Shown here: positions 1 through 57,004 of the stretch, piece after piece
Numbering within the stretch: the first letter of the stretch is position 1
Layout of the letters: each line of letters opens with the position of its first letter
Source of the DNA: Candidatus Aenigmatarchaeota archaeon
GTDB taxonomy: Archaea; Aenigmatarchaeota; Aenigmatarchaeia; QMZP01
Assembly: GCA_015520105.1 (NCBI GenBank)
Contig: WAQT01000010.1
Location: 1-57,004 of the forward strand
DNA: 57,004 bases
Direction of reading: 5' to 3'
Translations under genes and position numbers: made by a program
Notes under the pieces: model-generated
Database searches by the model: none
Told to the model about the DNA's origin: nothing
Seen by the model: the letters and a program-made list of their open reading frames with translations, nothing else

Positions 1-1099
1 TCTTCCTGACCTTGAATTTTCTGTCCAGCCTCTTGAGAATCTCCACTATGCCGCCGTACTCGAGTTCGGAGTAACCGAGCATCGCGTTTCCAGAGAAGCC
101 CTGCCTCCTGATTTCCGTGGCTTTCTCAGAGACCTTCTGCCTCACGTGGTCCCAGTAGGGGTGATCGAAAGCGTCCGCGGGCTCTGTGAGCCTTCCCTTC
201 TGCACGCAGAACGCCGCGCATGAAACTATAGGAGGGCCGTCGAAGAAGGATATCGTGGAGTTGAGCTTCACAGGCATCAGGGGACCGTTGTGCGAGCCGC
301 GGCAGAAGCCGGCAACGTAGTGGCCTATGCTGAAGGGGGCGAGAACCTCGCCTGTTGCAGGGAACATCTTCTGCGTCCTCACGAGCATCACAGGGTCGTC
401 CTTTCCCGTGTATTTCCCTGCTATGTTGTGCAGCCGTGTGGTGGAGACAGCGGCGGCCTGGTCTTTCGTGGCCCTCGAGTATATCGACTCCACCACGAAC
501 CTTTCATTGTCGCGGAGAAGCGCGGCGAGGTCGTACATCTCCTCAGGAGTGCTGAGGGATATCACCCTGTCACCCTTCGTGTAGTTCACGTCCATCACAT
601 GGAAGGTGAAGCCCTTGCTGAGCTTCGGGGAGAGGAGTAGTCCTCCGTTGTACATCGGGTCAGCGAACGCGAGGAAGAGGGGAAGGTTGTACGCTCCGGG
701 TTCGGTCTTGTCCGCAGCGAAGAAGAGGAACGGTTCATTCGTTCTCTCCTCGAACTCCATCTCGGCCACAGCGGGGCCCATTCCCTTAACGTTTCCCGAG
801 AACGAGGACTTCAGGAGGTCCTGTCCCGCGCCGTACAGGCCCTGCTCCTTGGCAACTTTGGTTCCCTCGAGGAAGGCGTCCCACGCAAGCCTGTGTATCT
901 CCCTGCTGGACTTCCCGTGGGTATGCGTCATCAGTATCGCTATGTCGTCTCCTGTGTAGCTCACATAGAAGTCGATAAGGAGGTCGCGGCCGTGCGCCTT
1001 TACGTGATTTTTAACCGCGCTGAGAACCGCGTGGCTTGGTTTTATATGCCCTCCGATGCTTCCGATGTCTGCCTTTATCACAGAAAGCGTGATTTTCAT
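1..1099 (-). CDS. fbp: Fructose-1,6-bisphosphate aldolase/phosphatase (archaeal type), C-terminal end runs off the window
   Basis: Absent from the ORF track because there is no stop inside the window. My minus-strand translation from the ATG at 1099..1097 reads MKITLSVIKADIGSIGGHIKPSH...YTGDDIAILMTHTHG...GLYGAGQDLLKSSFSGNVKGMGP...RGSHNGPLMPVKLN, open to the window edge. This matches the hallmark layout of the family. Confidence 0.85.
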   Translation of the reverse strand, partial: MKITLSVIKADIGSIGGHIKPSHAVLSAVKNHVKAHGRDLLIDFYVSYTGDDIAILMTHTHGKSSREIHRLAWDAFLEGTKVAKEQGLYGAGQDLLKSSFSGNVKGMGPAVAEMEFEERTNEPFLFFAADKTEPGAYNLPLFLAFADPMYNGGLLLSPKLSKGFTFHVMDVNYTKGDRVISLSTPEEMYDLAALLRDNERFVVESIYSRATKDQAAAVSTTRLHNIAGKYTGKDDPVMLVRTQKMFPATGEVLAPFSIGHYVAGFCRGSHNGPLMPVKLNSTISFFDGPPIVSCAAFCVQKGRLTEPADAFDHPYWDHVRQKVSEKATEIRRQGFSGNAMLGYSELEYGGIVEILKRLDRKFKVRK

Positions 1100-1199
1100 A
1101 ATGAATATTATTGCGGCGCCGGGTTAAAAAGATGCTTCCTGAGCAGAGATAATATTAAGACAGAGATAATTTAATAGGGAACAAAGATAATATGATAGT

Positions 1200-2669
1200 A
1201 TGGGTGTGTTCTCCAAGACTTACACTGTCAGGAAAGGCGTGAAGGTTTACAAGCTCTTTATAGACGGGAGGTGGACAGAGGCCTCGAACAGGGCGACGTT
1301 CGATGTGAGGAACCCTGCCACAGGGAGGGTCATCGCAAGGGTTCAGAAGGCGCCGAAGGAGGACGCGGAGAGGGCGATAAAGTCTGCGTGGAAGGCGAGA
1401 AGCAGCATGGCTGAGATGCCCATGATAAAAAGGGTCGAGCTTCTCGAGAAGCTTTCCAGTCTTGTGGAGAAACACAGCAAGGAGCTTGTGGACACCATAG
1501 TGGCAGAGGCGGGCAAGCCGCTGAGCGTTGCGCAGGGAGAGGTGAAGGCAAGCGTGGAGAGGCTGAAGCTCGCTGTGGAAGAGGTCAAGGCGATGCGGGG
1601 AGAGTACATTCCCGGCGACTTAACTCCGGACACCATAGGGAAGTTCGGGATAGTGAAGAGGAAACCGCAGGGTGTGGTTCTGGCGATAGGGCCTTTCAAC
1701 TACCCGCTCTTCATTCCTGTCTCGAAGATAGCCCCGGCACTTGCATCAGGGAATTCCGTGGTGTTCAAGGCAGCGAGCGATGACCCAATATGCATGATAA
1801 TGTTTGCGCGGCTTGTGGAACTCTCCGGGTTTCCGAAGGGGTCTTTCAACATATTGACGGGGTCAGGAAGTGAGATAGGCGACTTCATCGTTTCGCATCC
1901 GATGGTAAGCATGATATCATTCACCGGCTCCTCGACTGCGGGGAAGAGGATCGCCTCCATCGCTGGAATGAAGAGGCTTCACCTCGAGCTTGGCGGGAAG
2001 TGTCCCGGAATCGTGTTCGACGACGCAGACCTGGAGGTGGCTGTGAAGGAATGCGCGAAGGGGAGCCTGAAGTTCCAGGGTCAGAGGTGCGACGCGCTCT
2101 CAAGGATAATAGTTCAGGAAGGGATATACGACGAGTTCGTGAGGAGGATAACGAAGGAAGCGAAGAGGTGGAAGATGGGAGACCCCAGAAAGAAGGATAC
2201 CATGATAGGGCCTCTGATAAACGAGAAAGCAGCGGACAGGGTGGAAAGCTTTATAGAGGATGCGGTGAAGAAGGGCGCGAAGCTGAAGACAGGAGGGAAG
2301 AGGAAGGGCCTCTACATAGAGCCGACTGTTCTTGCTGACGTGAACTCTTCGATGAGGATTTCGTGCGAGGAGACATTCGGCCCGGTTGTCGCGATAATGA
2401 AGTTCAGGACGTTCGATGAGGCGATAAGGATAGCTAACTCTTCGAATTACGGCCTTGATGAGAGCGTGTTCACAAGGGACGTGAACAAGGCTGTAAAGGC
2501 GGCGGAGCTTATAGAGGCCGGCACTGTCACGATAAACGCAGCCCCGTCGCATGGCCTCGGAAACTTCCCCTTCGGAGGAGACAAGGACTCCGGGATGGGA
2601 AGGGAGGGTATGAACTACTCCGTAGAGGAGATGACTAAGCTCCACACCATCGTGTTCAGCAACAAATGA
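1200..2669 (+). CDS. gapN: Aldehyde dehydrogenase, non-phosphorylating glyceraldehyde-3-phosphate dehydrogenase (GAPN)-like
   Basis: 489 aa ORF. It has the ALDH fold motifs GPFNYP (GAPN-type rather than PWNFP), ELGGK, and catalytic GQRC. Confidence 0.6.
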   Translation: MGVFSKTYTVRKGVKVYKLFIDGRWTEASNRATFDVRNPATGRVIARVQKAPKEDAERAIKSAWKARSSMAEMPMIKRVELLEKLSSLVEKHSKELVDTIVAEAGKPLSVAQGEVKASVERLKLAVEEVKAMRGEYIPGDLTPDTIGKFGIVKRKPQGVVLAIGPFNYPLFIPVSKIAPALASGNSVVFKAASDDPICMIMFARLVELSGFPKGSFNILTGSGSEIGDFIVSHPMVSMISFTGSSTAGKRIASIAGMKRLHLELGGKCPGIVFDDADLEVAVKECAKGSLKFQGQRCDALSRIIVQEGIYDEFVRRITKEAKRWKMGDPRKKDTMIGPLINEKAADRVESFIEDAVKKGAKLKTGGKRKGLYIEPTVLADVNSSMRISCEETFGPVVAIMKFRTFDEAIRIANSSNYGLDESVFTRDVNKAVKAAELIEAGTVTINAAPSHGLGNFPFGGDKDSGMGREGMNYSVEEMTKLHTIVFSNK

Positions 2670-2774
2670 CGCTGCAGCGGTGAAGTATTTATTGTTTCTC
2701 TGCCAATTATAATCAGGAGTGACAGGGGTGCGAGCACGGCTGTAATCTGCCTTGTTCCGGAAAAACATGCAGAA

Positions 2775-2960
2775 GTGGACGAGGGTCACATATACGACGC
2801 TGCAAGACGTCTGAAGTGCAGCGAGTATGAAATCTTTCTGAAGGCTGCTGAAGCATGGAGCGTGAACTGGAGTCGAGCTAAGGAAGATTTTAAGAGTTAT
2901 CTCTGGCATTCTGATGTTCCTCACTATGTGAGAGATTTCGTGAGAAGGCTTGGTGAGTGA
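2775..2960 (+). CDS. Small hypothetical protein (GTG start), tandem paralog of the next ORF
   Basis: 61 aa ORF abutting the next ORF (TGAATG). It shares the pattern K.DF..Y....VP.Y.R with 2961..3170. Confidence 0.35.
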   Translation: MDEGHIYDAARRLKCSEYEIFLKAAEAWSVNWSRAKEDFKSYLWHSDVPHYVRDFVRRLGE

Positions 2961-3170
2961 ATGGAGTTGCCGTTATGGTTTCTTGAGGACGAATCGGTCG
3001 TTGACAGGGCCGCAGCGGAGAACGGCTTCGTCAGCGTGCTGGATTTCTTTCTGGTTGTGGGAGAGAAGATAGGGATTGAATATGAGTGTGTTAAGAGGGA
3101 CTTTCTTCTCTACAGGACATTCGGCATGGTTCCGGAGTATATAAGGAACGAAGCGATGATATATAAATAG
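2961..3170 (+). CDS. Small hypothetical protein
   Basis: 69 aa ORF with an ATG start, weakly similar to the preceding ORF. Confidence 0.4.
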   Translation: MELPLWFLEDESVVDRAAAENGFVSVLDFFLVVGEKIGIEYECVKRDFLLYRTFGMVPEYIRNEAMIYK

Positions 3171-3188
3171 CAGCGATAAAGAAATAAG

Positions 3189-4037
3189 GTGCAGAGCATG
3201 AACGTGCAGGAGTTTCTCCAGATGTTCGGTGCCGCTGTGGTGGATTTCTTCAGCAGGCTGGTTCCGGAATACATAATCCCGAACCTGCAGGTGATAATAC
3301 AGGTTATAGTGCTTCTTGTAGTCGCCTATGTCGTCGGAAAGATAGGAAAGGCTGTGACTGTAAAACTTCTCAGCGTGGTCGGGCTGAAAAAGATAACGAT
3401 AAGGAGCTGGACAGACGACATACTGAAGGCTGTCGGTTATCGCGGAACGATAGTAGGGCTCATCGGCGACCTGGTAAAGTGGTTCATATATATTCTCTTC
3501 CTCGGAGCGATAATAGAGACCCTTGGATTCCCAGGACTCGTGAATGTCTTCAACCAGATAGCGATATTTGTTCCGAGATTTATACTGGCGATACTCATTG
3601 TGGTGATAGGATTCCTTGTCGCGGACTTCATGGGCAAGGTGTTCGAGGAAGCGGGAAGGAGGTTTTTTGTGGACGAGGCGCTGGGCTTCCTTTCCGGTGC
3701 GTTCATAAAGTATTCCATTGCTCTTATATCCGTGATAATGTCCCTTTCACTTGTTGGTCTGGACACGGTATCGCTCACTGTAATGTTTTCTGTGGTGCTT
3801 GGAGGAACGATAGCGGTGTTCCTGCTGGGAGTGAAGGACATCCTTCCAAACTTCTCGTCCGGGATTGCGCTGAAGAGGGAGATAAAACACGGGGAACACA
3901 TAAAGGTTGGTGAATATTCCGGATATGTGGAGAGGATAAATCCAACCTCTATTGTCCTGAAAAGCGGACAGAAAAGGATTATAATTCCGAATTCGCTTCT
4001 GATGTCGAGGCCTGTGGAGAAATCGGGACACAGATGA
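3189..4037 (+). CDS. MscS-family mechanosensitive ion channel
   Basis: Several N-terminal TM helices, then the beta-domain motif GEHIKVGEYSGYVERINPTSIVLKSGQKRIIIPNSLL. The start may be the ATG at 3198. Confidence 0.7.
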   Translation: MQSMNVQEFLQMFGAAVVDFFSRLVPEYIIPNLQVIIQVIVLLVVAYVVGKIGKAVTVKLLSVVGLKKITIRSWTDDILKAVGYRGTIVGLIGDLVKWFIYILFLGAIIETLGFPGLVNVFNQIAIFVPRFILAILIVVIGFLVADFMGKVFEEAGRRFFVDEALGFLSGAFIKYSIALISVIMSLSLVGLDTVSLTVMFSVVLGGTIAVFLLGVKDILPNFSSGIALKREIKHGEHIKVGEYSGYVERINPTSIVLKSGQKRIIIPNSLLMSRPVEKSGHR

Positions 4038-4077
4038 TGTCCCGAAAGTTAATTAGGAAGTCGGGACAATTATTTTC

Positions 4078-5052
4078 ATGAGGATAAGCTTCAGGCGCGG
4101 ATACACTGTTTATTCAACACCGGGGAACGTGACCTATGTCGCGCTCCATTCAGGTCCTGCTCTCGAGACCGTGACATCAAGGGATGAGAACAGCGAGACC
4201 GTTGCAAGCCTGTGCTGGCTCAAGACCGGTGGAAAGCTTGTGGTTTCGGGGCTTTCGAGGAAGATGTCCTTCGGTATCGACTTCAACAGGGGAATCCCTC
4301 CGAAAAGGGATGCCCTGAAACTCTTTGAGGATTTCATGAAGGATGAGAACAGGGAGAGGCTTTTCGAGTTCAGGAAGAAGTATGCGTGGTCTGCAGCAAG
4401 CGAGGATGACTACAAAAGAAGGCTGGGAATATACAGGAGCTTCTGGGAAGAGGTGAAGAAAGGGGACTTCGTGGTTCTTGTGCACAGGTGCTACACGAGG
4501 ATGAAGAACGTTCCGATGCTCATGGACTTTACAAGCTTTGACGGAAAGGGAATAGACAAAGGGATTCTTGAGGAGGCAGTGAAGGAGGTGAACAGAAAGA
4601 ACGAAAAGTTCTTCAAGAAAATCGAAAAGGAGTACAAAGCGGTCACTCTTATAGAACAGGAAAGGGTGGCAAGGACAATAGAGAGGGTGTACGGAAAGTT
4701 CGTTCTCGGGAAGAGAAACTCCAGCGACCATGCATACAATATCCATGCAGACATGGAGGTTATCAGGAAGCTCTGCCCGAAGGATGTTTTTGAGAAGCTC
4801 TCGGAGAACTTCAGTCCGAGAAACTTCCTCTATGCCTGCAAGAAGGCCCTTGAGAACGCGGACACACCACGGGTTACTGTTGAGCATGTTTTCAAGGGCC
4901 TGAGGTCTATAGGACCGAAGAAGCAGCTTCTCTCAAAGAGAAGGAAGGTTATAAATGTGGAATCCACGGCGTTTCTGAATTTCTGGTATCCTCACAAGGC
5001 CGCGGAGATGATAACAGACGTGGTGGAGAGGATAAGGAATTCAACAACATGA
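4078..5052 (+). CDS. Hypothetical protein
   Basis: 324 aa ORF with coding-like composition. I do not recognise a family. Confidence 0.5.
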   Translation: MRISFRRGYTVYSTPGNVTYVALHSGPALETVTSRDENSETVASLCWLKTGGKLVVSGLSRKMSFGIDFNRGIPPKRDALKLFEDFMKDENRERLFEFRKKYAWSAASEDDYKRRLGIYRSFWEEVKKGDFVVLVHRCYTRMKNVPMLMDFTSFDGKGIDKGILEEAVKEVNRKNEKFFKKIEKEYKAVTLIEQERVARTIERVYGKFVLGKRNSSDHAYNIHADMEVIRKLCPKDVFEKLSENFSPRNFLYACKKALENADTPRVTVEHVFKGLRSIGPKKQLLSKRRKVINVESTAFLNFWYPHKAAEMITDVVERIRNSTT

Positions 5053-5088
5053 CTTTTGAGCCGGGGTCTCCCAGACCTCACAGAAGAG

Positions 5089-5097
5089 TTTTAAATA
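5089..5097 (+). promoter_or_regulatory. Putative TATA box for the tRNA-Arg/tRNA-Pro unit
   Basis: TTTTAAATA centred about 27 nt upstream of the tRNA 5' end at 5120. The other tRNA genes here show the same spacing. Confidence 0.45.
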
Positions 5098-5119
5098 AGT
5101 ACGCATCAAAGTTATACGT

Positions 5120-5423
5120 GCCCCCGTAGCTCAGCTGGATAGAGCACTGGCCTTCTATCCCATATCTCAGGATAGAAGATTCGAGGCCTTCCGGCCGGTG
5201 AGAGGAAAGCCAGGGGTCGTGGGTTCAAAACACAAGAAGGGGAACACATTTCCCCTTCTTAGTGTCGTATCATCCCCTTTAGTACAGGATAACAAGGCAA
5301 GGGTTAACCGATAGTGCAAATGGAGAGGGAACCAAAGTTCCTACTCTTGTATCGTCTATCATGTCACAGGATAACAGGCAACACCATTAACTGGGGATAT
5401 AGAGGGGAATCCCTCCGGGGGCA
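5120..5423 (+). tRNA. tRNA-Arg(UCU) with two introns (about 5158..5207 at 37/38; about 5230..5408 in the T-loop)
   Basis: Acceptor GCCCCCG/CGGGGGC+A. D-arm GCTC-AGCTGGATA-GAGC. Anticodon stem CTGGC/GCCAG with loop CT-TCT-A. T-arm GTGGG-TTCAAA[intron]AT-CCCTC, which implies one U-U mismatch at 50:64. Confidence 0.7.
5250..5333. repeat. Conserved T-loop-intron module (copy in tRNA-Arg)
   Basis: The core 5268..5333 (TATCATCCCCTTTAGTACAGGATAACAAGGCAAGGGTTAACCGATAGTGCAAATGGAGAGGGAACC) matches 26858..26924, differing by one substitution and one 1-nt indel. Confidence 0.85.
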
Positions 5424-5426
5424 CAT

Positions 5427-5707
5427 GGGACCGTGGTGTAGTGGCATCATTGGAGCATGGGGCAGAACCCTTTTACGGGAGGCTGCCGCCTTCCTCAAAA
5501 GCGTTCACGGAAAATGTAAAAGGGTTTTACGGAGCGCTTCAGACCTGGGTTCGATAGAACCCTTTTGGACAGGCAAGCGTCCAAAAGCGTTCACGGAAAG
5601 ACAGCTTCCGCGTAACAACGGGAGCTGACGCTTCCGAACCCTTTTGGACAGGCAAACATCAACGCTTTTGCGTGCCTCCAGAAGGAACGGAAATCCCAGC
5701 GGTCCCA
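5427..5707 (+). tRNA. tRNA-Pro(GGG) with two introns (5463..5534 at 37/38; about 5555..5692 in the T-loop)
   Basis: Acceptor GGGACCG/CGGTCCC+A. D-arm GTGT-AGTGGCA-TCAT. Anticodon stem GGAGC/GCTTC with loop AT-GGG-G. T-arm CTGGG-TTCGA[intron]AT-CCCAG. It starts 3 nt after tRNA-Arg. Confidence 0.7.
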
Positions 5708-7336
5708 TTATATCTTTTCAAGAATTTTCGCGACCCTTTCCCTGCCGGCCACGGTTATGAGGGAGGCCAGCCTTGGGCCTGAGGGCTTTCCCAGAAGAGC
5801 GAGGTATGCGGCCTCGAAGAACCTCTGCGGCCTGATGTTTCTCTTATTGGATATCTCGAAGAAGAGATTGTAAAGCTCCTTCTCGTTCCTGTCCTTCTCC
5901 ACGAGCTTTCCGGCAAGGTCTTTCAGGCATTCCATCTGCTCTGGGGAAAGTTTCTTTACTATTCCCGGGTCAGGGTTGTCTTTTATGCATATCCTGTACT
6001 GTTCCGGGGCGTACAGCCGCGCCCAGTTTCCTGCGAGTACGAGACGCCTCTCCACGCTTTCCCTGTCCTGCTTTGAGAGTTCTCCCTTTATGTGGCCAGT
6101 CCTCTTCAGTATGCCAACAGCCGATTCCAAGAGAGTGTCTCCGGGAACTATCTGGGATATCATTGCAGAAAACGTGTAGGGAATCCTGAGAGGAGGTTTC
6201 TTCGGTATTGTCCTGCTGGACATCTCGTACATCCTTTTCATGTTCCTCCTGTCCTTCTCGTTCCTCTCCTCCTCGAGGCCAAAAAACACCCTCTCAACCC
6301 TCTCGAACTCGTCAACGAGCAGGTGTACGTTCCTGAGGTCGAGGTCTCTCTGCTTTCCCGGTTTCTTCGTGTAGAAGTAGAGGAAAACCTCAGGCTCTAT
6401 TATTTTGAGAATGTCCTGAGTGATGTAGACGTTGCCCTGCGAGGCGCTCATCTTCTCGCCGTTCACGAGGAAGAACTCGTAGACATAGGGAACCGGCGGT
6501 TCTATCTCAAAGACCCTTCTCGCTATCTCCTGTCCGCTTTGCCATGAGCCTGCGTAGTGGTCCTTCCCGAAGGGCTCGAAGTTGGTTTCGAATATCTTCC
6601 ACTGGGCAGGCCACTCGAACCTCCACTGAAGCTTTCCCTGCCTGAAGGAGACCTCTCCTTTCCATCCGCAGCCCTCGCTTCTCTTCTTCTTTATCGCCTT
6701 TCCCCCGCACACGAAACTCACTGTTTTGCTTTCCAGATTGAAGCCGGAGACATTCGTCAGGACACCGCAGTTCGGGCATATCGCGTCGAAGGGTATGTAA
6801 TCCTTTCCCTTGGTCTTCTGGTACTTGCTTATAATCTCTCCTGCTGTCTCCGCCTTCCTGAACACCGTCTCTATGTGGGGGTCAAACGCTCCCTTCCTGT
6901 AAAGCTCGTCGTTGGAGAATCTCTCCGGCTTTATCCCGAGTTCGTGGAGGCCTGACACCCAGAGGTTGTCGAAGTGATGGGCGTAGCTCCTGCAGCAGCC
7001 GAACGGGTCGGGTATGTTGCAGAGGGGGTGGCCCGAGTATTTCCTCAGTTCCGGAAACTTTTCCGAGGGGAACCATTTTCCGTCAAGGTCAGCAAGCCTC
7101 GCGGGTATGTCCTTCAGTGGGTCCCTGTCGTCGCTGGTGTTCACGAACCTCGCCTTCGCTCCCTTCTCTGTGACAGCCTTATAGACAAAATAGGCCCTCA
7201 CAGGGTCGTTCAGGTTTCCTATGTGCTTCCCTCCGGAAGGGGTCTGGCCGCTTCTTATGGATACGATTTTCTTCTCCTTCCTTGCCCTTCTTATTACGGC
7301 GTCAGCGAGCTGGTCTGCCCAGAACAGGGATTCCAT
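5708..7336 (-). CDS. lysK: Lysyl-tRNA synthetase, class I
   Basis: 542 aa. It has the HIGN signature (GGKHIGNL), KMSASQG (KMSKS-like) and the archaeal class I LysRS layout. Confidence 0.85.
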   Translation of the reverse strand: MESLFWADQLADAVIRRARKEKKIVSIRSGQTPSGGKHIGNLNDPVRAYFVYKAVTEKGAKARFVNTSDDRDPLKDIPARLADLDGKWFPSEKFPELRKYSGHPLCNIPDPFGCCRSYAHHFDNLWVSGLHELGIKPERFSNDELYRKGAFDPHIETVFRKAETAGEIISKYQKTKGKDYIPFDAICPNCGVLTNVSGFNLESKTVSFVCGGKAIKKKRSEGCGWKGEVSFRQGKLQWRFEWPAQWKIFETNFEPFGKDHYAGSWQSGQEIARRVFEIEPPVPYVYEFFLVNGEKMSASQGNVYITQDILKIIEPEVFLYFYTKKPGKQRDLDLRNVHLLVDEFERVERVFFGLEEERNEKDRRNMKRMYEMSSRTIPKKPPLRIPYTFSAMISQIVPGDTLLESAVGILKRTGHIKGELSKQDRESVERRLVLAGNWARLYAPEQYRICIKDNPDPGIVKKLSPEQMECLKDLAGKLVEKDRNEKELYNLFFEISNKRNIRPQRFFEAAYLALLGKPSGPRLASLITVAGRERVAKILEKI

Positions 7337-7378
7337 ACGAAGAGATGGGTTTCTGGTTTTTTAAGCTTCCTAAAGAAA

Positions 7379-8059
7379 TCAATCCAGCTCCTCGAACGCG
7401 TGGCTGTGCGAGGCCGAAAGCGCGGGTTTCTTCTCCGGCTTGCCGGTTTCCTTTTTTTCCCGAACTTTCTCTCGGCTCTCCTCAGGGGGCTTCCCGAGAC
7501 TCTCGTTTTGAGAAGCTTTCGGTTCCGGCTCTTCGGTTTCAGGCCTGTTCAGGGAGGGAGCAAGCTCCCTTCCGGACTCCGCTGCCGACCTGAGCCTCTC
7601 CTTCACGGACTCCCTGCTCTCGCCGAAGTACCTCTCAAACTCAGGCGTGAGGGAGAGAATCTTGGTGTGGCCCTTCTTCTCGCTTTTTATGAGGCCTCTC
7701 TTCACGAGGTCCTTAATGTAGGAATAGGCCTTGTTTCCCTGAATCTTTATGATGTCCGACTGCTTGACAGGCTCCTTGTACGCGACAAGGGCGAGCGTTC
7801 TCTTCTGGCCTCCTGAGAGGTCGGAATGTGGAGTGAGGTGCGAGACCCTTGGAAGCAGGGAAGTCGGGACCTGCATCTCCCAGCCGTTTGGGGTGGACAC
7901 TATCTCCATTCCCCTTCCGGAGTATTCCCTCTGAAGCTCCTCGAGAATCTCCTTCACGTGGCCGAGAGAGTGGACTCCGGATATCTTCCCGAGTTCGTTT
8001 ATCATGAGAGGCCTCGGGGATATGAAGAGCGCGGCCTCGATTAACCTTTTCGCTTCCAT
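7379..8059 (-). CDS. scpB: Segregation and condensation protein B with a charged low-complexity C-terminal tail
   Basis: The N-terminus IEAALFISPRPL... and two winged-helix-like halves are typical of ScpB. It lies directly downstream of scpA. Confidence 0.75.
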   Translation of the reverse strand: MEAKRLIEAALFISPRPLMINELGKISGVHSLGHVKEILEELQREYSGRGMEIVSTPNGWEMQVPTSLLPRVSHLTPHSDLSGGQKRTLALVAYKEPVKQSDIIKIQGNKAYSYIKDLVKRGLIKSEKKGHTKILSLTPEFERYFGESRESVKERLRSAAESGRELAPSLNRPETEEPEPKASQNESLGKPPEESREKVREKKETGKPEKKPALSASHSHAFEELD

Positions 8060-8063
8060 TCTA

Positions 8064-8765
8064 TCAGTTCTCCGGCTTCCTTATGAAAATCTCCCTGAAC
8101 ATCTCCTCCTGCCTGCACTTCACCTTGTTCTCGTGGTCGAGGAACACCAGAGGCAGGAAGTTGCTTATTATTTCCTTCCTCTCCCACTTCTCCACCACGC
8201 TGCTGAACTCAACCTCCTGCTTCTTCACTCTCGAGAGGAGGTCGTTTATCTTCCTGTAGAGAAGGGATATCCTCTTTGTTATGTTGTCCTCCTCTATTCT
8301 TATCTTTTTCTTCCTGCTTTCCTTCCTCAGGATTCTTCTTTCCCTTGACCTCAGGGCGCTCCTGAGGGCCTTCACGAGGTCGTCCACCACTATCTTCTTT
8401 CTCGGGTACCTGTTCGGGGGGACGCTTATCGGGTTTATCTCCAGTTCGGAGACGGATTCGTTCTCCTCTTCCTGCTGGGGCTCTTCCACACTGTCAGGGT
8501 CTATGTATTCGCCCTCCACTAGGTCTCCCATGTACTGGAGGTGGTCGGACTTCATCCTCAGGAGGACAGAAGCAATCATCACGTATTTGGCCGGTATCTT
8601 GAAGTCCATCTTCTTGAGCTTGTTTATGTATTCAAGAAAGGCGGTGGACAGGACGTTGAGGTCGAGATTCCACGGATCGAGGCCCTCCCACGCTATCACC
8701 TTGTAGAGCACCTGCTCCCACGTGTATTCCTTTGTGATGAAGTCCAGTATCTTTTCCTCTTCCAT
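8064..8765 (-). CDS. scpA: Segregation and condensation protein A (kleisin)
   Basis: 233 aa with the ScpA pattern ...LDPWNLDLNVL...YINKLKKMDFKIPAKYVMIASVLLRMKS. Confidence 0.75.
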   Translation of the reverse strand: MEEEKILDFITKEYTWEQVLYKVIAWEGLDPWNLDLNVLSTAFLEYINKLKKMDFKIPAKYVMIASVLLRMKSDHLQYMGDLVEGEYIDPDSVEEPQQEEENESVSELEINPISVPPNRYPRKKIVVDDLVKALRSALRSRERRILRKESRKKKIRIEEDNITKRISLLYRKINDLLSRVKKQEVEFSSVVEKWERKEIISNFLPLVFLDHENKVKCRQEEMFREIFIRKPEN

Positions 8766-8805
8766 ATCAATTTCCTCCGGGTGCGGACGTTCGGCCAGCC
8801 TGAAG

Positions 8806-9040
8806 GCCGGAAGCGTGAGCTCCTGTTGTGTTTACCTGCATGTTTTCCGTACACGCTTTGGCGGAAGCGGGTGCCTGCCTGGTCATAACCAACTACATTG
8901 CGGACCAGGATTGCTTTGTGAGCTCCCGTCTTTGTTTTCAAGGGGTTTGGGTCAACAGCCTTTGGAGCACCTTCTCCTGCTCCCAACAGAAGGTGCATCA
9001 AGAGGGAGCTGACCGCTTCCATCCTGCGGCAGCCTCGAAA
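8806..9040. repeat. Intergenic repeat island 1 (modules shared with tRNA introns and island 2)
   Basis: 8830..8859 resembles 12391..12419. 8968..9033 matches 12446..12510 at roughly 94%. 8994..9020 is the exact reverse complement of 26627..26653 inside tRNA-Glu intron 1. Confidence 0.85.
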
Positions 9041-9094
9041 GGCTGTTAAGAACTAATTAATTATAATGGAATCGGGGGTTTATATAGGATTGTG

Positions 9095-9433
9095 TTATTT
9101 GCAGTTCCATACCCATATTGCTGATGCATCTTCTGATGATTTTTCACAGTTGCAATTCGCTTGTTCTGCTATATCTTTGCAAGTAGTTAATTTCTTATTA
9201 CCAGAAGAATATACCATCTCCAGTTTAACATTCTGCAACTGGCTCTTTACAGCGGCGTCATTGCCTGCGGCTGCACATAAAGGCGTAGCTATGCTACTGC
9301 AATATGTTTTTGCTTCTGTAAGCGTGGAGAATCTTGTTATAGTGCTTCCGAAAATGGTGAGTACCACAAGCGCAGCCACCAGAATGACTATGGCTGTCAC
9401 TATTATAACGAGGGTGTGGGACATTCCCTTCAT
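9095..9433 (-). CDS. Class III signal peptide (archaeal type IV pilin-like) protein, Cys-rich C-terminus
   Basis: N-terminus MKGMSHTLVIIVTAIVILVAALVVLTIF, i.e. a short basic leader, Gly, then a hydrophobic helix. Confidence 0.55.
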   Translation of the reverse strand: MKGMSHTLVIIVTAIVILVAALVVLTIFGSTITRFSTLTEAKTYCSSIATPLCAAAGNDAAVKSQLQNVKLEMVYSSGNKKLTTCKDIAEQANCNCEKSSEDASAIWVWNCK

Positions 9434-9603
9434 AATGTTTAATTTATGGTGCCCGGGGTTTATAAAATATGCATGTTTTTCGGGCCTGTCTGATTAACCG
9501 GAGTGAACGCAAACCTCTCCTGAAACACAAAACCGGTACGGAACAGGAATTTCGACCTGAAGATGCTTCAGTCATGTTTATTGATTCTTTCCTGTTTGAG
9601 AAC

Positions 9604-10053
9604 CTATGTCTGGAGTGAATTATTGGACACGCTTGTGTTTTTCACAATCCTTTTTACCCTTATTATGAAATCCCTGAAGTCTTTCATCCTTTTCTCCAGA
9701 ACCTCAAAAACAAGCTCGTCATCGATATGATTGTATCTGTGAACCAGAACGTTCCTGAAACCGCGCATTCCCCTGAGTTTTTTCACAAGAGATTCTGGAA
9801 ACACCCCCTTGCTTTCCAGTTCATCCAGCATATCCTTTTCATCCCCCGGTATGCCGAGCCTCAACCCTGAAACTATCATGCTGCAAATGTCCATAACACA
9901 TTCTATGCTTATATGAAGCAATCTTTCGCACGCCCTTTTCTTTTCCTTTGAATCTGCATATTCTTCATAACTCTTCGGTTTTATCTCCTCAAGTTCCCTG
10001 AGATATCCTTCAAGTTCGTCAATCTTTCCAAGGATTCTTTCCCTGTCAATCAT
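9604..10053 (-). CDS. HEPN-domain (DUF86) protein, putative toxin of a HEPN/MNT pair
   Basis: The R(x4)H-type motif RNVLVHRY lies near the C-terminus. The start ATG at 10053 overlaps the upstream MNT stop by 8 nt (ATGATTGA). Confidence 0.7.
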   Translation of the reverse strand: MIDRERILGKIDELEGYLRELEEIKPKSYEEYADSKEKKRACERLLHISIECVMDICSMIVSGLRLGIPGDEKDMLDELESKGVFPESLVKKLRGMRGFRNVLVHRYNHIDDELVFEVLEKRMKDFRDFIIRVKRIVKNTSVSNNSLQT

Positions 10054-10447
10054 TCTCCACGCTCCCCAGATATTCCTCATAATATTTCCGGAAATACTCG
10101 AAATCCTTTGCTGTTCTAAATGCGATCTCATAAAGCATATCCTCATCCCTCAGGAAGATAATCTTTCCTTCTTTCAGGACCCTTGTCCTTATATAAAGGG
10201 GCAGCAACTCGAATATCTGCACATCAAACCTCTCGCCGAGCATGCCGGAATACTCGATTCTCATATCCAGAAGCCTTTTCCTGTTCAATCCCGGTATGGT
10301 AACAAAACACAAATCTATATCCTCTCCCTTCCCTCGAAGCGAACTTCCGAAAAGAATAACTGCTATCACATTCCTGTCCTTCTCGATTTTCCTTCTCACG
10401 TTTTCCGGAATCAAAACATTCTCTGCTTTCATGCAAAGATTTTGCAT
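10046..10447 (-). CDS. Minimal nucleotidyltransferase (MNT), putative antitoxin
   Basis: Motif VILFGSSLRGKGEDIDLCFV (GSx10-ish DxD of the Pol-beta NTase fold). The start may be 10432. Confidence 0.7.
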   Translation of the reverse strand: MQNLCMKAENVLIPENVRRKIEKDRNVIAVILFGSSLRGKGEDIDLCFVTIPGLNRKRLLDMRIEYSGMLGERFDVQIFELLPLYIRTRVLKEGKIIFLRDEDMLYEIAFRTAKDFEYFRKYYEEYLGSVEND

Positions 10448-10488
10448 TCCTGATTAAAATCTTTTAATTTTTGCCGGAAACTTTTAAC

Positions 10489-11391
10489 ATGATTCCGGAA
10501 AAGCTCAGGAAAGAACTCGAGCACCAGCAGTATCGCATAGTGGGAGGCCATTCCGCTGTGAAGATATGCGAGTGGACGAGGAAGTCCCTGAGGGGAGAGG
10601 GCGTGTGCTACAAGGAGAGGTTCTACGGAATAAGGAGCCATCGCTGCCTCCAGATGACTCCGAACATAACCTGCGACCAGGCGTGCCTGTTCTGCTGGAG
10701 GGTGATAGAGAAGACCAAAGTCTTCTTCTCCAAAGGATGCGACGAGCCGGGCGACATAATAGACGGCTGCATAAGGGAGCAGGCGAAGCTCCTTTCAGGC
10801 TTCGGCGGATTCGAGGGAACGGACAGGAGGAAGTTCGAGGAGGCGAAAAAACCGAACAACGCGGCCATCTCCCTTCTTGGCGAGCCGCTACTCTATCCGA
10901 GGATATCCGAGCTCATAGAGGGGTTTCACAGGAGGGGTTTCACTACGTTTCTCGTAACGAATTCCCAGCATCCCGAGATTCTGGAAAGGATAGCAGAGCC
11001 CACACAGCTTTACATATCAGTGGACGCCCCGGACAGAGAAACGTACAGGCTTCTGGACAGGCCCGCAAAGAGGGACTTCTGGGAGAGGCTTCTGGAGAGC
11101 CTTGATGCAATGAGGGGTTTCTCATGCAGGAGGGTGTTAAGGCTCACTCTCGTGAAGGGATACAACATGAAGAACCCGGAGGGCTACGCGAAGCTTATAG
11201 AGAGGGCGAGCCCGGACTTTGTGGAGCTGAAGGCGTATATGCACATAGGAGAATCCATGAAGAGGCTTCCGAGGGAGGCGATGCCGCTACACGAGGAGGT
11301 CAGGGAGTTCTCCGAGAGGGTTTCCGAGCTTTCCGGCTATCCCATAAAGGACGAGCAGAGGGAGAGCAGGGTGGTTCTTCTCTCAAGGTGA
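10489..11391 (+). CDS. taw1: tRNA 4-demethylwyosine synthase (radical SAM, Taw1/TYW1)
   Basis: QQYRIVGGHSAVKICEWTRKSL...RCLQMTPNITCDQACLFCWR is typical of Taw1. I chose the ATG at 10489 over the TTG at 10471. Confidence 0.75.
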   Translation: MIPEKLRKELEHQQYRIVGGHSAVKICEWTRKSLRGEGVCYKERFYGIRSHRCLQMTPNITCDQACLFCWRVIEKTKVFFSKGCDEPGDIIDGCIREQAKLLSGFGGFEGTDRRKFEEAKKPNNAAISLLGEPLLYPRISELIEGFHRRGFTTFLVTNSQHPEILERIAEPTQLYISVDAPDRETYRLLDRPAKRDFWERLLESLDAMRGFSCRRVLRLTLVKGYNMKNPEGYAKLIERASPDFVELKAYMHIGESMKRLPREAMPLHEEVREFSERVSELSGYPIKDEQRESRVVLLSR

Positions 11392-11913
11392 ATGCTCCGC
11401 GTCTTCTTCGAGAAGCTTCCCCCTCTCCCGAGGAATCACCCTCTTCTTCGCTTCAGGGAAGTCGAAGGAGAGTTCCCTGCTTTCAAAGTATTCATGAAGG
11501 AAGACTGCAAGAGCCGCGACCTCGGAGTGGGGCTGGTTAGTGACAGCGATGTTGTAGTCAGAGAGGGAATAGACTTCCGAAGGAACCTTCTCTCCGCCTA
11601 TTATGACAAGGATGTCTTGGTGCTTCCTGATTTCCCTGATTCTTGTCTGGAGAGGCAGGCCGTACATGGTTAGGTGAACGCTCTTTCCCGGAAATTCCTT
11701 TATAATGTCTTTCCATTTTCTGACATAGCGGACATGGAAACTTCCTCCCCATTCCCTGGACACGGAATTGATCGAGTCCTCGAGGGAGGAGTCCTTCTCG
11801 CCGGAGTATAGAAGCTCGCTCGCGCCGAAGGCCCTCGCAACGAGACCGCAGTGAGTGGATATCCTCTTATCCCTGAACGGCCTGTGGCCGAGCCTTAGAA
11901 CAGTCATTGCCAT
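11383..11913 (-). CDS. trm56: tRNA (cytidine56-2'-O)-methyltransferase (aTrm56, SPOUT)
   Basis: N-terminus VLRLGHRPFRDKRISTHCGLVARAFGA matches the aTrm56 signature. Confidence 0.75.
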   Translation of the reverse strand: MAMTVLRLGHRPFRDKRISTHCGLVARAFGASELLYSGEKDSSLEDSINSVSREWGGSFHVRYVRKWKDIIKEFPGKSVHLTMYGLPLQTRIREIRKHQDILVIIGGEKVPSEVYSLSDYNIAVTNQPHSEVAALAVFLHEYFESRELSFDFPEAKKRVIPRERGKLLEEDAEHSP

Positions 11914-11943
11914 GCATTTATTTTCTCGGAAGGTTTAAAACTG

Positions 11944-12285
11944 TCAGCACGTGGTGTGGATCACTGCCGCGGCCTTCTTTCCTTCCTTCACAAGCCCGTT
12001 GAATATGTCGCACGCATTCTCGGATACATCCATAAAAAACTTCACCCCCTTTGTTTCCGCAAGCTCCCTTGCATCGTCTGTTATTTTAAGTATTCCGGAT
12101 ATCCCTGTTCCTATCACAACGGAGTCCGGGTTTCTCTCCAGAACGCGGACAAGCTCCTCCACTCCGAAAACGTGAGACTTCGGCCGCATGGAGAGAGAGC
12201 CGTCCCAGAACACTACGAGGTCTGAATAGTAGGTCTTTCCGTCCACTGTTATCTCCCCGAACTTCACGGAATCGATGTGAACCAT
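11944..12285 (-). CDS. Mth938-like domain protein (DUF498)
   Basis: 113 aa with F.G...vDGK.Y..DlvV and a VVIGTG core. A TATA-like AATTTAAGA lies about 24 nt upstream on the minus strand. Confidence 0.55.
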   Translation of the reverse strand: MVHIDSVKFGEITVDGKTYYSDLVVFWDGSLSMRPKSHVFGVEELVRVLERNPDSVVIGTGISGILKITDDARELAETKGVKFFMDVSENACDIFNGLVKEGKKAAAVIHTTC

Positions 12286-12339
12286 GTTTTTATTTCCCGG
12301 TAGGTCTTAAATTGTTGGAGGGTTTTCCTCAGTGCTTAG

Positions 12340-12673
12340 AAGAGGCGGATTCGCGAGTTTCCGCTTCCATGTTGCGGAAGCATCCGTTACGTTTACCTGC
12401 ACGTTTTCCGTACACGCTTGTTTCCGTCAGGAAACTCCCTGCCGGCACCTTCTCCTGTTCCCAACAGAAGGTGCATCAAGAGGGAGCTATCGCTTCCATC
12501 CTGCGACAGCGTCTGTTGCGTTTACTTTGCGTATTTTCCGTACACGCTTGTTTCCGTCAGGAAACTCCCTGCCGTCAGGCAGAGGATTGCGGAAGTGTAA
12601 ACTCCCGTAAAAGGGTGTGCGGTAGCGGTGTTTCCGTGAACGCTTTAGCGCGCTTGCCTGCGCTAAAGGGTTC
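12340..12673. repeat. Intergenic repeat island 2 (internal 40-nt duplication plus modules shared with tRNA introns)
   Basis: 12404..12443 is identical to 12534..12573 (40 nt). 12446..12510 matches 8968..9033. 12631..12673 is an inverted copy of the tRNA-Pro intron unit at 5557..5599. Confidence 0.85.
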
Positions 12674-13978
12674 TTACCAGCACACGCCTTCAAAACCATC
12701 GACTTTCTTGGGGTCCAGCGCCCTCCTGCCCTCTATTATCACACTTCCCCTCATCGCGGAGAAATCATCGTCCGTGAGGTCCCTGAACTCCCTCCATTCG
12801 GTCACGACAAGGCAGGCATCCGCTCCCTTCAGGGCCTCTTTCGCGCTTTCTGCGTAGCCTATCTTCGGGAACGCTTTCCGGAAGTTGAACATTGCCTTCG
12901 GGTCGTAGGCGACCACGCCGGCTCCCTGCCGGATAAGTTCGCTCACTATGCGCAGCGCAGGGGATTCCCTGACGTCGTCTGTCTCGGGCTTGAACGCGAG
13001 TCCGAGGACAGCGATTCTCTTTCCCTTGAGGGAACCGATTCTTTTCTTAAGGAGGTCTATCATCCTGTAGGGCTGCCTTGAGTTCACGTTTATCACCTCC
13101 TTCAGAAGGGAGGCGTTGTAGCCGAGCTTCTCTGCCTTGCTCACGAGGGCGAGGACGTCCTTGGGGAAGCATGAGCCTCCAAACCCTATTCCGGCCCTGA
13201 GGAAGTGGGGAGATATCCTGCTGTCCAGACCGACGCCCTTCATAACTTCATAGGCGTCTATCCCGAGCTTCTTGCAGATGTTCCCTATCTCATTCGCATA
13301 GGTTATTTTCATTGCAAGGAATGAGTTTGAGGCGTACTTTATCATCTCCGCCACCTTTAGGGAAGTTCTCAACACAGGGGCCGCAAATCCCCTGTAGAGA
13401 AAGGCGAGCGTCTCTCCGGAACGCGGGTCAAGCTCTCCTATCACTATCCTGTCCGGGTTGAGGAAATCCTCGAGCGCGCTTCCCTCCCTGAGGAACTCTG
13501 GATTCATGCACACGCCGAAACCGGGACCCGCCTTCTTTCCTGAACCCTCCTCGAGGTTCGGAATCACCACCCTCTCAGTGGTTTCTGGCGGGACAGTGGA
13601 CTTGACCGCAACCACATGGTAATGCTCCTTCAGCCTCAGGGCCTTTCCTATTGCCTTTGAGGAATCCTCTATATACCTTAAATCAGTATCTCCGTTCCTC
13701 CTTGACGGCGTCGGGACGCATATGAAGGTTATCTCCGACTCCGAGACAGCGTAATCGAGATTCGTGGTCGCCTCTATATTTCCCTCTCTTCTCAGTTCCT
13801 TGAGCATTTCCCTCAGTCCAGGCTCGTATATCGGGCTCTCTCCGGAGTTTATCCTTTCCACCTTTTCCTTGTCTATGTCCATGAGTATGGTCTTGAATCC
13901 CTTCTTTGAGAAGCCGACTGCTGTGGTTAACCCGACATATCCTGCGCCTATCAGCGATATCCTTACCTGCTTCCTCAT
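12674..13978 (-). CDS. ugd: UDP-glucose 6-dehydrogenase
   Basis: 434 aa with N-terminal GAGYVGL Rossmann motif, catalytic GFGGSCFPKD, and a C-terminal UDP-binding domain. Confidence 0.8.
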   Translation of the reverse strand: MRKQVRISLIGAGYVGLTTAVGFSKKGFKTILMDIDKEKVERINSGESPIYEPGLREMLKELRREGNIEATTNLDYAVSESEITFICVPTPSRRNGDTDLRYIEDSSKAIGKALRLKEHYHVVAVKSTVPPETTERVVIPNLEEGSGKKAGPGFGVCMNPEFLREGSALEDFLNPDRIVIGELDPRSGETLAFLYRGFAAPVLRTSLKVAEMIKYASNSFLAMKITYANEIGNICKKLGIDAYEVMKGVGLDSRISPHFLRAGIGFGGSCFPKDVLALVSKAEKLGYNASLLKEVINVNSRQPYRMIDLLKKRIGSLKGKRIAVLGLAFKPETDDVRESPALRIVSELIRQGAGVVAYDPKAMFNFRKAFPKIGYAESAKEALKGADACLVVTEWREFRDLTDDDFSAMRGSVIIEGRRALDPKKVDGFEGVCW

Positions 13979-14076
13979 AAGCTCTATATTGAGGGGGAAA
14001 TTTTAAATTTGGACGCGTTCTGCGATTTCCTTCTGTGATTTTTATTGAAGAGGATGCAAAATTATACTGTGGTTGT

Positions 14077-14787
14077 ATGAGGGGAGTGACCATTGTCTCT
14101 GCTGTTGCGTTTCTTGCCCTGACCATATCCGTGACAGCCCTTGTCTACCAGATGGGGATGCCGCTCATAGAGAAGATGCAGCAGTCCGCGGCGCTCTCGA
14201 GGATGAGAAGCGCTATGGCGAATGTGGGGGAGAAGATAGAGGAGGTCGCTTCCGAGGGAAGGGGTTCCAGAAGGGTGGTTGACCTTGACTTCTCGCTGGG
14301 AAGGCTCGGCCTCGATGCAGCGAGAAACATGCTTTTCTGGGAGATGAATTCGAAGCACATGCTCATGCTTCCGAGGACAGCAGAATACTTCGGGAGCATG
14401 GTAGTAGGTTCGAATCTCAATGCAAGCGTTTACGAGGCCGGGTACGGAGGAAGCGCTGCCTATGTTCTCGAGAACTCGCACGTCAGGGCTTACATAAGGA
14501 AGATAGGTTCCCCCGGCGGTTTCGAAAGCTACAACATAAGCGATGTTCTCCTTGCCCTCTACCAGAAGGATTCCGGAAAGTGGATTCCCCTCGAGTCCCT
14601 GAACATAACGATAGACGGGAATCCCGACTCCGGCCGGGGGATTGGCTACACTTATGCGGAGAGGACAGGAGACTTGCTTCCGTACGGCCGGGTGGAGGCG
14701 TACATGGAGTCTGGGTACATAAACTACACGGTTGCCTTCACGCTGGAGTCAGGGACGGATTTTCTGAAAGTTGAGGTTGTGGTATAG
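14077..14787 (+). CDS. Pilin-like protein with class III signal peptide
   Basis: From the ATG at 14077: MRGVTIVSAVAFLALTISVTALVY..., followed by a soluble beta-rich region. Confidence 0.5.
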   Translation: MRGVTIVSAVAFLALTISVTALVYQMGMPLIEKMQQSAALSRMRSAMANVGEKIEEVASEGRGSRRVVDLDFSLGRLGLDAARNMLFWEMNSKHMLMLPRTAEYFGSMVVGSNLNASVYEAGYGGSAAYVLENSHVRAYIRKIGSPGGFESYNISDVLLALYQKDSGKWIPLESLNITIDGNPDSGRGIGYTYAERTGDLLPYGRVEAYMESGYINYTVAFTLESGTDFLKVEVVV

Positions 14788-14789
14788 AA

Positions 14790-16091
14790 TCAGGGTGTCA
14801 GGCGTTCGGGGTCCCTTGGAAGGAGTATCGCCTCCCTTATGTTTTTCAGGCCGAGCATGCACTCCACGATCCTGTCGAGCCCCAGACCAGTCCCTCCATG
14901 AGGGGGACATCCGTAGCGGAATATCGCGGCATAGTCTTTCATGGAATCCAGGTCTATCCCCTTCTCCTTTGCCTGCCTCTTCAGGACATCGTAGCGGTGC
15001 TCCCTCTGAGCCCCTGTCGCTATCTCCACCCCGTTCCATATGAGGTCGAATGACTCCGTAACCTTTGGGTTTCCATCAGGCCTCATGTGGTAGAATGGCC
15101 TCTTCTCCCAAGGATAGTGATAGACGAACACAAGCTCCTCTCCATATTTTTCTTTAACCATGCTTCCAAGAAGTTTCTCAGCCTCGGGATCCGGGTCCTC
15201 TCCCTCAGGAATCTTCTTCCCCTTCTTGAATAGGAGCGTTCTCGCCTCCTCAAGGGAGAGTCTCGGTATCTTTTTTGGAACGCGAAGCGAGACTCCCATG
15301 GTCTCGAGCTCCCTCCCGCAGTTCTCTTTGACGTGCTTAACTATGTGCCTGATAAGCCTTTCGTTGACATCCATCACGTCGTTCATATCCCTTATGAAAC
15401 CCATCTCGAAATCTATGCCCGTGAACTCCGTGAGGTGCCTCGTGGTGTGGCTTTTCTCTGCCCTGAACACAGGAGCTATCTCATAGACCTTCTCAAACCC
15501 CGCAGCGACCATCATTTGCTTGTATATCTGCGGGCTCTGGGAGAGGAAGGCCTCGCGGTTGAAATAGACTATGGGAAAAAGCTCCGCCCCGGACTCCACG
15601 CCTGCAACTGTTATCTTCGGCGTGTTTATGTTTATGAATTCCTCGCTGTGAAAGAAGTCCACGCATGCCTTGAAGACATGGGAGCGTATCCTGAATATGG
15701 CGGAATGCTTCGGGTTCCTGAGGTCGAGAAAGCGGTTGTCCAGCCTCTTGTCAAGGCCCGATTCTATCTTCCCCTCTATGTCTATCGGAAGCGGGGTGTT
15801 GGACTTGCTCAGGATTTCTATGCTCTCAGGGATTATCTCGATGCCTCCGGGAGCCTGCTTTGCTTCCTTCACTGTTCCTGCAACTGAGATGCAGTCCTCT
15901 CTTGAGAGGGACTCCACTGTCTTTAGGACGCTGTCCGGGACAGAGCCTTTTTTTGCTGTCACCTGGACATGACCTTCCCTGTCCCTCAGGAGGAAAAATT
16001 TCAGGCCTCCGAGGTCTCTGGAATGGCTCACCCATCCCATGACAAGGGCTTTGCTTCCGGGAGTGAGTCTGGAGGTGTATGTTCTTTTCAT
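14790..16091 (-). CDS. aspS: Aspartyl-tRNA synthetase (archaeal type)
   Basis: 433 aa with an N-terminal OB anticodon-binding domain. Class II motifs are present, including FRAE and GGTGLGLDR. Confidence 0.85.
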   Translation of the reverse strand: MKRTYTSRLTPGSKALVMGWVSHSRDLGGLKFFLLRDREGHVQVTAKKGSVPDSVLKTVESLSREDCISVAGTVKEAKQAPGGIEIIPESIEILSKSNTPLPIDIEGKIESGLDKRLDNRFLDLRNPKHSAIFRIRSHVFKACVDFFHSEEFININTPKITVAGVESGAELFPIVYFNREAFLSQSPQIYKQMMVAAGFEKVYEIAPVFRAEKSHTTRHLTEFTGIDFEMGFIRDMNDVMDVNERLIRHIVKHVKENCGRELETMGVSLRVPKKIPRLSLEEARTLLFKKGKKIPEGEDPDPEAEKLLGSMVKEKYGEELVFVYHYPWEKRPFYHMRPDGNPKVTESFDLIWNGVEIATGAQREHRYDVLKRQAKEKGIDLDSMKDYAAIFRYGCPPHGGTGLGLDRIVECMLGLKNIREAILLPRDPERLTP

Positions 16092-16121
16092 GCTAAATGA
16101 ATTGCGCTGTTGTTTTTAAAA

Positions 16122-16148
16122 ATGGAACCGGCTGGCCGGCGGTTCCAT
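16122..16148. promoter_or_regulatory. Perfect 9-bp-arm inverted repeat between divergent promoters
   Basis: ATGGAACCG-N9-CGGTTCCAT sits between aspS (-) and the OB-fold gene (+), next to the A/T tract TTTTTAAAAA. Confidence 0.35.
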
Positions 16149-16187
16149 GAATTCAACATTTATTAAGCCTGCATCCAATACTGCGGC

Positions 16188-16502
16188 ATGGAGAACCAGA
16201 ACATGAGGAGGATGCCCTCAGTGGAAAAGGCGATAGCGGAGATAAGGCCTGACGACATCAGAGTGGCTGTGACAGGGACCGTGATAGATTTTCAGGAGGG
16301 CTTTATGGTTCTGGACGACGGGACAGGTCAGGCAAGCATATCCGTGGAGGATTCGAAAGGTGTGGAAAGGGGGAAGCTTGTCAGGGTTCTGGGAAGGGTT
16401 ATCCCGACAGAGGGAGGGTTCGAGATACAGGCCGAGGTTGTGCAGGACATGTCCGGACTCGATACGGAGCTTTTAAAAAGAGTGAAGTCAATAATTGTTT
16501 GA
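16188..16502 (+). CDS. OB-fold nucleic-acid-binding protein
   Basis: 104 aa with the pattern V.GTVIDF..GFMVLDDGTG...VRVLGRV, typical of small OB-fold proteins. Confidence 0.45.
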   Translation: MENQNMRRMPSVEKAIAEIRPDDIRVAVTGTVIDFQEGFMVLDDGTGQASISVEDSKGVERGKLVRVLGRVIPTEGGFEIQAEVVQDMSGLDTELLKRVKSIIV

Positions 16503-16518
16503 TGTCTGGAGGTGGGTT

Positions 16519-17268
16519 ATGTTCAAGCTTGTGTTGTCGGATGTTGACCTTCTAAGGAACACGATACCGATAATAGCCGAGATAATAGACGAGGGCGTGT
16601 TCCGCGTGGACCAGAACGGGATAAGCCTCGTGTCGCCGGACAGGGCGATGGTCGCTGTGATAGACATGAAGATACTTTCCACAGCGTTTGACGAGTACAA
16701 ATGCGAAGGCGAGGAGCTTCTCGGAGTGAACATGGCCGGTCTTGCTGCTGTGATGAAAAGGGTGAAGCCGAACGACAAACTCATTCTCGAGAAGGAGACA
16801 GGAGACAACAAGTTCACAATAACCATAAAAGGGGACGGAACGAGGAGGTTCGTGATTCCGCTCATTGATGTCAAGACGGAGAAGCCTCCGATAGACAAGC
16901 TCGCTTTCACCGGCAGGGTGGAGCTTGAATCAAGGCTCGTGGAGGATGGCATAGCTGACGCTGATGTCATAAGCGATGCGGTTATTCTGGAAGCAAACGG
17001 TCAGAGCTTCGCGATAAAGGCGAAGGGAGACGTTTCCTTCGCGAGCATGGAGTTGAAAAAGTCTGACAAGGGCCTTCTCGACCTCAAGGCCGAGGGAAAC
17101 ATAAGGGCTCAGTATCCCCTGGAGTACCTCAAGAAGATGATAAAGGCAGCAAAGCTGTCCGAGCAGATGGTGATAGAGTTCGGGACAGACTATCCTGTCA
17201 GGATAGGATTCAGGAGCATAGACAAGATGGAACTCAACTTCGTTCTGGCTCCGAGGGTGGAGACCTGA
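16519..17268 (+). CDS. pcn: DNA polymerase sliding clamp (PCNA)
   Basis: From the ATG at 16519: MFKLVLSDVDLLRNTIPIIAEIIDEGVF... About 250 aa with the two-domain PCNA pattern. Confidence 0.8.
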   Translation: MFKLVLSDVDLLRNTIPIIAEIIDEGVFRVDQNGISLVSPDRAMVAVIDMKILSTAFDEYKCEGEELLGVNMAGLAAVMKRVKPNDKLILEKETGDNKFTITIKGDGTRRFVIPLIDVKTEKPPIDKLAFTGRVELESRLVEDGIADADVISDAVILEANGQSFAIKAKGDVSFASMELKKSDKGLLDLKAEGNIRAQYPLEYLKKMIKAAKLSEQMVIEFGTDYPVRIGFRSIDKMELNFVLAPRVET

Positions 17269-18253
17269 GAAACAGCGCTTCCTTGGAATTGACCAATCTC
17301 CTTTCCTCCATTACGATTTTTTTTGCAAGTTTCGTGTCCTTGGGGTATTCCTTTCCCCTGTCCAGAATCTTATAATCGAAGTCATCGGAACCGAATATCT
17401 TCCTGAGATAATTCAGGATTGCATCGCTATCGATTCTCTTGCACGACATCACGTCTACCTTGACCAGCCGTCTCTCCGGGTAGGTGTGGATGCTTATGTG
17501 CGACTCTGCTATCAGTATGAAGCCGCTTATTCCGGAATCCTTTTTCCCTCTCTTCCCTTTGTATTCGACTATGACGGGCCTGCTTATTGCTCTCATCCCG
17601 AGCATCTCGACAAGCATGTTGAGTATCTCTCTTACGAATTTTCCGCTGCCCAGCTTCCTTGAGGAGCATTTGTAGAAATTCAGCACGATATGGTCTCCGT
17701 ATCCGGATTCGAAACCCGGCAGGACTCTGAACATGAGGTTGTCTGTGACTTGGTAGGAGAGGTCAAAAAGGAGCAGTGAGAAGAAATATATCGGATTTTG
17801 GGTGTAGAGCGATATCGTTAATGCCGCAATCTCGAGCATTATTCTGTGGTGGACTATTCTGTTGAATGGCGTTGGGATATTCAGTTCTCCCCTGTCGCTT
17901 TTCTCATTAAGAAACTCATCAAGCCATGCAAACAAGGCAAACGCTGCAAGAATTGGTATGCTTATGTCCTTGAGACCAAAGAGGAGAATCATGAAGAACA
18001 TTCCTGCAAGCGCGAGCTGATGCGCCCTGTGGTCTATCCTTCCGAAAAGGAGGTTTCCTATCACTATGGAGGACACCAGAGTTGCCAGGGCAGTGTCGAG
18101 TGAAATGAGGTATCCGGTGACAATTCCGTAAGCGAGCCCTGTCGCGTATTTCAGGTTCGGGTTGGAAAGGAACCTCTCATCAACCAGGTTGTCAGTGAGT
18201 TTTGTCAAGAACCCGGAGACAATCACAAGAACGTAACCAAAAACCGGCAGCAT
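17234..18253 (-). CDS. Fusion of a polytopic membrane domain (about 190 aa) with a pyruvoyl-dependent AdoMet-decarboxylase-family domain
   Basis: The C-terminal about 130 aa carries the self-processing motif IAESHISIHTYPE. The N-terminal half is strongly hydrophobic with several predicted TM helices. It is one uninterrupted ORF. Confidence 0.65.
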   Translation of the reverse strand: MLPVFGYVLVIVSGFLTKLTDNLVDERFLSNPNLKYATGLAYGIVTGYLISLDTALATLVSSIVIGNLLFGRIDHRAHQLALAGMFFMILLFGLKDISIPILAAFALFAWLDEFLNEKSDRGELNIPTPFNRIVHHRIMLEIAALTISLYTQNPIYFFSLLLFDLSYQVTDNLMFRVLPGFESGYGDHIVLNFYKCSSRKLGSGKFVREILNMLVEMLGMRAISRPVIVEYKGKRGKKDSGISGFILIAESHISIHTYPERRLVKVDVMSCKRIDSDAILNYLRKIFGSDDFDYKILDRGKEYPKDTKLAKKIVMEERRLVNSKEALFLRSPPSEPERS

Positions 18254-19162
18254 TCACAACCAGCCCCCTTCCTTCAGGGAAAGAACGATCAGAGGAAAGA
18301 GAATCGTGGCATCCCCCACCACTGTGACGTGTTTTCCGGATTCGCTTATCTTTCCCCAGCTCTTTGCCTCCCTTGTCTGGGCACCGCTCAGCGAACCGTC
18401 ATACTCCGAGGCGGTGGTGACGTAGACCGCGTAATCAAGCCCGTCCCTCACGATATTTGCGCCTATCACATGGTGCTTCGATATTCCCCCACCGAGTATT
18501 ATTCCGCCTGTCTTCTCGGAGTTAAGCACGATGTCCGCTAGGTCCTTCATGTCCGCTGTCACGTCAACAGAGAAGTCCGGATGCTCCTGCTTGAAGAAGT
18601 ACATCTGCAGACCTATTGCCCCGTCTGTTATTCCCGGACAGAAGACCGGTATACGGTTCCTGTGGCACCAGTAAAGGAAGGAACTCCCGTTGAGCTTTGA
18701 GCCGAAAAGGTCGCACAGCTCCCTCGGGCTTGTCGCTCTCTTCCTTCTGTAACTCTCCCTGAGAAATTCCATGACCTTGCCCTCGAGCAGAGCGTAGCGC
18801 TCGTTTGGTATGAGTATGTTTCCCAGCCGGTTTATGCCTTTCCTGTGGAGTTCGGCATCGTCCATGCTGAAGGACCCGAGACTGTACGGCTCGAAGCTCT
18901 TTATTATGTCATGGTCTATGCTCCCGGCTGTCGTCACAACTACATCAACGAACTTCCTCCTGCAGATCTCGGTTATCAGTCCTCTCAGACCGCTCGCCAC
19001 CATGTTCGCAGTGAAAGCGAAGAACACGGTCGCTCTCTCCTCCTTCATTCTCTTAATAAGTTTCGTGGCGTCTCCGAGATGGGTTGCCTGGAATCCTGTC
19101 TCCCGGAGAGCGTCTGCAAGGTTGTCGAGCGATTCCAGGGACAGGTCTTTGATCTCCTTCAT
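18254..19162 (-). CDS. dys: Deoxyhypusine synthase
   Basis: The DHS pattern includes AFTANMVASGLR, VTTAGSIDHD and GGGISKHH. The ATG at 19162 overlaps the agmatinase stop (ATGA). Confidence 0.8.
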   Translation of the reverse strand: MKEIKDLSLESLDNLADALRETGFQATHLGDATKLIKRMKEERATVFFAFTANMVASGLRGLITEICRRKFVDVVVTTAGSIDHDIIKSFEPYSLGSFSMDDAELHRKGINRLGNILIPNERYALLEGKVMEFLRESYRRKRATSPRELCDLFGSKLNGSSFLYWCHRNRIPVFCPGITDGAIGLQMYFFKQEHPDFSVDVTADMKDLADIVLNSEKTGGIILGGGISKHHVIGANIVRDGLDYAVYVTTASEYDGSLSGAQTREAKSWGKISESGKHVTVVGDATILFPLIVLSLKEGGWL

Positions 19163-19977
19163 TCTTTCACCATCAAAGAGAGAATCTTCCTGAACACCCA
19201 TGCGCCGAGGTTTGCGGTCCGGGTGTTCACGCTCTGGGAAGCGCACTCCACTATATCGAAGCCGATAAGTCTTTTCATGGGTATGGCGTTCAGATGATTC
19301 AGGAACTCCCTGGGGGAGAGACCTCCCGGCTCGGGCGTTCCGACCTCAGGAGCGTGGGAGGGGTCGAAGACGTCAAGGTCCACAGTGATGTAGAGAGGAT
19401 TATCGGTTTCGTGAATGTTTTCTTTCACTCCCAAGCTCTTGAGAAAGCCTTCCTCCTCAGGATGCCAGGAGCGGCAGCCGATCTGGACAAGCTCGATGCC
19501 GGGCCTCTTTGCGGCATGGTGGGCCCATGTTATGTGCGAGAACCTCTCTCCCATCCAGTCCGGCATTAGGTCCCTGTGCGCGTCGAAGTGGATAACCGTT
19601 ATTTTTTTATGGAACTCCCCCAGGGTTTCGAGGACAGCGAGGGTTATGAGATGTTCTCCTCCGAGAAAGGCCTTGACGGATTCCGGTCCGGCTTCCTGAA
19701 GACTCCTTACGGTGTCCTTTATCGCTTCGGACGTGAGCTTCCAGCTTCCGGGAACGGTCTCCACGTCCCCGGCATCGAAGAACCTGAGCTTCTTGAAGAT
19801 GTTGGTTTCGCTCTCCGGGTCATAACCAGGAATGCTCCTTATCGCCTCCCTCAGGAAAAGCGGACCGAACCTCACGGGAAACCCTGTCTCCGTGGAGTCG
19901 AAGGGTATGCCTAAGAGAGAGACGTCGCATTTCTGCGGTTCGTGCTCGTAGGAGAAGGTTCTTCTTGCGTAAAGCAT
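19159..19977 (-). CDS. speB: Agmatinase (ureohydrolase family)
   Basis: Mn-binding motifs GGEH, HFDAHRD and VDLDVFDP are present. Confidence 0.75.
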   Translation of the reverse strand: MLYARRTFSYEHEPQKCDVSLLGIPFDSTETGFPVRFGPLFLREAIRSIPGYDPESETNIFKKLRFFDAGDVETVPGSWKLTSEAIKDTVRSLQEAGPESVKAFLGGEHLITLAVLETLGEFHKKITVIHFDAHRDLMPDWMGERFSHITWAHHAAKRPGIELVQIGCRSWHPEEEGFLKSLGVKENIHETDNPLYITVDLDVFDPSHAPEVGTPEPGGLSPREFLNHLNAIPMKRLIGFDIVECASQSVNTRTANLGAWVFRKILSLMVKE

Positions 19978-19993
19978 GGTAACGCCTGCCGGT

Positions 19994-20215
19994 TTAGATT
20001 GGCTCGGTTTTCTTTGTGACGAACTCTATGTCCCGAACCATCACTGTTCTCCTTCCGGCGTGCCTTGACAGCTCAACAGCCTCCCTTGCCTTCTCCCTGG
20101 CGGATTCAAGAACGAGCATCCTCAACGCCTTGGAAGCAGGCTTCGATATTCTCATTCCGGAAGCCTCTCTTGCAATCCTTTCGATGGGCTTCGAAGGGAA
20201 TTCCTTGGTCTTCAT
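19994..20215 (-). CDS. Archaeal histone-fold protein
   Basis: 73 aa. PIERIAREASGMRISKPASKAL...AVELSRHAGRRTVMVRDIEF resembles HMf-type histones. Its ATG overlaps the L18 stop (ATGA). Confidence 0.65.
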   Translation of the reverse strand: MKTKEFPSKPIERIAREASGMRISKPASKALRMLVLESAREKAREAVELSRHAGRRTVMVRDIEFVTKKTEPI

Positions 20216-20781
20216 GCCTCTTCACCCTTTTTCTTTGCTTTCTTGGGGTTTCCCTGCTCTCCGAGAATCTTCCCCTTTACCTCCTCGAAGTGCTTGGGGA
20301 GGTCTGAATATTTCTTGAGATAGGATGCTATGTGCTCTCCCTTTATCCTCTCCTCTGAAGGAAGAACATCCTCTGAGTGCGGAACCTCAAGGCCGGCGTC
20401 CAGCGCTCCCTTAAGGCAGGCGTATATCCTTGAGTTCGGGGTTGGAGAGACGATTCCTGCATCCAGAACCGCCTCTTTTATTCTCCTTTCCCTCGCAAGC
20501 TTTCCGCAGAGCAGGCCTATCAGGTAGGATGATGGTATGTTTCCTGTCCCTGCGCTCCATCCCATCTTTCTGAGGTGCGCGGAGTTCGCAGAAACGATAA
20601 CCCTGTCGCCGGAGGGAGAGTGCTGAGCTATCTGGCATTCCATGTTGTTGTTGCTTCTTCTTATAACGAGCCTGGGCTTTCCTGATTTCAGGAGGGAAAG
20701 CCTCTTCCTGTAGTCCGTTCTCTGCTCCCTTCTCCTTCTGTGCGGGACGACATAAATCTTTCCGCTCTTCATGATAATCAC
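20212..20781 (-). CDS. rpl18: 50S ribosomal protein L18 (uL18)
   Basis: PHRRRREQRTDYRKRLSLLKSGKPRLVIRRSNN is the archaeal uL18 signature. Confidence 0.85.
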   Translation of the reverse strand: MIIMKSGKIYVVPHRRRREQRTDYRKRLSLLKSGKPRLVIRRSNNNMECQIAQHSPSGDRVIVSANSAHLRKMGWSAGTGNIPSSYLIGLLCGKLARERRIKEAVLDAGIVSPTPNSRIYACLKGALDAGLEVPHSEDVLPSEERIKGEHIASYLKKYSDLPKHFEEVKGKILGEQGNPKKAKKKGEEA

Positions 20782-21317
20782 CTGGCGGGTTTACTCTCCT
20801 TTGATTTTTTTGGCTTCTTTGGTTTTGCGGCGGTCTTGGGCTTTGCCTGTTTTTCGGTTTTTGCCTCCTTCTTGCTCTTCCTGAGCATGTCATGCTCTTT
20901 CATGTAGGTGAGCATGTGCTTCTTGCTCCTGAAGAAGCCTCCTCCAGCCCTTGCATAGAGTTTCTTGTAGTCCTCCTTTGTGATTTGCTGGGAGTCCTTC
21001 ATTTCCTTTAGAAGCCTCCTCAGGGGCCTTATGGTCTCTATCCAGCCGGTTTTGGAATCCTTTCTCGCCCCCCTCGTTCCCTTCTTGCTTCCGGGGCCCT
21101 TTCTCCTTCCCTTCTTCTTCTGCTCCGCTATCTTCTTTGATCTGAACTTCGATGTTCCCTTCTTCTGCTTCTTGTATATCACGCCCTTCTTTATCAGGAG
21201 TTTTATGTCGTTTCTTGTGAGGGCTTCCTCTGCATCCTTCTCCTGCCTTATCCTGACGCGGGACAGACCTGCCTTAAGAAGCCTTGCTGCCAGCCTTTTT
21301 TGCGACCTGAGATTCAT
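20778..21317 (-). CDS. rpl19e: 50S ribosomal protein L19e with a Lys-rich tail
   Basis: The N-terminus MNLRSQKRLAARLLKAGLSRVRI is typical of eL19. Confidence 0.85.
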   Translation of the reverse strand: MNLRSQKRLAARLLKAGLSRVRIRQEKDAEEALTRNDIKLLIKKGVIYKKQKKGTSKFRSKKIAEQKKKGRRKGPGSKKGTRGARKDSKTGWIETIRPLRRLLKEMKDSQQITKEDYKKLYARAGGGFFRSKKHMLTYMKEHDMLRKSKKEAKTEKQAKPKTAAKPKKPKKSKESKPAR

Positions 21318-21903
21318 TCTTTGCCTCCTCTCCTCCGAAATCCGTTACCCTGAGTTTGAAATCGGAGTCCTTCTTTATCTTCTTCCTTCTTTTCAGGATC
21401 TCCTTCGCGAGAATCCAGAACACAAGAGCGAGCGACTTCCTTCCGTTGTTGTTAGCCGGTATCACGAAGTCCACGTTCTTAGCTATGTTGAAGGTGTCGC
21501 ACACCGCAACTATGGGAATCCTCTTCTTTCTGGTTTCCTTTATCACCTGCTCGTCAACGAGGGGGTCTACCACTATCACAACATCGGGTTCGTAGAAGCC
21601 GCTGTAAGAGGGGTTTGTGAGCGTTCCTGGAACAAACCTTCCTGGAATCGCCTTCGCTCCAACCGCTGCCGCAAACGCCCTTATCGCCTTGTGGCCGCTC
21701 TCCTTTCTCGAGACCACGAGCATCTTGCTGAACCGGGAGAGAAAATCGGCTGCTATTGAGAGGCGGGAATCAACCTTCTGTAGGTTGAACACCGCAAGGC
21801 CGTCGTCCCTCACCTTGTACACGAACTGCTTCATATAGGGCGTGCAGGACTTCATTCCTATGTGCACTCCGGCGCTGAGGTAGTCGTTCTTTTCCACAAG
21901 CAT
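21274..21903 (-). CDS. rps2: 30S ribosomal protein S2 (uS2)
   Basis: YLSAGVHIGMK...DGLAVFNL and the VVDP..D..VIKE core are typical of uS2. Confidence 0.8.
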   Translation of the reverse strand: MLVEKNDYLSAGVHIGMKSCTPYMKQFVYKVRDDGLAVFNLQKVDSRLSIAADFLSRFSKMLVVSRKESGHKAIRAFAAAVGAKAIPGRFVPGTLTNPSYSGFYEPDVVIVVDPLVDEQVIKETRKKRIPIVAVCDTFNIAKNVDFVIPANNNGRKSLALVFWILAKEILKRRKKIKKDSDFKLRVTDFGGEEAKNESQVAKKAGSKAS

Positions 21904-22005
21904 GCTATCACATGATATAATCCTTATCTGTGGCAGATGATATTTAAAAACGTTGCATGTTTTCTTTATCAGCAGGTTTTTAAAGTTTTGAATTTATTTA
22001 GAAGC

Positions 22006-22503
22006 ATGGCGGACCGGCATGGAGAAAGGGATGAATTGCCCGGGATTTTGAAGGAGATTTTCGGTAATATAAGAACCCGTTTTGGCCCTGATTTGGAAAG
22101 CGTTCTGGAGGATTTCTACAGGAACAACAATCTTCCGGAGCCTGAGAGAGTTGCAAAAACATCAAGAGGAATTATTGCAACAGGAGAGGATTATCTTTTT
22201 GTTCTTGATTCAGAGCTTCTGGATGACGGGAGTGAACTGCGGCCCTTTCTGGGCGGAGACGGGAGCATGATGTATTCCAGAATGATGAAAAGGTATGTCC
22301 TCAAGGGAGAGATAAAGGGGAAAGAAGTCAGGCTGGTTGCGGATATCATTGAGAAGCATACATACTCAAGAAAGGAAAGGGAAGGATTCTGTAATTGCTG
22401 TTCTCCCTATTATGCAAAAGAAGGCGGGACTGATAGGGAGATTTCAAGGAAAGACGATTATCCTCTCTGGTTCATGACAGAAGCAGGGAAGGGGCAATCA
22501 TAA
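22006..22503 (+). CDS. Hypothetical protein
   Basis: ORF from the ATG at 22006 (MADRHGERDEL...). No family recognised. Confidence 0.4.
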   Translation: MADRHGERDELPGILKEIFGNIRTRFGPDLESVLEDFYRNNNLPEPERVAKTSRGIIATGEDYLFVLDSELLDDGSELRPFLGGDGSMMYSRMMKRYVLKGEIKGKEVRLVADIIEKHTYSRKEREGFCNCCSPYYAKEGGTDREISRKDDYPLWFMTEAGKGQS

Positions 22504-22724
22504 GGAAGGAGTGCCATCTCACCTTGATATGAAGGGTATGCAACTACTCTTCTTTGGATATCGACCGCAACAATTCGAAACAATTCAGGCAGATGTGAAC
22601 AACACTGTTAAGATAAGTTGCCCAATTAATGCAAAATGATACGGAAAGAAATCTGTGGTTTCCAGCAGCATTCTATTAATTCCGGTTCAAAATCAGCATC
22701 GGAAGTGAATTATCAGGCACGCCT

Positions 22725-23969
22725 CTATTTCAACATATATTTATAGAAAGGAACAATCTCTATTCTCCCCTTATCAAACTCTGCTTTCCCTTCTTTATCA
22801 TAGGTCAGTATAATTCCTTTATCAATCCTGAACTTTTTCATGAAAGTTCTTAACGGCTTGATATCAAGCTTGGAATATTTTATTTCTATTGGTATTATCT
22901 TTCCGTCAGCGTGCTTAACGACATCAACCTCGTTCTTATAAACATCTCTCCAGAAGAAATCTGCATTCAATTGAAGAACCATTGCTGTTTCAAAAACCCT
23001 CCCCCTCAGTCCATGTTTTCTGACAATCTCTGGCAAAACAACCGTCGGATAATACTTCTTAAGCTTTCTCTGGGTTTTTCTGGCACTGCCCGAGAAATTA
23101 TAAAGTTTTTTAATCAGATAGGATTTTTCCAGATAATTAAGATAATTTGATAGTGTCTGCCTTGAGATATTCAGGTCTTTTGCCATATCATCTATGTTTA
23201 TTATCTCTCCAGGGCTGAGGAGAATTATCCTTAAGACCTCCTCCAGTATTGCGGGTTCTCTGACCGGAAATATCTGAGGAATATCTCTGTAAACAATCTT
23301 CTCTATAATATTCTCCTTTATGTATTTTTTTACAACCTCTTCTGTTTCGCTCGCAATTTCAGGAAAGCCGTTGCAAAGCAGAAAGTTATCGAACTCCCTC
23401 AGGATTTCTTGCTTGTACAACTCCACATTTTCAAACCTTCTGCCTTTGAAAGTTAAATACTCTCTGAAACTCAGTGGCTGAATCTTGAATTCAAAAAACC
23501 TCCCTGCAAGGCTTTCCCTTGATTTATTTGATATGAAAAGCGACTCCGAGCCGGAGATGATGAGTTTTATGTTTTTGAAATTGTCATAAACCCTTTTAAT
23601 CTGCTCTTCCCACCCCGCAACCTTTTGTATCTCATCAAACAGCACGAGATATTCGCCTTCGCCAAGCTCCTTGTTAACAAGCCTTGAATAAGCATTAAGA
23701 ACGTCTTTTATTCTGACATCCCTGAAATCATCAAAGGAGAAATACATAATATTTTCGGGACCGAACTTTTCAATATTGTCTCGAACCATCTTCAGCATTA
23801 TTGTTGTTTTTCCCACCCTCCTCAAACCGGTCAAAGCAATGATCTGCCTTGTTTTGAGAAAACGCTTTATCTCTTCGTAAACCTCCCTTGGCCTGAACTC
23901 TATTTCAAAGCCTCTTTTCCACCACTTGTTTGTCTCTTCCAGAGCCTCTATTATTCTCTCACTGTCCAT
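22725..23969 (-). CDS. AAA-type ATPase with a DUF4143-like C-terminal domain
   Basis: Walker A GLRRVGKTT, Walker B-like LVLFDEIQ, and a C-terminal DUF4143-like region. It is a paralog of 30236..31459. Confidence 0.7.
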   Translation of the reverse strand: MDSERIIEALEETNKWWKRGFEIEFRPREVYEEIKRFLKTRQIIALTGLRRVGKTTIMLKMVRDNIEKFGPENIMYFSFDDFRDVRIKDVLNAYSRLVNKELGEGEYLVLFDEIQKVAGWEEQIKRVYDNFKNIKLIISGSESLFISNKSRESLAGRFFEFKIQPLSFREYLTFKGRRFENVELYKQEILREFDNFLLCNGFPEIASETEEVVKKYIKENIIEKIVYRDIPQIFPVREPAILEEVLRIILLSPGEIINIDDMAKDLNISRQTLSNYLNYLEKSYLIKKLYNFSGSARKTQRKLKKYYPTVVLPEIVRKHGLRGRVFETAMVLQLNADFFWRDVYKNEVDVVKHADGKIIPIEIKYSKLDIKPLRTFMKKFRIDKGIILTYDKEGKAEFDKGRIEIVPFYKYMLK

Positions 23970-24125
23970 ATTCCTTCACTGTAAATTTTACGTTATTTTT
24001 AATTAACATACTTTGATAATCTATGTTAATCATATATTTAAATCTTTCACTTCAATTTGTGCAGCAAGAGAGCTTTCGGACGAAGAGATTAAGAGAATCG
24101 GGTATAAACAAAGAAACAGCCAGCC

Positions 24126-25310
24126 TTACCTCAAAGGCAGCTCTGCCATTTCCGCTCCGGGAATCTCCTCCCAGAGCTCTATCAGGCGGTTGAGCTTGGG
24201 CGCGTCCGCTCCTGTTATTCCTGACTTGAACAGGGGGGAGTCCCATGCGAGGCAGAGGTCCGCCAGCCAGTCGTCGAAACTCTCGCCCGAGCGGTGGGAA
24301 GGGATTATCGCCATTCCGGACTTCCTTGCGAGGGAAACAGCGTCCGTAGCCTCTGTGAGCGTTCCTATCTGGTTCGGCTTTATTATGATTCCGTTCGCAG
24401 ATGATTTTTTTGCTCCAATCCTTATCCTTTTCGGGTTTGTGCAGAAAAGGTCGTCTCCGACAACCAAGGTTTTGGCCCGAAGCTTCTTCGTGAGTTCGGA
24501 GAAGCCGGAGAAGTCCTCCTCGTGGAGCGGGTCCTCAAGATAGTATATGCGGAACCTCTCGGTGATATCGAGAACGAACTCCTTCTGTTTCTCCGGGTTG
24601 AGTTTCTTCTTCCCTCTCTCGTAGACGTAAGACTTCCCGTCCCAGAGGGAGGATGCGGCCGCATCTATCCCAATCCTCAGGTCCCAGTCTTCAGCGATGC
24701 CGGAGAGGAACTCGAGTGTCTTCTCCTCATCCATTCTCGCCATCCAGGCGTTCTCTATATTCCTTCCAAGAAGAAGCTTCCTTCTCCTGAGCTCGTCTCC
24801 TATGTGGGACCAGGCATCGAGAAGGGTTTGGGTTGCCCCGTGCGGGTTTTCCGCCTTGTAGGGTATCAGGAGGAACTCCTGCCAGTCCGTCCCTCCGGCA
24901 TGCCGGCCTCCTCCTATCACATTCCCGAGGGGTATAGGAAACCTGACTGAGAGTCTCTCCCCTGTGAGTTTCCAGAGCTCGTTTCCTGTGGCAGCCCTCG
25001 CGCAGGCAACGGATATAGCGAGGGCTAGGTTCTCTCCTATCCGGGAGAAGGTTCCTGTGGAATCGAGCTTCCTGAGCAGGGCATCGATTACGTCAAGCTG
25101 CTTCTCGTCCCTCTTTATCAGGTGCGGCCTTATTGCGGAGAAGAATCTGAGGATTTTCTCTACAGGCAGTTCCACAGCTTCATATTTTCCCTTGGAGGTT
25201 CCTGATGGGACAGAGGCGGAATAGACTCCGGAATCCGTATAGAGCTTCACCTTCAGGGTGTCCTTTCCCTTGGAGTTGAAAACAGGATACACTCTGATGT
25301 TCTTTATCAT
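24126..25310 (-). CDS. eno: Enolase (short form)
   Basis: SVPSGTSKGKYEAVEL, IKPNQIGTLTEA and SHRSGES motifs are present. Confidence 0.8.
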   Translation of the reverse strand: MIKNIRVYPVFNSKGKDTLKVKLYTDSGVYSASVPSGTSKGKYEAVELPVEKILRFFSAIRPHLIKRDEKQLDVIDALLRKLDSTGTFSRIGENLALAISVACARAATGNELWKLTGERLSVRFPIPLGNVIGGGRHAGGTDWQEFLLIPYKAENPHGATQTLLDAWSHIGDELRRRKLLLGRNIENAWMARMDEEKTLEFLSGIAEDWDLRIGIDAAASSLWDGKSYVYERGKKKLNPEKQKEFVLDITERFRIYYLEDPLHEEDFSGFSELTKKLRAKTLVVGDDLFCTNPKRIRIGAKKSSANGIIIKPNQIGTLTEATDAVSLARKSGMAIIPSHRSGESFDDWLADLCLAWDSPLFKSGITGADAPKLNRLIELWEEIPGAEMAELPLR

Positions 25311-25337
25311 GAAAAGGAATTGGGAAGCGTCCTTATA

Positions 25338-25529
25338 TTACTCGCCTTTCTGCTTCCTTATCTCTATCGGTATCACTCCCGCCTTCCATTCAAGCTCGGC
25401 TATCTCGAAGGGCTCTGTCACGCTCTTCGGGACCTTCACAAGTACCGGAGAGCCCTGCGCTATCTGGAGCGCCCTGGCAGAGAGTATTCTGGTTATTTCG
25501 TATCTGGAATGGTATTTTCCGTTGGGCAT
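25338..25529 (-). CDS. rpoK: DNA-directed RNA polymerase subunit K (Rpo6)
   Basis: 63 aa. SRYEITRILSARALQIAQGSPVLV is the Rpo6/omega-like signature. Confidence 0.8.
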   Translation of the reverse strand: MPNGKYHSRYEITRILSARALQIAQGSPVLVKVPKSVTEPFEIAELEWKAGVIPIEIRKQKGE

Positions 25530-25559
25530 GCTTCTCTATCCCCGTTTGTCTTTAAATTT

Positions 25560-26363
25560 TTATCCTATGTATCTCAGCTGCTCCTTCCCCGAGACAGGAG
25601 CTGACTCGTCTTTTGTTATCTGCATTATCGCCTTTTTCTGGAGATTCTCCACCTTCTTTATGAACTTCTCCATCTCGGAGACCTTGGCCTCAAGCTCGCT
25701 CATGTCTATCTTGAGGTTAAGCACCTTTGTGAGGTTCTCAAGAACAGTCTCTGCTGCCTTCGGGTCAGTAACTATTGGGAACCCGGATGTCTCTCCGAGG
25801 AGGCACACTCCCTTCATTCCCCTCTCCTTTCCGAGACCGAGGAAGAGGCCTGAAGCTCCGACTATGTAGCCGACCTTCTCTCCTGCAGTGAACTTCACCT
25901 CCGTGTTCTTGAATCTCTTTATCAGCTCGGTGTGCGTGACAGCTCCGTACACTGAGGGCTTTTCTTCTATCTCCCCTGTCGCAAGGCCGCCGACCGTGAT
26001 TATCTCCTTCACGCCGAGCTTCTCCACAAAATCAAGGACAGCTTCCACGACCTCGTAGTGTCCGTGAGGGGAGAGGCTCTGGCAGTCTCCTACAAGGAAT
26101 ATAATGTCTCTCTCTCCCTTTTTCTTCGCCTTATAGTAGAAGAGTTCGTTCTTTAGGAGATGTATCATATTCTCGTCGTGGAGCATCACAAAGGGGAAGA
26201 AGTGCTCGGAGTAGAGCTGGGCGAATTTCTTTGCCTTGAGTTCGTCTATCATATAGCCCACTGCGACCCTTCCTATGTTTCCGACTCCGGGAAGGCCCTC
26301 TATCAGTATGGGGTTGCTGAGTTTGGGCTTCTCGAAAACCTTTATCACTGTCATAAGAATCAC
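25560..26363 (-). CDS. PAC2-family (proteasome assembly chaperone-like) protein
   Basis: 267 aa. N-terminus LIEGLPGVGNIGRVAVGYMIDEL, with a C-terminal coiled segment. Confidence 0.6.
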   Translation of the reverse strand: MILMTVIKVFEKPKLSNPILIEGLPGVGNIGRVAVGYMIDELKAKKFAQLYSEHFFPFVMLHDENMIHLLKNELFYYKAKKKGERDIIFLVGDCQSLSPHGHYEVVEAVLDFVEKLGVKEIITVGGLATGEIEEKPSVYGAVTHTELIKRFKNTEVKFTAGEKVGYIVGASGLFLGLGKERGMKGVCLLGETSGFPIVTDPKAAETVLENLTKVLNLKIDMSELEAKVSEMEKFIKKVENLQKKAIMQITKDESAPVSGKEQLRYIG

Positions 26364-26420
26364 GGATAGTCCGGATGTTTATATATGTTTTGCGTGCCTT
26401 ATAAATGGTTGCAGAAACAG

Positions 26421-26430
26421 ATTTAAAAAC
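26421..26430 (+). promoter_or_regulatory. Putative TATA box for tRNA-Glu
   Basis: ATTTAAAAAC lies about 28 nt upstream of the tRNA 5' end at 26453. Confidence 0.45.
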
Positions 26431-26452
26431 ACAGAAACAATGAAATTTACGC

Positions 26453-26961
26453 GCTCCCGTCGTCTAGCCCGGTCAAGGATACGAGCCTCTCGAATGAGCT
26501 TTTCTCAAGGAAAAAGCTCAACCAACAGGAGGCTTCCGCCTTCCAAGGGGGTTTTCCTCAAGGAAAAAGCTTTGCGGAACAAGCGTGTCACGACTCAGCT
26601 CCCTAAAATGGTTGGGAAGGTGCAAAGGAAGCGGTCAGCTCCCTCTTGATGCAAGAGGTTAACCTTTTGCGGAAGCGAGCGCGAGCGAAGCTCCTGTAAA
26701 AGGTTAGGGAGCAGGAGAAGGTGCAAAGGAGAAAGCTCGGGACGCGGGTTCAAAGCGCAAGAATGGGGACACATTCGTGCCTCGTCAATGAGGATTGTGG
26801 CACGAGACATCTCTGCAATGGTTATATTGGAGATGCAGATCCCCCTTCTTACCGCACTATCATCCCCTTTAATACAGGATAACAAGGCAAAGGGTTAACC
26901 GATAGTGCAAATGGAGAGGGAACCCAGGTTCCCCTCTGCGGTGGGAGTCCCGCCGGGAGCA
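26453..26961 (+). tRNA. tRNA-Glu(CUC) with two very long introns (26493..26733 at 37/38; about 26755..26947 in the T-loop)
   Basis: Acceptor GCTCCCG/CGGGAGC+A. Anticodon stem CGAGC/GCTCG with loop CT-CTC-G. T-arm GCGGG-TTCAAA[intron]T-CCCGC. Confidence 0.7.
26840..26924. repeat. Conserved T-loop-intron module (copy in tRNA-Glu)
   Basis: Near-identical to 5250..5333 in tRNA-Arg. Confidence 0.85.
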
Positions 26962-26967
26962 TCGGAA

Positions 26968-28290
26968 TTACCTGAACAGTCCCTTGCGGCTGTTCAGGGA
27001 CATTCTTTTCATTTTCTCAGTGAAGGTTTTGGTGGTTATCATCATTCCCTTCAGAAGCTTGAGGGCCCTGTCTCGTTTTCTCTTGCTGTGGGTTAGGTAT
27101 AGGTTCAGAAGGCAGAGGTAGTCCTGAATGTGCTTTGTTATGAGGAAGTTCTTTCTTACATGCTCTTTGCCGTTGTGACCAAGCCTGCTCCTTAGCTTAT
27201 CGTTGCCAAGAAGCTGTATTATGCGCTTGGCCGCCTCCCTGTTGGAGTCCACAAGGAAGCCTGTCCTGTTGTTTATCACCTGAAGGGGGATTCCGCCCCT
27301 TCTCTTCGCGACCACAGGGGTTGCCTTCCAGAGAGCCTCGGAAACCACCATTCCGAAACCCTCTCTCTTTGAGTTCTGTATGACAACATCGGATGTCCTC
27401 TGGAGGGCGTTAACCAGCAGGTCGGCGCGTTTCGTGATTATATGTATGTCCCCTGAATCGTTGTTAACCTTTTTTATGAGCCTGTTGTATATGAGCGGTC
27501 CCTCGGGGTCGTCTGTGGCCATGTCTCCTATCATCACAAGCCGGCAATCCGTCTTCTTCTTGACTTCCTCAAATATCTTCACTACACCGAGAGGGTCCTT
27601 CCATTTGTCGAATCTGGAGACCTGGCAGATTATGGGTTTGTCAAGGTCTATCCCGTTTCTGGAGAGGATTCTCTTGCATTGGCTCTTTGTGAGGTGTTTG
27701 TTCTTAAGCGAGAGTGGATCGAGGGGTGGGGTTATGAAGAATTTCGGTATCTTTATGTCCTTCTTCGAGTATTTCTTCATTGTGAGAATTATTCCGTCGT
27801 ATCTGTTTATGTAGCTGCTGAAGAACTTCCAGCTCTCCTTTCTCACCTTGCTTATGTCTATGTGGCATCTCCATATCCAGGGCTGTTTTTTCCTGTAATG
27901 CCTTATCATAGCAAGAGGCTGCGGGTCGTGGACTATTATCAGGTCGTGGTCGTCTATGTGGTTCATTATGGCGTTCTTCTCCACCTCTTCTTCGTAGAGT
28001 TTTATCATCGACTCGCTTATCTTCCTGTTCTCTCCCTGCAATATGTTATGGAATCTTTTTGTAACAGTGAAGAAGGAGTGGGAACCCTTGAGGAGGCGCC
28101 AGCCCGTCTTTATGCCGAGGTTGTTCATCAGGATTACGTGGCTGTTGAGTATCTCAGCCACCCCTCCTCCTGCTGACGTGGAGTTTATGTGGGTTATGTG
28201 CCTTCCTTTTAGGGGTTCTGCTGACTCGTATATCCTCTGTATTTCCTGTTTTCCGACTATTCTCGTGTAGTCGCTTATTCTCGGTATCAT
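26968..28290 (-). CDS. GT4 glycosyltransferase, trehalose glycosyltransferring synthase (TreT)-like
   Basis: The N-terminal block HINSTSAGGGVAEILNSHV...FFTVTKRFHNILQG closely resembles the TreT signature as I recall it. The C-terminal half is GT4-like. Confidence 0.6.
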   Translation of the reverse strand: MIPRISDYTRIVGKQEIQRIYESAEPLKGRHITHINSTSAGGGVAEILNSHVILMNNLGIKTGWRLLKGSHSFFTVTKRFHNILQGENRKISESMIKLYEEEVEKNAIMNHIDDHDLIIVHDPQPLAMIRHYRKKQPWIWRCHIDISKVRKESWKFFSSYINRYDGIILTMKKYSKKDIKIPKFFITPPLDPLSLKNKHLTKSQCKRILSRNGIDLDKPIICQVSRFDKWKDPLGVVKIFEEVKKKTDCRLVMIGDMATDDPEGPLIYNRLIKKVNNDSGDIHIITKRADLLVNALQRTSDVVIQNSKREGFGMVVSEALWKATPVVAKRRGGIPLQVINNRTGFLVDSNREAAKRIIQLLGNDKLRSRLGHNGKEHVRKNFLITKHIQDYLCLLNLYLTHSKRKRDRALKLLKGMMITTKTFTEKMKRMSLNSRKGLFR

Positions 28291-28388
28291 ATTTATATAT
28301 GTCCTTCATAATTTTTATTGCAGAACGCCTGGCTGCGCGAGAACCCGCCCGAACAGGCAGCGTGTTGAGGGTATATTCTGTGAAACCT

Positions 28389-28400
28389 TATATTTAAATA
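28389..28400 (+). promoter_or_regulatory. Putative TATA box for tRNA-Ile
   Basis: TATATTTAAATA lies about 27 nt upstream of 28422. Confidence 0.45.
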
Positions 28401-28421
28401 AACGCTTCTATCATTTGTTGT

Positions 28422-28629
28422 GGGCCCGTGGCTTAGTGGTTAGAGCGCCCGACTGATACAGGTTTCCCCTCGAACAGCAGCAGGGGCATGCCTGTGGATA
28501 TCGGGAGGTCGTGAGTTCGATACACCGCTTTTTACAGGAGCTTTCGTTTCCTCCAAAAGCGGTGGAGCAAAAACAGGCACAGTTAACCGATAATTCGGTT
28601 AACAGTGAACGAGAATCTCACCGGGCCCA
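28422..28629 (+). tRNA. tRNA-Ile(GAU) with two introns (28459..28499 at 37/38; 28521..28614 in the T-loop)
   Basis: Acceptor GGGCCCG/CGGGCCC+A. D-arm GCTT-AGTGGTTA-GAGC. Anticodon stem CCCGA/TCGGG with loop CT-GAT-A. T-arm GTGAG-TTCGA[intron]AT-CTCAC. Confidence 0.75.
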
Positions 28630-28813
28630 TTCTATCAAGAGGTTGGTTTGCTTAGCGTTTTCAGCATTCCATAAATGTCTGTGAACACAACATTGCAGTT
28701 ATTCAGGATTTGACTTCCTGCTTTTCTTTTATAGAACATAACCTTGAGATTTAGTTAATCGTTTAAATTTTAGTATAACTAAAGTTTAATCATAGTTTAA
28801 TAATAGTAATGAA

Positions 28814-28933
28814 TGGACCGACCGGGATTCGAACCCGGAGCCTCCGCCTGTTTCCGAACCTTGCGCTTCTGTTGAGGGAGTGTTGCCCGAAGGTTCTTGC
28901 GAAAGCGGCGATCTACCATTGATCTATCGGCCC
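28814..28933 (-). tRNA. tRNA-Ala(CGC) with one canonical intron of about 48 nt
   Basis: On the minus strand: acceptor GGGCCGA/TCGGTCC with a G3:U70 pair. Loop TT-CGC-A. T-arm CCGGG-TTCGAAT-CCCGG. No encoded CCA. Confidence 0.8.
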
Positions 28934-28956
28934 TTAACTTATCTGTCCTGTTCAGG

Positions 28957-28965
28957 TTTTAAAAC
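28957..28965 (-). promoter_or_regulatory. Putative TATA box for tRNA-Ala
   Basis: On the minus strand, GTTTTAAAA lies about 28 nt upstream of the tRNA 5' end at 28933. Confidence 0.4.
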
Positions 28966-28993
28966 TATTTCAGGCAGAAAGACAATAATTGAT

Positions 28994-29545
28994 ATGCAAC
29001 TTGATATCTACGCGTTCGTGGAAGCGCTCTGGCTGATACTTCCAGCCTATGCAGCGAACGGCCTCGTTCCCCTGCTTGGTCTGAGGAAGACTCTCCATCC
29101 CATGGATTTCGGCAAGAGGTTTCCGGACGGCAGGAGAATCCTGGGAGACGGGAAGACATGGGAAGGCCTTGTTGCGGGATGCGTGACAGGCGCTGCGATA
29201 GGGAGCGTGGAGATGTTCGCCTTCCCTTATCTTCCGTGGGAACTCTCTCCTGTGGAGCTTGTTCTTGTTCCTATGGGACCGGTATTGGGTTTCTTCCTTG
29301 GAACGGGAGCTATGCTTGGGGATGCGGCAGCAAGCTTTGTGAAAAGAAGATTGGGTATCGGAAGGGGCAGGCCCGCTCCTGTGCTTGACCAGGACGATTT
29401 CGTGGTGGGAGCACTTCTCGCCGCTTCATTGATTGTGAGCACGAGGCCGGAGTGGTGGATTATCCTTCTTGTCCTGACGCCTCTCTTCCATCTCGCAGCG
29501 AACGCGATAGGCTTCCTTCTGGGAGTGAAGAAGCAGCCGTGGTGA
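28994..29545 (+). CDS. carS: CDP-archaeol synthase (DUF46 family)
   Basis: From the ATG at 28994: MQLDIYAFVEALWLILPAYAANG...GDGKTWEG...VKRRLGI. The longer ORF-track start overlaps tRNA-Ala. Confidence 0.7.
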   Translation: MQLDIYAFVEALWLILPAYAANGLVPLLGLRKTLHPMDFGKRFPDGRRILGDGKTWEGLVAGCVTGAAIGSVEMFAFPYLPWELSPVELVLVPMGPVLGFFLGTGAMLGDAAASFVKRRLGIGRGRPAPVLDQDDFVVGALLAASLIVSTRPEWWIILLVLTPLFHLAANAIGFLLGVKKQPW

Positions 29546-29546
29546 C

Positions 29547-30224
29547 ATGGAAAGAGCAGAGAGGATTCTGGAAATTCTGAAGAGGGAGATTCCGCTGGAC
29601 TGGATTCTGGTGGACGATGACCCGTTCAGGGTATTGATAAGGACCGTGCTCTCGCAGAGGACAAGGGACGAGAACACGGACAGGGCATCGAGAATGCTTT
29701 TCGAGAGATACGGAAGCCCGGGGGAGATAGCGGATGCTCCTCTCAGCGAGATAGAGAAGCTTATCAGAGCAAGCGGGTTCTACAGGCAGAAGGCGAGAAA
29801 GATAAAGGAGATTTCTAGGATTGTTGCGGAGAATTCCGGAAGGGTTCCCGAGAGTCTGGAGGAGTTGGTTAAGCTTCCCGGAGTCGGGAGGAAGACAGCG
29901 AACTGCGTCCTTGTGTACGGCTTCGGGAAACCGGCTATACCCGTGGACACGCACGTGCACAGGATAGCGAACAGGCTTGGGCTGGTGAAAACAAGGAGGC
30001 CGGAGGAGACCGAAAGGGAGCTGGAAAGGATTGTTCCGAGGAGGCTGTGGATAGAACTCAACGAGGTTTTCGTGAAGTTCGGCCAGAGGATATGCAGGCC
30101 GGTCCGTCCAAGATGCCGGGAGTGTCCCATAGAGAGGCTCTGCCCCTATGAAGGGAAGCAAAAGACAAAAACACGGCAAGTGAGCGATAAGATTGGAAGG
30201 GTTAGTTTTATATACCATGAATAA
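29547..30224 (+). CDS. nth: Endonuclease III (HhH-GPD, 4Fe-4S)
   Basis: HhH LPGVGRKTANCVL, catalytic region VDTHVHR, and cluster C-x6-C-x2-C-x5-C (CRPVRPRCRECPIERLC). Confidence 0.8.
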   Translation: MERAERILEILKREIPLDWILVDDDPFRVLIRTVLSQRTRDENTDRASRMLFERYGSPGEIADAPLSEIEKLIRASGFYRQKARKIKEISRIVAENSGRVPESLEELVKLPGVGRKTANCVLVYGFGKPAIPVDTHVHRIANRLGLVKTRRPEETERELERIVPRRLWIELNEVFVKFGQRICRPVRPRCRECPIERLCPYEGKQKTKTRQVSDKIGRVSFIYHE

Positions 30225-30235
30225 TACTATTGTTC

Positions 30236-31459
30236 ATGGAGTATTATCCAAGAGAAATAGAGAATAAAATAGAAAAATGGATGCAAAGAAAAGAGGTCGT
30301 GTTACTCAGAGGACCGAGGCAAAGCGGAAAGACAACGTTGTTTTTGCATCTGAAGGAGAAACTGGGCGGAACGTATGTAAGTCTGGAGAACGAAGACACG
30401 CTTAAGGTTTTTGAAGAGAACCCGGAAATGTTTGTCGAAAGGTTTGGCGCGAAGAACCTCTTTATAGATGAGGTGCAATACTCAAAGAAGGCTGGGAAAA
30501 ACATAAAATATATCTATGATTTCTTTCCGGATGTCAGGATGTTTGTCACGGGATCAGGCTCTTTTGATATCAAGGTGCTGGTAAGCAAATATCTTGTAGG
30601 AAGGTCTGCAAGCTTTGAGCTGCTTCCTTTGAATTTTGGTGAGTTTCTGATGTGGAAGGATAAGAGTCTTGCAAAAATCCATACTCAGTACAAGAACGCA
30701 ATATTGGAATTCATAAGAGGAGGAAGGGCAAACATAGAAGCGGTGTTTGAAAGGGAGTTTAGGGCGATGCTTGAGGAGTATTTGATGTTTGGAGGTTTTC
30801 CGGAAATAGTCAAAGAAAAAGACGAAGGCATGAAAACAGAGATTCTGAAAAACCTTTACAGGACATATCTTGAAAGAGATGTGTTCTATTTCCTTAACAT
30901 AAGGCATCTTGAAAAGTTTAGAGGTTTATTGAGATATCTTGCGCTTTCAACAGGAAACATCTTTGAGTTCTCCTCCGTAATGTCTGAGTTGGGGATGGAT
31001 TACAAGACCATAGACAACTACCTGAACATCCTTGTCAATTCTTATGTGATAAAGATTGTGTCTCCGTTCCACAGGAACAGGGTAACGGAGATCAGAAGAA
31101 GCAAGAAGGTGTATTTTGTGGACAGTGGTCTGAGGAATGCGGTTCTTGGGAATTTCTCTCCTCTGGAAGGAAGAACTGACAAAGGGCAGATTCTGGAGAA
31201 TTTTGTCCTGAGGGAATTTGAGGGGTTTGAGATAAAATACTGGAGAACAACAACAAAAGCTGAGGTTGATTTTGTGCTTCTGGAGGGGAAAAGATTGATT
31301 CCGGTTGAGGTAAAATCCCTGAGAAACATCAAAAGGAGCTTTCTTGGTTTTCTTAATATGTACAAGCCGGAAAGGGCTCTTGTTCTTACAGGAGACAGGC
31401 TTGAACACAGAAGGATTGGAAAGACCAATGTCCTGTTTGCTCCTCACTGGATGGTTTAA
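30236..31459 (+). CDS. AAA-type ATPase with a DUF4143-like C-terminal domain
   Basis: Walker A GPRQSGKTT and Walker B LFIDEVQ. The architecture matches 22725..23969. Confidence 0.7.
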   Translation: MEYYPREIENKIEKWMQRKEVVLLRGPRQSGKTTLFLHLKEKLGGTYVSLENEDTLKVFEENPEMFVERFGAKNLFIDEVQYSKKAGKNIKYIYDFFPDVRMFVTGSGSFDIKVLVSKYLVGRSASFELLPLNFGEFLMWKDKSLAKIHTQYKNAILEFIRGGRANIEAVFEREFRAMLEEYLMFGGFPEIVKEKDEGMKTEILKNLYRTYLERDVFYFLNIRHLEKFRGLLRYLALSTGNIFEFSSVMSELGMDYKTIDNYLNILVNSYVIKIVSPFHRNRVTEIRRSKKVYFVDSGLRNAVLGNFSPLEGRTDKGQILENFVLREFEGFEIKYWRTTTKAEVDFVLLEGKRLIPVEVKSLRNIKRSFLGFLNMYKPERALVLTGDRLEHRRIGKTNVLFAPHWMV

Positions 31460-31514
31460 TAAACCGGACAAAAGCGAATTTAAATACGCAGAATAAGGCT
31501 TCTCAGGGATTTGC

Positions 31515-31880
31515 ATGACCCCGGGAAGCTACGCGCTGGTTTTGAAGCTGGATTCCGGCAGGGAGCTTCTAACAAGAGGGAGGAGGTTCATGCTGAGGAA
31601 GGGTTATTATGTTTACGTTGGCTCCGCGCTTTCCGGCCTCGAGGCGAGGATTGGGAGGCATCTCCGGAAGGAGAAGAGAAAGTTCTGGCATATAGACTAT
31701 CTCCTTGAGCATGCAGGGGTTGTGGAGGTCCTGAGGTTTCCGGGAGGGAAGGAGTGCGGAATAGCCAGGGACGTGGAGGAGGCGAGCGACGGCTCCGTGA
31801 AGGGGTTCGGCTGCTCGGACTGCAGATGCAGTAGCCATCTCTTTTATTTCAGGAGGTTTCCGGAGATATGGAAAGCATGA
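31515..31880 (+). CDS. GIY-YIG-like endonuclease domain protein (DUF123)
   Basis: GYYVYVGSALSGLEARIGRHL...FWHIDYLL is the DUF123 signature. Confidence 0.65.
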   Translation: MTPGSYALVLKLDSGRELLTRGRRFMLRKGYYVYVGSALSGLEARIGRHLRKEKRKFWHIDYLLEHAGVVEVLRFPGGKECGIARDVEEASDGSVKGFGCSDCRCSSHLFYFRRFPEIWKA

Positions 31881-32485
31881 AGGGTTTGCTCGATGCCTAT
31901 GGGAAAAAGAAAGAGGAGATAAGGAAGAGGCTTGAAGAGTTCAGGGAATGGGGAAAGGACAGGGAGAGGATTATCTCGGAACTGTTCTTCTGCCTCTGCA
32001 CGCCTCAATCCTCTGCGAGAAGGTGCGATGCTGCTGTGAGAACTATCCGGGAGAGGGGCCTCCTCTTTGGCGGCAGTGAGGATTCTGTCAGGGCGTGCCT
32101 TTCAGGCGTGAGGTTTCCGGGAAACAAGGCCGGGTATATCGTGGAGGCAAGGGAAAGGTTCGGGGAGATTCTGGAAGCGATAGGGAAGGAGCCTGCTGAA
32201 GCAAGGGAATGGCTGGTCAGGAATGTGAAAGGTCTGGGATACAAGGAGGCCAGCCACTTCCTGAGGAACACAGGCCGCGGAAGGGATCTAGCTATACTGG
32301 ACAGGCACATACTGAAGAACCTCGCGAGGTTCGGGGTGATTCCCGAGGTTCCGAAGAATCTCACTAGGAAAAGGTATCTGGAAATCGAGGAAAGGATGAG
32401 GGAGTTTTCGGAGAGGGTCGGGATAGCTATGGAGGAGCTGGATTTGCTGTTCTGGTCGATGGAGACTGGCGAGGTGTTCAAATAA
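31868..32485 (+). CDS. ogg: N-glycosylase/DNA lyase (archaeal 8-oxoguanine glycosylase, Ogg2 type)
   Basis: ELFFCLCTPQSSA...KGLGYKEASHFLRNTGRGRDLAILDRHIL is typical of archaeal Ogg. It overlaps the upstream gene. Confidence 0.7.
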   Translation: MESMKGLLDAYGKKKEEIRKRLEEFREWGKDRERIISELFFCLCTPQSSARRCDAAVRTIRERGLLFGGSEDSVRACLSGVRFPGNKAGYIVEARERFGEILEAIGKEPAEAREWLVRNVKGLGYKEASHFLRNTGRGRDLAILDRHILKNLARFGVIPEVPKNLTRKRYLEIEERMREFSERVGIAMEELDLLFWSMETGEVFK

Positions 32486-32533
32486 CAAACAGGAACGCAA
32501 TTCTTATTTAAATGTTGCGAGAATATTCTGCTT

Positions 32534-33361
32534 ATGAAAGCGATAATCCTCGCAGCCGGGAAGGGGACGAGGCTGAGGCCTCTGACATACGGGATTCCGA
32601 AGCCCCTTCTTCCTGTGAAGGGAAGGCCCGTGCTTGACTGGGTCGTGGGAAACGTCCTCACGTGCAATGATGTTGACGAGGTGCTTGTCGCGATATCAGG
32701 AACGATAGGCGACGACCTCCATGAGAGGATTCTTTCGCACACCCACGGAATATGCATAGACAGCTATCTGAAAAACTCGGGCTACAGCAACGTGAATATC
32801 AGGACTGTTCCAACCCCCCAGAGGGAGACCGCAGGAGACATATTCCACATACTTCTGGACAACGAAATCAAGTCAGGGAAGATTATAGTGGCTTACGGAG
32901 ACAACCTCACAAACGTCAACCTTCAGAGGATGTCGGAGTATCATGACAGATGCAGGGAGAGGCTTGGGACCTCTGCGACCGTGCTTCTCTTCGAGGTTCC
33001 TGAGAAGGACGTGAGCAGGTTCGGGATAGCAAAGGTTAGGAACGAATCTGGTTTTTCTCTTATAGAAAGCTTCGTGGAGAAGCCAGAGCCCTCTGAGGCC
33101 CCGTCCAGATTCGCTAATGCCGGATACTATATAATGAATGTAGAGGATGTTATAGGTTTGTTCCCCCGCGGAAAGGAGAAGGTGGAGAGGTCTGTCTTTC
33201 CTGCGCTCGCCTCGGAGGGAAAGCTTGCAGCTTACATAACAGAGCTTCCCTTCTGGATAGACATAGGAACGAAAGAAGCCTACGAGGAGGCGAACAAACT
33301 CGCTCACAAAGGACTTGTCATTCCTCCGCCGCTGAACGAAAACGGTGATAATAATGAGTAA
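32534..33361 (+). CDS. Sugar-1-phosphate nucleotidyltransferase
   Basis: N-terminus MKAIILAAGKGTRLRPLTYGIPKPLLPV. Confidence 0.75.
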   Translation: MKAIILAAGKGTRLRPLTYGIPKPLLPVKGRPVLDWVVGNVLTCNDVDEVLVAISGTIGDDLHERILSHTHGICIDSYLKNSGYSNVNIRTVPTPQRETAGDIFHILLDNEIKSGKIIVAYGDNLTNVNLQRMSEYHDRCRERLGTSATVLLFEVPEKDVSRFGIAKVRNESGFSLIESFVEKPEPSEAPSRFANAGYYIMNVEDVIGLFPRGKEKVERSVFPALASEGKLAAYITELPFWIDIGTKEAYEEANKLAHKGLVIPPPLNENGDNNE

Positions 33362-34298
33362 GACTTGCGTGGTTACAGGAGGGGCCGGATTCATCGGCTC
33401 GTGGCTGTGCAGGAGCCTTGCAGGAAAGGGCTACAGGGTTCTGTGTGTGGATAATCTCCTGACAGGAAGCAGAGAGAACGTTGAGGACGTTCTTGTGAAG
33501 GACAAGGTTGTTTTCATAGAGCATGACGTCTCCAAGCCTCTGGAAATCAGCGAGGACGTTGATTTTGTCTTTCACCTCGCCTCTCCGGCCTCTCCTGTTG
33601 ATTACCAGAACCACCCAATAGAGACGATGCTCGCGAACTCGCTTGGAACGCTGAACACGCTCAACCTAGCGAGGGATAAGGGAGCAAGGTTTCTTCTTGC
33701 GTCAACCTCAGAGGTTTACGGAGACCCGGAAGAGCATCCGCAGACCGAGGGATATTGGGGAAGGGTCAACCCCATAGGCCCAAGAGCATGCTATGACGAG
33801 TCCAAAAGGTTCGCAGAGGCCCTTGCCCTTTCATTCTTCAGGAAGCACGGGCTTGATGTGAGGATTGTGAGGATATTCAACACCTACGGCCCGGGAATGA
33901 GAAGGAACGACGGAAGGGTGATTCCCAACTTTGTTGCGCAGGCGCTCAACGGAGAACCGATAACGGTTTATGGCGACGGGAAACAGACAAGGAGCTTCTG
34001 CTATGTGGAGGATATGGTGGAGGGGTTAGAGAGGGTGATGTTCTCTGAAGGGATTAGCGGGGAGGTATTCAATCTCGGAAATCCTGAGGAACGCACAATA
34101 CTGGAGGTCGCTGAGACAATAAAGAGGATTACAGGCTCTTCGTCCGAGATTGTATTCAAAGAGTTTCCGGAAGACGACCCTGTGAAGAGGAGGCCGGACA
34201 TCTCCAAGATAAGAAAGAGGCTCGGATGGGAACCGAGAACGGGATTTGAAGAGGGACTGAAAAAATACATAGCGGATTGCAAACAAAAGAATAAATAA
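33354..34298 (+). CDS. UDP-glucuronate decarboxylase (UDP-xylose synthase)-like SDR
   Basis: TGGAGFIGS, HLASPASPVDYQNHPIETM, STSEVYGDP and YDESKR motifs. The ATG at 33354 overlaps the upstream stop by 8 nt. Confidence 0.7.
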   Translation: MSKTCVVTGGAGFIGSWLCRSLAGKGYRVLCVDNLLTGSRENVEDVLVKDKVVFIEHDVSKPLEISEDVDFVFHLASPASPVDYQNHPIETMLANSLGTLNTLNLARDKGARFLLASTSEVYGDPEEHPQTEGYWGRVNPIGPRACYDESKRFAEALALSFFRKHGLDVRIVRIFNTYGPGMRRNDGRVIPNFVAQALNGEPITVYGDGKQTRSFCYVEDMVEGLERVMFSEGISGEVFNLGNPEERTILEVAETIKRITGSSSEIVFKEFPEDDPVKRRPDISKIRKRLGWEPRTGFEEGLKKYIADCKQKNK

Positions 34299-34318
34299 GA
34301 GGCAAACAGTGCTTTTAT

Positions 34319-35716
34319 ATGAAGGTTGCGGAAAGGATTTCAGGGTTTCTTGAAAGAAATTCATTGGTTGTTATTATTGCGTGGTTCTCGGTTTTTGGTG
34401 TTTACAGGGTTTCGAGGTACGCGGGGCTGATATCCTTTAACAGCGATTCCTCAGGAGGACTTTTTCTCCCTGATATGGTTAACGTTGCAGTGTTTGCTGG
34501 ATGCGTCTCCCTCTTTTTTGCAGCGTGCTTGCTTTCCATGAGGGTCAGGGATTATAGAAGGCCCCTGCTCATATTTATAGCGTGCATTGCATTTCTGGCA
34601 GGATTCACTCAGTTGACTCAGCCGGGATGGGTTGATGCAGAGGGCTATTACGCACTTGGTGTTCTCGGCGCTGAGAAGGGCCCCCTCTATCTTATCCAGA
34701 ACTATCACACGCTGAACACGAGGTGGAGCGAAGGATTCGTGGCTGAGCTTGAAAGAAGCCTGAAAGGCGCCGGGCTTTATGAATTCGGAATGGAGAAGCT
34801 GAAACCAGAAGTGGGGGACGGAAACATCTACTCGTCGAGGATAGCGAAGCATCCTCCGCTGTGGCCTGTGATTCTTTCATCCTTTATGATTCTGTTCGGA
34901 ACAAGCCGCGCAGCCGCGCTTGCGGCGGAGTGGATAACGGCATCGCTCGTTCCGGTTGTAATATACTTCCTCCTGAGGATGCGTTCGGGAAGCGATAGCG
35001 CTCTCAGGATGTCTCTTCTCTTCGGCCTTGTTCCTGCATTCGTTCTCTCATCATCCGCCCCTCTTCTGGATTCCGTGGTAACGTTGTTTGTTTTGCTTTC
35101 GGCATACTTCCTTGTTTCCGGAAACGATATGGAGAGCGAGAGGAGGATTGCTCTGGCAGGCCTGTTCTGCGGGCTTGCGTTCTTCACAAAGTTTATCGCG
35201 GTGTTCGCAATCGCTGCGTTCGTTCTACTTCTGTTCGCAAAGCATGGATGGAGAAAAGGACTGAGGCGCAGTCTTATATTCGCTTTTCCGATCGCTGGAG
35301 TCTCGCTGGTTTTCATGCTCCTGAACTACTACTTCTTTCTTACCATAATCACAGCAAAGGTGTCAGAAACGCTTTCGTCTGGGCGTTATGCAAAAGGTTT
35401 GATTTTTGACAGCGCGCTGACGCTTTACTACCTCAACTATTTCGGGATAGTTCCTGTATTTATGGTTCTCATGTTCGCGCTGAGAGGGCTGCCTAGAGCG
35501 AGGAGTCTGGTAAAGGATGAGGCGTGGCTCTTTGTCCTGCTATTTGCTTTCCTTCTGGTTGCTTATCCCATAAAAGTCGGAATTGAGAGGCATGCTCTTC
35601 CGTTCTTCATGCTGTGCAGCATGGCTGCAGCGAGGTATATGGAAACGAGGAGCGGCAGGAAGCTCTTTTATGCGGGTTTCCCTCTTCTGATTCTTCAGGC
35701 GCTGCTTCTGAGCTAA
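34319..35716 (+). CDS. Polytopic GT-C-type glycosyltransferase (ArnT/PMT, GT39/83-like)
   Basis: 465 aa with at least 10 hydrophobic helices and a KHPPLWPVIL motif, as in the ArnT/PMT_2 family. Confidence 0.55.
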   Translation: MKVAERISGFLERNSLVVIIAWFSVFGVYRVSRYAGLISFNSDSSGGLFLPDMVNVAVFAGCVSLFFAACLLSMRVRDYRRPLLIFIACIAFLAGFTQLTQPGWVDAEGYYALGVLGAEKGPLYLIQNYHTLNTRWSEGFVAELERSLKGAGLYEFGMEKLKPEVGDGNIYSSRIAKHPPLWPVILSSFMILFGTSRAAALAAEWITASLVPVVIYFLLRMRSGSDSALRMSLLFGLVPAFVLSSSAPLLDSVVTLFVLLSAYFLVSGNDMESERRIALAGLFCGLAFFTKFIAVFAIAAFVLLLFAKHGWRKGLRRSLIFAFPIAGVSLVFMLLNYYFFLTIITAKVSETLSSGRYAKGLIFDSALTLYYLNYFGIVPVFMVLMFALRGLPRARSLVKDEAWLFVLLFAFLLVAYPIKVGIERHALPFFMLCSMAAARYMETRSGRKLFYAGFPLLILQALLLS

Positions 35717-35748
35717 GAAATTTTAATAGCGCGCAGATAATCATAAGA

Positions 35749-36711
35749 ATGAGAATTCTGAAGTTTCTTCCTGTTCTGGGGATAGCGCTCTTTATATTCA
35801 TATTGAGAGGTCTTGACTGGAACATTATCCTGGAACTTCTCTCGAGAACCAACCTTTACGTAATAGTTGCGATTCTCCTCCTTCAGGTTCCGATAGTGCT
35901 CACAAAGGCGCTGAAGTGGAAAGCGATTATAAAGGCCTATGGTGTTGAGTTCCCTCTGTCAAGGGCGGTCTCTTCATGGCTCATAGGATTTGCCGCGGGC
36001 ATTGTGACTCCCGGAAGGATGGGAGATTTCGCAAGGGTTTATTACTTGAGAGGGAGGCTTCCGTCAGGAGAGGCGGCAACCACTGTTGCCGTGGACAGGA
36101 TAATAGACATATTCATACTCTTTTCCCTCTCGCTCATAGGCATTGCGCTGTTCTCCGCTGTTTATGCAGCGGGCCGCAGCGCGATTACGATTGTTGCTGC
36201 CATAGGTGCGTTCTTTGCGCTGTTTTCGGCGGGCGTGTACGCGTTCGCAATAAAGGGGGTTGCAGAGAGGCTGGCAAGACCGCTTCTGAGGGCTTTCGTG
36301 CCATCCAGGCACAAGGAAAGAGCAAAGGGCCTCTTTCACGGATTCTACAAGGGCCTCGATATCATAAGAAGCAACAGGAAGAACGTAGCGGAGTCTTTCC
36401 TGCTGTCCCTCGTTTCGTGGTTTCTTATTATAGTGCAGACCTACATGATTTCTGTTGCGATAAACATAGAGGTTCCCTTTGTTTTCGTCGCGTCCATACT
36501 TCCCGTCATAACCATTCTTGACGTTCTTCCTGTATCCTTTTCGGGAATAGGCACAAGGGACGCCGCTCTTATATTCTTCTTCGGGTTTCTCCCGCTTCCT
36601 CCTGAGGCAGCGGTGTCGTTTTCCCTGATGATACTGGTGTTCAACTACCTGGTCGCGGCCGGCGCCGGAATGCTGCTGTGGGCAAAAAACCCTTTCAGGA
36701 TTCATGGCTGA
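35749..36711 (+). CDS. Flippase-like membrane protein (lysyl-PG synthase TM region / UPF0104 family)
   Basis: From the ATG at 35749. Basic residues lie between TM helices, with a GR.GD(F/L)AR(V/A)YY motif (GRMGDFARVYYL). The A/T box AAATTTTAATAG lies about 25 nt upstream. Confidence 0.6.
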   Translation: MRILKFLPVLGIALFIFILRGLDWNIILELLSRTNLYVIVAILLLQVPIVLTKALKWKAIIKAYGVEFPLSRAVSSWLIGFAAGIVTPGRMGDFARVYYLRGRLPSGEAATTVAVDRIIDIFILFSLSLIGIALFSAVYAAGRSAITIVAAIGAFFALFSAGVYAFAIKGVAERLARPLLRAFVPSRHKERAKGLFHGFYKGLDIIRSNRKNVAESFLLSLVSWFLIIVQTYMISVAINIEVPFVFVASILPVITILDVLPVSFSGIGTRDAALIFFFGFLPLPPEAAVSFSLMILVFNYLVAAGAGMLLWAKNPFRIHG

Positions 36712-37412
36712 AGCGGAGGAAATTTTTTCCAGTAAGAAGAGAACCTGTATTTGAATATGCATTTCAGATAGGACTTTCCAACCTTCCACCTGTTGAGCTT
36801 GGTCTCGCCTGCCCTTATTTTGTAAGGTATGGGTATCTCTTTGTGCCTGAATCCTGAGAGTTTGGACTTTATTATTATCTCGCAGGGAAGGGCATTGAAG
36901 TTCCTGCTGGCTTCCCACCTTATTCCGTGACCGACTTCCCTCCTCATGCATATCATTCCTGTGGATACGTCGTGAACATTTATTCCGTAAAGCAGTCTGA
37001 CCAGAAAAGCAAAGAGCCTGTTGCCGAACTTGTTGAACGAGGGCATCTGCTTCTTCAGCTCTCTGGTCATCCTGTTGCAGGTTATTATGTCGTATCCCCT
37101 TTCAATCAGGAACACAAGCCTTGGTATGTATTCCATTGGGTAGGTGTTGTCGCAGTCTGTAGTGATTATTATGTCGTTCCTGGCTGCGTAGATTGCCTCC
37201 TTGAGCGCTGCCCCGTGGCCCTGAGGCTTCTGCCATAACACGCGGGCTCCCCTTCCTCTTGCTATCTCGGCTGTCCTGTCAGTGCTGCTGTCCACTATCA
37301 CTATCTCGGTTTCGTAATCCTTTGTGTGCTTCCTTATGTCATCTATCATTTTTCCTATCGCTTCCTCCTCGTTGAAGCTTGCCATGACCACTGAAACGCT
37401 TGGCTTTTTCAT
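36702..37412 (-). CDS. GT2 glycosyltransferase (Dpm1/polyprenyl-phosphate sugar synthase-like, soluble)
   Basis: VSVVMASFNEEEAI...IVIVDSSTDRT...TTDCDNTY are GT-A DxD-type motifs. Confidence 0.7.
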   Translation of the reverse strand: MKKPSVSVVMASFNEEEAIGKMIDDIRKHTKDYETEIVIVDSSTDRTAEIARGRGARVLWQKPQGHGAALKEAIYAARNDIIITTDCDNTYPMEYIPRLVFLIERGYDIITCNRMTRELKKQMPSFNKFGNRLFAFLVRLLYGINVHDVSTGMICMRREVGHGIRWEASRNFNALPCEIIIKSKLSGFRHKEIPIPYKIRAGETKLNRWKVGKSYLKCIFKYRFSSYWKKFPPLQP

Positions 37413-38698
37413 GCTTCACCGTTCAGTTTTCTTGCGAGGCTGTATGCACGCTCAACCACAGCATCCATATTGAGGTATTCGAATTCCGCGAACCTGCCGC
37501 ATGAATGTATGCCCCGCGACGAGAGGTATTCCAAGACCATGTCCGTGTTCCTTCTGTGCTCCAGGTCGTAGATGACATAGGCGTACTCAAAGGACCGGAT
37601 TTCCGTTTTCAGGACATCCTCTTTTTTAACAATGCCCGTGGAATCAAGGCCTTCTATAACCGCCCGCTTTATTGATTCCCTGTCCATTCTTCCGATATGG
37701 CTCTCCTTTCTGTAAGTGATTTCAGCTATTATCACGCTTCCCTTTCCGGTTCTGTAGCTGTCTCCGAGGAAGCTGATTTTTGATATTCTGTGGAATATCA
37801 GTTTCTTGTCCGCGAACGTGGCCACGAAATTATCTCCCATGGAGTCATTTCTCGCGAGAACCGCGACTATGTGGATGGAGTTGTACTTGAGATTTCTCAG
37901 CGCGTTTCTCACCCTCGCTGGCACGTCATCGAGATAGTTGAAGAGTTCGTGAACCGGCATGCAGTTCACAATATCCTTTCCTTTGAAAGTTCCCCTGTCT
38001 GTCAGAACGCTCCAGCCGTCCTTTGACTTCTCTATCCTTTCTATCTCAACCGGGTTCACGATGTCCGCTTTTTGCCTCGCTGCGCTGCTGAATCTCTCTA
38101 TGACATGCTCTATTCCGCCACTCTTCGGATAATGGAAATAGAGCTGGTGCGTGTAGCCCTCGCTGGGTTTTCCGTTGGCGGAGTTTATTATGTCCTCCTT
38201 CGGGGGCTTGGGTATTCTTTCCACCATCTGGGTGTCCATAAAGGAGGGGTCGAACTTCCATATCTTTTCGTTGTAAGGCTGGAGGTAGAGCCTTGTTATA
38301 CCCTCGCCGAAGGTTTTGAGGAAGAACTGCAGCATGTTCTTCGCATCGTATTTCTCGTAGGGATTGTTCAGAAATTCGTTGAGGCAGTATTCCCTTTCAT
38401 CTTTGTCAAGGGCGTATAGATGGTTCTCAAAAGGATATTTGACGAACCTGTTCCTGTGGAAGATGACGTTTGACCTCCTTATCACATTCGTCTCCAGAAG
38501 CGAGGTTATCCTGTTCAGGGATTCCTTTTTTCTGGAAAAGAGTATATGCGGTCCTATGTCATATCTGACGCCGCAGAAGCTGAAGCTTCTGCACAGGCCT
38601 CCGATTCGCGCTTCCCTTTCAAGTATCGTTGACTTTTGTTTCAGATAATTCGCCAGAGAGAGGCCGGCAAGACCTGCTCCGAGTATGACGACAGACAT
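37409..38698 (-). CDS. FAD-dependent oxidoreductase (amine-oxidase / UDP-galactopyranose-mutase-like fold)
   Basis: N-terminal VVILGAGLAGLS dinucleotide motif. The C-terminal CGRFAEFEYLNMDAV is reminiscent of UGM/PPOX-like proteins. ATGA overlap with the downstream GT2. Confidence 0.55.
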   Translation of the reverse strand: MSVVILGAGLAGLSLANYLKQKSTILEREARIGGLCRSFSFCGVRYDIGPHILFSRKKESLNRITSLLETNVIRRSNVIFHRNRFVKYPFENHLYALDKDEREYCLNEFLNNPYEKYDAKNMLQFFLKTFGEGITRLYLQPYNEKIWKFDPSFMDTQMVERIPKPPKEDIINSANGKPSEGYTHQLYFHYPKSGGIEHVIERFSSAARQKADIVNPVEIERIEKSKDGWSVLTDRGTFKGKDIVNCMPVHELFNYLDDVPARVRNALRNLKYNSIHIVAVLARNDSMGDNFVATFADKKLIFHRISKISFLGDSYRTGKGSVIIAEITYRKESHIGRMDRESIKRAVIEGLDSTGIVKKEDVLKTEIRSFEYAYVIYDLEHRRNTDMVLEYLSSRGIHSCGRFAEFEYLNMDAVVERAYSLARKLNGEA

Positions 38699-38777
38699 AT
38701 AGATTTAATGCAGGCGTTTTATTTAACTCTTTCAGGAAGCGGCGAATATTAATAAATATTCCGGTTATTATCGGAGT

Positions 38778-39716
38778 ATGGCAAGGGTTCTTGTCACAGG
38801 AGGCGCGGGGTTCATAGGCTCGAACATAGCTGAGGCCCTTCTGGAGAAGGGTTATGAGGTCAGGGTTCTTGACAACGAATCTACCGGAAACAGGAAGAAT
38901 CTCTCAGGCCTTGCGGGTCTGGAATTTCTCAGAGGCGACATAAAGGATATGGAAACCGTGAGCAAAGCCATGGAAGGCATTGATTTCGTGCTTCACCAGG
39001 CAGCGCTGCCCTCTGTGAGCAGGTCTGTGGAGAATCCTCTGGAGACCAACGGTGTTAACGTGGAGGGGAGCCTTAACGTTCTCGAGGCAGCGAGAAAGAG
39101 GGATGTTGAAAGGATAGTGTACGCCTCATCTTCTTCGGTTTATGGCGACACCGAGATTCTGCCCAAGAGGGAGGACATGGAGCCGAAACCCCTCTCTCCC
39201 TATGCGGCGAGCAAGGTCGCGATGGAATATTACTTCTCGGTGTTCAACAACGTTTACGGGATAAAGGCAATCGGCCTTCGATACTTCAACGTCTACGGCC
39301 CGAGGCAGAACCCTGAATCCGAGTACGCTGCTGTTGTTCCGAGGTTCATAAAGGCGGTTCTTTCCGGAGAGAGGCCTGTGATATACGGCGATGGAGAGCA
39401 GACAAGAGACTTCACTTATGTAAAGGACGTTGTTCAGGCAAACCTGCTTGCGATGAACGCGAAGGGAATCGGGCATGAGGTGTTCAACATAGCGAGGGGG
39501 GAAAGGATAAGCATAAACAGGCTGCTGGAGATGATATGCAATATCGCTGGAAGGGACGTCAGTCCGGAGCACAGGGAACCGAGGAAGGGAGACATAAGGG
39601 ATTCCCTTGCGGACATAAGCAAAGCCAAGGAGAGGATTGGATACTCTCCTGAATACGATATAGAGAAGGGGTTGAGGGAAACCGTTGACTGGTTCAGGGC
39701 GAGGACGGATGCTTGA
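38778..39716 (+). CDS. NAD-dependent UDP-sugar 4-epimerase (WbpP/TviC-like)
   Basis: TGGAGFIGSN, HQAALPSVSRSVENP, SSSSVYGD and YAASK motifs. Confidence 0.7.
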   Translation: MARVLVTGGAGFIGSNIAEALLEKGYEVRVLDNESTGNRKNLSGLAGLEFLRGDIKDMETVSKAMEGIDFVLHQAALPSVSRSVENPLETNGVNVEGSLNVLEAARKRDVERIVYASSSSVYGDTEILPKREDMEPKPLSPYAASKVAMEYYFSVFNNVYGIKAIGLRYFNVYGPRQNPESEYAAVVPRFIKAVLSGERPVIYGDGEQTRDFTYVKDVVQANLLAMNAKGIGHEVFNIARGERISINRLLEMICNIAGRDVSPEHREPRKGDIRDSLADISKAKERIGYSPEYDIEKGLRETVDWFRARTDA

Positions 39717-41037
39717 TTCTCTTATGGAGAGGCTGGAGAAGAACGAGGCTTCGGTGTGCATAGTCGGGACTGGCTATGTCGGGCTTCCGCTCGCTGTAGA
39801 GTTCGCGCTGTCCGGACTGAAGGTCAGAGGGTTCGACCTGAACAGGGAGAAGGTGGGTCAGCTCAGCAAGGGAACGGATGTTACCGGAGAGGTGAGCAGC
39901 GAGCGGCTGAAAGAAGCCCTTGGGAAGGGTCTGGAGTTCACGTCAGAAGAGAGCGAAATAAAGGGCTCAGACTTCTTTATCCTGTGCGTTCCAACCCCTG
40001 TAGGAAGGAACAAGGAGCCCGACCTCTCTTACGTCAAGTCCGCAGGGGAGGTTGCAGGAAGGAACCTCAAGAGGGGAAGCGTGGTTGTCCTTGAGTCCAC
40101 TGTCTATCCCGGAGCCACAGAGGAGGTTCTGAAGCCGGTTCTTGAGAGGGAGTCCGGCCTTGCATGCGGAAGGGATTTCTTTCTTGGTTATTCTCCGGAG
40201 AGGGTGAATCCTGGGGATAAAGAGCACGGACTTGAAAACGTGGTGAAGGTTGTCGCCGGCTCCAGCGAAGAGGTCGCAGACGTCCTTGAGAAGCTTTACT
40301 CCCGCGTGACGAAGGCAGGGGTGTTCAGGGCGAAGGACATAAAGACAGCCGAGGCTGCAAAGGTGATAGAGAACATACAGAGGGACCTTAATATAGCTCT
40401 GATTAATGAGCTTTCAATGATATTCAGGAGAATGGGGATAGACACCGAAGAGGTCCTTAAGGCAGCTGAGACGAAGTGGAACTTTCATTCGTACAGGCCC
40501 GGAATGGTCGGAGGGCACTGCATACCTGTTGACCCGTACTATCTGGTTCACAGGGCAAGGGAGATCGGTTATGAACCGAAAGTGATACTCGCCGGGAGGG
40601 AGATAAACGACAGCATGCCCGAGTACGTGGAGAGGCTGGTCGAGGAGGAGGTCCGGAAGCAGGGGAAAAATCCTCGGGATTGCAGGGTTCTGATACTCGG
40701 CCTGAGCTTCAAGAGGAACGTAAGGGACACGAGGAACTCTCCTGTAAAGAGGCTTGCGGCTCTTCTCAGGGAGAGAGGCTTTTCTGTTGCGGTTCACGAC
40801 CCGCTTGTTGGGAAGGAGTGCGCAGAGAGGGAATTTGATGCCGAATATGCGGAGAGCATTGACGATGGAAGGTTTGACTGCGCGGTAATAGCAACGGACC
40901 ACGACGTGTTCAGGAAGACAGTGGACGCTGAGAAATTGAAAAGAATTCTCGGGGAGAAGGGGATAGTGGTTGATGCGAGGAGAATGCTCTCTCCGGAGAG
41001 TGTCAGGAAGGAAGGCCTTGTTTACGTGAGCCTGTGA
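39709..41037 (+). CDS. UDP-N-acetyl-hexosamine (nucleotide-sugar) 6-dehydrogenase (WecC/TviB/WbpO-like)
   Basis: VCIVGTGYVGLPLA, the catalytic region GGHCIPVDP, and a C-terminal UDP-binding domain. Confidence 0.7.
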   Translation: MLDSLMERLEKNEASVCIVGTGYVGLPLAVEFALSGLKVRGFDLNREKVGQLSKGTDVTGEVSSERLKEALGKGLEFTSEESEIKGSDFFILCVPTPVGRNKEPDLSYVKSAGEVAGRNLKRGSVVVLESTVYPGATEEVLKPVLERESGLACGRDFFLGYSPERVNPGDKEHGLENVVKVVAGSSEEVADVLEKLYSRVTKAGVFRAKDIKTAEAAKVIENIQRDLNIALINELSMIFRRMGIDTEEVLKAAETKWNFHSYRPGMVGGHCIPVDPYYLVHRAREIGYEPKVILAGREINDSMPEYVERLVEEEVRKQGKNPRDCRVLILGLSFKRNVRDTRNSPVKRLAALLRERGFSVAVHDPLVGKECAEREFDAEYAESIDDGRFDCAVIATDHDVFRKTVDAEKLKRILGEKGIVVDARRMLSPESVRKEGLVYVSL

Positions 41038-41071
41038 TTTCAAATTTAAATAAATCGATTCAGATTAAAGC

Positions 41072-41956
41072 ATGAGAGTGCTCGTGACCATACCGGCGTA
41101 CAACGAGGAAAGGACAATCGGTTCTGTTATAAAAGGGATTCACAAGGCAATGAGAAAGCGAAGATACAGGTACGAGATTCTTGTTGTTGACGACGGCTCA
41201 ACTGACGGGACAGCAGAGGCAGCGAGAAAGGCAGGAGCTGTTGTGCATTCGCACCCCTACAATTACGGCCTCGCAGAAACGTTCAGGACAGAGATGGAGA
41301 AGGTTCTGGAAAGGAAGGGAGACGTCATCGTTCACATAGACGCGGACGGACAGTACAGGGCAGAGGAGATTCCGAAACTGATAGAGCCCATAAGAAAGGG
41401 AGAAGCGGACCTTGTGCTTGGCTCGAGGTTCGCCGGGACTATAGAGGAAATGCCTTTCATAAAGAGGATGGGAAACAGGCTGTTTTCAAGGGTGATATCC
41501 GGCATAGCAAGAATAAAGGTGACGGATGCGCAGACAGGATTCAGGGCGTTCACGAGGGAGTTTGCAGAAAAGGTGAAGATAAAATCAAGGCACACTTACA
41601 CGCAGGAGATGATTATAAGGGCGGTGAGGGAGAAGTTCAGGGTCGCAGAGGTTCCTGTGTATTTCGGGAAAAGGAAGTCGGGAAGGAGCAGGCTTATCTC
41701 AAACCCCTTTGGTTACGCGGTAAGGGCGTGGATAAACATTTTCAGGGTGTACAGGGACTATGAACCCCTCAAGTTCTTTGGAGGAATAGGTCTTGCTTTC
41801 CTGACTGTTGGTTTTGTGTTTGGCCTCTATCTGACATATCTTTTCATTGTTCAGGGTTTCATCAACAAAACACCAACTCTTATACTTACGATGCTGCTCA
41901 TAACAACAGGCATTCAAATAATATTGTTCGGTTTTCTTGCAGACAAGGGAGAGTGA
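41072..41956 (+). CDS. GT2 polyprenyl-phosphate glycosyltransferase (ArnC/GtrB/DPM-like) with two C-terminal TM helices
   Basis: IPAYNEE...VVDDGSTDGT...DADGQY, plus C-terminal hydrophobic helices. Confidence 0.7.
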   Translation: MRVLVTIPAYNEERTIGSVIKGIHKAMRKRRYRYEILVVDDGSTDGTAEAARKAGAVVHSHPYNYGLAETFRTEMEKVLERKGDVIVHIDADGQYRAEEIPKLIEPIRKGEADLVLGSRFAGTIEEMPFIKRMGNRLFSRVISGIARIKVTDAQTGFRAFTREFAEKVKIKSRHTYTQEMIIRAVREKFRVAEVPVYFGKRKSGRSRLISNPFGYAVRAWINIFRVYRDYEPLKFFGGIGLAFLTVGFVFGLYLTYLFIVQGFINKTPTLILTMLLITTGIQIILFGFLADKGE

Positions 41957-42864
41957 GCATGAAAAACTCCGTTCTCAAGGCAGCAATAACTGTGATTCTG
42001 TTTTTGTTCATTGTGCTTGTGGCAAACCCGGAAAGGATATTGCTGCTTATTGGAAACGTGGACCTGAGAATGTTCGCGTTATCTCTTCTTGCGGTTCCTT
42101 TGGGAATTTGTGTAAGAGCGGTCAAGTGGAGGATTATATTGAAGGATGCAGGAATAGGCATCGGGTTCTTTGAATCTCTTAGGGCGGTGTTTATAGGGAT
42201 ATTCTACTCGCTCTTCACTCCTGCAAAGTCAGGGGAGCTTGCAAGGGCATACTATATAAGCGGGAGGAAATCGCGGATTATTCCGACAATAATATATGAC
42301 AGAGTAACTGATATAATCTCTCTGATTGTTGTTGCTTTTATTCTCTTGTTTGCGTTTCTTGGAAGCGGGTTCTTGTGGCTTCTTGCCGCTTTCACGGCAT
42401 GTTTTTTTGCTTCTCTGATTGCGTTTCTGAAGCTTAACGAAAGGGTGATGAACGTTTTTGAGAGGGTGTTTGGAATAGACGAGGATTCGAGAACAACGTT
42501 TTCAAGGGTTATAGCGGGGCTCTTCTCGAACCGGAGGCTTGCGTCAAAGAGTATAATGCTGTCCCTTCTTTTCTATACGATAATTTTTTCCTTTGCAGTT
42601 CCCATTCTGTTATCTCTTGATGCTGGGCTTAACCCTCTGCTTGTGTCTGCCATGCCGCTGGCAATACTTATAGGAAACATTCCTGTGACCATATCCGGCA
42701 TCGGGATGAGGGAATTTGTAACCGCGTTCTATTTTGAAAAGTTTGGCTATAGTTTCTCTCTTGGGTTCTCCTTCTCATTGCTGTGTTTTGTAGTGCTAAC
42801 ATTGATTCCCGGGGTCGTGGGGTATGCGTTTAGCGTTTTTGGTGGTTATCGTGTCAGGAAATGA
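41953..42864 (+). CDS. Flippase-like membrane protein (UPF0104 family)
   Basis: Polytopic protein with the motif PAKSGELARAYYI. ATGA-type overlap with the upstream GT2. Confidence 0.6.
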   Translation: MSMKNSVLKAAITVILFLFIVLVANPERILLLIGNVDLRMFALSLLAVPLGICVRAVKWRIILKDAGIGIGFFESLRAVFIGIFYSLFTPAKSGELARAYYISGRKSRIIPTIIYDRVTDIISLIVVAFILLFAFLGSGFLWLLAAFTACFFASLIAFLKLNERVMNVFERVFGIDEDSRTTFSRVIAGLFSNRRLASKSIMLSLLFYTIIFSFAVPILLSLDAGLNPLLVSAMPLAILIGNIPVTISGIGMREFVTAFYFEKFGYSFSLGFSFSLLCFVVLTLIPGVVGYAFSVFGGYRVRK

Positions 42865-43444
42865 AGGAAACTATTTCAACAAATATGAAAGCAGAAACCC
42901 CCTCATAAGGATTGCTCTCTCGAGATTCATGAAGGACCTTAGAAGATTTGTTTCGTCTCTGAACCCAGACAACGTTCTCGACGTGGGCTGCGGAGAGGGC
43001 TACATCGCTTCTTATATCAAGAGTTCGTTCCCTGAGATAGATATGGTGTGCTCCGATATATCAAAGGAATGTGTAAAGAAAGCGAGAAGTGCTTGCAGTA
43101 ATATGGGGTTTGCTATAAGCGACGGACGCTCTCTAGGATTCAGGAGCAAGAGCTTTGATTTGGTGATTTGTCTTGAGGTTCTAGAACATCTTGAGAGGCC
43201 GGAGAAAGTTGTCAAGGAACTTAGAAGGGTTTCTAGAAAAGGCGTGATTGTGAGCGTTCCGAATGAACCTTTGTGGAGAATCTCCAACATAGCAAGGCTT
43301 GCCTATCTTAAAGACATGGGAAACACTCCTGGACATATACAGCATTTTAACAAGAATAAACTGGGAACGCTTCTGGAAAGACATTTCAAAAAGATAGTTG
43401 TAAAGAAGTCATCGGTGTGGCTGTTCGCTTTATGTGAGTTGTGA
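42824..43444 (+). CDS. Class I SAM-dependent methyltransferase
   Basis: Motif I VLDVGCGEGY and post-I/II motifs. The start is uncertain (possible GTG at 42851). Confidence 0.65.
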   Translation: MRLAFLVVIVSGNEGNYFNKYESRNPLIRIALSRFMKDLRRFVSSLNPDNVLDVGCGEGYIASYIKSSFPEIDMVCSDISKECVKKARSACSNMGFAISDGRSLGFRSKSFDLVICLEVLEHLERPEKVVKELRRVSRKGVIVSVPNEPLWRISNIARLAYLKDMGNTPGHIQHFNKNKLGTLLERHFKKIVVKKSSVWLFALCEL

Positions 43445-45436
43445 TCACACAAGAAATATGTCGGTTTCGTTGTTATGAAACACCTTCCTAAAGAAGGGCT
43501 CGAAGCCGTTCCCTATGAACTCTCCGTATTTTCTTTTCTCCGAAGGACCAATATAGATGTAATCTATTCCGTACTCTTTAAGCGTTTCTATAGTGCTTTG
43601 CGTAACATTGTTTGTGTAAAGGTCATCCACAAGATTCTTAAGATTCGTGACGCTTTCGTTATCATAGAACCACATGCTTGCCCCGCCAATGAGAATCTTT
43701 CTTCCTGTGAACGCAGGTATCTTTCCGTAGGGGCCCACAAGATACTCGCTGCTCAGGAACACGGAATCCGGGTCTGTGCTGTTCCTTATCCATTCAAGCG
43801 CATCCCACTCCTGATAGGATATCGTGTCCTTGTCGCTGAGAACTACGTAATAGTATGCCGCAGTGTTTATGATGTTTGATGCGGAGAGAACGAGAATGAG
43901 CGGTACCAGAATCGCTCTTTTTCTGATTATGTTTTTCCTCTCAAGGAAGAGGGTGAAAGAAACTATCAGGGGAATGAACATCAGACGTATGGAATAGTTC
44001 CTTATTACAAATGCGGAGATAGGAATCGTCCTTGTCACAAAGAGCAAAGTTACTATCATAATCGATGCCATGAGGAGTATGAATTCCGTCTTCTTTTTTG
44101 CTGCAACATAGAAAAGGTTTGGAAGCCCTATAATGAACATTATGCCGAACATCATGGCAACCGGGAAAATGAGGTTTCCTTTAAAGAACGGGAGAATGGA
44201 AAATGACGGCGACACGGATTGGTGAAGGAGTGTAGTTTTTATGTAATAGGCGGCAAAGACTACTCCTGAGATGAGAAAGGAATCCACAAAATAGGCAAAT
44301 CTTGGCGCGTCAAAGCCCGAGAGGGTAGTTTTGATAACGAAATAAAGCAATGATGAAAGAAACAGTATGACGCCTGTCACAAAATGGGAAAGAAGAATGA
44401 TTGAGAACAGCAGGGAGAGAAGAATCCTGTTTCTGATGTCCGGTTTTTTGGAAAGCAGGAGATAAAGGAAAGGGAAGAGGAAGAGGGAATAGACGAATCC
44501 GGCAGACTGCGTGATTATGAGGTGGCCGAAGGGAAGGTTGTTCAGGTAGAGTATGTCGAGCGAGCATATGCCGATTGGGCACCTGAACATCTCGTTGTTG
44601 GAAAGCATAAAGGAAGGGAGAGAGGCAAGGCCGTGCTGAAGGTAGCCCAGCGCCTGCAGTGCAAGCAGGATTCCGCCAAAACCGCCTCCGAACACGAAGA
44701 GAAATGTCGCGAGGAGCGACGTTTTCTCCTTCAGGAAGTTTCTGAGGAAGAAGTAGCTCGACAGCACGAACCAAAGGGGAAGGAAGAGGGAGAGCATCTG
44801 GAGTATCTGGAAGAACCTGAGGTTGGTGAAATAGTGGAGAGCGAGCATGTAGACATGGAAGCCGTAGTGGTAGAACCTCGGCTGCTCGACGTTTCCAACA
44901 AACGGGTCGTGTATCGGAAGGTCTTTCTCTATCAGAAGCCTGTTGGCGTATGCCTGATGCATCCATGGGTCGTTGTCGAAATTCCCTCCGTAGCGGATTC
45001 CCTTATCGTCCGGGGTTCCGTTCAGGGCTGCAGGAACGGATATCGCAGCGAAGACCAGAAGCAGGATAAGGAGTAGGGTTCTTGGAAGCTTCTCCTTCTT
45101 GGATGGTTTTGAGAACCTGTGCCACGCAACGGAGGAGAAGGCAAACACGGCAAAAACAAGCAACGAGACAACCTGCCTTGTGAGAAGGACGTTGAGAACG
45201 CTGTTCAGCGTTATCAGGGGAACGACAAGAAGGGCCACTGATAGCGCAGGGGAGAACACAATCCTTGCGAACCTGCTCCTGAAGAAGGCAGAGGATATGA
45301 GGTAGCCGGGAAAGAACGTTGCGAGAGCGAAGCCTGCAAAATGCGGTATGGGAATCCCGAAGAGAATCAGGATGGGAGCAATCACAGACACTGCAAAAAA
45401 CAGAACTGTCTGATTCCTTCTGTTCTGCTTCTTCAT
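43445..45436 (-). CDS. Large polytopic membrane protein with a C-terminal soluble domain, possible divergent GT-C (STT3/AglB-like layout)
   Basis: 663 aa with at least 12 hydrophobic helices. There is an acidic loop motif NFDNDPWMH after the early helices and a C-terminal EWDALEWIRNSTDPDSVFLS block. No WWDYG motif. Confidence 0.4.
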   Translation of the reverse strand: MKKQNRRNQTVLFFAVSVIAPILILFGIPIPHFAGFALATFFPGYLISSAFFRSRFARIVFSPALSVALLVVPLITLNSVLNVLLTRQVVSLLVFAVFAFSSVAWHRFSKPSKKEKLPRTLLLILLLVFAAISVPAALNGTPDDKGIRYGGNFDNDPWMHQAYANRLLIEKDLPIHDPFVGNVEQPRFYHYGFHVYMLALHYFTNLRFFQILQMLSLFLPLWFVLSSYFFLRNFLKEKTSLLATFLFVFGGGFGGILLALQALGYLQHGLASLPSFMLSNNEMFRCPIGICSLDILYLNNLPFGHLIITQSAGFVYSLFLFPFLYLLLSKKPDIRNRILLSLLFSIILLSHFVTGVILFLSSLLYFVIKTTLSGFDAPRFAYFVDSFLISGVVFAAYYIKTTLLHQSVSPSFSILPFFKGNLIFPVAMMFGIMFIIGLPNLFYVAAKKKTEFILLMASIMIVTLLFVTRTIPISAFVIRNYSIRLMFIPLIVSFTLFLERKNIIRKRAILVPLILVLSASNIINTAAYYYVVLSDKDTISYQEWDALEWIRNSTDPDSVFLSSEYLVGPYGKIPAFTGRKILIGGASMWFYDNESVTNLKNLVDDLYTNNVTQSTIETLKEYGIDYIYIGPSEKRKYGEFIGNGFEPFFRKVFHNNETDIFLV

Positions 45437-45512
45437 GCAGATAATTGGGAAATAATTTTAAAACGTTAATACGCGTCCAAATCTTTTATAACTGACTCTC
45501 TATATTGGTGTT

Positions 45513-47189
45513 ATGAAAATTCTCGGGATAAGCTATGCCCATGATTCAGGAGCGTGCGTGATAGAGAACGGAAGGATTCTTTCAAGCATAAACGAGGAGA
45601 GGCTGGCGAAGATAAAGATGAAGGGAGGGCCTCCACTGCTTTCCATAAAGGAGGCGCTCAGGGTAGCCGGAACGAAGCCTGAGAGTATAGGGCTTGTCGC
45701 TTTTGCAGACCTCAGGCCGAGGGATTTCGCGAGGAGGACGTATCCCCTTGTGGCCAGAAGAGTCCTGAGAGGCCTTGTGAGGTTTCCGGGAATAAGGACA
45801 ACAAGAACCAAGAGGAGGAATCTCGGGATTATAAGGAGATTTCTCGAGAGCATCGGCGTGAATGCCGAGGAGAAGTTTGTGGAGCATCACCTCTGCCACG
45901 CAGCGAGCGCGTATTACACGTCAGGGTTTGAGGAGTGCCTTGCAGTGACTTCCGACGGGGAGGGAGATTCCGTGTCCTCAACAGTCAGCGTGTGCAGGGA
46001 CAGCGAGATACACAGGGTTGCATCAACAGACGTCTATCACTCCGCAGGAATGTTCTATTCTTCTGTCACCAATGCGCTGGGATTCAGGATAAACAGGCAT
46101 GAGGGAAAGATAGTGGGCCTCGCTGCATACGGCAATCCTGACAGGGTTTACGGAGAGATCAAAGACCTGCTGACCCTGAACAAGGAGGAGCTGAGAATAG
46201 AAGGCAGGATAGCGAAGTGGTACGTGAAATACGGATGGAGAAGGGTTCCGGATGAACTGAGAAGAATATGCGAAAGAAACAAAAGGGAGGATGTCGCGGC
46301 AGCTTTCCAGAAGAGGCTCGAGGACGTGCTGTCAGGTCTCGTGGACGCTGCTGCAAGGAGGTTCGGTCTGAGAAGGGTTGCTCTTGCCGGAGGGGTGTTC
46401 GCGAACGTAAAACTGAACCAGAGAATCCACGAGCTTGAGAGTGTGGATGAGGTTTTTGTGCACCCGGCAATGAGCGACGCGGGTCTTCATCTCGGAGCCG
46501 CGCTGTACGCGAGCGCGGAACTGGAAAGGGAAGGCGCGGTGAAGGGAACCCTTCAGAGGCTCGGCCACGTCTATCTCGGACCAGAATATTCTGACAGGGA
46601 AATCGAGAAGGCGCTGCAGGGGAAGGGACTGGAGTACGAGAAACATAGAAACATAGAAAGGGAGACTGCCTCTCTTATTTCCGAGGGAAAGGTGGTAGCG
46701 AGGTTTAACGGAAGGATGGAGTACGGGCCGCGGGCTTTGGGAAACAGGAGCATTCTCGCTCTTCCGACAGACCCTTCGATAAACGACTGGCTGAACAAAA
46801 GGTTGAAGAGGACGGAGTTCATGCCGTTCGCTCCCTCCATATTAAGGGAGCATGCAGCGGAGTTTTACAAGGGAATAGAGGGAGCGGAGCACACCGCGGA
46901 GTTCATGACCATAACGTTCGACTCCACAGAGAAGGGATGGAAGGAAGCTCCGGCAGTTGTTCACGTGGACAGGACAGCGAGGCCCCAGTTCGTTCCCAGG
47001 AACGTTAATCCGAGCTACAGGAGGATAATAGAGGAAGTCCATGGCATGACAGGGCTGCCTGTCATTCTCAACACGTCCTTCAATATGCACGAAGCCCCGA
47101 TTGTGTGCAGCCCGGAGGATGCAGTAAACTCGTTTCTGCAGGGCCATCTGGACGCGCTGTCAATAGGAAGGTTTCTGGTCAGGGCTTGA
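45513..47189 (+). CDS. Carbamoyltransferase (NodU/CmcH family)
   Basis: MKILGISYAHDSGACVIENGRI...NEERL at the N-terminus. 558 aa, with the C-terminal NTSFN motif. Confidence 0.75.
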   Translation: MKILGISYAHDSGACVIENGRILSSINEERLAKIKMKGGPPLLSIKEALRVAGTKPESIGLVAFADLRPRDFARRTYPLVARRVLRGLVRFPGIRTTRTKRRNLGIIRRFLESIGVNAEEKFVEHHLCHAASAYYTSGFEECLAVTSDGEGDSVSSTVSVCRDSEIHRVASTDVYHSAGMFYSSVTNALGFRINRHEGKIVGLAAYGNPDRVYGEIKDLLTLNKEELRIEGRIAKWYVKYGWRRVPDELRRICERNKREDVAAAFQKRLEDVLSGLVDAAARRFGLRRVALAGGVFANVKLNQRIHELESVDEVFVHPAMSDAGLHLGAALYASAELEREGAVKGTLQRLGHVYLGPEYSDREIEKALQGKGLEYEKHRNIERETASLISEGKVVARFNGRMEYGPRALGNRSILALPTDPSINDWLNKRLKRTEFMPFAPSILREHAAEFYKGIEGAEHTAEFMTITFDSTEKGWKEAPAVVHVDRTARPQFVPRNVNPSYRRIIEEVHGMTGLPVILNTSFNMHEAPIVCSPEDAVNSFLQGHLDALSIGRFLVRA

Positions 47190-47901
47190 CTGCCTTTACT
47201 ATGTAAGTGAGCGCAAGGGATTTCCACTGCAGCATTTTTGCAAGAAGGGAGAGAGCGTTTTCGGTTCTTTCCGCAAACGGAATCCTCAGGCCGATGTTTA
47301 TTGGGAGATAGGAGACGAAGGCGTCTGCTTCTATTGAGAAACCGGCTATCTCGAGCTTCCTTCTTGCCGCGCGGGGGGAGTACCTCCTGTGAAAACTCTT
47401 GTCTTTGCTTCTCCTGAAGCTTCCGAGCAGGAGTTCGAGCCTTGTAAGAGGAGAGGAAGCGTTCGGGAAGGTGAAGACCGCAACAGCCCCGGGCTTCATT
47501 GTCTTGCGTATTCTCCTCAGAGCGCCCATGTCGTCCCTCACATACTCCAAGGTTCCGACGCATATCACCGCATCGAAAAAACTGTCAGGGAAATCCATGT
47601 CCTCAACGGCCTTTTCAAGAAACCTCGCGTTCCCGGAGGGAAAGCGCTTCCTGCACTCCGCTATCATTCCGGAAGAGATGTCGATTCCGTAATACTCGTA
47701 ACCCTTGGAGAGCAGCGGAGAGACGAACTCTCCGCTTCCGCATCCTATGTCAAGCACCCTTCCCCTTGCTGGCGGAATCATTGAGAGCACTGCCTCCTTT
47801 CTCGCCCCGAAGAACACGTAATTGAAAGAGTCTCTCGAGTATTGCCTTTTCCAGTCTCCCGCGATGCTGTCGAAGTATTCCTTTGTTTCTTTCTCTCTCA
47901 T
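47179..47901 (-). CDS. Class I SAM-dependent methyltransferase
   Basis: VLDIGCGSGEF motif, about 240 aa. Confidence 0.7.
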   Translation of the reverse strand: MREKETKEYFDSIAGDWKRQYSRDSFNYVFFGARKEAVLSMIPPARGRVLDIGCGSGEFVSPLLSKGYEYYGIDISSGMIAECRKRFPSGNARFLEKAVEDMDFPDSFFDAVICVGTLEYVRDDMGALRRIRKTMKPGAVAVFTFPNASSPLTRLELLLGSFRRSKDKSFHRRYSPRAARRKLEIAGFSIEADAFVSYLPINIGLRIPFAERTENALSLLAKMLQWKSLALTYIVKAVKP

Positions 47902-48989
47902 TGTCCCGACATCTCCTTCAGTATGGCAACCTCCCTTTCCATAACATTCTCAAAGAAATATTTTTCTGCCTCTTTCAGGGCAGCCGAGGACATCCTTTCT
48001 CTAAGAGGTTTGTCAGAAACCATTCTTTTTATGGCAGAGGCAAGCCCGGCCGCGTCTCCGGGCTTCACTATCAGGCCCGTGACTCCGTGTTTCACAATCT
48101 CCCTTGAGCCGAGAACGTTGGTCACTATGCAGGGAGTGCCGCAGGCGAAGGACTCTATGACTACCTTCGGGTGGCCCTCCATTGTGAGAGTGGGCAGGAC
48201 AAGCGCGCAGGATTCGGAAATGAGGGATGCCAGCCTGCTTTGCGGAAGCGAGCCGAGGAATGAGACGTTCCGCAGCCCGAGGGACTCGGCCATTCTCTCC
48301 AGTTTCTGCCTTTCCGTTCCCTCGCCGGCTATAAGGACCTTTATGTTCTTGTCTGCAAGCGAGACAGCTTCGAGAAGCACATCGATTCCCTTCAGCCAGT
48401 GAAGCCTTCCAACGAAGATTATCTGCATTCTCTTTCTTCCCACCGGCCTGAAGGTTGTTTCGTCCACGAAGTTGGGTATCACATCCGTCCTTTTTCCGTA
48501 TTTCCTTCTGATTTTCCGCGCAAGCCTGTCCGTTGTTGCCAGAACGCGGTCAACGCCCAGCATGGAGAGCTTCTCTGTCGCTCGCGCGGCAAGATATTTC
48601 AGAAATCCGTGATGCAGCCTTTCCTGCTCGACCCAGTCATAGTGATAGCTCGCGGCTATCCTGTTGCCTGAGATAAGTCTCATAGCAGGCAGGAGAGGGT
48701 TTGCCACCCCGAACGTTCTTATAACCCCTTTCCTGAAGAAGGCGCTGGAGAGGAGGAGAAAGATGTAATAAAGGAGGTGTTTTGCCGCAGGAATTCGCGG
48801 TATGGGGAACGTCACGTGCCTCGCGCCCAGATAGGCGGTGTAGTTCTTCCTGTCTGAGGAGAAGACAGTAACGTCAAAATGTTTCTTGTAAAAATCAACC
48901 TGCTTCCTGAACCTTCCAATGAAGCCAAGCCTCTCCTTCTGGGAGAGTTCTCCGGCTGTTGCCATAACCAGATAGAGTTTTCCTCGCAT
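47898..48989 (-). CDS. GT4 glycosyltransferase
   Basis: C-terminal GT-B motifs: FVGRL..KG, and E-x7-E (EGHPKVVIESFACGTP). Confidence 0.7.
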   Translation of the reverse strand: MRGKLYLVMATAGELSQKERLGFIGRFRKQVDFYKKHFDVTVFSSDRKNYTAYLGARHVTFPIPRIPAAKHLLYYIFLLLSSAFFRKGVIRTFGVANPLLPAMRLISGNRIAASYHYDWVEQERLHHGFLKYLAARATEKLSMLGVDRVLATTDRLARKIRRKYGKRTDVIPNFVDETTFRPVGRKRMQIIFVGRLHWLKGIDVLLEAVSLADKNIKVLIAGEGTERQKLERMAESLGLRNVSFLGSLPQSRLASLISESCALVLPTLTMEGHPKVVIESFACGTPCIVTNVLGSREIVKHGVTGLIVKPGDAAGLASAIKRMVSDKPLRERMSSAALKEAEKYFFENVMEREVAILKEMSGQ

Positions 48990-48993
48990 GAAA

Positions 48994-49908
48994 TCATTCG
49001 ATGTTCCTTATGTAATGCCTCGCGGCCTTTCTCACAGCCGCCTCGGAGTCAAGCTTTGGTTCCCATCCAAGGGATTTAAGCCGCGATGTGTCAAGAAGCA
49101 TTACCGGAACGTCTCCCTTCCATCCCCTGTCCCCGCCAGTGAAAGCGAATTCCGGGGCAACGTCCATCTCCTCGCACACTATCTCCGCTATCCTTTTCAC
49201 CTTTATCTGCGTTTCGGAACCGACGTTGAATATCTGAAATCCCTTTGTTTCGCGAAAGCCTGTGAGCATTCCGTTTATCGTGTCCTCCACATCAAGGTAT
49301 GACTTGTTCTGCTCGCCGTTTCCAAGAATCTCCAGACGATTGGGGTTTCTTTTCAGCTTCCTGACGAAGTCGAAGACCACGCCGTGATCTGAGCCTTCGC
49401 CTATTATGTTTGCGAGCCTGAATATCCACGCATTCATTCCGAATGTGTGGTGGTAGGAAGACAGGAGCGCCTCGCATGAGAGTTTTGACGCTCCGTATAC
49501 TGATATGGGCTGGAGGGGAGAGTAGTCTTCTGGTGTGGGGATGACTCTGGCCTCTCCGTAGACAGCGGAGGTGGACGTGAACACGATGTTCTTCGCTCCG
49601 GAAGAACGCATCGACTCAAGGAGGCGGAACGTGGCGAGTATGTTCTGATTGATGTCCCTTTCCGGACTCTTCTCTCCCGACCTTATGTCCCTGTTCGCAG
49701 CAAGATGGAACACGGTTTCCACTCCGTCGAGCAGGTTGGAAAGATTATCTGTCAGAAGGTCTGCCCTGACAAATTCTATGTTTTCGTGTTTGAGAGGATT
49801 GTTTCCGGACGAGAGGTTGTCGACCACTCTAACGCGGTGCCCCTCGCCCGCAAGCCTTTCTGCCAGATGGGAGCCTATGAATCCCGCGCCTCCTGTGACA
49901 AGCATCAT
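48994..49908 (-). CDS. NAD-dependent epimerase/dehydratase (SDR)
   Basis: LVTGGAGFIGSHL, TSTSAVYG and YGASK motifs. Confidence 0.7.
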   Translation of the reverse strand: MMLVTGGAGFIGSHLAERLAGEGHRVRVVDNLSSGNNPLKHENIEFVRADLLTDNLSNLLDGVETVFHLAANRDIRSGEKSPERDINQNILATFRLLESMRSSGAKNIVFTSTSAVYGEARVIPTPEDYSPLQPISVYGASKLSCEALLSSYHHTFGMNAWIFRLANIIGEGSDHGVVFDFVRKLKRNPNRLEILGNGEQNKSYLDVEDTINGMLTGFRETKGFQIFNVGSETQIKVKRIAEIVCEEMDVAPEFAFTGGDRGWKGDVPVMLLDTSRLKSLGWEPKLDSEAAVRKAARHYIRNIE

Positions 49909-50792
49909 CTTCTCGCCTCGGCCTCCAGATAGCTCTTTAACATATCAAGGTTCCTGAAATAAATAGAGTATGCAAGAACCGGTATGAGCAGTGCAGCGTG
50001 CGCGATTGCGTGCTTCAGGAGTTTCAGCGCGCTTCCGTTGTATACGTTCTTCCTGAAGAACCTTTTCTGGTTCACAAGCTGGTAGTACTTCAGTCTGGGA
50101 AGGGATTCCCTTTTCACAGGAGAAACAAGATGCCTGACAACGCAGTCCGGAACGGCGTAGAGGGAAAAGCCTTTCCGCAGGACGCGATAGCTGTAGTCTG
50201 CATCCTCGTAGTAGGCGTTTCCTATAAACCCTGTGTCAAAGAAGCCGGTCTTCTCTATCGCTTCCCTCCTGTAGGCCATGTTGCAGCCGCTAAGCCACTC
50301 CACAGGAACGGTTTTCTCCACCCTGTCGAAGTTCGATGCGGTGAAGCCTGTGTCAAGAACTTTTCCTATGCCGCTGCAGTTGGCGAAGAACCCGCTTATT
50401 CCGAACGCATGGGCATAGAATCCCATCAGTTTTCCGAGCATTCCCTGTTTATTGGTTTCCCTGTTTTCCTCTGTTATTTTCCCTGTCAGGCCGCCGGCGT
50501 CCGGAAGCCTTGCGAATGCCTTGAGCATGTTTTTTATGTAATCCCTGTGAACAACAGTATCGTCGTCGAAGAAAACCACTATATCGGAGTCCGTGTTCCT
50601 GATGGCAGCGTTTCTTGCGTCAGGAAGACCCTTTCCTTTCTGGACAATCGTTCTGGCCTGACGGAGATTCAGAGGTTTTCTGGATACTATAACAATCTCG
50701 TCAGGCTTCCTGCTCTGGTTTATGAGGGATTCGAGGCACTGACCGAGTTCCTTCTCCCTTGCAAGGGTGCATATAACCGCAGAGACTTTCAT
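49905..50792 (-). CDS. GT2 glycosyltransferase
   Basis: From the ATG at 50792: MKVSAVICTLAREKEL...FFDDDTVV. The longer ORF-track N-terminus overlaps the divergent UbiA gene and looks non-coding. Confidence 0.65.
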   Translation of the reverse strand: MKVSAVICTLAREKELGQCLESLINQSRKPDEIVIVSRKPLNLRQARTIVQKGKGLPDARNAAIRNTDSDIVVFFDDDTVVHRDYIKNMLKAFARLPDAGGLTGKITEENRETNKQGMLGKLMGFYAHAFGISGFFANCSGIGKVLDTGFTASNFDRVEKTVPVEWLSGCNMAYRREAIEKTGFFDTGFIGNAYYEDADYSYRVLRKGFSLYAVPDCVVRHLVSPVKRESLPRLKYYQLVNQKRFFRKNVYNGSALKLLKHAIAHAALLIPVLAYSIYFRNLDMLKSYLEAEARR

Positions 50793-50835
50793 CACAACCA
50801 CGCGATTTTTAAAGAGAACGCATTGTTTAATAAAC

Positions 50836-51693
50836 ATGAAAAAGTATCTTAAGCTTTTGCGCATGCAGCAGTGGTACAAGAACGTGGTGGTCTTCATTCC
50901 CCTCTTCTTCTCGCTTAATGCGATGAACCCTTACATGCTGATGCTTTGCGCCGGAGGGTTTGCCGCGCTCTCTCTTATGTCATCATGCTATTACATACTC
51001 AATGACCTGAAGGATGCAGAGGAGGACAGAAGGCACCCGGAGAAGAGGAAGAGGCCTGTGGCGTCCGGAGAGGTGTCAAAGAAGGCAGCATTTGCTGTCG
51101 CCGCGGCGCTGTTCGCTGCATCGATATCGCTTTCCTATGCGCTGAATCCGGCGTTTGCTGTATTTCCTTTGTTGCTTCTGCTTGTGACCATGTTTTATAC
51201 GTTCAGGCTCAGGAATGTAGCGATAGTGGACATACACGCAATATCCGTTAATTTTCTGATAAGAACAGTGTCCGGAGCGGTTCTGATAGGAGTGAGCATC
51301 TCTCCGTGGCTTGTGATAACGATATTCCTCCTGGCTCTTGTGCTGGCCTCTGGAAAGAGAAGGGCCGAGCTTGAGTTTCTTGGAAAGCATGCGGAGAAAC
51401 ACAGGCCTGTTTACAGGGTTTACACGGGACATCTCCTGGATGCGTTTCTCATGGTTTCGGTCTCCCTCCTCCTGATGTCGTACACGCTCTACACATTTAT
51501 AGCGCATCCGGAAGGTTATCTTGTCTTCACTCTTCCTGTTGCGACGTTTCTGCTTTTCAGGTATATGTATTTTGCGGTTTCCGGAGGCAGGGAGGGAAGG
51601 TCTGCGGAGCATGTATTGAGAGACCCGCAGATGGTTGCCGGAATAGCTGTATGGGTTGCAGCAGTGTTTCTTGGCCTGTATGTGATTGCATGA
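50836..51693 (+). CDS. UbiA-family prenyl-phosphate phosphoribosyltransferase (decaprenyl-phosphate 5-phosphoribosyltransferase / DPPR-synthase-like)
   Basis: LRMQQWYKNVVVF, YILNDLKDAEEDRRHPEKRKRPVASG, FLIRTVSGAV and GKRRAEL parallel the motifs I recall from mycobacterial Rv3806c (RPRQWVKN; NDVRDVEADREHPTKRFRPIAAG; GKRYAEL). Confidence 0.7.
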   Translation: MKKYLKLLRMQQWYKNVVVFIPLFFSLNAMNPYMLMLCAGGFAALSLMSSCYYILNDLKDAEEDRRHPEKRKRPVASGEVSKKAAFAVAAALFAASISLSYALNPAFAVFPLLLLLVTMFYTFRLRNVAIVDIHAISVNFLIRTVSGAVLIGVSISPWLVITIFLLALVLASGKRRAELEFLGKHAEKHRPVYRVYTGHLLDAFLMVSVSLLLMSYTLYTFIAHPEGYLVFTLPVATFLLFRYMYFAVSGGREGRSAEHVLRDPQMVAGIAVWVAAVFLGLYVIA

Positions 51694-52556
51694 GAGTGGT
51701 TGTCGGTTTCGACTCCTTCGGGAGGGAGATTGCGGAAAGGCTTTCATCAGGGTTTGTCAGGATTGAGAGGAGGGTGTTCCCTGACGGCGAGGCGTGCCCG
51801 AGAATAGAGGGAGAAACAGAAGGGAAACACGCGGTTTTCGTGAACAGGATTTCGCAGGGCATGAATGTGAACACATATATCATCGAGAGCGTTCTTGTTC
51901 TAAGAACATTGAGGGAGAGCGGAGCGAAAAGCATTGATTTTGTGATGCCGTACATGGCGTATTCGAGGCAGGCAAAGGCTTACAGGGCAGGGGAACCGCA
52001 ATCTGCGAAGTTTGTGCTGGACGTTTTCAGGGATGCAGGAGCGTCGAGAATATTCACAGTGTCGTCGCATTACGAGAGGGATAAGGAGGTTATTCCTTCC
52101 TCCGTTCCTGTTCGCAACATAAACGGCTTCAGGGCTGTTGCGGAATATGCAAAGAGCATTGAGGCAAAGAATCCTGTTGTTGCCGGCCCGGACCTCGGCG
52201 TGTCATCGGAAGCGAAGCGTGTCGCCGAGTTGTGCGGTTACGAGTGCCTGATAATGGAGAAGGAGAGGCGCGCAGAAGGCGTTGAGGTTAAAGGAAGCCC
52301 GGACGTCGAGGGAAAGGATGTTATTCTGGTTGATGACATAATAAGCACCGGAAGCACTATGATGAAGGCGGCCGGTCTTTGCAGGAAGAACGGAGCGCGC
52401 TCTGTTCACGCCGCAGCGGTTCACGGAGTCTTTGCATCCCGCTCTTTGGAGAGGATGAGAAGCGTATTTGACAGCATTGCTGTCTCGGACAGCATAGAAA
52501 CTCCTGTGTCTCTGATAAGGGTTTCGGGCCTTATTGCCGAAGGGATTGGGGATTAA
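51690..52556 (+). CDS. prs: Ribose-phosphate pyrophosphokinase (PRPP synthase)
   Basis: FPDGE, MPYMAYSRQ and VDDIISTGST motifs. The ATG overlaps the UbiA stop (ATGA at 51690..51693). Confidence 0.75.
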   Translation: MRVVVGFDSFGREIAERLSSGFVRIERRVFPDGEACPRIEGETEGKHAVFVNRISQGMNVNTYIIESVLVLRTLRESGAKSIDFVMPYMAYSRQAKAYRAGEPQSAKFVLDVFRDAGASRIFTVSSHYERDKEVIPSSVPVRNINGFRAVAEYAKSIEAKNPVVAGPDLGVSSEAKRVAELCGYECLIMEKERRAEGVEVKGSPDVEGKDVILVDDIISTGSTMMKAAGLCRKNGARSVHAAAVHGVFASRSLERMRSVFDSIAVSDSIETPVSLIRVSGLIAEGIGD

Positions 52557-52565
52557 TGGCCGGGA

Positions 52566-53654
52566 TCAGTATCTCCGGAACATCTTTCCCCATTCCGTCT
52601 TCATGAACTGCTTTATCATTCTCCTTCCTGCTGTCGGATACCAGAAGTAGTCGTGATAGAACGCGCTCCCGAACACCGCGAGCTTGAAAAGACCTGTTCT
52701 GAATACAAGCCTTTCAAGAAAGGAATGCTTCTTTCTGAAGAGCTGGTCGAAGTATATGACAGGGCTCCTTCTGGTTGAGAAGCGGAAGTTTATTTTATTG
52801 AACTCGCTTCTTGGCATTCCTGCTATCTCTATCTGGTCTATGTCGCCTGTCCCAAGACCCCTGTCGTGGGCCTGTTTTATAAACGGTATTTTCATTGGCT
52901 CGAATCCCATCATCTTTGCGCTCACAGCGTCTATGGCAACCTGGTCCGCTGAAGCAAGGATTATGTTCTTTATCTCCGGCGTCATGGTCCTTGGGCCTGC
53001 TCCGTTGCCGCACACTGTTCCGTCCATCACAGCGAACATTCCGGGATGTATCTCCTTCTGTATGGCCAGAAGGTCTACTATCACTTCGTGTATCATCCTG
53101 TGCGAGTGGTGGCGCCTCTCTGTTATGAGGCCTCCGAATGCGTTCTTTATAGCGCCGGTGATTGTTGTGTGGCCGTGCGTCTTAACTGTCGGAAGGTGGA
53201 TTACGTTCTTTCCGATAAACATCACCGGTATCTTCAGGCCGTCAGGAAATATATGGGGTATCGCAACCATCTCGGACTTCGGCTCGTAAACCTCCCATTT
53301 CGCTTCTGTGAGCGGTTCGTATTTCTGCCCGTATTTCCTCAGGACAGGCAGCCATCTGTTGTTCAGCGCGCCTTTCCACACGTTCGTGACCACGGTCTTG
53401 TTCTCCACGAAATGCAGATTCCTGTAACCGTCGTCCAGAAGCTTCTTCATGCAGCCCTCAAGCTGCCAGGGCTCGGTGGAGCATGCGGGATAGTAGAGAG
53501 ACCACGAGAGGTTGAGTTTCACCACGGTCTCGATGCTCTTCTTTATGTGCTTTGTGTACTCCGCAAGCGTCATCAGTTTTGCATAATCTTCTATAACCGT
53601 TTCAGGCCTTGTCCTGAGAACGGACACTATGCTCTCTCCTGCCATCGTAATCAT
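52566..53654 (-). CDS. DUF362-domain protein
   Basis: 362 aa with the general DUF362 layout as I recall it. The start may be 53645. Confidence 0.45.
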   Translation of the reverse strand: MITMAGESIVSVLRTRPETVIEDYAKLMTLAEYTKHIKKSIETVVKLNLSWSLYYPACSTEPWQLEGCMKKLLDDGYRNLHFVENKTVVTNVWKGALNNRWLPVLRKYGQKYEPLTEAKWEVYEPKSEMVAIPHIFPDGLKIPVMFIGKNVIHLPTVKTHGHTTITGAIKNAFGGLITERRHHSHRMIHEVIVDLLAIQKEIHPGMFAVMDGTVCGNGAGPRTMTPEIKNIILASADQVAIDAVSAKMMGFEPMKIPFIKQAHDRGLGTGDIDQIEIAGMPRSEFNKINFRFSTRRSPVIYFDQLFRKKHSFLERLVFRTGLFKLAVFGSAFYHDYFWYPTAGRRMIKQFMKTEWGKMFRRY

Positions 53655-53659
53655 TTTGA

Positions 53660-54646
53660 ATGAAATTTATAAAACGTTTCGCAACAACGTTGTATATGCG
53701 AGCGGGCGGGAAGGGGTCTGCATCAAGGGTGTGGTACGTTGTTTTTGCATCTGTTGCTGTATATGCGGTGATGCTCGCACTGAGCGATTTCTCAGGTTTA
53801 TCTGAGATTTTCCTCTCATGGAGCACGGTATCTGCTGTTCTTCTGCTGGCTTTCGGAAACTATCTGCTCAGGGCAGCAAGGTTCCATTACTATATAAAGG
53901 CTGCTGGCGCAGAGGTTCCGCTTCGGAAATCCCTTCTGGTATTTTTCAGCGGAATGCTCATGACAATCACGCCAGGAAAGATAGGGGAAGTGTGGAAGTC
54001 GCACATGCTCAAGAAAAGCGATGGCATAAGGATAAGAAGAACAGTTCCTGCGGTGTTCTCCGAAAGACTGAGCGATGTTATTGGAGTGATTGCGATAGCG
54101 GTCGTGTCTTCTTACGCGTTTGTTGGAGAAGCGCTGTCCCTGAGCGCCTCTGTTGCATTCGTGTCTCTGATTGCGCTTGCGGTATACAGCAGGAGGGTGT
54201 ACAGGGGAATGAGAGGAATTGCCATGAGAATCGGCGTGCTGAGGAAGCATATCCAAAAGATTGACGACGTGTACGAGGGAGTAAGAAGCATCAATTCTCC
54301 CTTAAAGCTTGCTGTCTCAGTGATTCTGAGCATTGCTGCGTGGTCTCTTGAGTGCATTGCGCTCTGGATGATAGTTGCGGATATCGGATACCCGATTCCT
54401 CTGGGAATTGCATTTTTTGTCTATTCTGCCTCAAGCCTGACAGGCTCTCTTTCCACATCGCCCGGAGGGATAGGGGTGACCGAGGGGGGAATGTATCTGA
54501 TGCTTATCGGTTTCGGTCTAGGCAGTGCAGCGGCATCAGTATCCGTGATAGCTGTAAGATTTGCAACGCTCTGGTTTGCAATAGCATGCGCTGCTGTATC
54601 GCTGTGGGTGTTCAGGAAGATTTACGGGGTCAGTGCATGGAAATGA
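53660..54646 (+). CDS. Flippase-like membrane protein (UPF0104 family)
   Basis: Polytopic protein with the motif TPGKIGEVWKSHML at the position equivalent to the other two copies. Confidence 0.55.
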   Translation: MKFIKRFATTLYMRAGGKGSASRVWYVVFASVAVYAVMLALSDFSGLSEIFLSWSTVSAVLLLAFGNYLLRAARFHYYIKAAGAEVPLRKSLLVFFSGMLMTITPGKIGEVWKSHMLKKSDGIRIRRTVPAVFSERLSDVIGVIAIAVVSSYAFVGEALSLSASVAFVSLIALAVYSRRVYRGMRGIAMRIGVLRKHIQKIDDVYEGVRSINSPLKLAVSVILSIAAWSLECIALWMIVADIGYPIPLGIAFFVYSASSLTGSLSTSPGGIGVTEGGMYLMLIGFGLGSAAASVSVIAVRFATLWFAIACAAVSLWVFRKIYGVSAWK

Positions 54647-55896
54647 AAAGAAAGCGCGTGGTGTTTCTGGCTGTTGTTATATTGCTTGCAGCTCTCAGGA
54701 TAGCCGCATCCTTCGGGTATTTCATTCACACAGAGGGAGATGACAAGACATGGTATTTTCTCGGTGACAGGACGCTCAGAGCCTATGGGCTTGAAGACCC
54801 GATGAGCGATGAGATGAAGGGGTTTTATGCAAGGTATTACAGCGATGAGATATTCAGAAAGGTTTCATACATGCCTGTTCTGTGGTATTTCATGGCGCTT
54901 CTTGTCAAGGCTTCAGGAAGCAGTTACAGGGTTTTTGATGCCCTCTTCGTAATCATTCTGAACGTCGCGGACGTCATAGCGTTTGTTTTTCTCTACAAGA
55001 TTCTCAGGTCCAAGAGGGTTTCCGAGAACGCCGCGTTTGCGCTTGCGGTGGCATATTTCATGAATCCCGTGACCCTGAACAGCCTCAAATGGAGGCAGAT
55101 GAACGGGATATCCGTGATGTTTCTGGTTCTTTCTGTTCATCTCTATTCCAGAAGAAAGGAGGTGAAGTCCTCGCTGGCGTTCGGGTTCAGTTATATCTCG
55201 AAGCTCATAGCAGCTTACCTGATTCCTGTCTTTTTAATTAAGGCTGCGAGAAACAGGAAGGCGCTGTTTTCGATTTTTGCTGTTCCTCTGATTGGCAGCG
55301 CTGCCTACATAGCAAGTTCGCGCTTTGATTTTGGCGGGAATCTTGCTTTCGGCAGCGGGATATCCCCCGGGGACCCGTGGAACCTTTCGTTCTCCGGGCT
55401 CCTTGCGCTTTTTGGCATTGGGTCTCCCGCAGTCTCCTATGCGTTCCTGTGCGCGACGTTCCTCTTTCTCTTGCTCTCCTATTTCGTGTTCAGGAAGGAA
55501 AGTATGGAGTCGCTTGTTTTTGTCGTGATGTCAGTGTATTTCCTGTTTGCTAACCTGATAGAGATTCATCACATAGTGTTTCTTTATGCCGCTGTTATAA
55601 TGAACTGGGATAGGCATCCTTTCATAAGGAAAATGTTTCCGCTCTATCTTCTTGTTCCTCTGGGGTGGTTCCTCGGAACGCCTGACGGCTTCGGAACGCG
55701 GATGCTTTCAGCGTTCGGAATAACATGGACGCACTTCATTGAGGCTAAAGCTTTCACCATAATCGCATTCAAGGCAGTGATAGTCCTTGGCCTGCTTCCG
55801 TACATAAGGGGGATTGACAGGAACGCTCTTATTGGGGATATAAAGGGAGCGCTGTCCGTCATCAGGCGTTGTATAGCGCTTCGAGCTTCTTTATAA
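54643..55896 (+). CDS. Polytopic membrane protein, putative GT-C-type glycosyltransferase
   Basis: From the ATG at 54643 (ATGA overlap with the upstream stop): MKRKRVVFLAVVILLAAL..., about 417 aa with at least 9 hydrophobic helices. Confidence 0.45.
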   Translation: MKRKRVVFLAVVILLAALRIAASFGYFIHTEGDDKTWYFLGDRTLRAYGLEDPMSDEMKGFYARYYSDEIFRKVSYMPVLWYFMALLVKASGSSYRVFDALFVIILNVADVIAFVFLYKILRSKRVSENAAFALAVAYFMNPVTLNSLKWRQMNGISVMFLVLSVHLYSRRKEVKSSLAFGFSYISKLIAAYLIPVFLIKAARNRKALFSIFAVPLIGSAAYIASSRFDFGGNLAFGSGISPGDPWNLSFSGLLALFGIGSPAVSYAFLCATFLFLLLSYFVFRKESMESLVFVVMSVYFLFANLIEIHHIVFLYAAVIMNWDRHPFIRKMFPLYLLVPLGWFLGTPDGFGTRMLSAFGITWTHFIEAKAFTIIAFKAVIVLGLLPYIRGIDRNALIGDIKGALSVIRRCIALRASL

Positions 55897-56902
55897 CCGC
55901 GCTCCATGAGTATTTGCCTGCTGTGAGCCGGGCATTCCTTCTCATGTTTTCGATAAGGATATCATCGGAAAGGAGTTTCTCAAGAAACGCCGCGATGGAC
56001 TTTGGGTCTTTTGGTTTCACCAGAAACCCGTTCTCTCCGTGCTTCACTATCTCCGGGACGCTTCCCACCGCGGTTGCTATCACTGGCACTCCGAAAGACA
56101 TCGCCTCAAGAACAGCGTTTGGAAAGCCCTCTGAGAGGGAGGGAAGAACGAGCACTCTTGCCTGAAGAAGGTATCTTGAAACCTCTTCAGGAGGCACGCT
56201 GCCGGCAAACACTACGCTGAGTCCCCGCGCCCGGCGTTCGAGTTCCTTTCTTATAGCCCCGTCTCCCACTATTATGGTTTCCGGCTGGGATTTCATCATG
56301 GAGAGCGCGTCAAGGAGGTAGGACACTCCCTTTACCGGAGTGAGCCTTCCGACGTAAACGACCTTGCTTCCAGACGATGCACGGGAAGGGATGTCTATGC
56401 CGTTCGGTATGACATGAATCGTTTTGCCCGGAAACGCTTTCAGGATTTGTTTTCTTGCCGCGTTCGACTGGACTATGATGTTTCTGGCGCGGTTTATCAC
56501 CAGGTTGACAACCAGCCTGCTGAAGAACCAGGAGGTTATGTAACTGTATTCCCCCCTTGACCACACGAACGTCCTGATGCCCAGGAGCTTTTCTGCAGCA
56601 AGGCCGATGAGGCCGTTCGGGTTTATCATCATGCACTGCAGAACGTCGATGTTCCTTCTTTTTCTGAGAAGGTAGAGAAACGCGGAAAGGGAGAAGAGAA
56701 TGAATCCAACAAGCGGTATTCTAACGTAGAAGAGCCTTCTTATAGAGAAGCCTTTCCTCGCCTCGGTCTTCGGCAGCCCCCGGACTCTCCTTGTAATGAC
56801 AGTGACGCTGTGCTTTTTGGAGAGTTTCTCTGCGAGAAGGCGGGTCTGGGTTTCTGTTCCTCCAAACCCGTCAAACTCCGATACAAGGATTGCGATGTTC
56901 AT
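55862..56902 (-). CDS. GT4 glycosyltransferase
   Basis: VYVGRLTPVKG and the SLSEGFPNAVLEAMSFGVPVIA (E-x7-E) motifs. Confidence 0.7.
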   Translation of the reverse strand: MNIAILVSEFDGFGGTETQTRLLAEKLSKKHSVTVITRRVRGLPKTEARKGFSIRRLFYVRIPLVGFILFSLSAFLYLLRKRRNIDVLQCMMINPNGLIGLAAEKLLGIRTFVWSRGEYSYITSWFFSRLVVNLVINRARNIIVQSNAARKQILKAFPGKTIHVIPNGIDIPSRASSGSKVVYVGRLTPVKGVSYLLDALSMMKSQPETIIVGDGAIRKELERRARGLSVVFAGSVPPEEVSRYLLQARVLVLPSLSEGFPNAVLEAMSFGVPVIATAVGSVPEIVKHGENGFLVKPKDPKSIAAFLEKLLSDDILIENMRRNARLTAGKYSWSAVIKKLEALYNA

Positions 56903-57004
56903 TCACCCATCCACTAAGAGTTTAGAAGAAATCCATAAAAATGTAAGCATCTGAATGATACGTAGATAAGAATTGCATGATATCATTTCTGTGCATATTT
57001 ATGG

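Follow-up and report, generated by a model that had tools for sequence, protein, structure and literature searches.

Tandem tRNA-Arg(UCU) and tRNA-Pro(GGG) genes with predicted introns at position 37/38 and long, modular ones at 59/60 in an Aenigmatarchaeota genome

Introduction

Candidatus Micrarchaeum acidiphilum ARMAN-2 carries tRNA introns at position 59/60, within the T loop, including one in tRNA-Pro(GGG), and its tRNA genes are disrupted in 56% of cases (PMC3239211). The 59/60 intron of its tRNA-Cys is of the hBH type, and its tRNA-Pro(GGG) is interrupted at both 53/54 and 59/60 (PMC3239211, Fujishima et al. 2011). Since ARMAN-2 already possesses 59/60 introns, the general kind of intron described below is known. 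Relaxed splice motifs are cut by epsilon2 and (alpha-beta)2 splicing endonucleases (PMC3239211), and in the literature searched the epsilon2 type is reported from Micrarchaeum and Mancarchaeum only (PMC5829648, PMC6379350, PMC12397907). The genome studied here resembles ARMAN-2 in encoding a three-unit epsilon2 endonuclease, a full-length homolog of 4FZ2 (Hirata et al. 2012, PMC3488258), and in that 59/60 introns occur, single genes carry several introns, disrupted tRNA genes are in the majority, and tRNA-Pro has a weak D stem. It differs in its phylum, Aenigmatarchaeota, in the occupation of 59/60 in ~70% of detectable tRNA genes, in introns that reach 389 nt, and in the sequence modules that these introns share; the ARMAN-2 papers do not describe intron sequence families (PMC3239211, PMC3488258).

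The Thermoproteales, as reported by Sugahara et al. 2008 and Fujishima et al. 2010 and cited in PMC3239211 and PMC4090602, likewise carry up to three introns per gene, use non-canonical positions that include the T loop, and rely on relaxed bulge-helix-bulge (BHB) motifs. Related introns in different tRNA genes of that order have been taken as evidence of gain by copying, as cited in these two papers. Unlike the present genome, the Thermoproteales have an (alpha-beta)2 endonuclease and short introns, with medians of 12-25 nt and an overall span of 11-129 nt (PMC4090602), which is also the reviewed range for archaeal tRNA introns. Here, by contrast, a single site dominates and introns appear to have grown by modular accretion and tandem duplication. 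The euryarchaeal tRNA-Trp intron, which contains a box C/D RNA, is similarly long and structured, with a conserved interior (cited in PMC4090602), whereas the introns described here have no C/D boxes or Rfam match, occupy 59/60 in addition to 37/38, and contain multi-copy modules. In Asgard archaea, the available text of a recent preprint (bioRxiv 10.64898/2026.10.13.758758) describes tRNA introns with several features seen here: many escape detection by standard software, insertions cluster in the T arm with BHB-compatible boundaries, and gains have been repeated. Asgard archaea belong to another superphylum and have another endonuclease type, and that text does not report repeat-module introns of such length.

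Non-canonical and multiple introns, the 59/60 site, relaxed motifs, the epsilon2 enzyme, and paralogous intron families are therefore already described (PMC3239211, PMC4090602). Here, we describe two adjacent tRNA genes in a 57,004-nt stretch of DNA (the window) from an Aenigmatarchaeota metagenome-assembled genome (MAG) of 0.80 Mb, in 66 contigs and 88% complete. A sequence-only reading of the window had pointed to the Thermoproteales and ARMAN-type lineages as known bearers of non-canonical introns; the host is an aenigmatarchaeon instead, yet one that possesses the ARMAN-2-type epsilon2 endonuclease.

Results

Gene structure and genomic context

The tRNA-Arg(UCU) gene (5120-5423, forward strand) and the tRNA-Pro(GGG) gene (5427-5707, forward strand) each comprise three exons and two introns and, as that reading had stated, are separated by only 3 nt, the spacer CAT (5424-5426). 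In tRNA-Arg, exon 1 (5120-5157, tRNA positions 1-37) is followed by a 50-nt intron at 37/38 (5158-5207) and by exon 2 (5208-5229, positions 38-59), which contains the T-stem 5' strand GTGGG and the T loop TTCAAA. A 180-nt intron at 59/60 (5230-5409), with the tail GGGGAA, then precedes exon 3 (5410-5423, positions 60-73), which consists of T60, CCCTC, CGGGGGC, and A73. The tRNA-Pro gene follows the same plan, with exon 1 (5427-5462, positions 1-37), a 72-nt intron at 37/38 (5463-5534), exon 2 (5535-5555, positions 38-59), a 138-nt intron at 59/60 (5556-5693) with the tail CGGAAA, and exon 3 (5694-5707, positions 60-73). The boundary of the first Pro intron can slide by one base in either direction with an identical product. 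Both first exons were placed by ARAGORN on the spliced sequence and by orthologs, Pro exon 2 by ARAGORN and folding, and Pro exon 3 by ARAGORN; neither gene encodes CCA.

A TATA-like box, TTTAAATA (5090-5097, forward strand), can be read ~27 nt 5' of tRNA-Arg, a location compatible with archaeal promoters, and it likely serves as the promoter of an Arg-Pro dicistron. Because there is no space for a second promoter between the genes, a dicistronic precursor is the natural reading. Downstream, the Pro discriminator base A73 (5707) directly abuts the stop codon (5708) of the convergent lysK gene (5708-7336, reverse strand). The assignment of this 542-aa product, likewise made from the letters, is confirmed by Pfam as a class-I lysyl-tRNA synthetase (tRNA-synt_1f, E 3.5e-95). 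Runs of TTTT occur inside the introns and could impede archaeal transcription. Three open reading frames that overlap the introns (5508-5708, reverse; 5314-5625, forward; 5170-5319, reverse) have no Pfam match.

On the unspliced window, ARAGORN calls no tRNA anywhere, and the Rfam tRNA model yields only a sub-threshold partial match (5124-5194, 22 bits). Removing 5158-5207 together with 5229/5230-5408/5409 produces a tRNA-Arg(tct) of 74 nt, and removing 5463-5534 together with 5555/5556-5692/5693 produces a tRNA-Pro(ggg) of 71 nt, both called by ARAGORN, which bears out the earlier claim that each gene needs two splicing events.

Orthologs and assembly support

Orthologs of the locus were compared in seven related genomes; the present genome is designated G000 and its sister species G001. 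Exons are kept across these orthologs and introns differ. Between G000 and G001, both strands of the Arg anticodon stem change (CTGGC/GCCAG to CCAGC/GCTGG), as do both strands of the Pro acceptor pair 4-69 (A-T to G-C). Compensatory changes in stems that span the introns, together with the conserved exons, indicate that the genes are real and under selection. The T stem of mature tRNA-Arg contains a U50:U64 mismatch (GTGGG/CCCTC), which also occurs in the Arg ortholog of G004 and is thus a feature of the lineage and not an assembly fault. Co-conversion with the T arm of tRNA-Thr(UGU) on contig C27 and chimeric assembly were both considered as sources of the mismatch and ruled out, since G004 has the same pair.

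The Arg 37/38 intron is homologous in all seven orthologs and ends in GARG plus AN, complementary to bases 32-35 (CUUC); intronless tRNA-Arg genes of other community members in the source metagenome diverge from the window sequence exactly after 5157. At the Arg T-loop site, intron length is 0 nt in G023 and G020, 10 nt in G001, 101 nt in G004 (B-type; see below), 119 nt in G016, 180 nt in G000 (U-type), and ~270 nt in G024. The tRNA-Pro(GGG) gene is intronless in G004, has no intron but a 12-nt one in the T loop in G001, and has introns of 72 and 138 nt in G000, the 37/38 intron being absent from the orthologs of both G001 and G004. The two G001 mini-introns, GCUCUGAAAA and GCUCUGCGGAAA, each consist of a loop, the H strand of the splice motif, and two bulge bases, and have in common a GCUCUG core that occurs nowhere else in G001. 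The tail CGGAAA of the Pro T-loop intron is identical in G000 and G001, and lysK is the 3' neighbor of tRNA-Pro in G001 as well.

The region was assembled across repeats, and repeat cores are much deeper than their flanks in the source metagenome (contigs from hydrothermal-vent DNA). Public unitigs tile the locus; among those listed, none covers 5282-5303. At single-copy depth (17-32x), unitigs connect exon 2 with the initial 15 nt of the second Arg intron and also connect the last 35 nt of that intron with exon 3 and tRNA-Pro. A unitig joint that skips 82 nt (5283 to 5366) was rejected as an allele of this locus; it belongs to the paralogous tRNA-Thr intron of C27, at 85% likeness.

Splice junctions

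All four junctions were drawn with the standard geometry: beyond an outer helix, two 3-nt bulges enclose a 4-bp helix (H), and the cut falls between bulge bases 2 and 3. At Arg 37/38, all four pairs of H form between loop bases 32-35 (CUUC) and GAGG (5202-5205), the outer helix is the 5-bp anticodon stem, and the bulges are UA|U and AA|A. At Pro 59/60, H is again complete, pairing bases 54-57 (UUCG, 5550-5553) with CGGA (5688-5691). Its bulges are A58 U59|A and AA|U60, a hairpin begins at intron base 2, and the unconstrained RNAfold minimum-energy structure recovers the T stem, H, and the 3' bulge. The other two junctions are weak as modeled. At Arg 59/60, three of four H pairs form (U-G, U-G, C-G, A.G), two of them G-U, and the GGGG tail is paired elsewhere in the minimum-energy fold. 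At Pro 37/38, the 3-4-3 spacing between the anticodon stem of 5 bp and an inner helix of 13 bp (5464-5476 with 5516-5528) is correct, but standard pairs in the central helix number just two (U-G, G-C), with purine-purine oppositions on their flanks.

The sequence-only reading had placed the T-loop introns at 58/59 or 59/60 and had put their lengths at about 179 and 138 nt. The bulge-helix rule selects 59/60 over 58/59; the Pro length stands, and the Arg length becomes 180 nt. BHB-like structures can indeed be drawn at both T-loop junctions, with four of four pairs in Pro and three of four in Arg.

At all four junctions, the canonical inner helix formed from the intron ends is absent or replaced by a local hairpin, and long introns that lack an inner helix from their own two ends would be relaxed (hBH-like) substrates. 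A strict hBHBh' scan of 5100-5730 misses the real sites and relaxed settings are unspecific (65 hits), so that the scan is unsuitable at either setting and register statistics were used instead. Removal of the inserts restores a cloverleaf, and a BHB or relaxed motif can be modeled at each junction, a combination that identifies the inserts as predicted BHB introns. Group I introns have a catalytic core that Rfam detects and are usually longer than 200 nt. A search of 5050-5760 gave no Intron_gpI match at E up to 10, and the T-loop inserts measure 138-180 nt. Even at E up to 10, Rfam returned nothing credible on the locus. It contains no C/D or H/ACA boxes, and the snoRNA matches are sub-threshold hits at chance level that either lie on the opposite strand or run through exons.

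Splicing enzymes

The MAG encodes one splicing endonuclease (EndA) of 420 aa, which aligns end to end with the ARMAN-2 epsilon2 EndA 4FZ2 (E 8e-98) and conserves the catalytic triad, in residues matching Y236, H251, and K282, along with loop lysine K161. The RNA ligase RtcB is also encoded (537 bits). By homology, the host is thus predicted to have both the endonuclease type that acts on relaxed motifs and the ligase. Homologs of this EndA at 57-73% identity occur in 35 MAGs, of which 21 are labeled Aenigmatarchaeota, 12 carry no phylum label, and two are labeled Nanoarchaeota.

T-loop introns across the genome

Candidates in a census of the MAG had to show U8 and A14, TTCRA, a T stem with its complementary 3' strand, and an acceptor stem of 7 bp, and their spliced sequences were then submitted to ARAGORN; these criteria are blind to the intron tail. 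The census yielded at least 22 tRNA genes interrupted at 59/60, by introns of 37-389 nt. The tRNA-Thr gene on C27 is a further case beyond the 22, and contig ends truncate at least four others. Of the detectable tRNA genes of the MAG, ~70% have an intron at 59/60. Unaided, ARAGORN finds ten tRNA genes, only one of which is among the 22, and it places the long intron of that gene in the anticodon loop. Brute-force anticodon assignment was ambiguous for about half of the 22 genes, and only clear identities are claimed.

Bases 54-57 pair with intron positions q-5 to q-2 at all four positions in 15 of the 22 genes and at three of four in the remaining seven. Mean pairing is 3.68 in the 59/60 register, compared with 1.0-2.6 in six shifted registers. 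C56 lies opposite G in 21 of the 22 introns, and pair 57:q-5 covaries (G-C in eight, A-U in six, G-U in two). The common tail is YGRR, which pairs with T-loop bases 54-57 and is followed by a 3-nt bulge, and the two shortest introns, of 37 and 44 nt, are perfect hBHBh' motifs. This register peak at 59/60 supports assigning the inserts as 59/60 introns with the T stem as putative outer helix. A GGTTAAC motif recurs in ~14 of the 22 T-loop introns. The Arg/Pro pair is the rule within its own genome, not an exception. The description of its architecture as unusual thus survives against the literature, where introns span 11-129 nt (PMC4090602), and fails against the host genome, with its 22 or more such genes.

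Repeat modules within the introns

Used as a query, the 588-nt locus matches ~20 other contigs of the MAG at 76-98% identity. The similarity between introns of different tRNA genes extends past the splice motif, and on these matches the introns appear to form paralogous families. The repeat-module build of the introns had been missed in the sequence-only reading.

The Arg T-loop intron consists of two U units in tandem (5230-5320 and 5321-5403). Each unit has a hairpin, AAGARGGG...CCCYUCUU, followed by a GUAUC...GGAUAAC...GUUAAC...GAUAG element. Eleven U-type units were found in the MAG by nhmmer, all within tRNA T-loop introns, and none among 40 relatives searched apart from two short matches. 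On this distribution, the U units look like a young, species-level burst. In an RNAalifold analysis of the 11 units, only the first hairpin is supported and there is little covariation, presumably because the copies are young.

The B module is composed of GAACCCUUU, a variable stem-loop, and AAAGCGUUCRCGGAAA. In the Pro gene, one copy lies in the 37/38 intron (5465-5513) and another opens the T-loop intron (5557-5599), where it is followed by a hairpin (5602-5627) and by a degenerate third copy from 5636. Thirteen strict B units occur in the MAG, the module being present in a 37/38 intron as well as in 59/60 introns, and six of the 13 begin 0-1 nt after T-loop base 59, in the same phase. In a set of 15 copies drawn from 11 genomes, pairing in the B stem reaches 94.8%, compared with 84.6% in shuffles (0 of 500 reach the observed value) and at most 47% in slid controls, and the same copies show 20 double-sided changes where 6.9 are expected.

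Of 371 genomes of the phylum, 24 contain the junction of T loop and B module (GGTTCRAN{1,2}GAACCCTT). The pattern gives ~85 hits, compared with two for a reversed control, with up to 16 copies in a genome and none in the sister species G001. Complete B-type T-loop introns of relatives are 69-75 nt long and form textbook hBHBh' motifs, in which a 5' GAACC pairs with GGUUC directly before the YGRR tail. Their hosts differ in the acceptor stem and are therefore different tRNAs. An internal GCGUUCRCGGAAA of the B-type intron duplicates the 3' splice motif and is identical to the real 3' end in one case. The window also contains an intergenic module array without exons (~12590-12674). Several B copies lie outside catalogued tRNAs, and many copies are at contig ends, where the tRNA could have been lost to truncation. 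Viral contigs yielded no B module.

Discussion

It is highly probable that the locus consists of functional, co-transcribed tRNA-Arg(UCU) and tRNA-Pro(GGG) genes, each with two endonuclease-type introns, the long ones of modular build. The gene structure, motifs, repeats, ortholog comparison, and enzymes reported above are what the genome contains; from them we infer cutting and joining at the drawn sites and the route by which modules spread. The precursor would be cut at each intron by the epsilon2-type endonuclease, and the exons would be joined by RtcB. The T-loop site is best modeled as a relaxed bulge-helix-bulge with the T stem as its outer helix, in which a 4-bp helix would form between T-loop bases 54-57 (UUCR) and the YGRR tail at the 3' end of the intron. 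The bulge with the 3' cut would be 3 nt long (A, R | Y60). On the 5' side, cleavage would follow base 59, in a stretch of 3 nt with a stable intron hairpin coming next. A helix built on the nearly invariant T loop means that one intron suits any tRNA, and this pairing likely explains both the occupancy of most tRNA genes and the sharing of intron sequence.

The enzyme would depend on nothing but the two intron ends, so that inserts between them would be tolerated. In G000, the interior would have been enlarged by insertion of hairpin modules and by tandem duplication, U-type in Arg and B-type in Pro, while the sister species retains introns of 10-12 nt. In the simplest model, a minimal hBH intron would persist at 59/60 and its loop would take up hairpin modules. 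Spread by DNA recombination or insertion is more likely than RNA-level reinsertion, because the MAG (88% complete) has no RVT_1 reverse transcriptase, which counts against RNA-mediated spread, and because the array at ~12590-12674 contains no exons.

A bolder view, which we raise tentatively as possible, is that the B-type T-loop intron acts as a self-sufficient, transferable splice cassette that is actively colonizing tRNA genes, a mobile endonuclease-type intron with a defined target rule. Its tail, YGRR plus AN, would pair with U54 U55 C56 R57 and its 5' GAACC with the internal GGUUC, so that any tRNA T loop would be a competent host without adaptation, and bursts would differ even between congeneric species. 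The cassette could then lengthen as its 3' splice motif is duplicated in tandem, allowing removal in one or in successive steps. The modules might instead be DNA-level miniature repeats (MITE/REP-like) that insert anywhere and survive only in introns, a pattern of survivorship and not of targeting. This is a rather doubtful account, although the exon-less intergenic array, the several B copies outside catalogued tRNAs, composite introns that resemble nested or tandem insertions, and the missing reverse transcriptase all speak for it. Most of the outside copies, however, are at contig ends, where the tRNA is possibly cut off, and a non-exhaustive inspection identified no terminal inverted repeats, target duplications, or transposase. 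Moreover, the shared phase of six of 13 strict B copies just past base 59 and the recurrence of the junction pattern ~85 times in the phylum point to the copying of whole introns with their boundaries and not to random insertion.

That the modules are themselves functional, as small RNAs released as stable, perhaps circular, introns or as protein-binding sites, and are maintained by selection, with the tRNA genes as an expression platform comparable to that of the box C/D RNA in the tRNA-Trp intron, is unlikely. The near invariance of the B flanks GAACCCUUU and AAAGCGUUCRCGGAAA across several families, the covariation of the stem that they enclose, and the recurrence of GGTTAAC in ~14 of 22 T-loop introns would fit such a role. 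The flanks, however, are accounted for as strands of the splice motif, and neither an Rfam family nor C/D or H/ACA boxes were found. In addition, content turns over completely at one tRNA site between genera, the sister species has introns of only 10-12 nt, and U-type units are confined to G000 among 40 relatives, two short matches aside. It is least probable, and very much so, that one or both genes are dead, as pseudogenes inactivated by repeats, or that the long introns are chimeric artifacts of assembly. The U50:U64 pair in Arg, the two weak junctions, the greater depth of repeat cores, and the 5282-5303 gap among the unitigs listed could be read in this way. Against this, at least 22 tRNA genes for many amino acids are built in the same way and cannot all be dead, and BLAST of the MAG found no second Arg-UCU or Pro-GGG exon set. 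The U:U mismatch is common to the G004 ortholog, single-copy-depth unitigs (17-32x) span both ends of the second Arg intron, and helix covariation indicates that the junctions are under selection. The reading as functional genes with endonuclease-type introns accordingly remains the one that we prefer.

In the literature searched, we did not find Aenigmatarchaeota as a host phylum for such introns, a single site prevailing, as here in ~70% of the tRNA genes that can be detected, introns beyond 11-129 nt, a modular and duplicating build, or portability among T loops through pairing with the invariant UUCR. The intron lengths of 138-389 nt exceed the reviewed range of 11-129 nt, and the epsilon2 endonuclease, known in that literature from Micrarchaeum-type archaea, is extended in range to the Aenigmatarchaeota. 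T-loop introns also explain why standard software detects no more than about ten tRNA genes in MAGs of this kind, a shortfall that affects genome-quality scores resting on tRNA counts. The locus bears on how archaeal tRNA introns are gained and on why they sit where they do. Its orthologs provide a natural series at a single site (0, 10, 101, 119, 180, and ~270 nt), and pairing with the invariant UUCR offers a simple structural rule by which the T loop may act as a universal landing site for introns.

Splicing endonuclease and its distribution

The metagenome-assembled genome (MAG) containing the window, G000, encodes a three-unit, epsilon2-type splicing endonuclease (contig C42; L013:1198-2460, minus strand) with full-length homology to the epsilon2 endonuclease of ARMAN-2 (Candidatus Micrarchaeum acidiphilum; 4FZ2), and the alignment to 4FZ2 shows that the catalytic triad and the loop lysine are conserved. 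Homologues of this enzyme are found in 35 MAGs, 21 of them labelled Aenigmatarchaeota and two Nanoarchaeota; no label among the 35 names any other lineage. In the literature searched, this endonuclease type is described only from Micrarchaeum and Mancarchaeum (PMC5829648, PMC6379350, PMC12397907).

[quoted passage not shown]

T-loop introns and their motifs

The longest T-loop intron found in G000, at 389 nt, lies in tRNA-Pro(CGG) (C22:24407-24920), which also carries a 54-nt intron at 37/38; a unit within this gene resembling the B module, a repeated hairpin cassette of these introns, is 92% identical to the unit in the 37/38 intron of tRNA-Pro(GGG). A palindromic motif, GGTTAACC or GTTAAC (window 5303-5310 and 5386-5391), recurs toward the 3' part of T-loop introns and is present in ~14 of 22 across G000, in some of them as two copies that together form a hairpin. 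Within the tRNA-Arg T-loop intron, GATATAGA (5397-5404) resembles a TATA element and lies ~25 nt before the tRNA-Pro gene begins. This likeness is probably due to chance, because GATATAGA belongs to a repeated module tail, GGGGATATRRAGG, that is present in other introns.

In G001, a sister species of the same genus, the orthologues on contig C15 carry T-loop mini-introns of 10 nt in tRNA-Arg (GCTCTGAAAA; L014:149-274) and 12 nt in tRNA-Pro (GCTCTGCGGAAA; L014:1765-1847), close to or, for the shorter one, below the 11-nt minimum given in reviews (PMC4090602). The two genes lie 1.5 kb apart in G001, whereas only 3 nt separate them in the window.

Intron repeats and genome assembly

Intron material also occurs outside recognised tRNA genes. 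A B module and the module following it occupy an intergenic position between ordinary genes (window 12590-12674, minus strand) with no recognised tRNA gene around them; this array is a copy of intron material without exons. Intron modules further lie at the ends of many G000 contigs (C12, C20, C24, C26, C27, C30, C32, C45, C56 and C58). This makes the repeats of the tRNA introns a main cause of the breaks in this assembly, as well as of the low tRNA counts returned by standard finders.

Follow-up and report, generated by a model that had tools for sequence, protein, structure and literature searches.

According to passages in PMC4033280 and PMC4090602, which cite Fujishima 2010, similar introns in different tRNA species of the Thermoproteales have been read as the result of intron transposition. 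As recounted there, these introns were gained duplicatively at the DNA level, and a single gene can contain multiple introns. The introns of a tRNA-Arg and a tRNA-Glu gene described here resemble them in both respects. They differ in that the host is a DPANN-like archaeon rather than a crenarchaeote, and in that the introns are 94-241 nt in length whereas <100 nt is usual. In addition, they are mosaics with lineage-specific insertions and very uneven conservation, and two copies are documented in 57 kb, namely the entire stretch of DNA that was analyzed (hereafter, the window), as opposed to a genome-wide cluster.

The DPANN lineages show increased disruption of their tRNA genes (PMC5829648). 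Relaxed BHB motifs, including those of DPANN members, have been tied to splicing endonucleases of broad specificity; the EndA types with this property include ARMAN-2 epsilon2 and L3-loop alpha4 (PMC3239211, PMC5829648). The genes of the window are like the disrupted tRNAs of DPANN members with respect to the DPANN-like host, the noncanonical intron positions, and the relaxed motifs (a helix and a bulge with a poor inner helix), and here too the standard predictors cannot complete the tRNA set. Homology between introns and a modular make-up, however, are not part of those descriptions (PMC3239211, PMC5829648), and the EndA of the present host is encoded outside of the window.

Two other systems are relevant. 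An archaeal tRNA-Trp intron bears a C/D box sRNA (PMC4090602), and a nested functional RNA of this type would account for the higher conservation of a core relative to its surroundings, as observed here. In contrast to that intron, the present ones display neither C/D boxes nor a match in Rfam, and the core is situated in the T-loop instead of at 37/38. In Caldiarchaeum subterraneum, the disruption of tRNA genes is driven by a mobile element (PMC3293823). The likeness lies in intron gain that is linked to the recombination of repeated DNA in a natural population. There the element is 1.8 kb in length, carries a recombinase gene, and is accompanied by population heterogeneity, whereas the present locus contains no protein-coding element and is near-invariant across assemblies, with one substitution.

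Intron copying has already been described in other archaea; the introns considered here are much longer and are assembled from reused modules. It is likely, in our judgment, that the Arg and Glu elements are BHB-type, protein-spliced introns at position 59/60 that are paralogous and were copied at the DNA level between tRNA genes. Duplicative tRNA-intron gain, as known for the Thermoproteales, would thereby be extended to a DPANN-like archaeon.

The tRNA genes and their introns

The window, which comes from an uncultivated hot-spring archaeon, is an unremarkable piece of chromosome bearing housekeeping genes. Its genes include those for class I LysRS, AspRS, PCNA, ribosomal protein L18, enolase, TreT, ScpA/B, and aTrm56, and those for glycosyltransferases are numerous. 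Among named proteins, the closest to LysRS and TreT come from Aenigmarchaeota, Micrarchaeota, and Woesearchaeota MAGs with amino acid sequence identities of 50-64%, and it is for this reason that the host is referred to as DPANN-like. Genes for a splicing endonuclease (EndA), ligase (RtcB), recombinase, reverse transcriptase, or transposase were not found in the 57-kb window.

Nine introns are distributed across five tRNA genes in the window (Table 1). The Arg, Pro, Glu, and Ile genes were found by hand reading, spliced by hand, and subsequently submitted to ARAGORN. In the spliced forms, the acceptor, D, anticodon, and T arms are all intact and the anticodon loops are correct, and ARAGORN recognizes these forms as normal cloverleaves. 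Restoration of the cloverleaf upon intron removal, as is characteristic of protein-spliced tRNA introns, was thus observed for Arg, Pro, Glu, and Ile. Note that the T-stem of tRNA-Arg contains a U50-U64 mismatch. The gene for tRNA-Glu requires 509 nt to encode a tRNA of 75 nt. The tRNA-Arg gene ends at 5423 and the tRNA-Pro gene starts at 5427, leaving a gap of 3 nt; the two are probably carried on a single transcript with four introns.

When the unspliced window was searched, ARAGORN and the Rfam tRNA model detected one of the five genes, that for tRNA-Ala, and the other four fell below the Rfam gathering score. Use of ARAGORN with default settings, with its intron options, or with a lowered threshold resulted in either tRNA-Ala only or 135 meaningless calls. 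A scan of the window for matching acceptor and T-stem pairs, which recovers Pro, Glu, Ile, and Ala, provided no further tRNA candidates. With four of five window genes invisible to both ARAGORN and the Rfam tRNA model, tRNA sets that look incomplete are explained, and genome annotations of the host lineage will under-count tRNAs.

Table 1. Coordinates of the tRNA genes, introns, intron segments, and intergenic regions in the window
Feature	Position	Strand	Remarks
tRNA-Arg(TCT)	5120..5423	+	exons 5120-5157, 5208-5229, 5410-5423; spliced form called tRNA-Arg(tct) by ARAGORN
tRNA-Arg anticodon-loop intron, 37/38	5158..5207 (50 nt)	+	central helix CTTC/GAGG, 4/4 pairs
tRNA-Arg T-loop intron, 59/60	5230..5409 (180 nt)	+	splicing restores T-loop TTCAAAT; TTCA/GGGG, 3/4 pairs
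Arg hairpin 1	5230..5265	+	ACAC-AAGAAGGGGA / TCCCCTTCTT-A-GTGT; homologous to the arms of Glu hairpin 1
Conserved core, Arg copy	5268..5333 (66 nt)	+	
Arg-specific segment	5350..5401 (52 nt)	+	diverged partial duplicate of core start (TATC..ACAGGATAACA.GGCAA..TTAAC)
tRNA-Pro(GGG)	5427..5707	+	spliced form called tRNA-Pro(ggg) by ARAGORN
tRNA-Pro introns	5463-5534 (37/38, 72 nt); 5556-5693 (59/60, 138 nt)	+	TTCG/CGGA, 4/4 pairs (59/60)
Region A	~8766-9050	-	non-tRNA intergenic, upstream of scpA; Pro/Glu intron modules
Region B	~12286-12680	-	non-tRNA intergenic; Pro/Glu intron modules
tRNA-Glu(CTC)	26453..26961	+	exons 26453-26492, 26734-26754, 26948-26961; spliced form called tRNA-Glu(ctc) by ARAGORN
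tRNA-Glu anticodon-loop intron, 37/38	26493..26733 (241 nt)	+	CTCT/GGAG, 4/4 pairs; internal repeats
tRNA-Glu T-loop intron, 59/60	26755..26947 (193 nt)	+	TTCA/TGGG, 4/4 pairs
Glu-specific insertion	26776..26839 (64 nt)	+	two hairpins, CGTGCC/GGCACG and CATCTC/GAGATG, in hairpin 1 loop
Conserved core, Glu copy	26858..26924 (67 nt)	+	
tRNA-Ile(GAT)	28422..28629	+	spliced form called tRNA-Ile(gat) by ARAGORN
tRNA-Ile introns	28459-28499 (37/38, 41 nt); 28522-28615 (59/60, 94 nt)	+	TTCG/CGAG, 4/4 pairs (59/60)
tRNA-Ala(CGC)	28814-28933	-	ARAGORN and Rfam tRNA model; canonical intron, 48 nt

Position 59/60 and the predicted splicing motif

The T-loop introns of Arg, Pro, Glu, and Ile are all located at 59/60, which is the T-arm equivalent, or structural twin, of the canonical 37/38 site. 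In the BHB layout, the T-stem provides the outer helix, 3-nt bulges can be placed, and the central helix is formed by four base pairs. Over the four T-loop introns, 15 of 16 central helix pairs are present; in the helix of Arg, one A-G mismatch is found and two of the pairs are G-U. R57 and its partner covary, being A57-T in Glu and G57-C in Ile and Pro. A sliding control put the fractions of intron positions that do as well as 59/60 at 0.15, 0.04, 0.02, and 0.02 for the individual introns. Application of the same geometry rule to the 37/38 introns of these genes yielded 13 of 16 pairs.

The inner helix (h') can be formed in Glu (CGC/GCG, +1 nt) and in Ile (CAC/GTG, +2 nt); Arg and Pro lack it. 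When the genes and regions A and B were scanned for a strict hBHBh' motif, the density of matches was no higher than that in coding DNA, and hence the scan was uninformative. Given the weakness or absence of the inner helix in Arg and Pro and the uninformative strict scans, the sequences support a predicted splice motif of the relaxed class only, and not a strict BHB. The Arg junction is ambiguous from the sequence in that cuts from 57/58 through 59/60 yield an identical mature tRNA. A cut at 59/60 in Ile and Pro would give the T-loop TTCGATT, a less usual form. A self-splicing group I or group II ribozyme core was not matched by Rfam in the intron regions, either at the gathering threshold or at E <= 10.

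In the splicing scheme proposed here, the T-stem of the pre-tRNA would serve as the outer helix, and T54-R57 would pair with a purine-rich tetranucleotide positioned 3 nt upstream of T60. The splice sites would lie in the 3-nt bulges next to the central helix, or in a 5'-side loop, such that the cuts would fall after nucleotide 59 and before nucleotide 60. A splicing endonuclease of broad specificity would cleave the pre-tRNA, and an RtcB-type ligase would presumably join the exons.

The last 8-11 nt of the Arg, Glu, and Ile T-loop introns begin with a copy of the 5' strand of the host T-stem (5402-5415, 26938-26953, and 28605-28621, respectively). These pseudo T-stem strands are GAGGG in Arg, GCGG in Glu, and GTGA in Ile, with that of Arg being a perfect complement of CCCTC where the real T-stem has the U-U mismatch. 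A pseudo T-arm can thus be formed from the intron end and the 3' exon; by a rough estimate, ~0.3 such cases are expected by chance in four introns. The pseudo T-arm may be a remnant of how the introns were inserted, or else a different fold available to the pre-tRNA.

Comparison of the Arg and Glu T-loop introns

An earlier note on this DNA had put forward the insertions in tRNA-Arg and tRNA-Glu as homologous T-loop introns. Indeed, the spliced forms are canonical, and the two introns are collinear from the first to the last nucleotide as judged by segment-by-segment alignment and inspection. The core, for which one substitution and one 1-nt indel had been reported, aligns in precisely this manner when the window is compared with itself using BLASTN (5268-5333 versus 26858-26924, 65/67 columns, 1 mismatch, 1 gap, 97.0% identity, E ~1e-26). 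The homology at the 5' ends, given as TTCAAA[A/G]C[A/G]CAAGAA.GGGGA(A)CACATT and closing on CCCCTTCTTA, is likewise present at 5224-5261 and 26749-26851. In the same BLASTN comparison, the T-arm and intron start (5221-5250 versus 26746-26775) are 87% identical, and with a longer word the match extends over 5252-5341 and 26842-26932 with 90% identity over 91 columns. A profile built from the two copies finds just two strong matches in the window with nhmmer (E 1e-33), and neither BLASTN nor nhmmer revealed additional copies of the core within the 57 kb.

The conservation is strikingly uneven along the introns. Identical columns number 18 of 22 in the intron start and left arm of hairpin 1, 12 of 18 in the right arm of hairpin 1 and the linker, 65 of 67 in the core, 10 of 16 in the distal part of hairpin 3, and 5 of 8 in the last 8 nt of the intron. 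The segments outside of the core are thus 63-82% identical (70% overall), and the difference between the core, with 2 of 67 columns differing, and the remainder, with 19 of 64, is significant (Fisher p = 2e-5). In the predicted fold, the single substitution and the indel of the core are confined to a loop or a loop edge. At its base, hairpin 1 has the helix ACAC/GTGT in Arg and GCG/CGC in Glu, such that the pairs are exchanged with compensation (A-T/C-G/A-T versus G-C/C-G/G-C). Hairpin 3 is retained in both introns. Both introns are strongly structured, with fold z-scores of -4.0 for Arg and -2.8 for Glu.

Each intron also contains a segment of its own. The nested insertion of Glu had been described as ~65 nt and composed of two named hairpins; it is 64 nt in length (26776-26839) and folds as both. 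Inspection of its borders revealed no BHB motif, terminal inverted repeat, or target-site duplication. The possibility that the insertion is a spliceable nested intron was considered and rejected on inspection, given that no central helix and bulge geometry fits its borders. The region of Arg encompassing most of its private segment, 5354-5407, can be aligned to positions 22-79 of the core profile (nhmmer, E 0.84 window-wide).

With respect to possible function, TGATGA is absent from all of the introns and CTGA is absent from the Arg and Glu T-loop introns, so that no C/D boxes are found in the core. Neither the core nor the introns match an Rfam family, and the T-loop introns contain no ORF longer than 47 codons; coding capacity is likewise lacking in the core. 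A scan with ACAGGATAACARGGCAN{1,12}TTAAC, a pattern built on the motif that is most repeated in the core, yielded one match in 185,579 species genomes and three in JGI metagenomes, which hold relatives at ~60% protein identity; all were chance matches with no extended similarity. Viral contigs likewise gave nothing above chance for this motif. At the stringency of the pattern scan, the core element is not conserved beyond the host lineage.

The T-loop intron of tRNA-Ile had also been said to share a shorter piece with this pair. What stands of this is one 11-mer, GTTAACCGATA, which is found exactly at 5303, 26894, and 28582 (28582-28592 within the Ile intron); the flanking resemblance is loose. 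With one mismatch allowed, there are three matches in the window versus 0.54 expected, and the Ile copy was not recovered by nhmmer. The link of tRNA-Ile to the Arg and Glu introns would accordingly be suggestive only.

Modules shared with intergenic regions

The tRNA introns of this host are long mosaics of reused, structured modules, some of which also occur in intergenic, presumably transcribed spacers, and the Arg/Glu pair is one case of this wider habit. The two introns of tRNA-Pro (37/38 and 59/60) have GAACCCTTTT and CAAAAGCGTTCACGGAAA in common. The sequence GCGTKYACGGAAA is present in six exact copies in the window (eight when one mismatch is allowed, versus 0.17 expected), two of which lie in the tRNA-Pro introns and four in regions A and B. 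A 27-nt module of the Glu anticodon-loop intron (26627-26653) is identical to 8994-9020 in region A.

Regions A and B share a 70-nt repeat that is 93% identical, and within region B a sequence of 87 nt is repeated in tandem at 85%. The module copies are all oriented in the sense direction of local transcription. The regions are highly structured, with fold z-scores of -2.6 and -6.4, and they contain no tRNA exons and no Rfam match. That they might be hidden tRNA genes was rejected on the basis of the scan for acceptor/T-arm pairs, which recovered Pro, Glu, Ile, and Ala and nothing in A or B.

A module of the form GAACCCTTT-hairpin-AAAGCGTTCACGGAAA is found at 5556-5581 (+) and at 12648-12673 (-). 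Its 6-bp stem differs entirely between the two copies (TTGGAC/GTCCAA versus TAGCGC/GCGCTA), yet is still complementary, and the loop, AGGCAAGC, is kept. As read from the two sequences, these differences represent the textbook compensatory pattern of a conserved hairpin. A search of viral contigs with three module sequences gave 0, 0, and 33 matches, with the 33 being single 16-mers at the level of chance.

Sequence conservation in the sampled population

The same population, at 99.9-100% identity, is represented in ERZ23495063 and ERZ23495177 (ENA), GCA_027054295.1 and GCA_026999905.1 (NCBI), and SRR10312498 (Logan). The intron copies are base-for-base the same in independent assemblies (n=3 for Arg and n=2 for Glu), and therefore the repeat is not an assembly chimera. 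The Arg locus through the intron is identical in four assemblies, and the fifth (GCA_026999905.1) has a T->C change at 5251. This position is the first base in the right arm of Arg hairpin 1, and the change yields CCCCCTTCTT, the run found in the Glu copy.

In five other assemblies of this population, contigs end inside the introns. The ends are positioned at 5244 and 26653 in the Logan assembly, 5265 in GCA_026999905.1, 5465 in ERZ23495177, 5479 and 26659 in ERZ23495063, and 26659 in GCA_027054295.1. Such breaks hint at further copies of the modules elsewhere in the genome or at their variation in the population.

A route to orthologous introns by way of synteny with LysRS and TreT relatives was abandoned because in the homologues at ~63% identity no tRNA genes adjoin these genes. 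A LysRS relative with 81% identity is encoded on a 1.5-kb contig that ends before the tRNAs.

Origin of the Arg and Glu introns

As with the transposed introns of the Thermoproteales, the Arg and Glu introns are more alike than the tRNA bodies that host them. The sequence identity is 97% in the core and 84% over the alignable intron (110/131 columns), and it is 69% for the mature tRNAs and 60% for tRNA positions 1-48. This ordering, on which the proposal of intron copying between tRNA genes in the earlier note is upheld, argues that the introns are paralogues produced by gene-to-gene copying. No origin other than such copying makes sense, since a similarity of this degree cannot have been kept through vertical descent from the split between the Arg and Glu tRNAs. 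The common insertion site, which had been offered as additional evidence of copying, does not serve this purpose. All four T-loop introns use 59/60, with that of Pro being built from different modules, and thus the shared site is not independent evidence.

It could be argued that the core and its flanks represent a generic dispersed repeat, either MITE-like or spread by recombination, which resides in transcribed non-coding DNA and survives in introns since it is spliced out. The likeness between Arg and Glu would then reflect the insertion of a module into unrelated, pre-existing introns. Other intron modules are clearly not specific to tRNA genes, as can be seen from GCGTKYACGGAAA, with two exact copies in tRNA-Pro introns and four in intergenic DNA, and from the 27 nt of the Glu anticodon-loop intron that recur unchanged at 8994-9020. 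Part of the Pro T-loop intron is also 76% identical to 12590-12674 over 85 columns, and the contigs of other assemblies break within introns. For the Arg/Glu element, however, the homology spans the intron start, hairpin 1, the core, hairpin 3, and the 3' end in the same order. There is no third copy of the core in the 57 kb, and the window has no transposase gene. Neither the core nor the 64-nt insertion is flanked by terminal inverted repeats or target-site duplications on inspection, and a core with two window copies, both in T-loop introns, does not have the attributes of a MITE. Collinearity of the whole intron favors intron copying, and we regard a dispersed repeat as an improbable source of this element; the scenario is kept alive for the other modules. 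A broader proposal, to which we would assign little weight, is that the tRNA introns are built from genome-wide structured RNA modules, which together would constitute a non-autonomous mobile element that spreads through non-coding transcripts, with reverse splicing or ligation and subsequent recombination as one conceivable mechanism, and that also inhabits mRNA leaders and intergenic spacers. BHB introns would then offer it a refuge, and the 66-nt core would be an RNA under selection, possibly in a stable circular form.

The disparity between the core, at 97% identity, and the remainder, at 70%, could alternatively signify that the core is a functional intron-borne RNA, such as a stable circular RNA, a protein-binding element, or a guide, that is held by purifying selection after copying that is old. 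The placement of its one substitution and one indel in a predicted loop or loop edge and the compensated changes in the flanking stems are in keeping with this idea, and the archaeal tRNA-Trp intron with its C/D box sRNA (PMC4090602) provides a precedent. On the other hand, the core belongs to no Rfam family, has no C or D boxes, and gave chance matches only in the pattern scans of the 185,579 species genomes and the JGI metagenomes; moreover, two copies afford no power for a test of selection. This explanation is considered unlikely, albeit one to be taken seriously. Far less credible is the notion that the intron-laden genes are decaying pseudogenes or that the similarity is an artefact of assembly. 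The standard tRNA finders do miss four of the five genes, and there is the U-U mismatch in the Arg T-stem, but the four spliced products have all arms intact and correct anticodon loops, and the splice-site helices are maintained. Furthermore, different samples yielded three to four independent assemblies with identical sequences, and the surroundings are ordinary chromosome with housekeeping genes.

Under the favored explanation, namely intron copying between the tRNA-Arg and tRNA-Glu genes, one intron would have been copied at the DNA level from one tRNA gene to the same structural site of another. The most economical route would start from the near-identical T-arm exons (GGGTTCAAA ... TCCC.CCGGG.GCA), which would seed recombination or gene conversion. 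Following this event, the intron ends and the basal helix would have been altered with compensation, Glu would have gained the 64-nt two-hairpin expansion in hairpin 1, and Arg would have gained the 52-nt partial tandem duplication. The near-identical core would be due either to selection on the intron RNA or to later short-tract gene conversion, and the two copies fit either. The spread had been called "recent" in the earlier note. This description is apt for the 66-nt core, but given the lower identity of the remainder (p = 2e-5), the compensatory changes, and the private indels of 52 and 64 nt, recency does not apply to the copy as a whole. Arg and Glu form a clean pair with a readable history, from copying to compensatory adaptation of the ends to nested expansion. 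The uneven conservation and the intergenic reuse of modules make the origin and spread of noncanonical introns testable, and several assemblies of the population exist.

Additional repeats in the window

In the 241-nt anticodon-loop intron of tRNA-Glu, sequences close to the intron's own splice junctions are repeated. The segment from 26485 to 26518, which includes exon nucleotides 30-37, is 76% identical to that from 26538 to 26571. In addition, GAAGGTGCAAAGGA is found at 26616 and at 26717, with the second copy located beside the 3' junction. From its sequence, it looks as if one copy of the intron had been inserted into another.

A 32-nt inverted repeat with 97% identity (38790-38821 and 49871-49902) is positioned at the 5' ends of two NAD-dependent epimerase genes, and it most likely corresponds to the paralogous N-termini of these enzymes.

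Follow-up and report, generated by a model that had tools for sequence, protein, structure and literature searches.

How does one hairpin-forming repeat come to lie inside an intron of a tRNA gene and, inverted, directly behind a protein-coding gene, and what keeps its stem paired where the stem sequence has been exchanged? The question is raised by contig WAQT01000010.1 of a Candidatus Aenigmatarchaeota archaeon, analysed over 57,004 nt that are called the window throughout. The pattern GAACCCTTT-N4-CAGGCAAGCG-N4-AAAGCGTTCACGGAAA matches the window exactly twice, at 5557-5599 on the forward strand and at 12631-12673 on the reverse strand, and has no match in 100 dinucleotide shuffles. The sole difference between these two units is TGGA/TCCA versus AGCG/CGCT, i.e., four compensated stem pairs. 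This confirms the stem-swapped pair with shared flanks and loop that a preliminary description of the DNA had pointed out.

Repeat Units and Their Host Genes in the Window

That description gave the hairpin a stem of 8 bp. The pairing is indeed perfect, but the hairpin is longer, as its inner stem comprises 9 bp (CUUUUGGAC/GUCCAAAAG) and an outer 4-bp helix, GAAC/GUUC, forms beyond a C.C mismatch; a single-stranded ACGGAAA tail follows the hairpin. Comparison with shuffled controls by RNAfold, a check proposed at the outset, showed that all units of the window fold as the proposed hairpin (z of about -3.6 for the long-hairpin fold). In the subfamily to which the window copies belong, the loop C-AGGCAAGC-G is constant and the stem is UGGA, AGCG, GGCA, or UGCG, each with its complement. 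A metagenome scan for this loop subfamily returned three true members (locus L119, within a 16S rRNA gene; L124; and L127, which is the same as L098), the remaining matches being due to chance.

Two of the strong copies lie within one tRNA gene (Table 1). Its three exons, when joined, yield a 71-nt tRNA-Pro(GGG) that is recognized by ARAGORN, so that the host gene had been named correctly and the boundaries of both introns follow from the spliced product. Intron 1 has BHB-like spacing with h' formed by AGAACCCUUUUAC/GUAAAAGGGUUUU; given the correct spacing and the weak central helix (AUGG/ACGG, 2/4 pairs), we classify it as a relaxed BHB motif. For intron 2, h is the T stem, the helix H is formed by UUCG (5550-5553) and CGGA (5688-5691), the 3-nt bulges are AU|A and AA|U, and three hairpins replace the single h' helix in the RNAfold structure.

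Table 1. Parts of the tRNA-Pro(GGG) gene and copies of the element in the window
Feature	Position	Strand	Evidence and remarks
tRNA-Pro(GGG) exon 1, positions 1-37	5427..5462	+	ARAGORN on joined exons
tRNA-Pro intron 1, 72 nt, canonical position 37/38	5463..5534	+	Sequence, RNAfold of anticodon arm and intron, spliced product
tRNA-Pro exon 2, positions 38-59	5535..5555	+	ARAGORN on joined exons
tRNA-Pro intron 2, 138 nt, T loop 59/60	5556..5693	+	RNAfold of T arm and intron, spliced product
tRNA-Pro exon 3, positions 60-73	5694..5707	+	ARAGORN on joined exons
Element copy A	5465..5514	+	Canonical flanks, distal hairpin differs (GGGAGG..CCUUCC); covariance model 44.5 bits, E = 2.4e-8; fold z = -3.65
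Element copy B (unit of the original observation)	5557..5600	+	46.8 bits, E = 7e-9; z = -3.59
Element copy D, diverged full copy	5636..5693	+	GAAC, own hairpin CCUUUUGG/CCAGAAGG, ACGGAAA tail; read from repeat match and folds
Degenerate copy (GCACCC..GCGUGUACGGAAAA)	8843..8874	-	Spacer upstream of scpA; 21 bits, E = 0.006
Partial copy, 3' half only (AAGCGUGUACGGAAAA)	12404..12421	-	11.7 bits, E = 0.8
Degenerate, expanded copy E	12534..12618	-	Fuzzy core match; model matches 3' part only, 11.7 bits
Element copy C, free-standing	12630..12673	-	45.0 bits; differs from copy B only at 4+4 compensated stem positions

Copies A and B begin 2 nt into intron 1 and 1 nt into intron 2, respectively, and the hairpin of copy B follows directly after the 5' bulge. 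Copy D ends exactly at the 3' splice site of intron 2, and its tail CGGA-AA pairs with UUCG and thereby supplies the intron side of helix H together with the 3' bulge. Two earlier readings need amendment here. The variant first placed at 5464..5513 does keep the flanks around a different hairpin, but its GAACC begins at 5465. Similarly, the exact 20-nt repeat 5557-5576 = 5636-5655 is present, but the copy at 5636, described as truncated, is a diverged full copy with a hairpin and tail of its own.

Run on the unspliced whole window, ARAGORN finds no tRNA, though at least five are present, and Rfam at the gathering threshold finds only one; the segment 5120-5707 alone holds two heavily interrupted tRNA genes. 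The flanking genes have housekeeping functions (class I LysRS, ScpA/B, AspRS). The best named homologues of the LysRS come from Aenigmarchaeota (61% identity), several proteins of the window are 64-78% identical to those of a DPANN-like MAG, and the window DNA is also present in GCA_027054295.1 and in an ENA metagenome.

The free-standing copy C lies behind ugd. The ugd ORF, 12674-13978 on the reverse strand, is intact with a complete Pfam C-terminal domain, which sets the boundary such that the first base behind the stop codon is also the first base of copy C, on the transcribed strand, exactly as previously stated. Copy C heads a spacer of 388 nt in which degenerate copies are patched together with a 130-nt tandem unit, the partial copy having been duplicated together with the latter. 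Copy E retains the C..C mismatch and an intact ACGGAAAA tail; its outer helix P1 reads ACAC/GUGU, and its CUUUU/AAG helix shows erosion. Spacers of the window thus contain decaying copies. A BHB partner was looked for at copy C and none was found, the only BHB solution being low-scoring. The position at the stop codon and the stable hairpin had suggested a 3'-end element of the ugd mRNA (a terminator or stabiliser), in which case the intron copies would be unrelated by-products. We regard this as very improbable and unsupported, as no U-tract follows the hairpin, the following 388 nt consist of further degenerate copies, and the other copies of the family, about 150, are mostly found in stable-RNA genes or spacers and not at mRNA 3' ends.

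Family Size, Core Architecture, and Covariation

The repeat had initially been taken as local to one genome. Instead, the family spans phyla, and the conserved part is formed by the flanks. We scanned one genome per prokaryotic species with the pattern AACCCTTT-N(8-38)-AAAGCGTTCACGG and obtained at least 114 exactly matching loci, against about 8 expected by chance according to our estimate. The matches listed come from about 80 assemblies produced in many independent studies and give a lower bound on the range. Among these listed matches, nearly all carriers are MAGs of Micrarchaeota, Aenigmatarchaeota, Altiarchaeota, Nanoarchaeota, Parvarchaeota, and Woesearchaeota (DPANN) or of Thermoplasmatota. 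Two matches in Flavobacteriales lack the tail and hence look like chance matches. A relaxed search added 64 further copies, with the variation concentrated in the core GUUC. In total, about 150 copies of 40-90 nt each were collected in 850 kb of fetched DNA, so the family is short, non-coding, and multi-copy. A similarity arising by chance, or purely local duplication or gene conversion within one genome, might have been invoked for the window itself, which holds only three strong copies, two of them in one gene; given the number of loci and assemblies and the absence of matches in shuffles, this reading is already refuted and we give it practically no weight.

A scan of viral contigs yielded no matches, and thus the element is not obviously virus-borne. 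Rfam 15, searched with the region 5100-5720 at E up to 10, gave spurious weak matches only and no family for the element. Full-text searches by sequence, in both DNA and RNA spelling, and by topic returned no description of the motif; figures lie outside such searches, so that a prior depiction is possible. With no matching Rfam family, paper, or viral contig, the family is apparently previously unrecognised.

The core comprises about 45 nt and can be written as N-GAAC-C-CUUU(U)-[any stem-loop]-(A)AAAG-C-GUUC-A-CGGAAA(A). Its invariant features are CCC/GCG around the C.C mismatch, the CUUU/AAAG helix, and the CGGAAA tail. By contrast, P1 (GAAC/GUUC in the window) is a covarying 4-bp helix, and the distal stem-loop is free in sequence with its pairing kept. 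The CUUU/AAAG stem is continued by nearly all of 111 distinct hairpin inserts, far more often than in shuffled controls; the loop and distal stem are free in length as well, from 8 to about 48 nt. The observed P1 variants are GCAC/GUGC, UGAC/GUCA, ACAC/GUGU, CAAC/GUUG, AAAC/GUUU, UAAC/GUUA, GGGC/GCCC, CAGC/GCUG, and CGGC/GCCG, and among the copies that were not ascertained on P1, 23 of 38 form all four pairs, compared with 4.9 when partners are shuffled. Resemblance to a K-turn, a C/D box, H/ACA, or a T-arm mimic was considered and rejected by eye, as the element lacks both tandem G.A pairs and boxes and its GUUC is paired.

For the statistical check of covariation, 88 copies were aligned in a fixed register with the hairpin tips swapped for a spacer, which leaves no alignment freedom that could favour pairing. 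The covariation score is 0.244, versus 0.090 ± 0.009 for shuffles, none of which (0/500) reaches the observed value; slid registers score 0.02-0.08. Cells changed on both sides number 136, versus 61 in shuffles, and all changes at the two outer pairs of P1, 14 and 11, are double. Selection on nucleic-acid structure, first proposed from the pair in the window, is thus strongly supported by about 150 copies, in which compensated double substitutions are seen in the variable stem as well as in the outer helix.

The selected structure may be that of RNA or of a DNA strand, and the data fit either. Mispairs of the G.U (46) and A.C (52) types are equally common, so the wobble test does not separate the two, and the computed stability of the antisense hairpin exceeds that of the sense one.

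Among the host sites of the family are the D, anticodon, variable, and T loops of many tRNAs; other copies directly follow the 3' end of a tRNA (L069, L027), lie in spacers, or form tandem arrays. By Rfam annotation, copies also lie inside genes for 5S (L038, L087), 16S (L063 and, three times, L070), and 23S rRNA (L072), all of them in sense orientation; the additional copy in the 16S gene of L119 was judged from flanking sequence. The carrier rRNA genes are longer than the Rfam models, e.g., 177 and 182 nt for 5S rRNA against a 120-nt model. Five copies are antisense to a tRNA (L005, L008, L011, L064, L091), and in the first four of these loci the antisense copies are nested beside a C/D-box-like sequence.

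Splicing Context and Probable Mobility

Strict hBHBh' motifs (score at least 11, with the 5' site at the element start) accompany 10 of 119 copies and 2 of 468 displaced controls; the search is crude, in that a minority of copies give a strict BHB and many fit relaxed motifs only. Strict motifs were found in L025, L027, L035, L053, L093, L114, and others. Removal at the predicted sites restores tRNAs recognized by ARAGORN in L035 and L053 (Glu), L077 (Pro), L084 (Ala), and L114 (Asn), while mapping of every intron by deletion and ARAGORN proved too permissive and ambiguous and fails on multi-intron genes. In the strict motifs, the predicted exon-intron junctions fall in two 3-nt bulges that flank a 4-bp helix, which is the substrate geometry of the archaeal splicing endonuclease.

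The element itself contributes to these motifs. In introns of the anticodon loop, h' consists of CCCUUUU (AACCCUUUU) and a downstream AAAAGGG(UU) (AAAAGGGUU), followed by 4 nt complementary to the exon. In the minimal 44-nt introns of the T loop (L027, L093), the tail CGGAAAAGG serves as the partner of CCUUUUCCG, and UUCG of the T loop is matched by CGAA. The h' pairing has compensated variants, namely AACACC/GGUGUU in L110 and CACCCUUUUACGG/CCGUAAAGGGUG in L087. Since the pairings of both h' and the hairpin are compensated, CCCUUUU has two mutually exclusive, conserved partners. Judging from the predicted structures, introns formed by the element should be removable by the tRNA-splicing enzyme of the cell (EndA/RtcB). 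The preliminary suggestion of an endonuclease recognition element fits these observations, as the element sits at predicted BHB splice motifs and helps to build them.

The same observations could be explained if the hairpin were a functional RNA module of introns and UTRs that binds a protein or another RNA and is not selfish, with a core conserved because a conserved cellular factor reads it. It might act, e.g., as a stable or circular intron-derived small RNA, as a processing or chaperone platform of pre-tRNA and pre-rRNA, or as a switch with the local hairpin and the BHB-competent h' as its two states. The compensated variants of both CCCUUUU pairings in L110 and L087 are in line with such a module, as are core bases that are invariant across phyla while the helices covary, the loop of the window subfamily that is kept while the stem changes freely, and the nearly uniform sense orientation of copies in stable-RNA genes. 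However, the loop and distal stem are otherwise free, copies occupy dozens of unrelated positions as well as spacers, tandem arrays, and antisense locations, many of them are visibly decaying, and no Rfam family matches. Moreover, neither identical copies in different genes nor target duplications at the flanks would be expected of a functional module, and we consider this reading rather unlikely.

Both of these latter features are observed, and transposition, the other role that had been suggested, accommodates them. Elements that are 100% identical over 36-51 nt occur at different tRNA positions within one MAG (L025/L107) and across MAGs (L034/L049/L085, L018/L042, and L057/L061). Flanking direct duplications of 14-38 bp accompany 5 of the approximately 150 copies. 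In L017, a 23-bp duplication in an intergenic, promoter-like spacer bounds exactly the 45-nt core, and in L024 the element is flanked by 14 bp. The 17-bp duplication of L046 comprises the first 15 nt of a tRNA, with the intact gene following, and is duplicated again in L043. In L091, about 38 bp of the 3' part of a tRNA are duplicated, and the element is antisense. We know of no transposase family that makes target duplications of such variable length. A CRISPR spacer or array at L017 was considered and dismissed, as there are only two 23-nt repeats, TRF finds no array, and tandem copies elsewhere have identical "spacers".

No transposase, reverse transcriptase, or homing endonuclease was found linked to the element. 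Neither was a long, ORF-bearing member found in the fetched DNA, where no 5' and 3' ends lie more than 75 nt apart, the loci having been chosen for short copies. An empty site was sought through the neighbours of LysRS; in the relatives (at most 63% identity), lysS is followed by a different gene, and the tRNA cluster is missing.

Movement might alternatively take place at the RNA level, when an excised and possibly circular intron is reinserted at BHB-like sites by reversal of, or mis-ligation by, EndA/RtcB and is then reverse transcribed and recombined into the genome. The strong sense bias in stable-RNA genes, the BHB geometry of insertion sites that adjoin stems, the copies directly after tRNA 3' ends (L069, L027), and the duplicated tRNA pieces that flank L043, L046, and L091 would all follow naturally, and duplications of variable length are typical of cDNA-mediated insertion. 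This route is nevertheless improbable in our judgement. It is at odds with the copies antisense to their host tRNAs, with the 23-bp duplication of L017 in a spacer that is promoter-like and not an RNA gene, and with the copy behind ugd, which has no BHB; besides, the element has no linked reverse transcriptase, an enzyme that many DPANN genomes are not known to encode.

We favour, as the probable explanation, that the unit belongs to a family of mobile, ORF-less mini-introns with a hairpin core, widespread in DPANN and Thermoplasmatota; the host would tolerate these introns because its splicing endonuclease removes them. DNA-level insertion would create the new copies, with the element in either orientation and, in some cases, a long duplication of the target. 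Those landing in essential stable-RNA genes would survive only in an orientation and register removable by EndA (the endonuclease) and RtcB (the ligase), whereas copies in spacers, such as 12630-12673 behind ugd, would decay as neutral sequence. The invariant core (CCC/GCG with the C.C mismatch, CUUU/AAAG, and CGGAAA) may be constrained by the machinery that copies the element. Two further points run counter to mobile mini-introns: every insertion needs 4 nt that pair with its particular 5' exon, and the extreme conservation of the core across phyla could reflect a cellular function.

Comparison with Known Introns and Mobile Elements

Transposition of introns among tRNAs is known from the tRNA genes of Thermoproteales (Fujishima et al. 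2010, summarised in PMC4033280). According to that summary, the transposed BHB introns are short and ORF-less, and similar sequences occur in different tRNAs and at non-canonical positions, which is read as evidence of transposition; a broad-specificity splicing endonuclease removes them (PMC4033280). The element resembles them in its shortness, its lack of an ORF, and the presence of the same intron sequence at different tRNA positions (36-51 nt identical), and its removal by the splicing endonuclease is predicted. Set against the same description, it is distinguished by its occurrence in DPANN and Thermoplasmatota, by one invariant core with covarying helices across phyla, by its additional location in 5S, 16S, and 23S rRNA genes and in spacers, and by the target duplications of some copies. 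Among DPANN, disruption of tRNA genes is correlated with the presence of extra loops in the endonuclease (PMC5829648).

With MITEs and with elements of the REP or IS200/IS605 type, the family shares short, non-coding, multi-copy hairpins with covarying stems and conserved foot sequences, as well as a presence in intergenic spacers. Unlike them, it has no partner transposase that we could find in the fetched loci, and most copies lie sense in stable-RNA genes at splice-competent sites. The duplications of MITEs have a fixed length and IS200/IS605 elements make none, whereas those of the element are long and variable (14, 17, 23, and about 38 bp). Terminal inverted repeats combined with a fixed duplication, as in MITEs, are not seen: full introns carry GAACCCUUUU...AAAAGGGUU(C), and the 45-nt unit of L017 lacks these ends. 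The observed duplications likewise argue against hairpin elements derived from IS200/IS605 or of the REP type.

The tRNA-Trp introns of Euryarchaeota that bear a C/D-box sRNA are similar in that a conserved structured RNA resides in a BHB intron, in their case being released, often as a circle, by splicing. The element, in contrast, has neither C/D boxes nor a K-turn and is not tied to one tRNA or position; in L005, L008, and L011 it is nested antisense next to C/D-box-like sequence, as noted above.

Introners are reportedly transposon-derived, multi-copy spliceosomal introns of eukaryotes. The element resembles them as multi-copy, non-coding, and probably mobile DNA with near-identical copies in unrelated genes, where the insert would be tolerated because it brings or creates host splicing signals. 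It differs in its predicted reliance on the protein-only EndA/RtcB system acting on a BHB fold and not on the spliceosome, in residing in stable-RNA genes and not in genes for mRNAs, and in that its target duplications do not create splice sites.

The likeness allows a bolder and decidedly tentative proposal, which we would not yet rely on. The family may represent an archaeal "introner", i.e., a DNA-mobile hairpin cassette that carries its own BHB half, is probably shared horizontally between DPANN symbionts and Thermoplasmatota, and is erased from any stable RNA by the protein-only splicing of the host. It would then account for the extreme disruption of tRNA genes as well as for the 5S, 16S, and 23S introns of these lineages, and the duplication-flanked copies would be the first snapshots of BHB-intron gain. 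Transfer between symbionts and hosts would fit the joint range in DPANN and Thermoplasmatota; Thermoplasmatales serve as hosts of Micrarchaeota.

The family may help to explain the poor prediction of tRNAs in DPANN genomes, and for hundreds of MAGs, the annotation of tRNAs and rRNAs could benefit from a covariance model of the core. The presence of element-bearing introns in 5S rRNA genes would by itself be unusual, and the invariant core implies a protein or RNA partner that is worth finding. Mobile BHB introns as such are known; what stands out here is a defined conserved core, hosts that include 5S, 16S, and 23S rRNA as well as tRNA genes, and the footprints of insertion. The family bears on the way in which archaea gain BHB introns, as its searchable signature, the identical copies in different genes, and the copies flanked by duplications make the mechanism of gain directly testable.

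Other interrupted tRNA genes and shared intron sequences

Besides tRNA-Pro(GGG), whose two introns carry the hairpin-cored element, the window contains four tRNA genes (see table). Very long introns interrupt three of these four; as in every tRNA gene of the window except tRNA-Pro, splice sites were assigned by eye. On this reading, tRNA-Glu(CUC) contains two introns of ~230 and ~180 nt, a second gene, probably tRNA-Arg(UCU), combines a ~50-nt intron at 37/38 with a T-loop intron of ~180 nt, and tRNA-Ile(GAU) has a T-loop intron as well. All five tRNA genes escaped ARAGORN when it was applied to the window; a threshold Rfam search recovered a single one (28814-28933).

Coordinates of the additional tRNA genes of the window and of the 5S rRNA genes (162-182 nt long) in loci from other archaeal assemblies
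Feature	Sequence	Position	Strand
tRNA gene	window	5120-5423	+
tRNA gene	window	26453-26960	+
tRNA gene	window	28432-28640	+
tRNA gene	window	28814-28933	-
5S rRNA gene	L038	5719-5895	-
5S rRNA gene	L087	2829-3010	-
5S rRNA gene	L011	234-395	+

A 90-nt module recurs with 90% identity in the T-loop introns of two different tRNAs (window 5252-5341 and 26842-26932). Since this module lacks a CGGAAA-type core, it appears to constitute a second family of sequences common to different introns. The T-loop intron of tRNA-Ile carries a related hairpin, CACCGCUUUU...AAAAGCGGUG (28560-28600, plus strand), possibly a sister family of the element: the ACGGAAA tail is missing, and the two C's that are "mismatched" in the canonical core are each paired with a G. 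Elsewhere in the window, a 32-nt inverted repeat with 97% identity (38790-38821 versus 49871-49902) bears no relation to the element.

Duplications and tandem units around element copies

The spacer between ugd and DUF498 contains a 130-nt tandem unit composed of element-derived modules (window 12362-12577; L002 2800-3089), with one additional unit in the conspecific NCBI MAG contig L002. Contig ends of both other assemblies fall within this region, and the modules recur in the window at 8813-9036 and 26627-26653.

At L017 (912-1003), a 45-nt core element is flanked by two perfect 23-bp direct repeats (CCCGTCCCACAGAAACTTTAAAT) within a promoter-like spacer, an arrangement resembling the footprint of an insertion whose target duplication is unusually long. 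L046 (minus strand, 230-340) and L043 (5560-5760) show a duplication upstream of an intact tRNA gene, present twice in the case of L043. It comprises the initial 15 nt of the tRNA, followed by the element and then by a 12-nt segment antisense to the 5' end of the same tRNA. Such an antisense "adaptor" suggests that the target flank is copied in inverted orientation upon insertion.

Antisense copies and hosts other than tRNA

Four loci (L005, L008, L011, L064) contain the element in antisense, in the context ...TTCTGTCATCG|GAACCC. There it adjoins the reverse complement of GATGACAGAA, a C-box-like sequence, beside a tRNA 3' half, and probably sits within a tRNA intron bearing a C/D-box sRNA. 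Copies from Thermoplasmata (L071, L057, L061) share a conserved non-tRNA context, …CCCGAAAAGGTTTCATGG|GAACCC…GGGCAGGTTCGGGG…, which is apparently structured and for which Rfam has no annotation.

We know of no report of introns in archaeal 5S rRNA genes. The 5S genes of L038 and L087 have an element-bearing insert of ~60 nt between CCCAU and UCGAACACGG, and that of L087 forms a textbook bulge-helix-bulge motif, with central helix UCCC/GGGG and intron-side helix CACCC.../...GGGUG.

What the first reader, a model, noticed from the sequence alone, without database searches (positions are those of the whole stretch)
8806..9040. Intergenic repeat island 1 shares exact sequence, in inverted orientation, with tRNA-Glu intron 1
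8994..9020 (TGCATCAAGAGGGAGCTGACCGCTTCC) is the perfect reverse complement of 26627..26653. 8967..8984 is the perfect reverse complement of 26707..26724. In the island the two pieces flank a short loop and form the hairpin GCTCCC-N19-GGGAGC. In the tRNA intron the same stem arms flank a different, longer insert. The tRNA-Ala intron carries a related CTCCCTCAACAGAAGCGCAAGG segment. The island has no credible ORF. It lies between the pilin-like gene and scpA, where I see no TATA-like box for scpA. It could be an intron-derived mobile or structured RNA element, a fragment of a split tRNA gene, or an unannotated ncRNA.
Basis: seen in the sequence. Interest (0 to 1): 0.75.

Follow-up and report, generated by a model that had tools for sequence, protein, structure and literature searches.

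The report
Hairpin repeat insertion shared with tRNA introns
The "island" is a lineage-specific insertion of short hairpin-forming repeat modules into the leader of the scpA gene of a DPANN archaeon. The same modules have inflated or created this organism's giant tRNA introns. They belong to a hairpin-element family seen across many archaeal groups that I could not find described.

Summary
8994-9020 and 8967-8984 are perfect reverse complements of 26627-26653 and 26707-26724, and the partner is intron 1 of a complete tRNA-Glu(CTC) gene.

The island is not a tRNA fragment and matches no Rfam family. Two syntenic relatives (Aenigmatarchaeota-like, ScpA 66-67% identical) have a pilin-scpA spacer of about 95 nt, against 329 nt here. 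A second island (12286-12673) is also missing from both. Their tRNA-Glu carries a 13-nt intron where the window has 241 nt. Their tRNA-Pro has no introns, and their tRNA-Arg has no T-loop intron.

So one repeat family has recently invaded intergenic spacers and tRNA genes in this lineage. Island 1 has:
- 15/16-nt inverted "cap" ends (GGAGC-N-GCTTCC);
- an imperfect flanking direct repeat;
- one copy (8844-8874, minus strand) of a hairpin element, NNNCCCTTT-loop-AAAGCGN'N'N'ACGGAAA.

That element occurs in ANME-1, Bathyarchaeia, Thermoplasmata, Nitrosotalea and many DPANN groups. It sits in tRNA introns, in a 16S rRNA intron, and in frame in proteins, and its stem covaries (109 of 139 hits).

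The conserved scpA TATA box lies upstream of the island, so the island is probably transcribed as the scpA leader, in the same sense as the intron copy. Most likely it is selfish, MITE-like or intron-forming DNA. How it moves is unknown.

The parts
8809..9020 (-). Island 1 proper: about 212 nt of repeat DNA, bounded by inverted 'cap' motifs. It lies between the scpA promoter and the scpA start codon (8765).
   Evidence: The orthologous spacer is about 91-100 nt in L122 and L123, against 329 nt here.
8809..8823 (-). Left terminal inverted repeat or cap. On the minus strand it reads GGAGCTCACGCTTCC, preceded by ACA as in other archaea.
   Evidence: It is 13-14/16 identical to the reverse complement of 9005-9020.
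9005..9020 (+). Right terminal inverted repeat or cap, GGAGCTGACCGCTTCC. It is part of the 27-nt exact match to the tRNA-Glu intron.
   Evidence: The identical 16-mer sits in hairpin loops of other archaea (L200, L227).
8844..8874 (-). One copy of the widespread hairpin element: GCACCC-loop-GCGTGT-ACGGAAA.
   Evidence: Covariance-model hit, 19.5 bits, E 0.004. The motif TTTCCGTACACGCTT has 6 copies in the window against 0.03 expected.
8967..9020 (-). The module shared with tRNA-Glu intron 1 (27 + 18 nt exact) and with island 2 (94% over 67 nt). It contains a perfect 9-bp hairpin at 8967-8996 and the GCTCCC-N19-GGGAGC hairpin.
9027..9043 (-). Upstream copy of an imperfect direct repeat that flanks the island (GCCTTTCGAGGCTGCCG). 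It looks like a target-site duplication.
   Evidence: 15 matches with 3 gaps to 8792-8807; 0.5% of shuffles score as well.
8792..8807 (-). Downstream copy of the flanking direct repeat (GCCTTCAGGCTGGCCG).
9053..9069 (-). TATA-like box (minus strand CCATTATAATTAATTAG), followed by TTCT-ACAG. It is conserved in both relatives and is the probable scpA promoter, upstream of the island.
   Evidence: Alignment; sequences. That it acts as a promoter is inferred.
12286..12673 (-). Island 2: a second lineage-specific insertion of the same modules. It has a tandem unit of about 130 nt (12362-12444 resembles 12491-12574) and begins directly after the UDP-glucose dehydrogenase stop codon.
   Evidence: covariance-model hit 12632-12673(-), E 3e-5. 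The relatives' spacer is about 40 nt.
26494..26734 (+). tRNA-Glu(CTC) intron 1 (241 nt, position 37/38). It carries the 27-nt and 18-nt partners (26627-26653, 26707-26724) and several other hairpin modules.
   Evidence: The orthologue in L123 has a 13-nt intron at this position with the same 3' end, AGGAGAAA.
5463..5692 (+). tRNA-Pro(GGG) introns (about 72 nt and 138 nt), made of the hairpin element. They also contain the cap GGAGCTGACGCTTCC at 5621.
   Evidence: Covariance-model hits 5465-5506 (E 0.002) and 5557-5598 (E 1e-6). The L122 orthologue has no introns.

Best explanation
Island 1 is selfish repeat DNA. It is a composite of short hairpin modules from a family that has recently proliferated in this Aenigmatarchaeota-like genome.

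Shown:
- The modules sit only where extra sequence is tolerated. These are the leader between the scpA promoter and start codon (island 1), the spacer after the UDP-glucose dehydrogenase stop codon (island 2), and tRNA introns.
- All of these are absent or tiny in two syntenic relatives.
- Island 1 has inverted cap ends, an imperfect flanking direct repeat, no ORF with a family match, and multiple related copies. This is the anatomy of a MITE.

Inferred:
- Copies spread at the DNA level and then exchange segments by recombination or gene conversion. This would explain 27/27 and 18/18 identity around different centres.
- In tRNA genes the modules form or extend the intron-internal helix next to the bulge-helix-bulge, so the splicing endonuclease and RNA ligase remove them.
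- In the scpA leader they are simply carried along on the minus-strand transcript. That is the same sense as the tRNA-Glu intron copy, so no antisense pairing is implied.
- scpA translation would rely on its GGAGG Shine-Dalgarno sequence.

Unknown: the enzyme that moves the modules.
For: Exact shared segments:
- Searches confirm the two exact matches.

Insertion status:
- Gene order is conserved in L122 and L123/L124. Their spacers are about 91-100 nt and about 40 nt, where the window has 329 and 388 nt.

tRNA orthologues:
- L123 tRNA-Glu exons are 74/75 identical, but its introns are 13 and 16 nt, against 241 and 193 nt here.
- L122 tRNA-Pro has no introns.
- L122 tRNA-Arg has only the shared canonical intron and no T-loop intron.

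Family membership:
- The covariance model finds copies at 5557-5598, 12632-12673, 5465-5506 and 8844-8874, all in the sense of local transcription.
- The cap motif occurs at 5621, 8823, 9005, 12483 and 26642, and in hairpin loops of unrelated archaea.

MITE-like anatomy:
- Inverted cap ends, a flanking direct repeat with p about 0.005, and no Pfam hit for overlapping ORFs.

The wider family is real and behaves as mobile:
- The three bases on each side of the CCC/GCG core are fully complementary in 109 of 139 pattern hits, against 1/64 expected, with 11 or more different triplets.
- Homologous ANME-1 tnpA genes show presence or absence of the element at three sites.

Promoter position:
- The conserved TATA-like box is upstream of the island.

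Not an assembly artefact:
- The island is present in an independent MAG contig.
Against: - No transposase or other mobilising enzyme was identified, and no autonomous parent element was found.
- The flanking direct repeat is imperfect (3 gaps) and unusually long for a target-site duplication.
- Only two relatives, both distant (ScpA 66-67% identical), define the 'empty' sites, so exact insertion boundaries cannot be read.
- The 27-nt module itself was not found in JGI metagenomes. Its copy number outside this 57-kb window is therefore unknown.
- Transcription of the island is inferred from the promoter position, not observed.
- The minus strand folds better than shuffled sequence (z = -3.5). 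That is expected for hairpin repeats, but it is also compatible with a functional RNA.
Confidence: 0.72

Rival explanations
1. The island is a spliceable, intron-like unit. Its inverted ends pair, the tRNA splicing endonuclease cuts the scpA leader RNA at a relaxed bulge-helix-bulge, and the island is released, perhaps as a circular RNA. The modules would then spread as true mobile introns rather than as plain DNA repeats.
For: - The same modules constitute introns in tRNA-Pro, tRNA-Glu and tRNA-Ala.
- In more than 35 tRNA cases from other archaea, the element's 5' arm begins within 0-2 nt of the expected splice junction (flanks listed).
- In a 16S rRNA gene (L187) the element lies in an intron with a clean bulge-helix-bulge: h AAG/CUU, H GCUG/CAGC, bulges AAA/AGA.
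- For the tRNA-Pro T-loop intron, the conserved tail CGGA-AA pairs with T-loop UUCG and gives the correct junction, as judged against L122.
- A weak bulge-helix-bulge candidate joins 9016 to 8805.
- All model hits are in the sense of local transcription.
Against: - My strict bulge-helix-bulge scan did not recover even the true tRNA junctions, and it gave 3-16 chance hits per region. The island candidate, which rests on G-U pairs, therefore carries no weight.
- An intron in an untranslated leader has nothing to restore, so splicing is not required.
- The minimal 36-45-nt copies in protein genes show no bulge-helix-bulge and keep the reading frame.
Confidence: 0.15
2. The island is a functional cis-regulatory leader or a small RNA. 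For example, it could be a structured 5' UTR controlling scpAB, or a transcript that base-pairs with the tRNA-Glu intron through the 27-nt complementarity.
For: - The minus-strand fold is more stable than shuffles (-100 kcal/mol, z = -3.5).
- It lies between promoter and start codon.
- The complementarity to the intron is perfect, provided the plus strand were transcribed.
Against: - It is absent from both relatives, whose scpA has a short leader, so scpA does not need it.
- It is built from repeats that also occur after a stop codon and in several tRNAs.
- No AT-rich, TATA-like box is visible on the plus strand upstream of it; that flank is scpA coding sequence.
- If it is transcribed with scpA, it has the same sense as the intron and cannot pair with it.
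- There is no Rfam match.
Confidence: 0.08
3. The island is a remnant or a piece of a tRNA gene: a split-tRNA half with a leader complementary to a partner, or a decayed intron-rich tRNA pseudogene.
For: - It shares sequence with a tRNA intron.
- This genome's tRNA genes are so intron-rich that ARAGORN and Rfam miss three of four.
Against: - tRNA-Glu, tRNA-Arg and tRNA-Pro give full cloverleaves from exons in cis.
- A permissive Rfam scan finds no tRNA signal in 8766-9094.
- No T-arm or acceptor-like segments can be read in the sequence.
- Relatives have no tRNA between the pilin-like gene and scpA.
Confidence: 0.03

Closest known systems
Transposed bulge-helix-bulge tRNA introns of Thermoproteales (Fujishima et al. 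2010, as summarised in PMC4090602)
   Same: [quoted passage not shown]
- Gain is inferred to be at the DNA level, by an unknown mechanism.
- Removal is by the splicing endonuclease.
   Different: - Here the same modules also build intergenic islands and, in other archaea, sit in frame inside protein genes and in 16S rRNA.
- The host is a DPANN archaeon.
- The introns reach 138-241 nt through concatenated or nested hairpin modules.
- The core hairpin motif is conserved across many archaeal groups.
Prokaryotic MITEs (review PMC10969869)
   Same: - Small, non-coding and multicopy.
- Terminal inverted repeats, a flanking direct repeat, and strong hairpin potential.
- Located in intergenic spacers.
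   Different: - No parent IS element or transposase was identified.
- The 'inverted repeats' are copies of a near-palindromic cap that also occurs inside hairpin loops.
- The flanking repeat is long and imperfect.
- The island is a mosaic of modules rather than one unit.
Rickettsia palindromic elements (RPEs; PMC10969869)
   Same: Palindromic repeats that insert in frame into unrelated protein-coding genes as well as non-coding DNA. This matches the 36-45-nt insertions in ANME-1 tnpA and other ORFs.
   Different: - The elements here are archaeal, much shorter (about 28-60 nt against about 150 bp), and unrelated in sequence.
- They are also used as tRNA and rRNA introns.
- Translation of the inserts is inferred, not shown.
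Bacterial REP/BIME-type extragenic palindromes (my own knowledge)
   Same: Clusters of short imperfect palindromes in both orientations, lying between genes of an operon and transcribed with them.
   Different: - REP elements are bacterial, are linked to RAYT transposases, and are not found inside tRNA genes.
- No RAYT-like gene was seen here.
Split-tRNA leader sequences of Nanoarchaeum and Caldivirga (PMC3218864 abstract; my own knowledge)
   Same: An intergenic sequence complementary to sequence attached to a tRNA exon.
   Different: No tRNA half is attached to the island, and the tRNA is intact in cis.

Membership tests
Archaeal bulge-helix-bulge intron | Interrupts a functional RNA or ORF whose flanks rejoin to give the mature product | tested here: not met
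   The island lies upstream of the scpA ATG and downstream of the pilin-like stop codon. The N-termini of ScpA align with those of relatives. The intron partner 26494-26734 does meet this feature.
Archaeal bulge-helix-bulge intron | Two 3-nt bulges separated by a 4-bp helix at the boundaries | tested here: inconclusive
   The scan gave one weak candidate (9016/8805). The same scan missed the true tRNA junctions and produced many chance hits.
MITE | Terminal inverted repeats | tested here: met
   8809-8823 against 9005-20: GGAAGCG-TG-AGCTCC versus GGAAGCGG-TC-AGCTCC.
MITE | Target-site duplication | tested here: inconclusive
   An imperfect 15-of-18 direct repeat at 9027-9043 and 8792-8807, p about 0.005. 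The relatives are too diverged to show the empty target.
MITE | Multiple copies, small size, no coding capacity | tested here: met
   Copies or modules in island 2 and in three tRNAs. About 212 nt long. Overlapping ORFs have no Pfam hit.
MITE | Ends related to an autonomous IS element whose transposase acts in trans | not tested
   I did not look for a transposase gene among the window's ORFs; only 10 proteins around the islands and tRNA-Glu were scanned, and none matched a transposase family. Only 57 kb of the genome is available.
Split tRNA gene | A tRNA half-exon next to a leader or trailer that pairs with the other half | tested here: not met
   No tRNA signal in 8766-9094 at Rfam E<=5. 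All four tRNAs are complete in cis.
Described RNA family (Rfam 15) | A match to a covariance model | tested here: not met
   The only gathering-score hit in the window is tRNA-Ala. Permissive scans of 5000-12800 and 26400-27000 gave only noise.
Widespread archaeal NNNCCCTTT-loop-AAAGCGN'N'N'ACGGAAA hairpin element (defined here) | A hairpin with covarying outer triplet, a C.C mismatch and an ACGGAAA tail | tested here: met
   8874-8844(-), GCACCC[12]GCGTGTACGGAAA, 19.5 bits, E 0.004. It lacks the TTT/AAA part of the stem, so it is a degenerate copy.
C/D box sRNA | C box (RUGAUGA) and D box (CUGA) flanking guide sequences | tested here: not met
   No such boxes in 8766-9094 on either strand, read. 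The nearest TGATGA is inside the pilin-like gene (about 9135).

The most novel reading that the evidence does not exclude
The hairpin element (NNNCCCTTT-loop-AAAGCGN'N'N'-ACGGAAA, often with a GGAGC-N-GCTTCC cap) would be an undescribed mobile element found across many archaeal groups, acting as an 'introner' for bulge-helix-bulge introns.

On this reading it:
- seeds new introns, and inflates old ones, in tRNA and rRNA genes;
- inserts in frame into proteins as a translated 12-15-residue loop;
- accumulates in spacers.

Island 1 would then be a free-standing landing site caught during a lineage-specific burst. This would give direct, datable examples of archaeal intron gain.
Probability: 0.35. 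Interest if true: 0.85.

Novelty: new variant of a known kind. Interest (0 to 1): 0.66.

Why it matters
How archaeal tRNA introns arise and move is unresolved. The review I read calls the mechanism of intron transposition 'still unknown' (PMC4090602).

This locus offers a clean comparison. Against two syntenic relatives:
- one repeat family has turned a 13-nt intron into 241 nt;
- it builds both introns of a tRNA-Pro whose orthologue has none;
- it has filled two intergenic spacers.

That ties intron growth to an ordinary repeat-proliferation process, rather than to tRNA-specific biology.

The practical consequence is immediate. ARAGORN and Rfam miss three of the four tRNA genes in this window. 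Assemblies also break at these repeats.

If the wider family is confirmed as mobile, it would be a shared selfish element of many archaeal groups, including genome-reduced DPANN. It would also be a source of small in-frame protein insertions.

Tried and rejected
- **Default tRNA detection.** ARAGORN with default settings found no tRNA. With introns allowed it found only tRNA-Ala. The other three genes had to be assembled by hand.
- **Island-specific metagenome scan.** The pattern TGCATCAAGAGGGAGCTN{2,4}GCTTCC gave 0 hits. The organism is apparently not in that collection.
- **Genome-contig scan.** The species' own genome was not recovered.
- **Bulge-helix-bulge search.** The strict script was uninformative, giving false negatives on real introns and many false positives.
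- **First covariance-model alignment.** MAFFT right-justified the variable-length elements, so alignment A1 was unusable. The model was built from the fifteen 30-nt elements only. It is therefore biased towards the pattern used to collect them.
- **Polarising the tRNA-Pro intron gain.** More lysS neighbours did not help. One contig was too short and two had different neighbours.
- **K-turn reading.** I considered a K-turn/L7Ae reading of the ACGGAAA tail and rejected it. No GA is available on the opposite strand.
- **Self-cleaving ribozyme.** I considered this only from memory of the consensus sequences and saw no resemblance.
- **34988-35025 match.** This match (pair I2) lies inside a coding ORF and was treated as chance.
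- **Literature.** Six searches found no description of the element. This is not proof that none exists.

Full report
**1. The observation**

Reading the window, the repeat finder (pair I3) and a BLAST of the spacer against the window all agree.
- 8994-9020 is the exact reverse complement of 26627-26653 (27/27).
- 8967-8984 is the exact reverse complement of 26707-26724 (18/18).
- Chance expectation for a 27-mer pair in 57 kb is about 2e-7.

The GCTCCC-N19-GGGAGC hairpin is present at 8979-9009. It overlaps a better, perfect 9-bp hairpin at 8967-8996. In the partner, the two shared pieces are separated by 53 nt instead of 9.

The claimed relation to the tRNA-Ala intron is about 13 nt with a gap. 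BLAST did not report it, so I do not count it.

The island is not an assembly artefact. An NCBI MAG contig (L001) is 99.95% identical across it. A Logan contig (L002) ends inside it at 8858, as expected at a repeat.

**2. What the partner is**

ARAGORN finds nothing by default, and Rfam finds only tRNA-Ala(CGC) at 28814-28933. Joining candidate exons by hand gives perfect cloverleaves.

| tRNA | Exons | Introns |
|---|---|---|
| Glu(CTC) | 26453-26493 / 26735-26754 / 26948-26961 | 241 nt at 37/38; 193 nt in the T-loop |
| Arg(TCT) | 5120-5157 / 5208-5229 / 5409-5423 | 50 and 179 nt |
| Pro(GGG) | about 5427-5463 / 5536-5554 / 5693-5707 | about 72 and 138 nt |

The tRNA is complete in cis, which removes the split-tRNA idea. 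A permissive Rfam scan finds no tRNA signal in the island.

**3. The organism and the orthologous loci**

ScpA homologues place the window in DPANN, among proteins labelled Aenigmarchaeota. The nearest are 66-67% identical. Their contigs (L122; L123/L124) keep the gene order: UDP-glucose dehydrogenase, DUF498, Trm56, radical-SAM, small pilin-like genes, scpA, scpB.

| Spacer | Relatives | Window |
|---|---|---|
| pilin-like gene to scpA | 91-100 nt | 329 nt |
| dehydrogenase to DUF498 | about 40 nt | 388 nt |

It shares 67 nt at 94% identity with island 1, in direct orientation, and contains a tandem unit of about 130 nt. Both islands are therefore insertions specific to this lineage.

An alignment of the three pilin-scpA spacers shows a conserved TATA-like box and a following TTCT-ACAG motif. 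In the window these lie at about 9053-9069, upstream of the island. The island thus sits between the probable scpA promoter and the ATG. A GGAGG sequence lies 8 nt before the start codon. Transcription through the island on the minus strand is my inference.

**4. The tRNA orthologues show the same pattern**

- L123 carries tRNA-Glu(CTC) between the same PAC2 and TreT-like genes as the window. Its exons are 74/75 identical. The 37/38 intron is 13 nt (TAAACAGGAGAAA) and shares only its 3' end, AGGAGAAA, with the window's 241-nt intron. The T-loop intron is 16 nt against 193 nt.
- L122 has tRNA-Pro(GGG) next to lysS, as in the window, but with no intron at all.
- L122 tRNA-Arg(TCT) has one 44-nt canonical intron, homologous to the window's 50-nt intron, and an intact T-loop.

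So in this lineage old mini-introns were inflated. T-loop introns are present where the relative has none. This points to intron gain here, although with so few relatives loss in L122 is not excluded. The same modules also filled two spacers.

**5. What the modules are**

The 15-mer TTTCCGTRNACGCTT occurs six times in the window, against 0.03 expected, and only in the two islands and the tRNA-Pro introns.

A scan of representative genomes with a 16-mer version returned about 55 archaeal hits among 119. The archaeal hits came from ANME-1, Bathyarchaeia, Thermoplasmata, Nitrosotalea, Methanosarcinales, Altiarchaeota and many DPANN groups. In 48 archaeal hits, and in no genuine bacterial one, the motif is the 3' arm of a hairpin: NNNCCCTTT-loop-AAAGCGN'N'N', followed by ACGGAAA.

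A second, independent scan left both triplets free. It found 139 hits, and in 109 of them the triplets are fully complementary (1/64 expected). At least 11 different triplets are used, and there is a constant C.C mismatch. This is strong covariation for a real hairpin, whether as RNA or as single-stranded DNA.

A covariance model built from fifteen 30-nt copies finds four copies in the window:
- 5557-5598(+), E 1e-6;
- 12632-12673(-), E 3e-5;
- 5465-5506(+), E 0.002;
- 8844-8874(-), E 0.004, in island 1.

All four are in the sense of local transcription. None was seen in about 20 kb of each relative by a regular-expression scan allowing up to two substitutions in the AAAGCGNNNACGGAAA core.

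It occurs at 5621(+), 8823(-), 9005(+), 12483(+) and 26642(-). The identical 16-mer, or a one-base variant, sits in the loop of hairpins of this family in unrelated metagenomic archaea (L200, L227, L232, L187, L017).

Island 1 is therefore bounded by two caps in inverted orientation. Its left half has the same order as in those organisms: arm, ACGGAAAA tail, ACA, cap. An imperfect direct repeat flanks the whole unit (9027-9043 and 8792-8807; p about 0.005).

**6. Contexts of the family elsewhere**

*In tRNA genes.* The 5' arm starts within 0-2 nt of D-loop, 37/38 or T-loop junctions in more than 35 cases (flanks).

*In rRNA.* In L187 the element lies inside an archaeal 16S rRNA gene. The intron it sits in has boundaries that form a textbook bulge-helix-bulge.

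*In the window's tRNA-Pro T-loop intron.* The conserved tail CGGA-AA pairs with T-loop UUCG. This gives the junction predicted from the intron-less L122 orthologue.

*In protein genes.* Homologous IS200-like tnpA genes of four ANME-1 genomes show presence or absence of the element at three sites, with net +39, +39 (or +45) and +36 nt. In the +45 allele a 5-nt longer loop is offset by one extra base, so the frame is kept.

Across all loci I examined elements with open reading on both sides. Ten of 19 in sense orientation are in frame and free of stops. None of 8 in antisense orientation is. This resembles Rickettsia palindromic elements (PMC10969869). Whether these copies are translated or removed is not known.

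Twelve IMG/VR contigs also carry the element.

**7. Interpretation**

The simplest account of island 1 is repeat DNA of this family, inserted and then reshuffled by recombination, at a place where it does no harm. The exact 27- and 18-nt matches around different centres fit recent copying or gene conversion between modules.

Relative to transcription, the island copy and the intron copy probably have the same sense. The 'inverted orientation' therefore does not imply antisense pairing.

Three rivals remain:
- **A spliceable, intron-like unit in the leader.** I cannot exclude this, because my bulge-helix-bulge scan was uninformative.
- **A regulatory leader or sRNA.** This is unlikely, given its absence from relatives.
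- **A tRNA fragment.** This is rejected.

**8. Comparison with what is known**

The closest described phenomenon is transposition of tRNA introns in Thermoproteales, which is inferred to act at the DNA level by an unknown mechanism (PMC4090602). In anatomy the island is MITE-like, but no parent element is known.

I found no Rfam family and no paper in six searches that describes the hairpin element. That is absence of evidence within the resources held here, not proof of novelty.

I classify the finding as a new variant of a known kind.

**9. Limits**

- Only 57 kb of the genome and two distant relatives were available.
- The covariance model and the pattern scans share the same conserved letters by construction. 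Only the triplet covariation, the contexts and the presence/absence data are independent evidence.
- No expression data exist.

Noticed in passing
window 5230-5408 and 26755-26947: The T-loop introns of tRNA-Arg (179 nt) and tRNA-Glu (193 nt) share a different module from the island. It is 91 nt at 90% identity (5252-5341 vs 26842-26932), plus 37 nt at 84% (5214-5250 vs 26739-26775), and contains CAGGATAACAAGGCAAGGGTTAACC. L123 has a 16-nt intron at that position and L122 tRNA-Arg has none. There is no Rfam match.
   Followed up: partly
window 5120-5707, 26453-26961: Three of the four tRNA genes in the window (Arg-TCT, Pro-GGG, Glu-CTC) are invisible to ARAGORN and to the Rfam tRNA model. Each has two long introns, one canonical and one in the T-loop. 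tRNA-Arg and tRNA-Pro are only 3 nt apart.
   Followed up: yes
window 12286-12673: A second repeat island lies between UDP-glucose dehydrogenase and DUF498. It starts directly after the TAA stop codon with a full hairpin element and contains a tandem unit of about 130 nt. The DUF498 TATA-like box lies downstream of it.
   Followed up: yes
L003, L015, L069, L109 (ANME-1 contigs); alignment: IS200-like tnpA genes differ by presence or absence of 36-45-nt hairpin elements at three sites. All are in frame and add 12-15 residues (for example NPFRKSVYGKMLR and QTLLEKAFTEKRF). One allele has a 5-nt longer loop offset by one extra base.
   Followed up: partly
L187 1-1338 (metagenome contig Ga0190338_1001887): An archaeal 16S rRNA gene covers 849 model positions in 1338 nt, so it holds about 490 nt of insertions. 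One of them (about 349-422) is a hairpin-element intron with a clean bulge-helix-bulge, and its loop carries the cap GGAGCTGACGCTTCC.
   Followed up: partly
L125-L136 (IMG/VR contigs): Twelve contigs classed as viral carry the hairpin element. At least one copy lies in frame inside an ORF (L125, the same contig as L148). I did not check whether these are archaeal viruses or misclassified cellular fragments.
   Followed up: no
window 9604-10447 (minus strand): A HepT-like RNase (9604-10146) and a nucleotidyltransferase (10046-10447) form a toxin-antitoxin-type pair between the pilin-like gene and the radical-SAM gene. The relatives have small pilin-like ORFs there instead.
   Followed up: no
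L191 430-665 (metagenome contig Ga0307444_1080333): Another organism's tRNA has three introns. Its D-loop and T-loop introns are hairpin elements. The T-loop one has the same GGACAGGCAAGC loop as the window's tRNA-Pro intron 2 (87% over 67 nt).
   Followed up: partly
L037 and L066: In some DPANN and Altiarchaeales genomes the hairpin element starts immediately after the discriminator base of a tRNA. It is therefore in the 3' trailer rather than in an intron.
   Followed up: no
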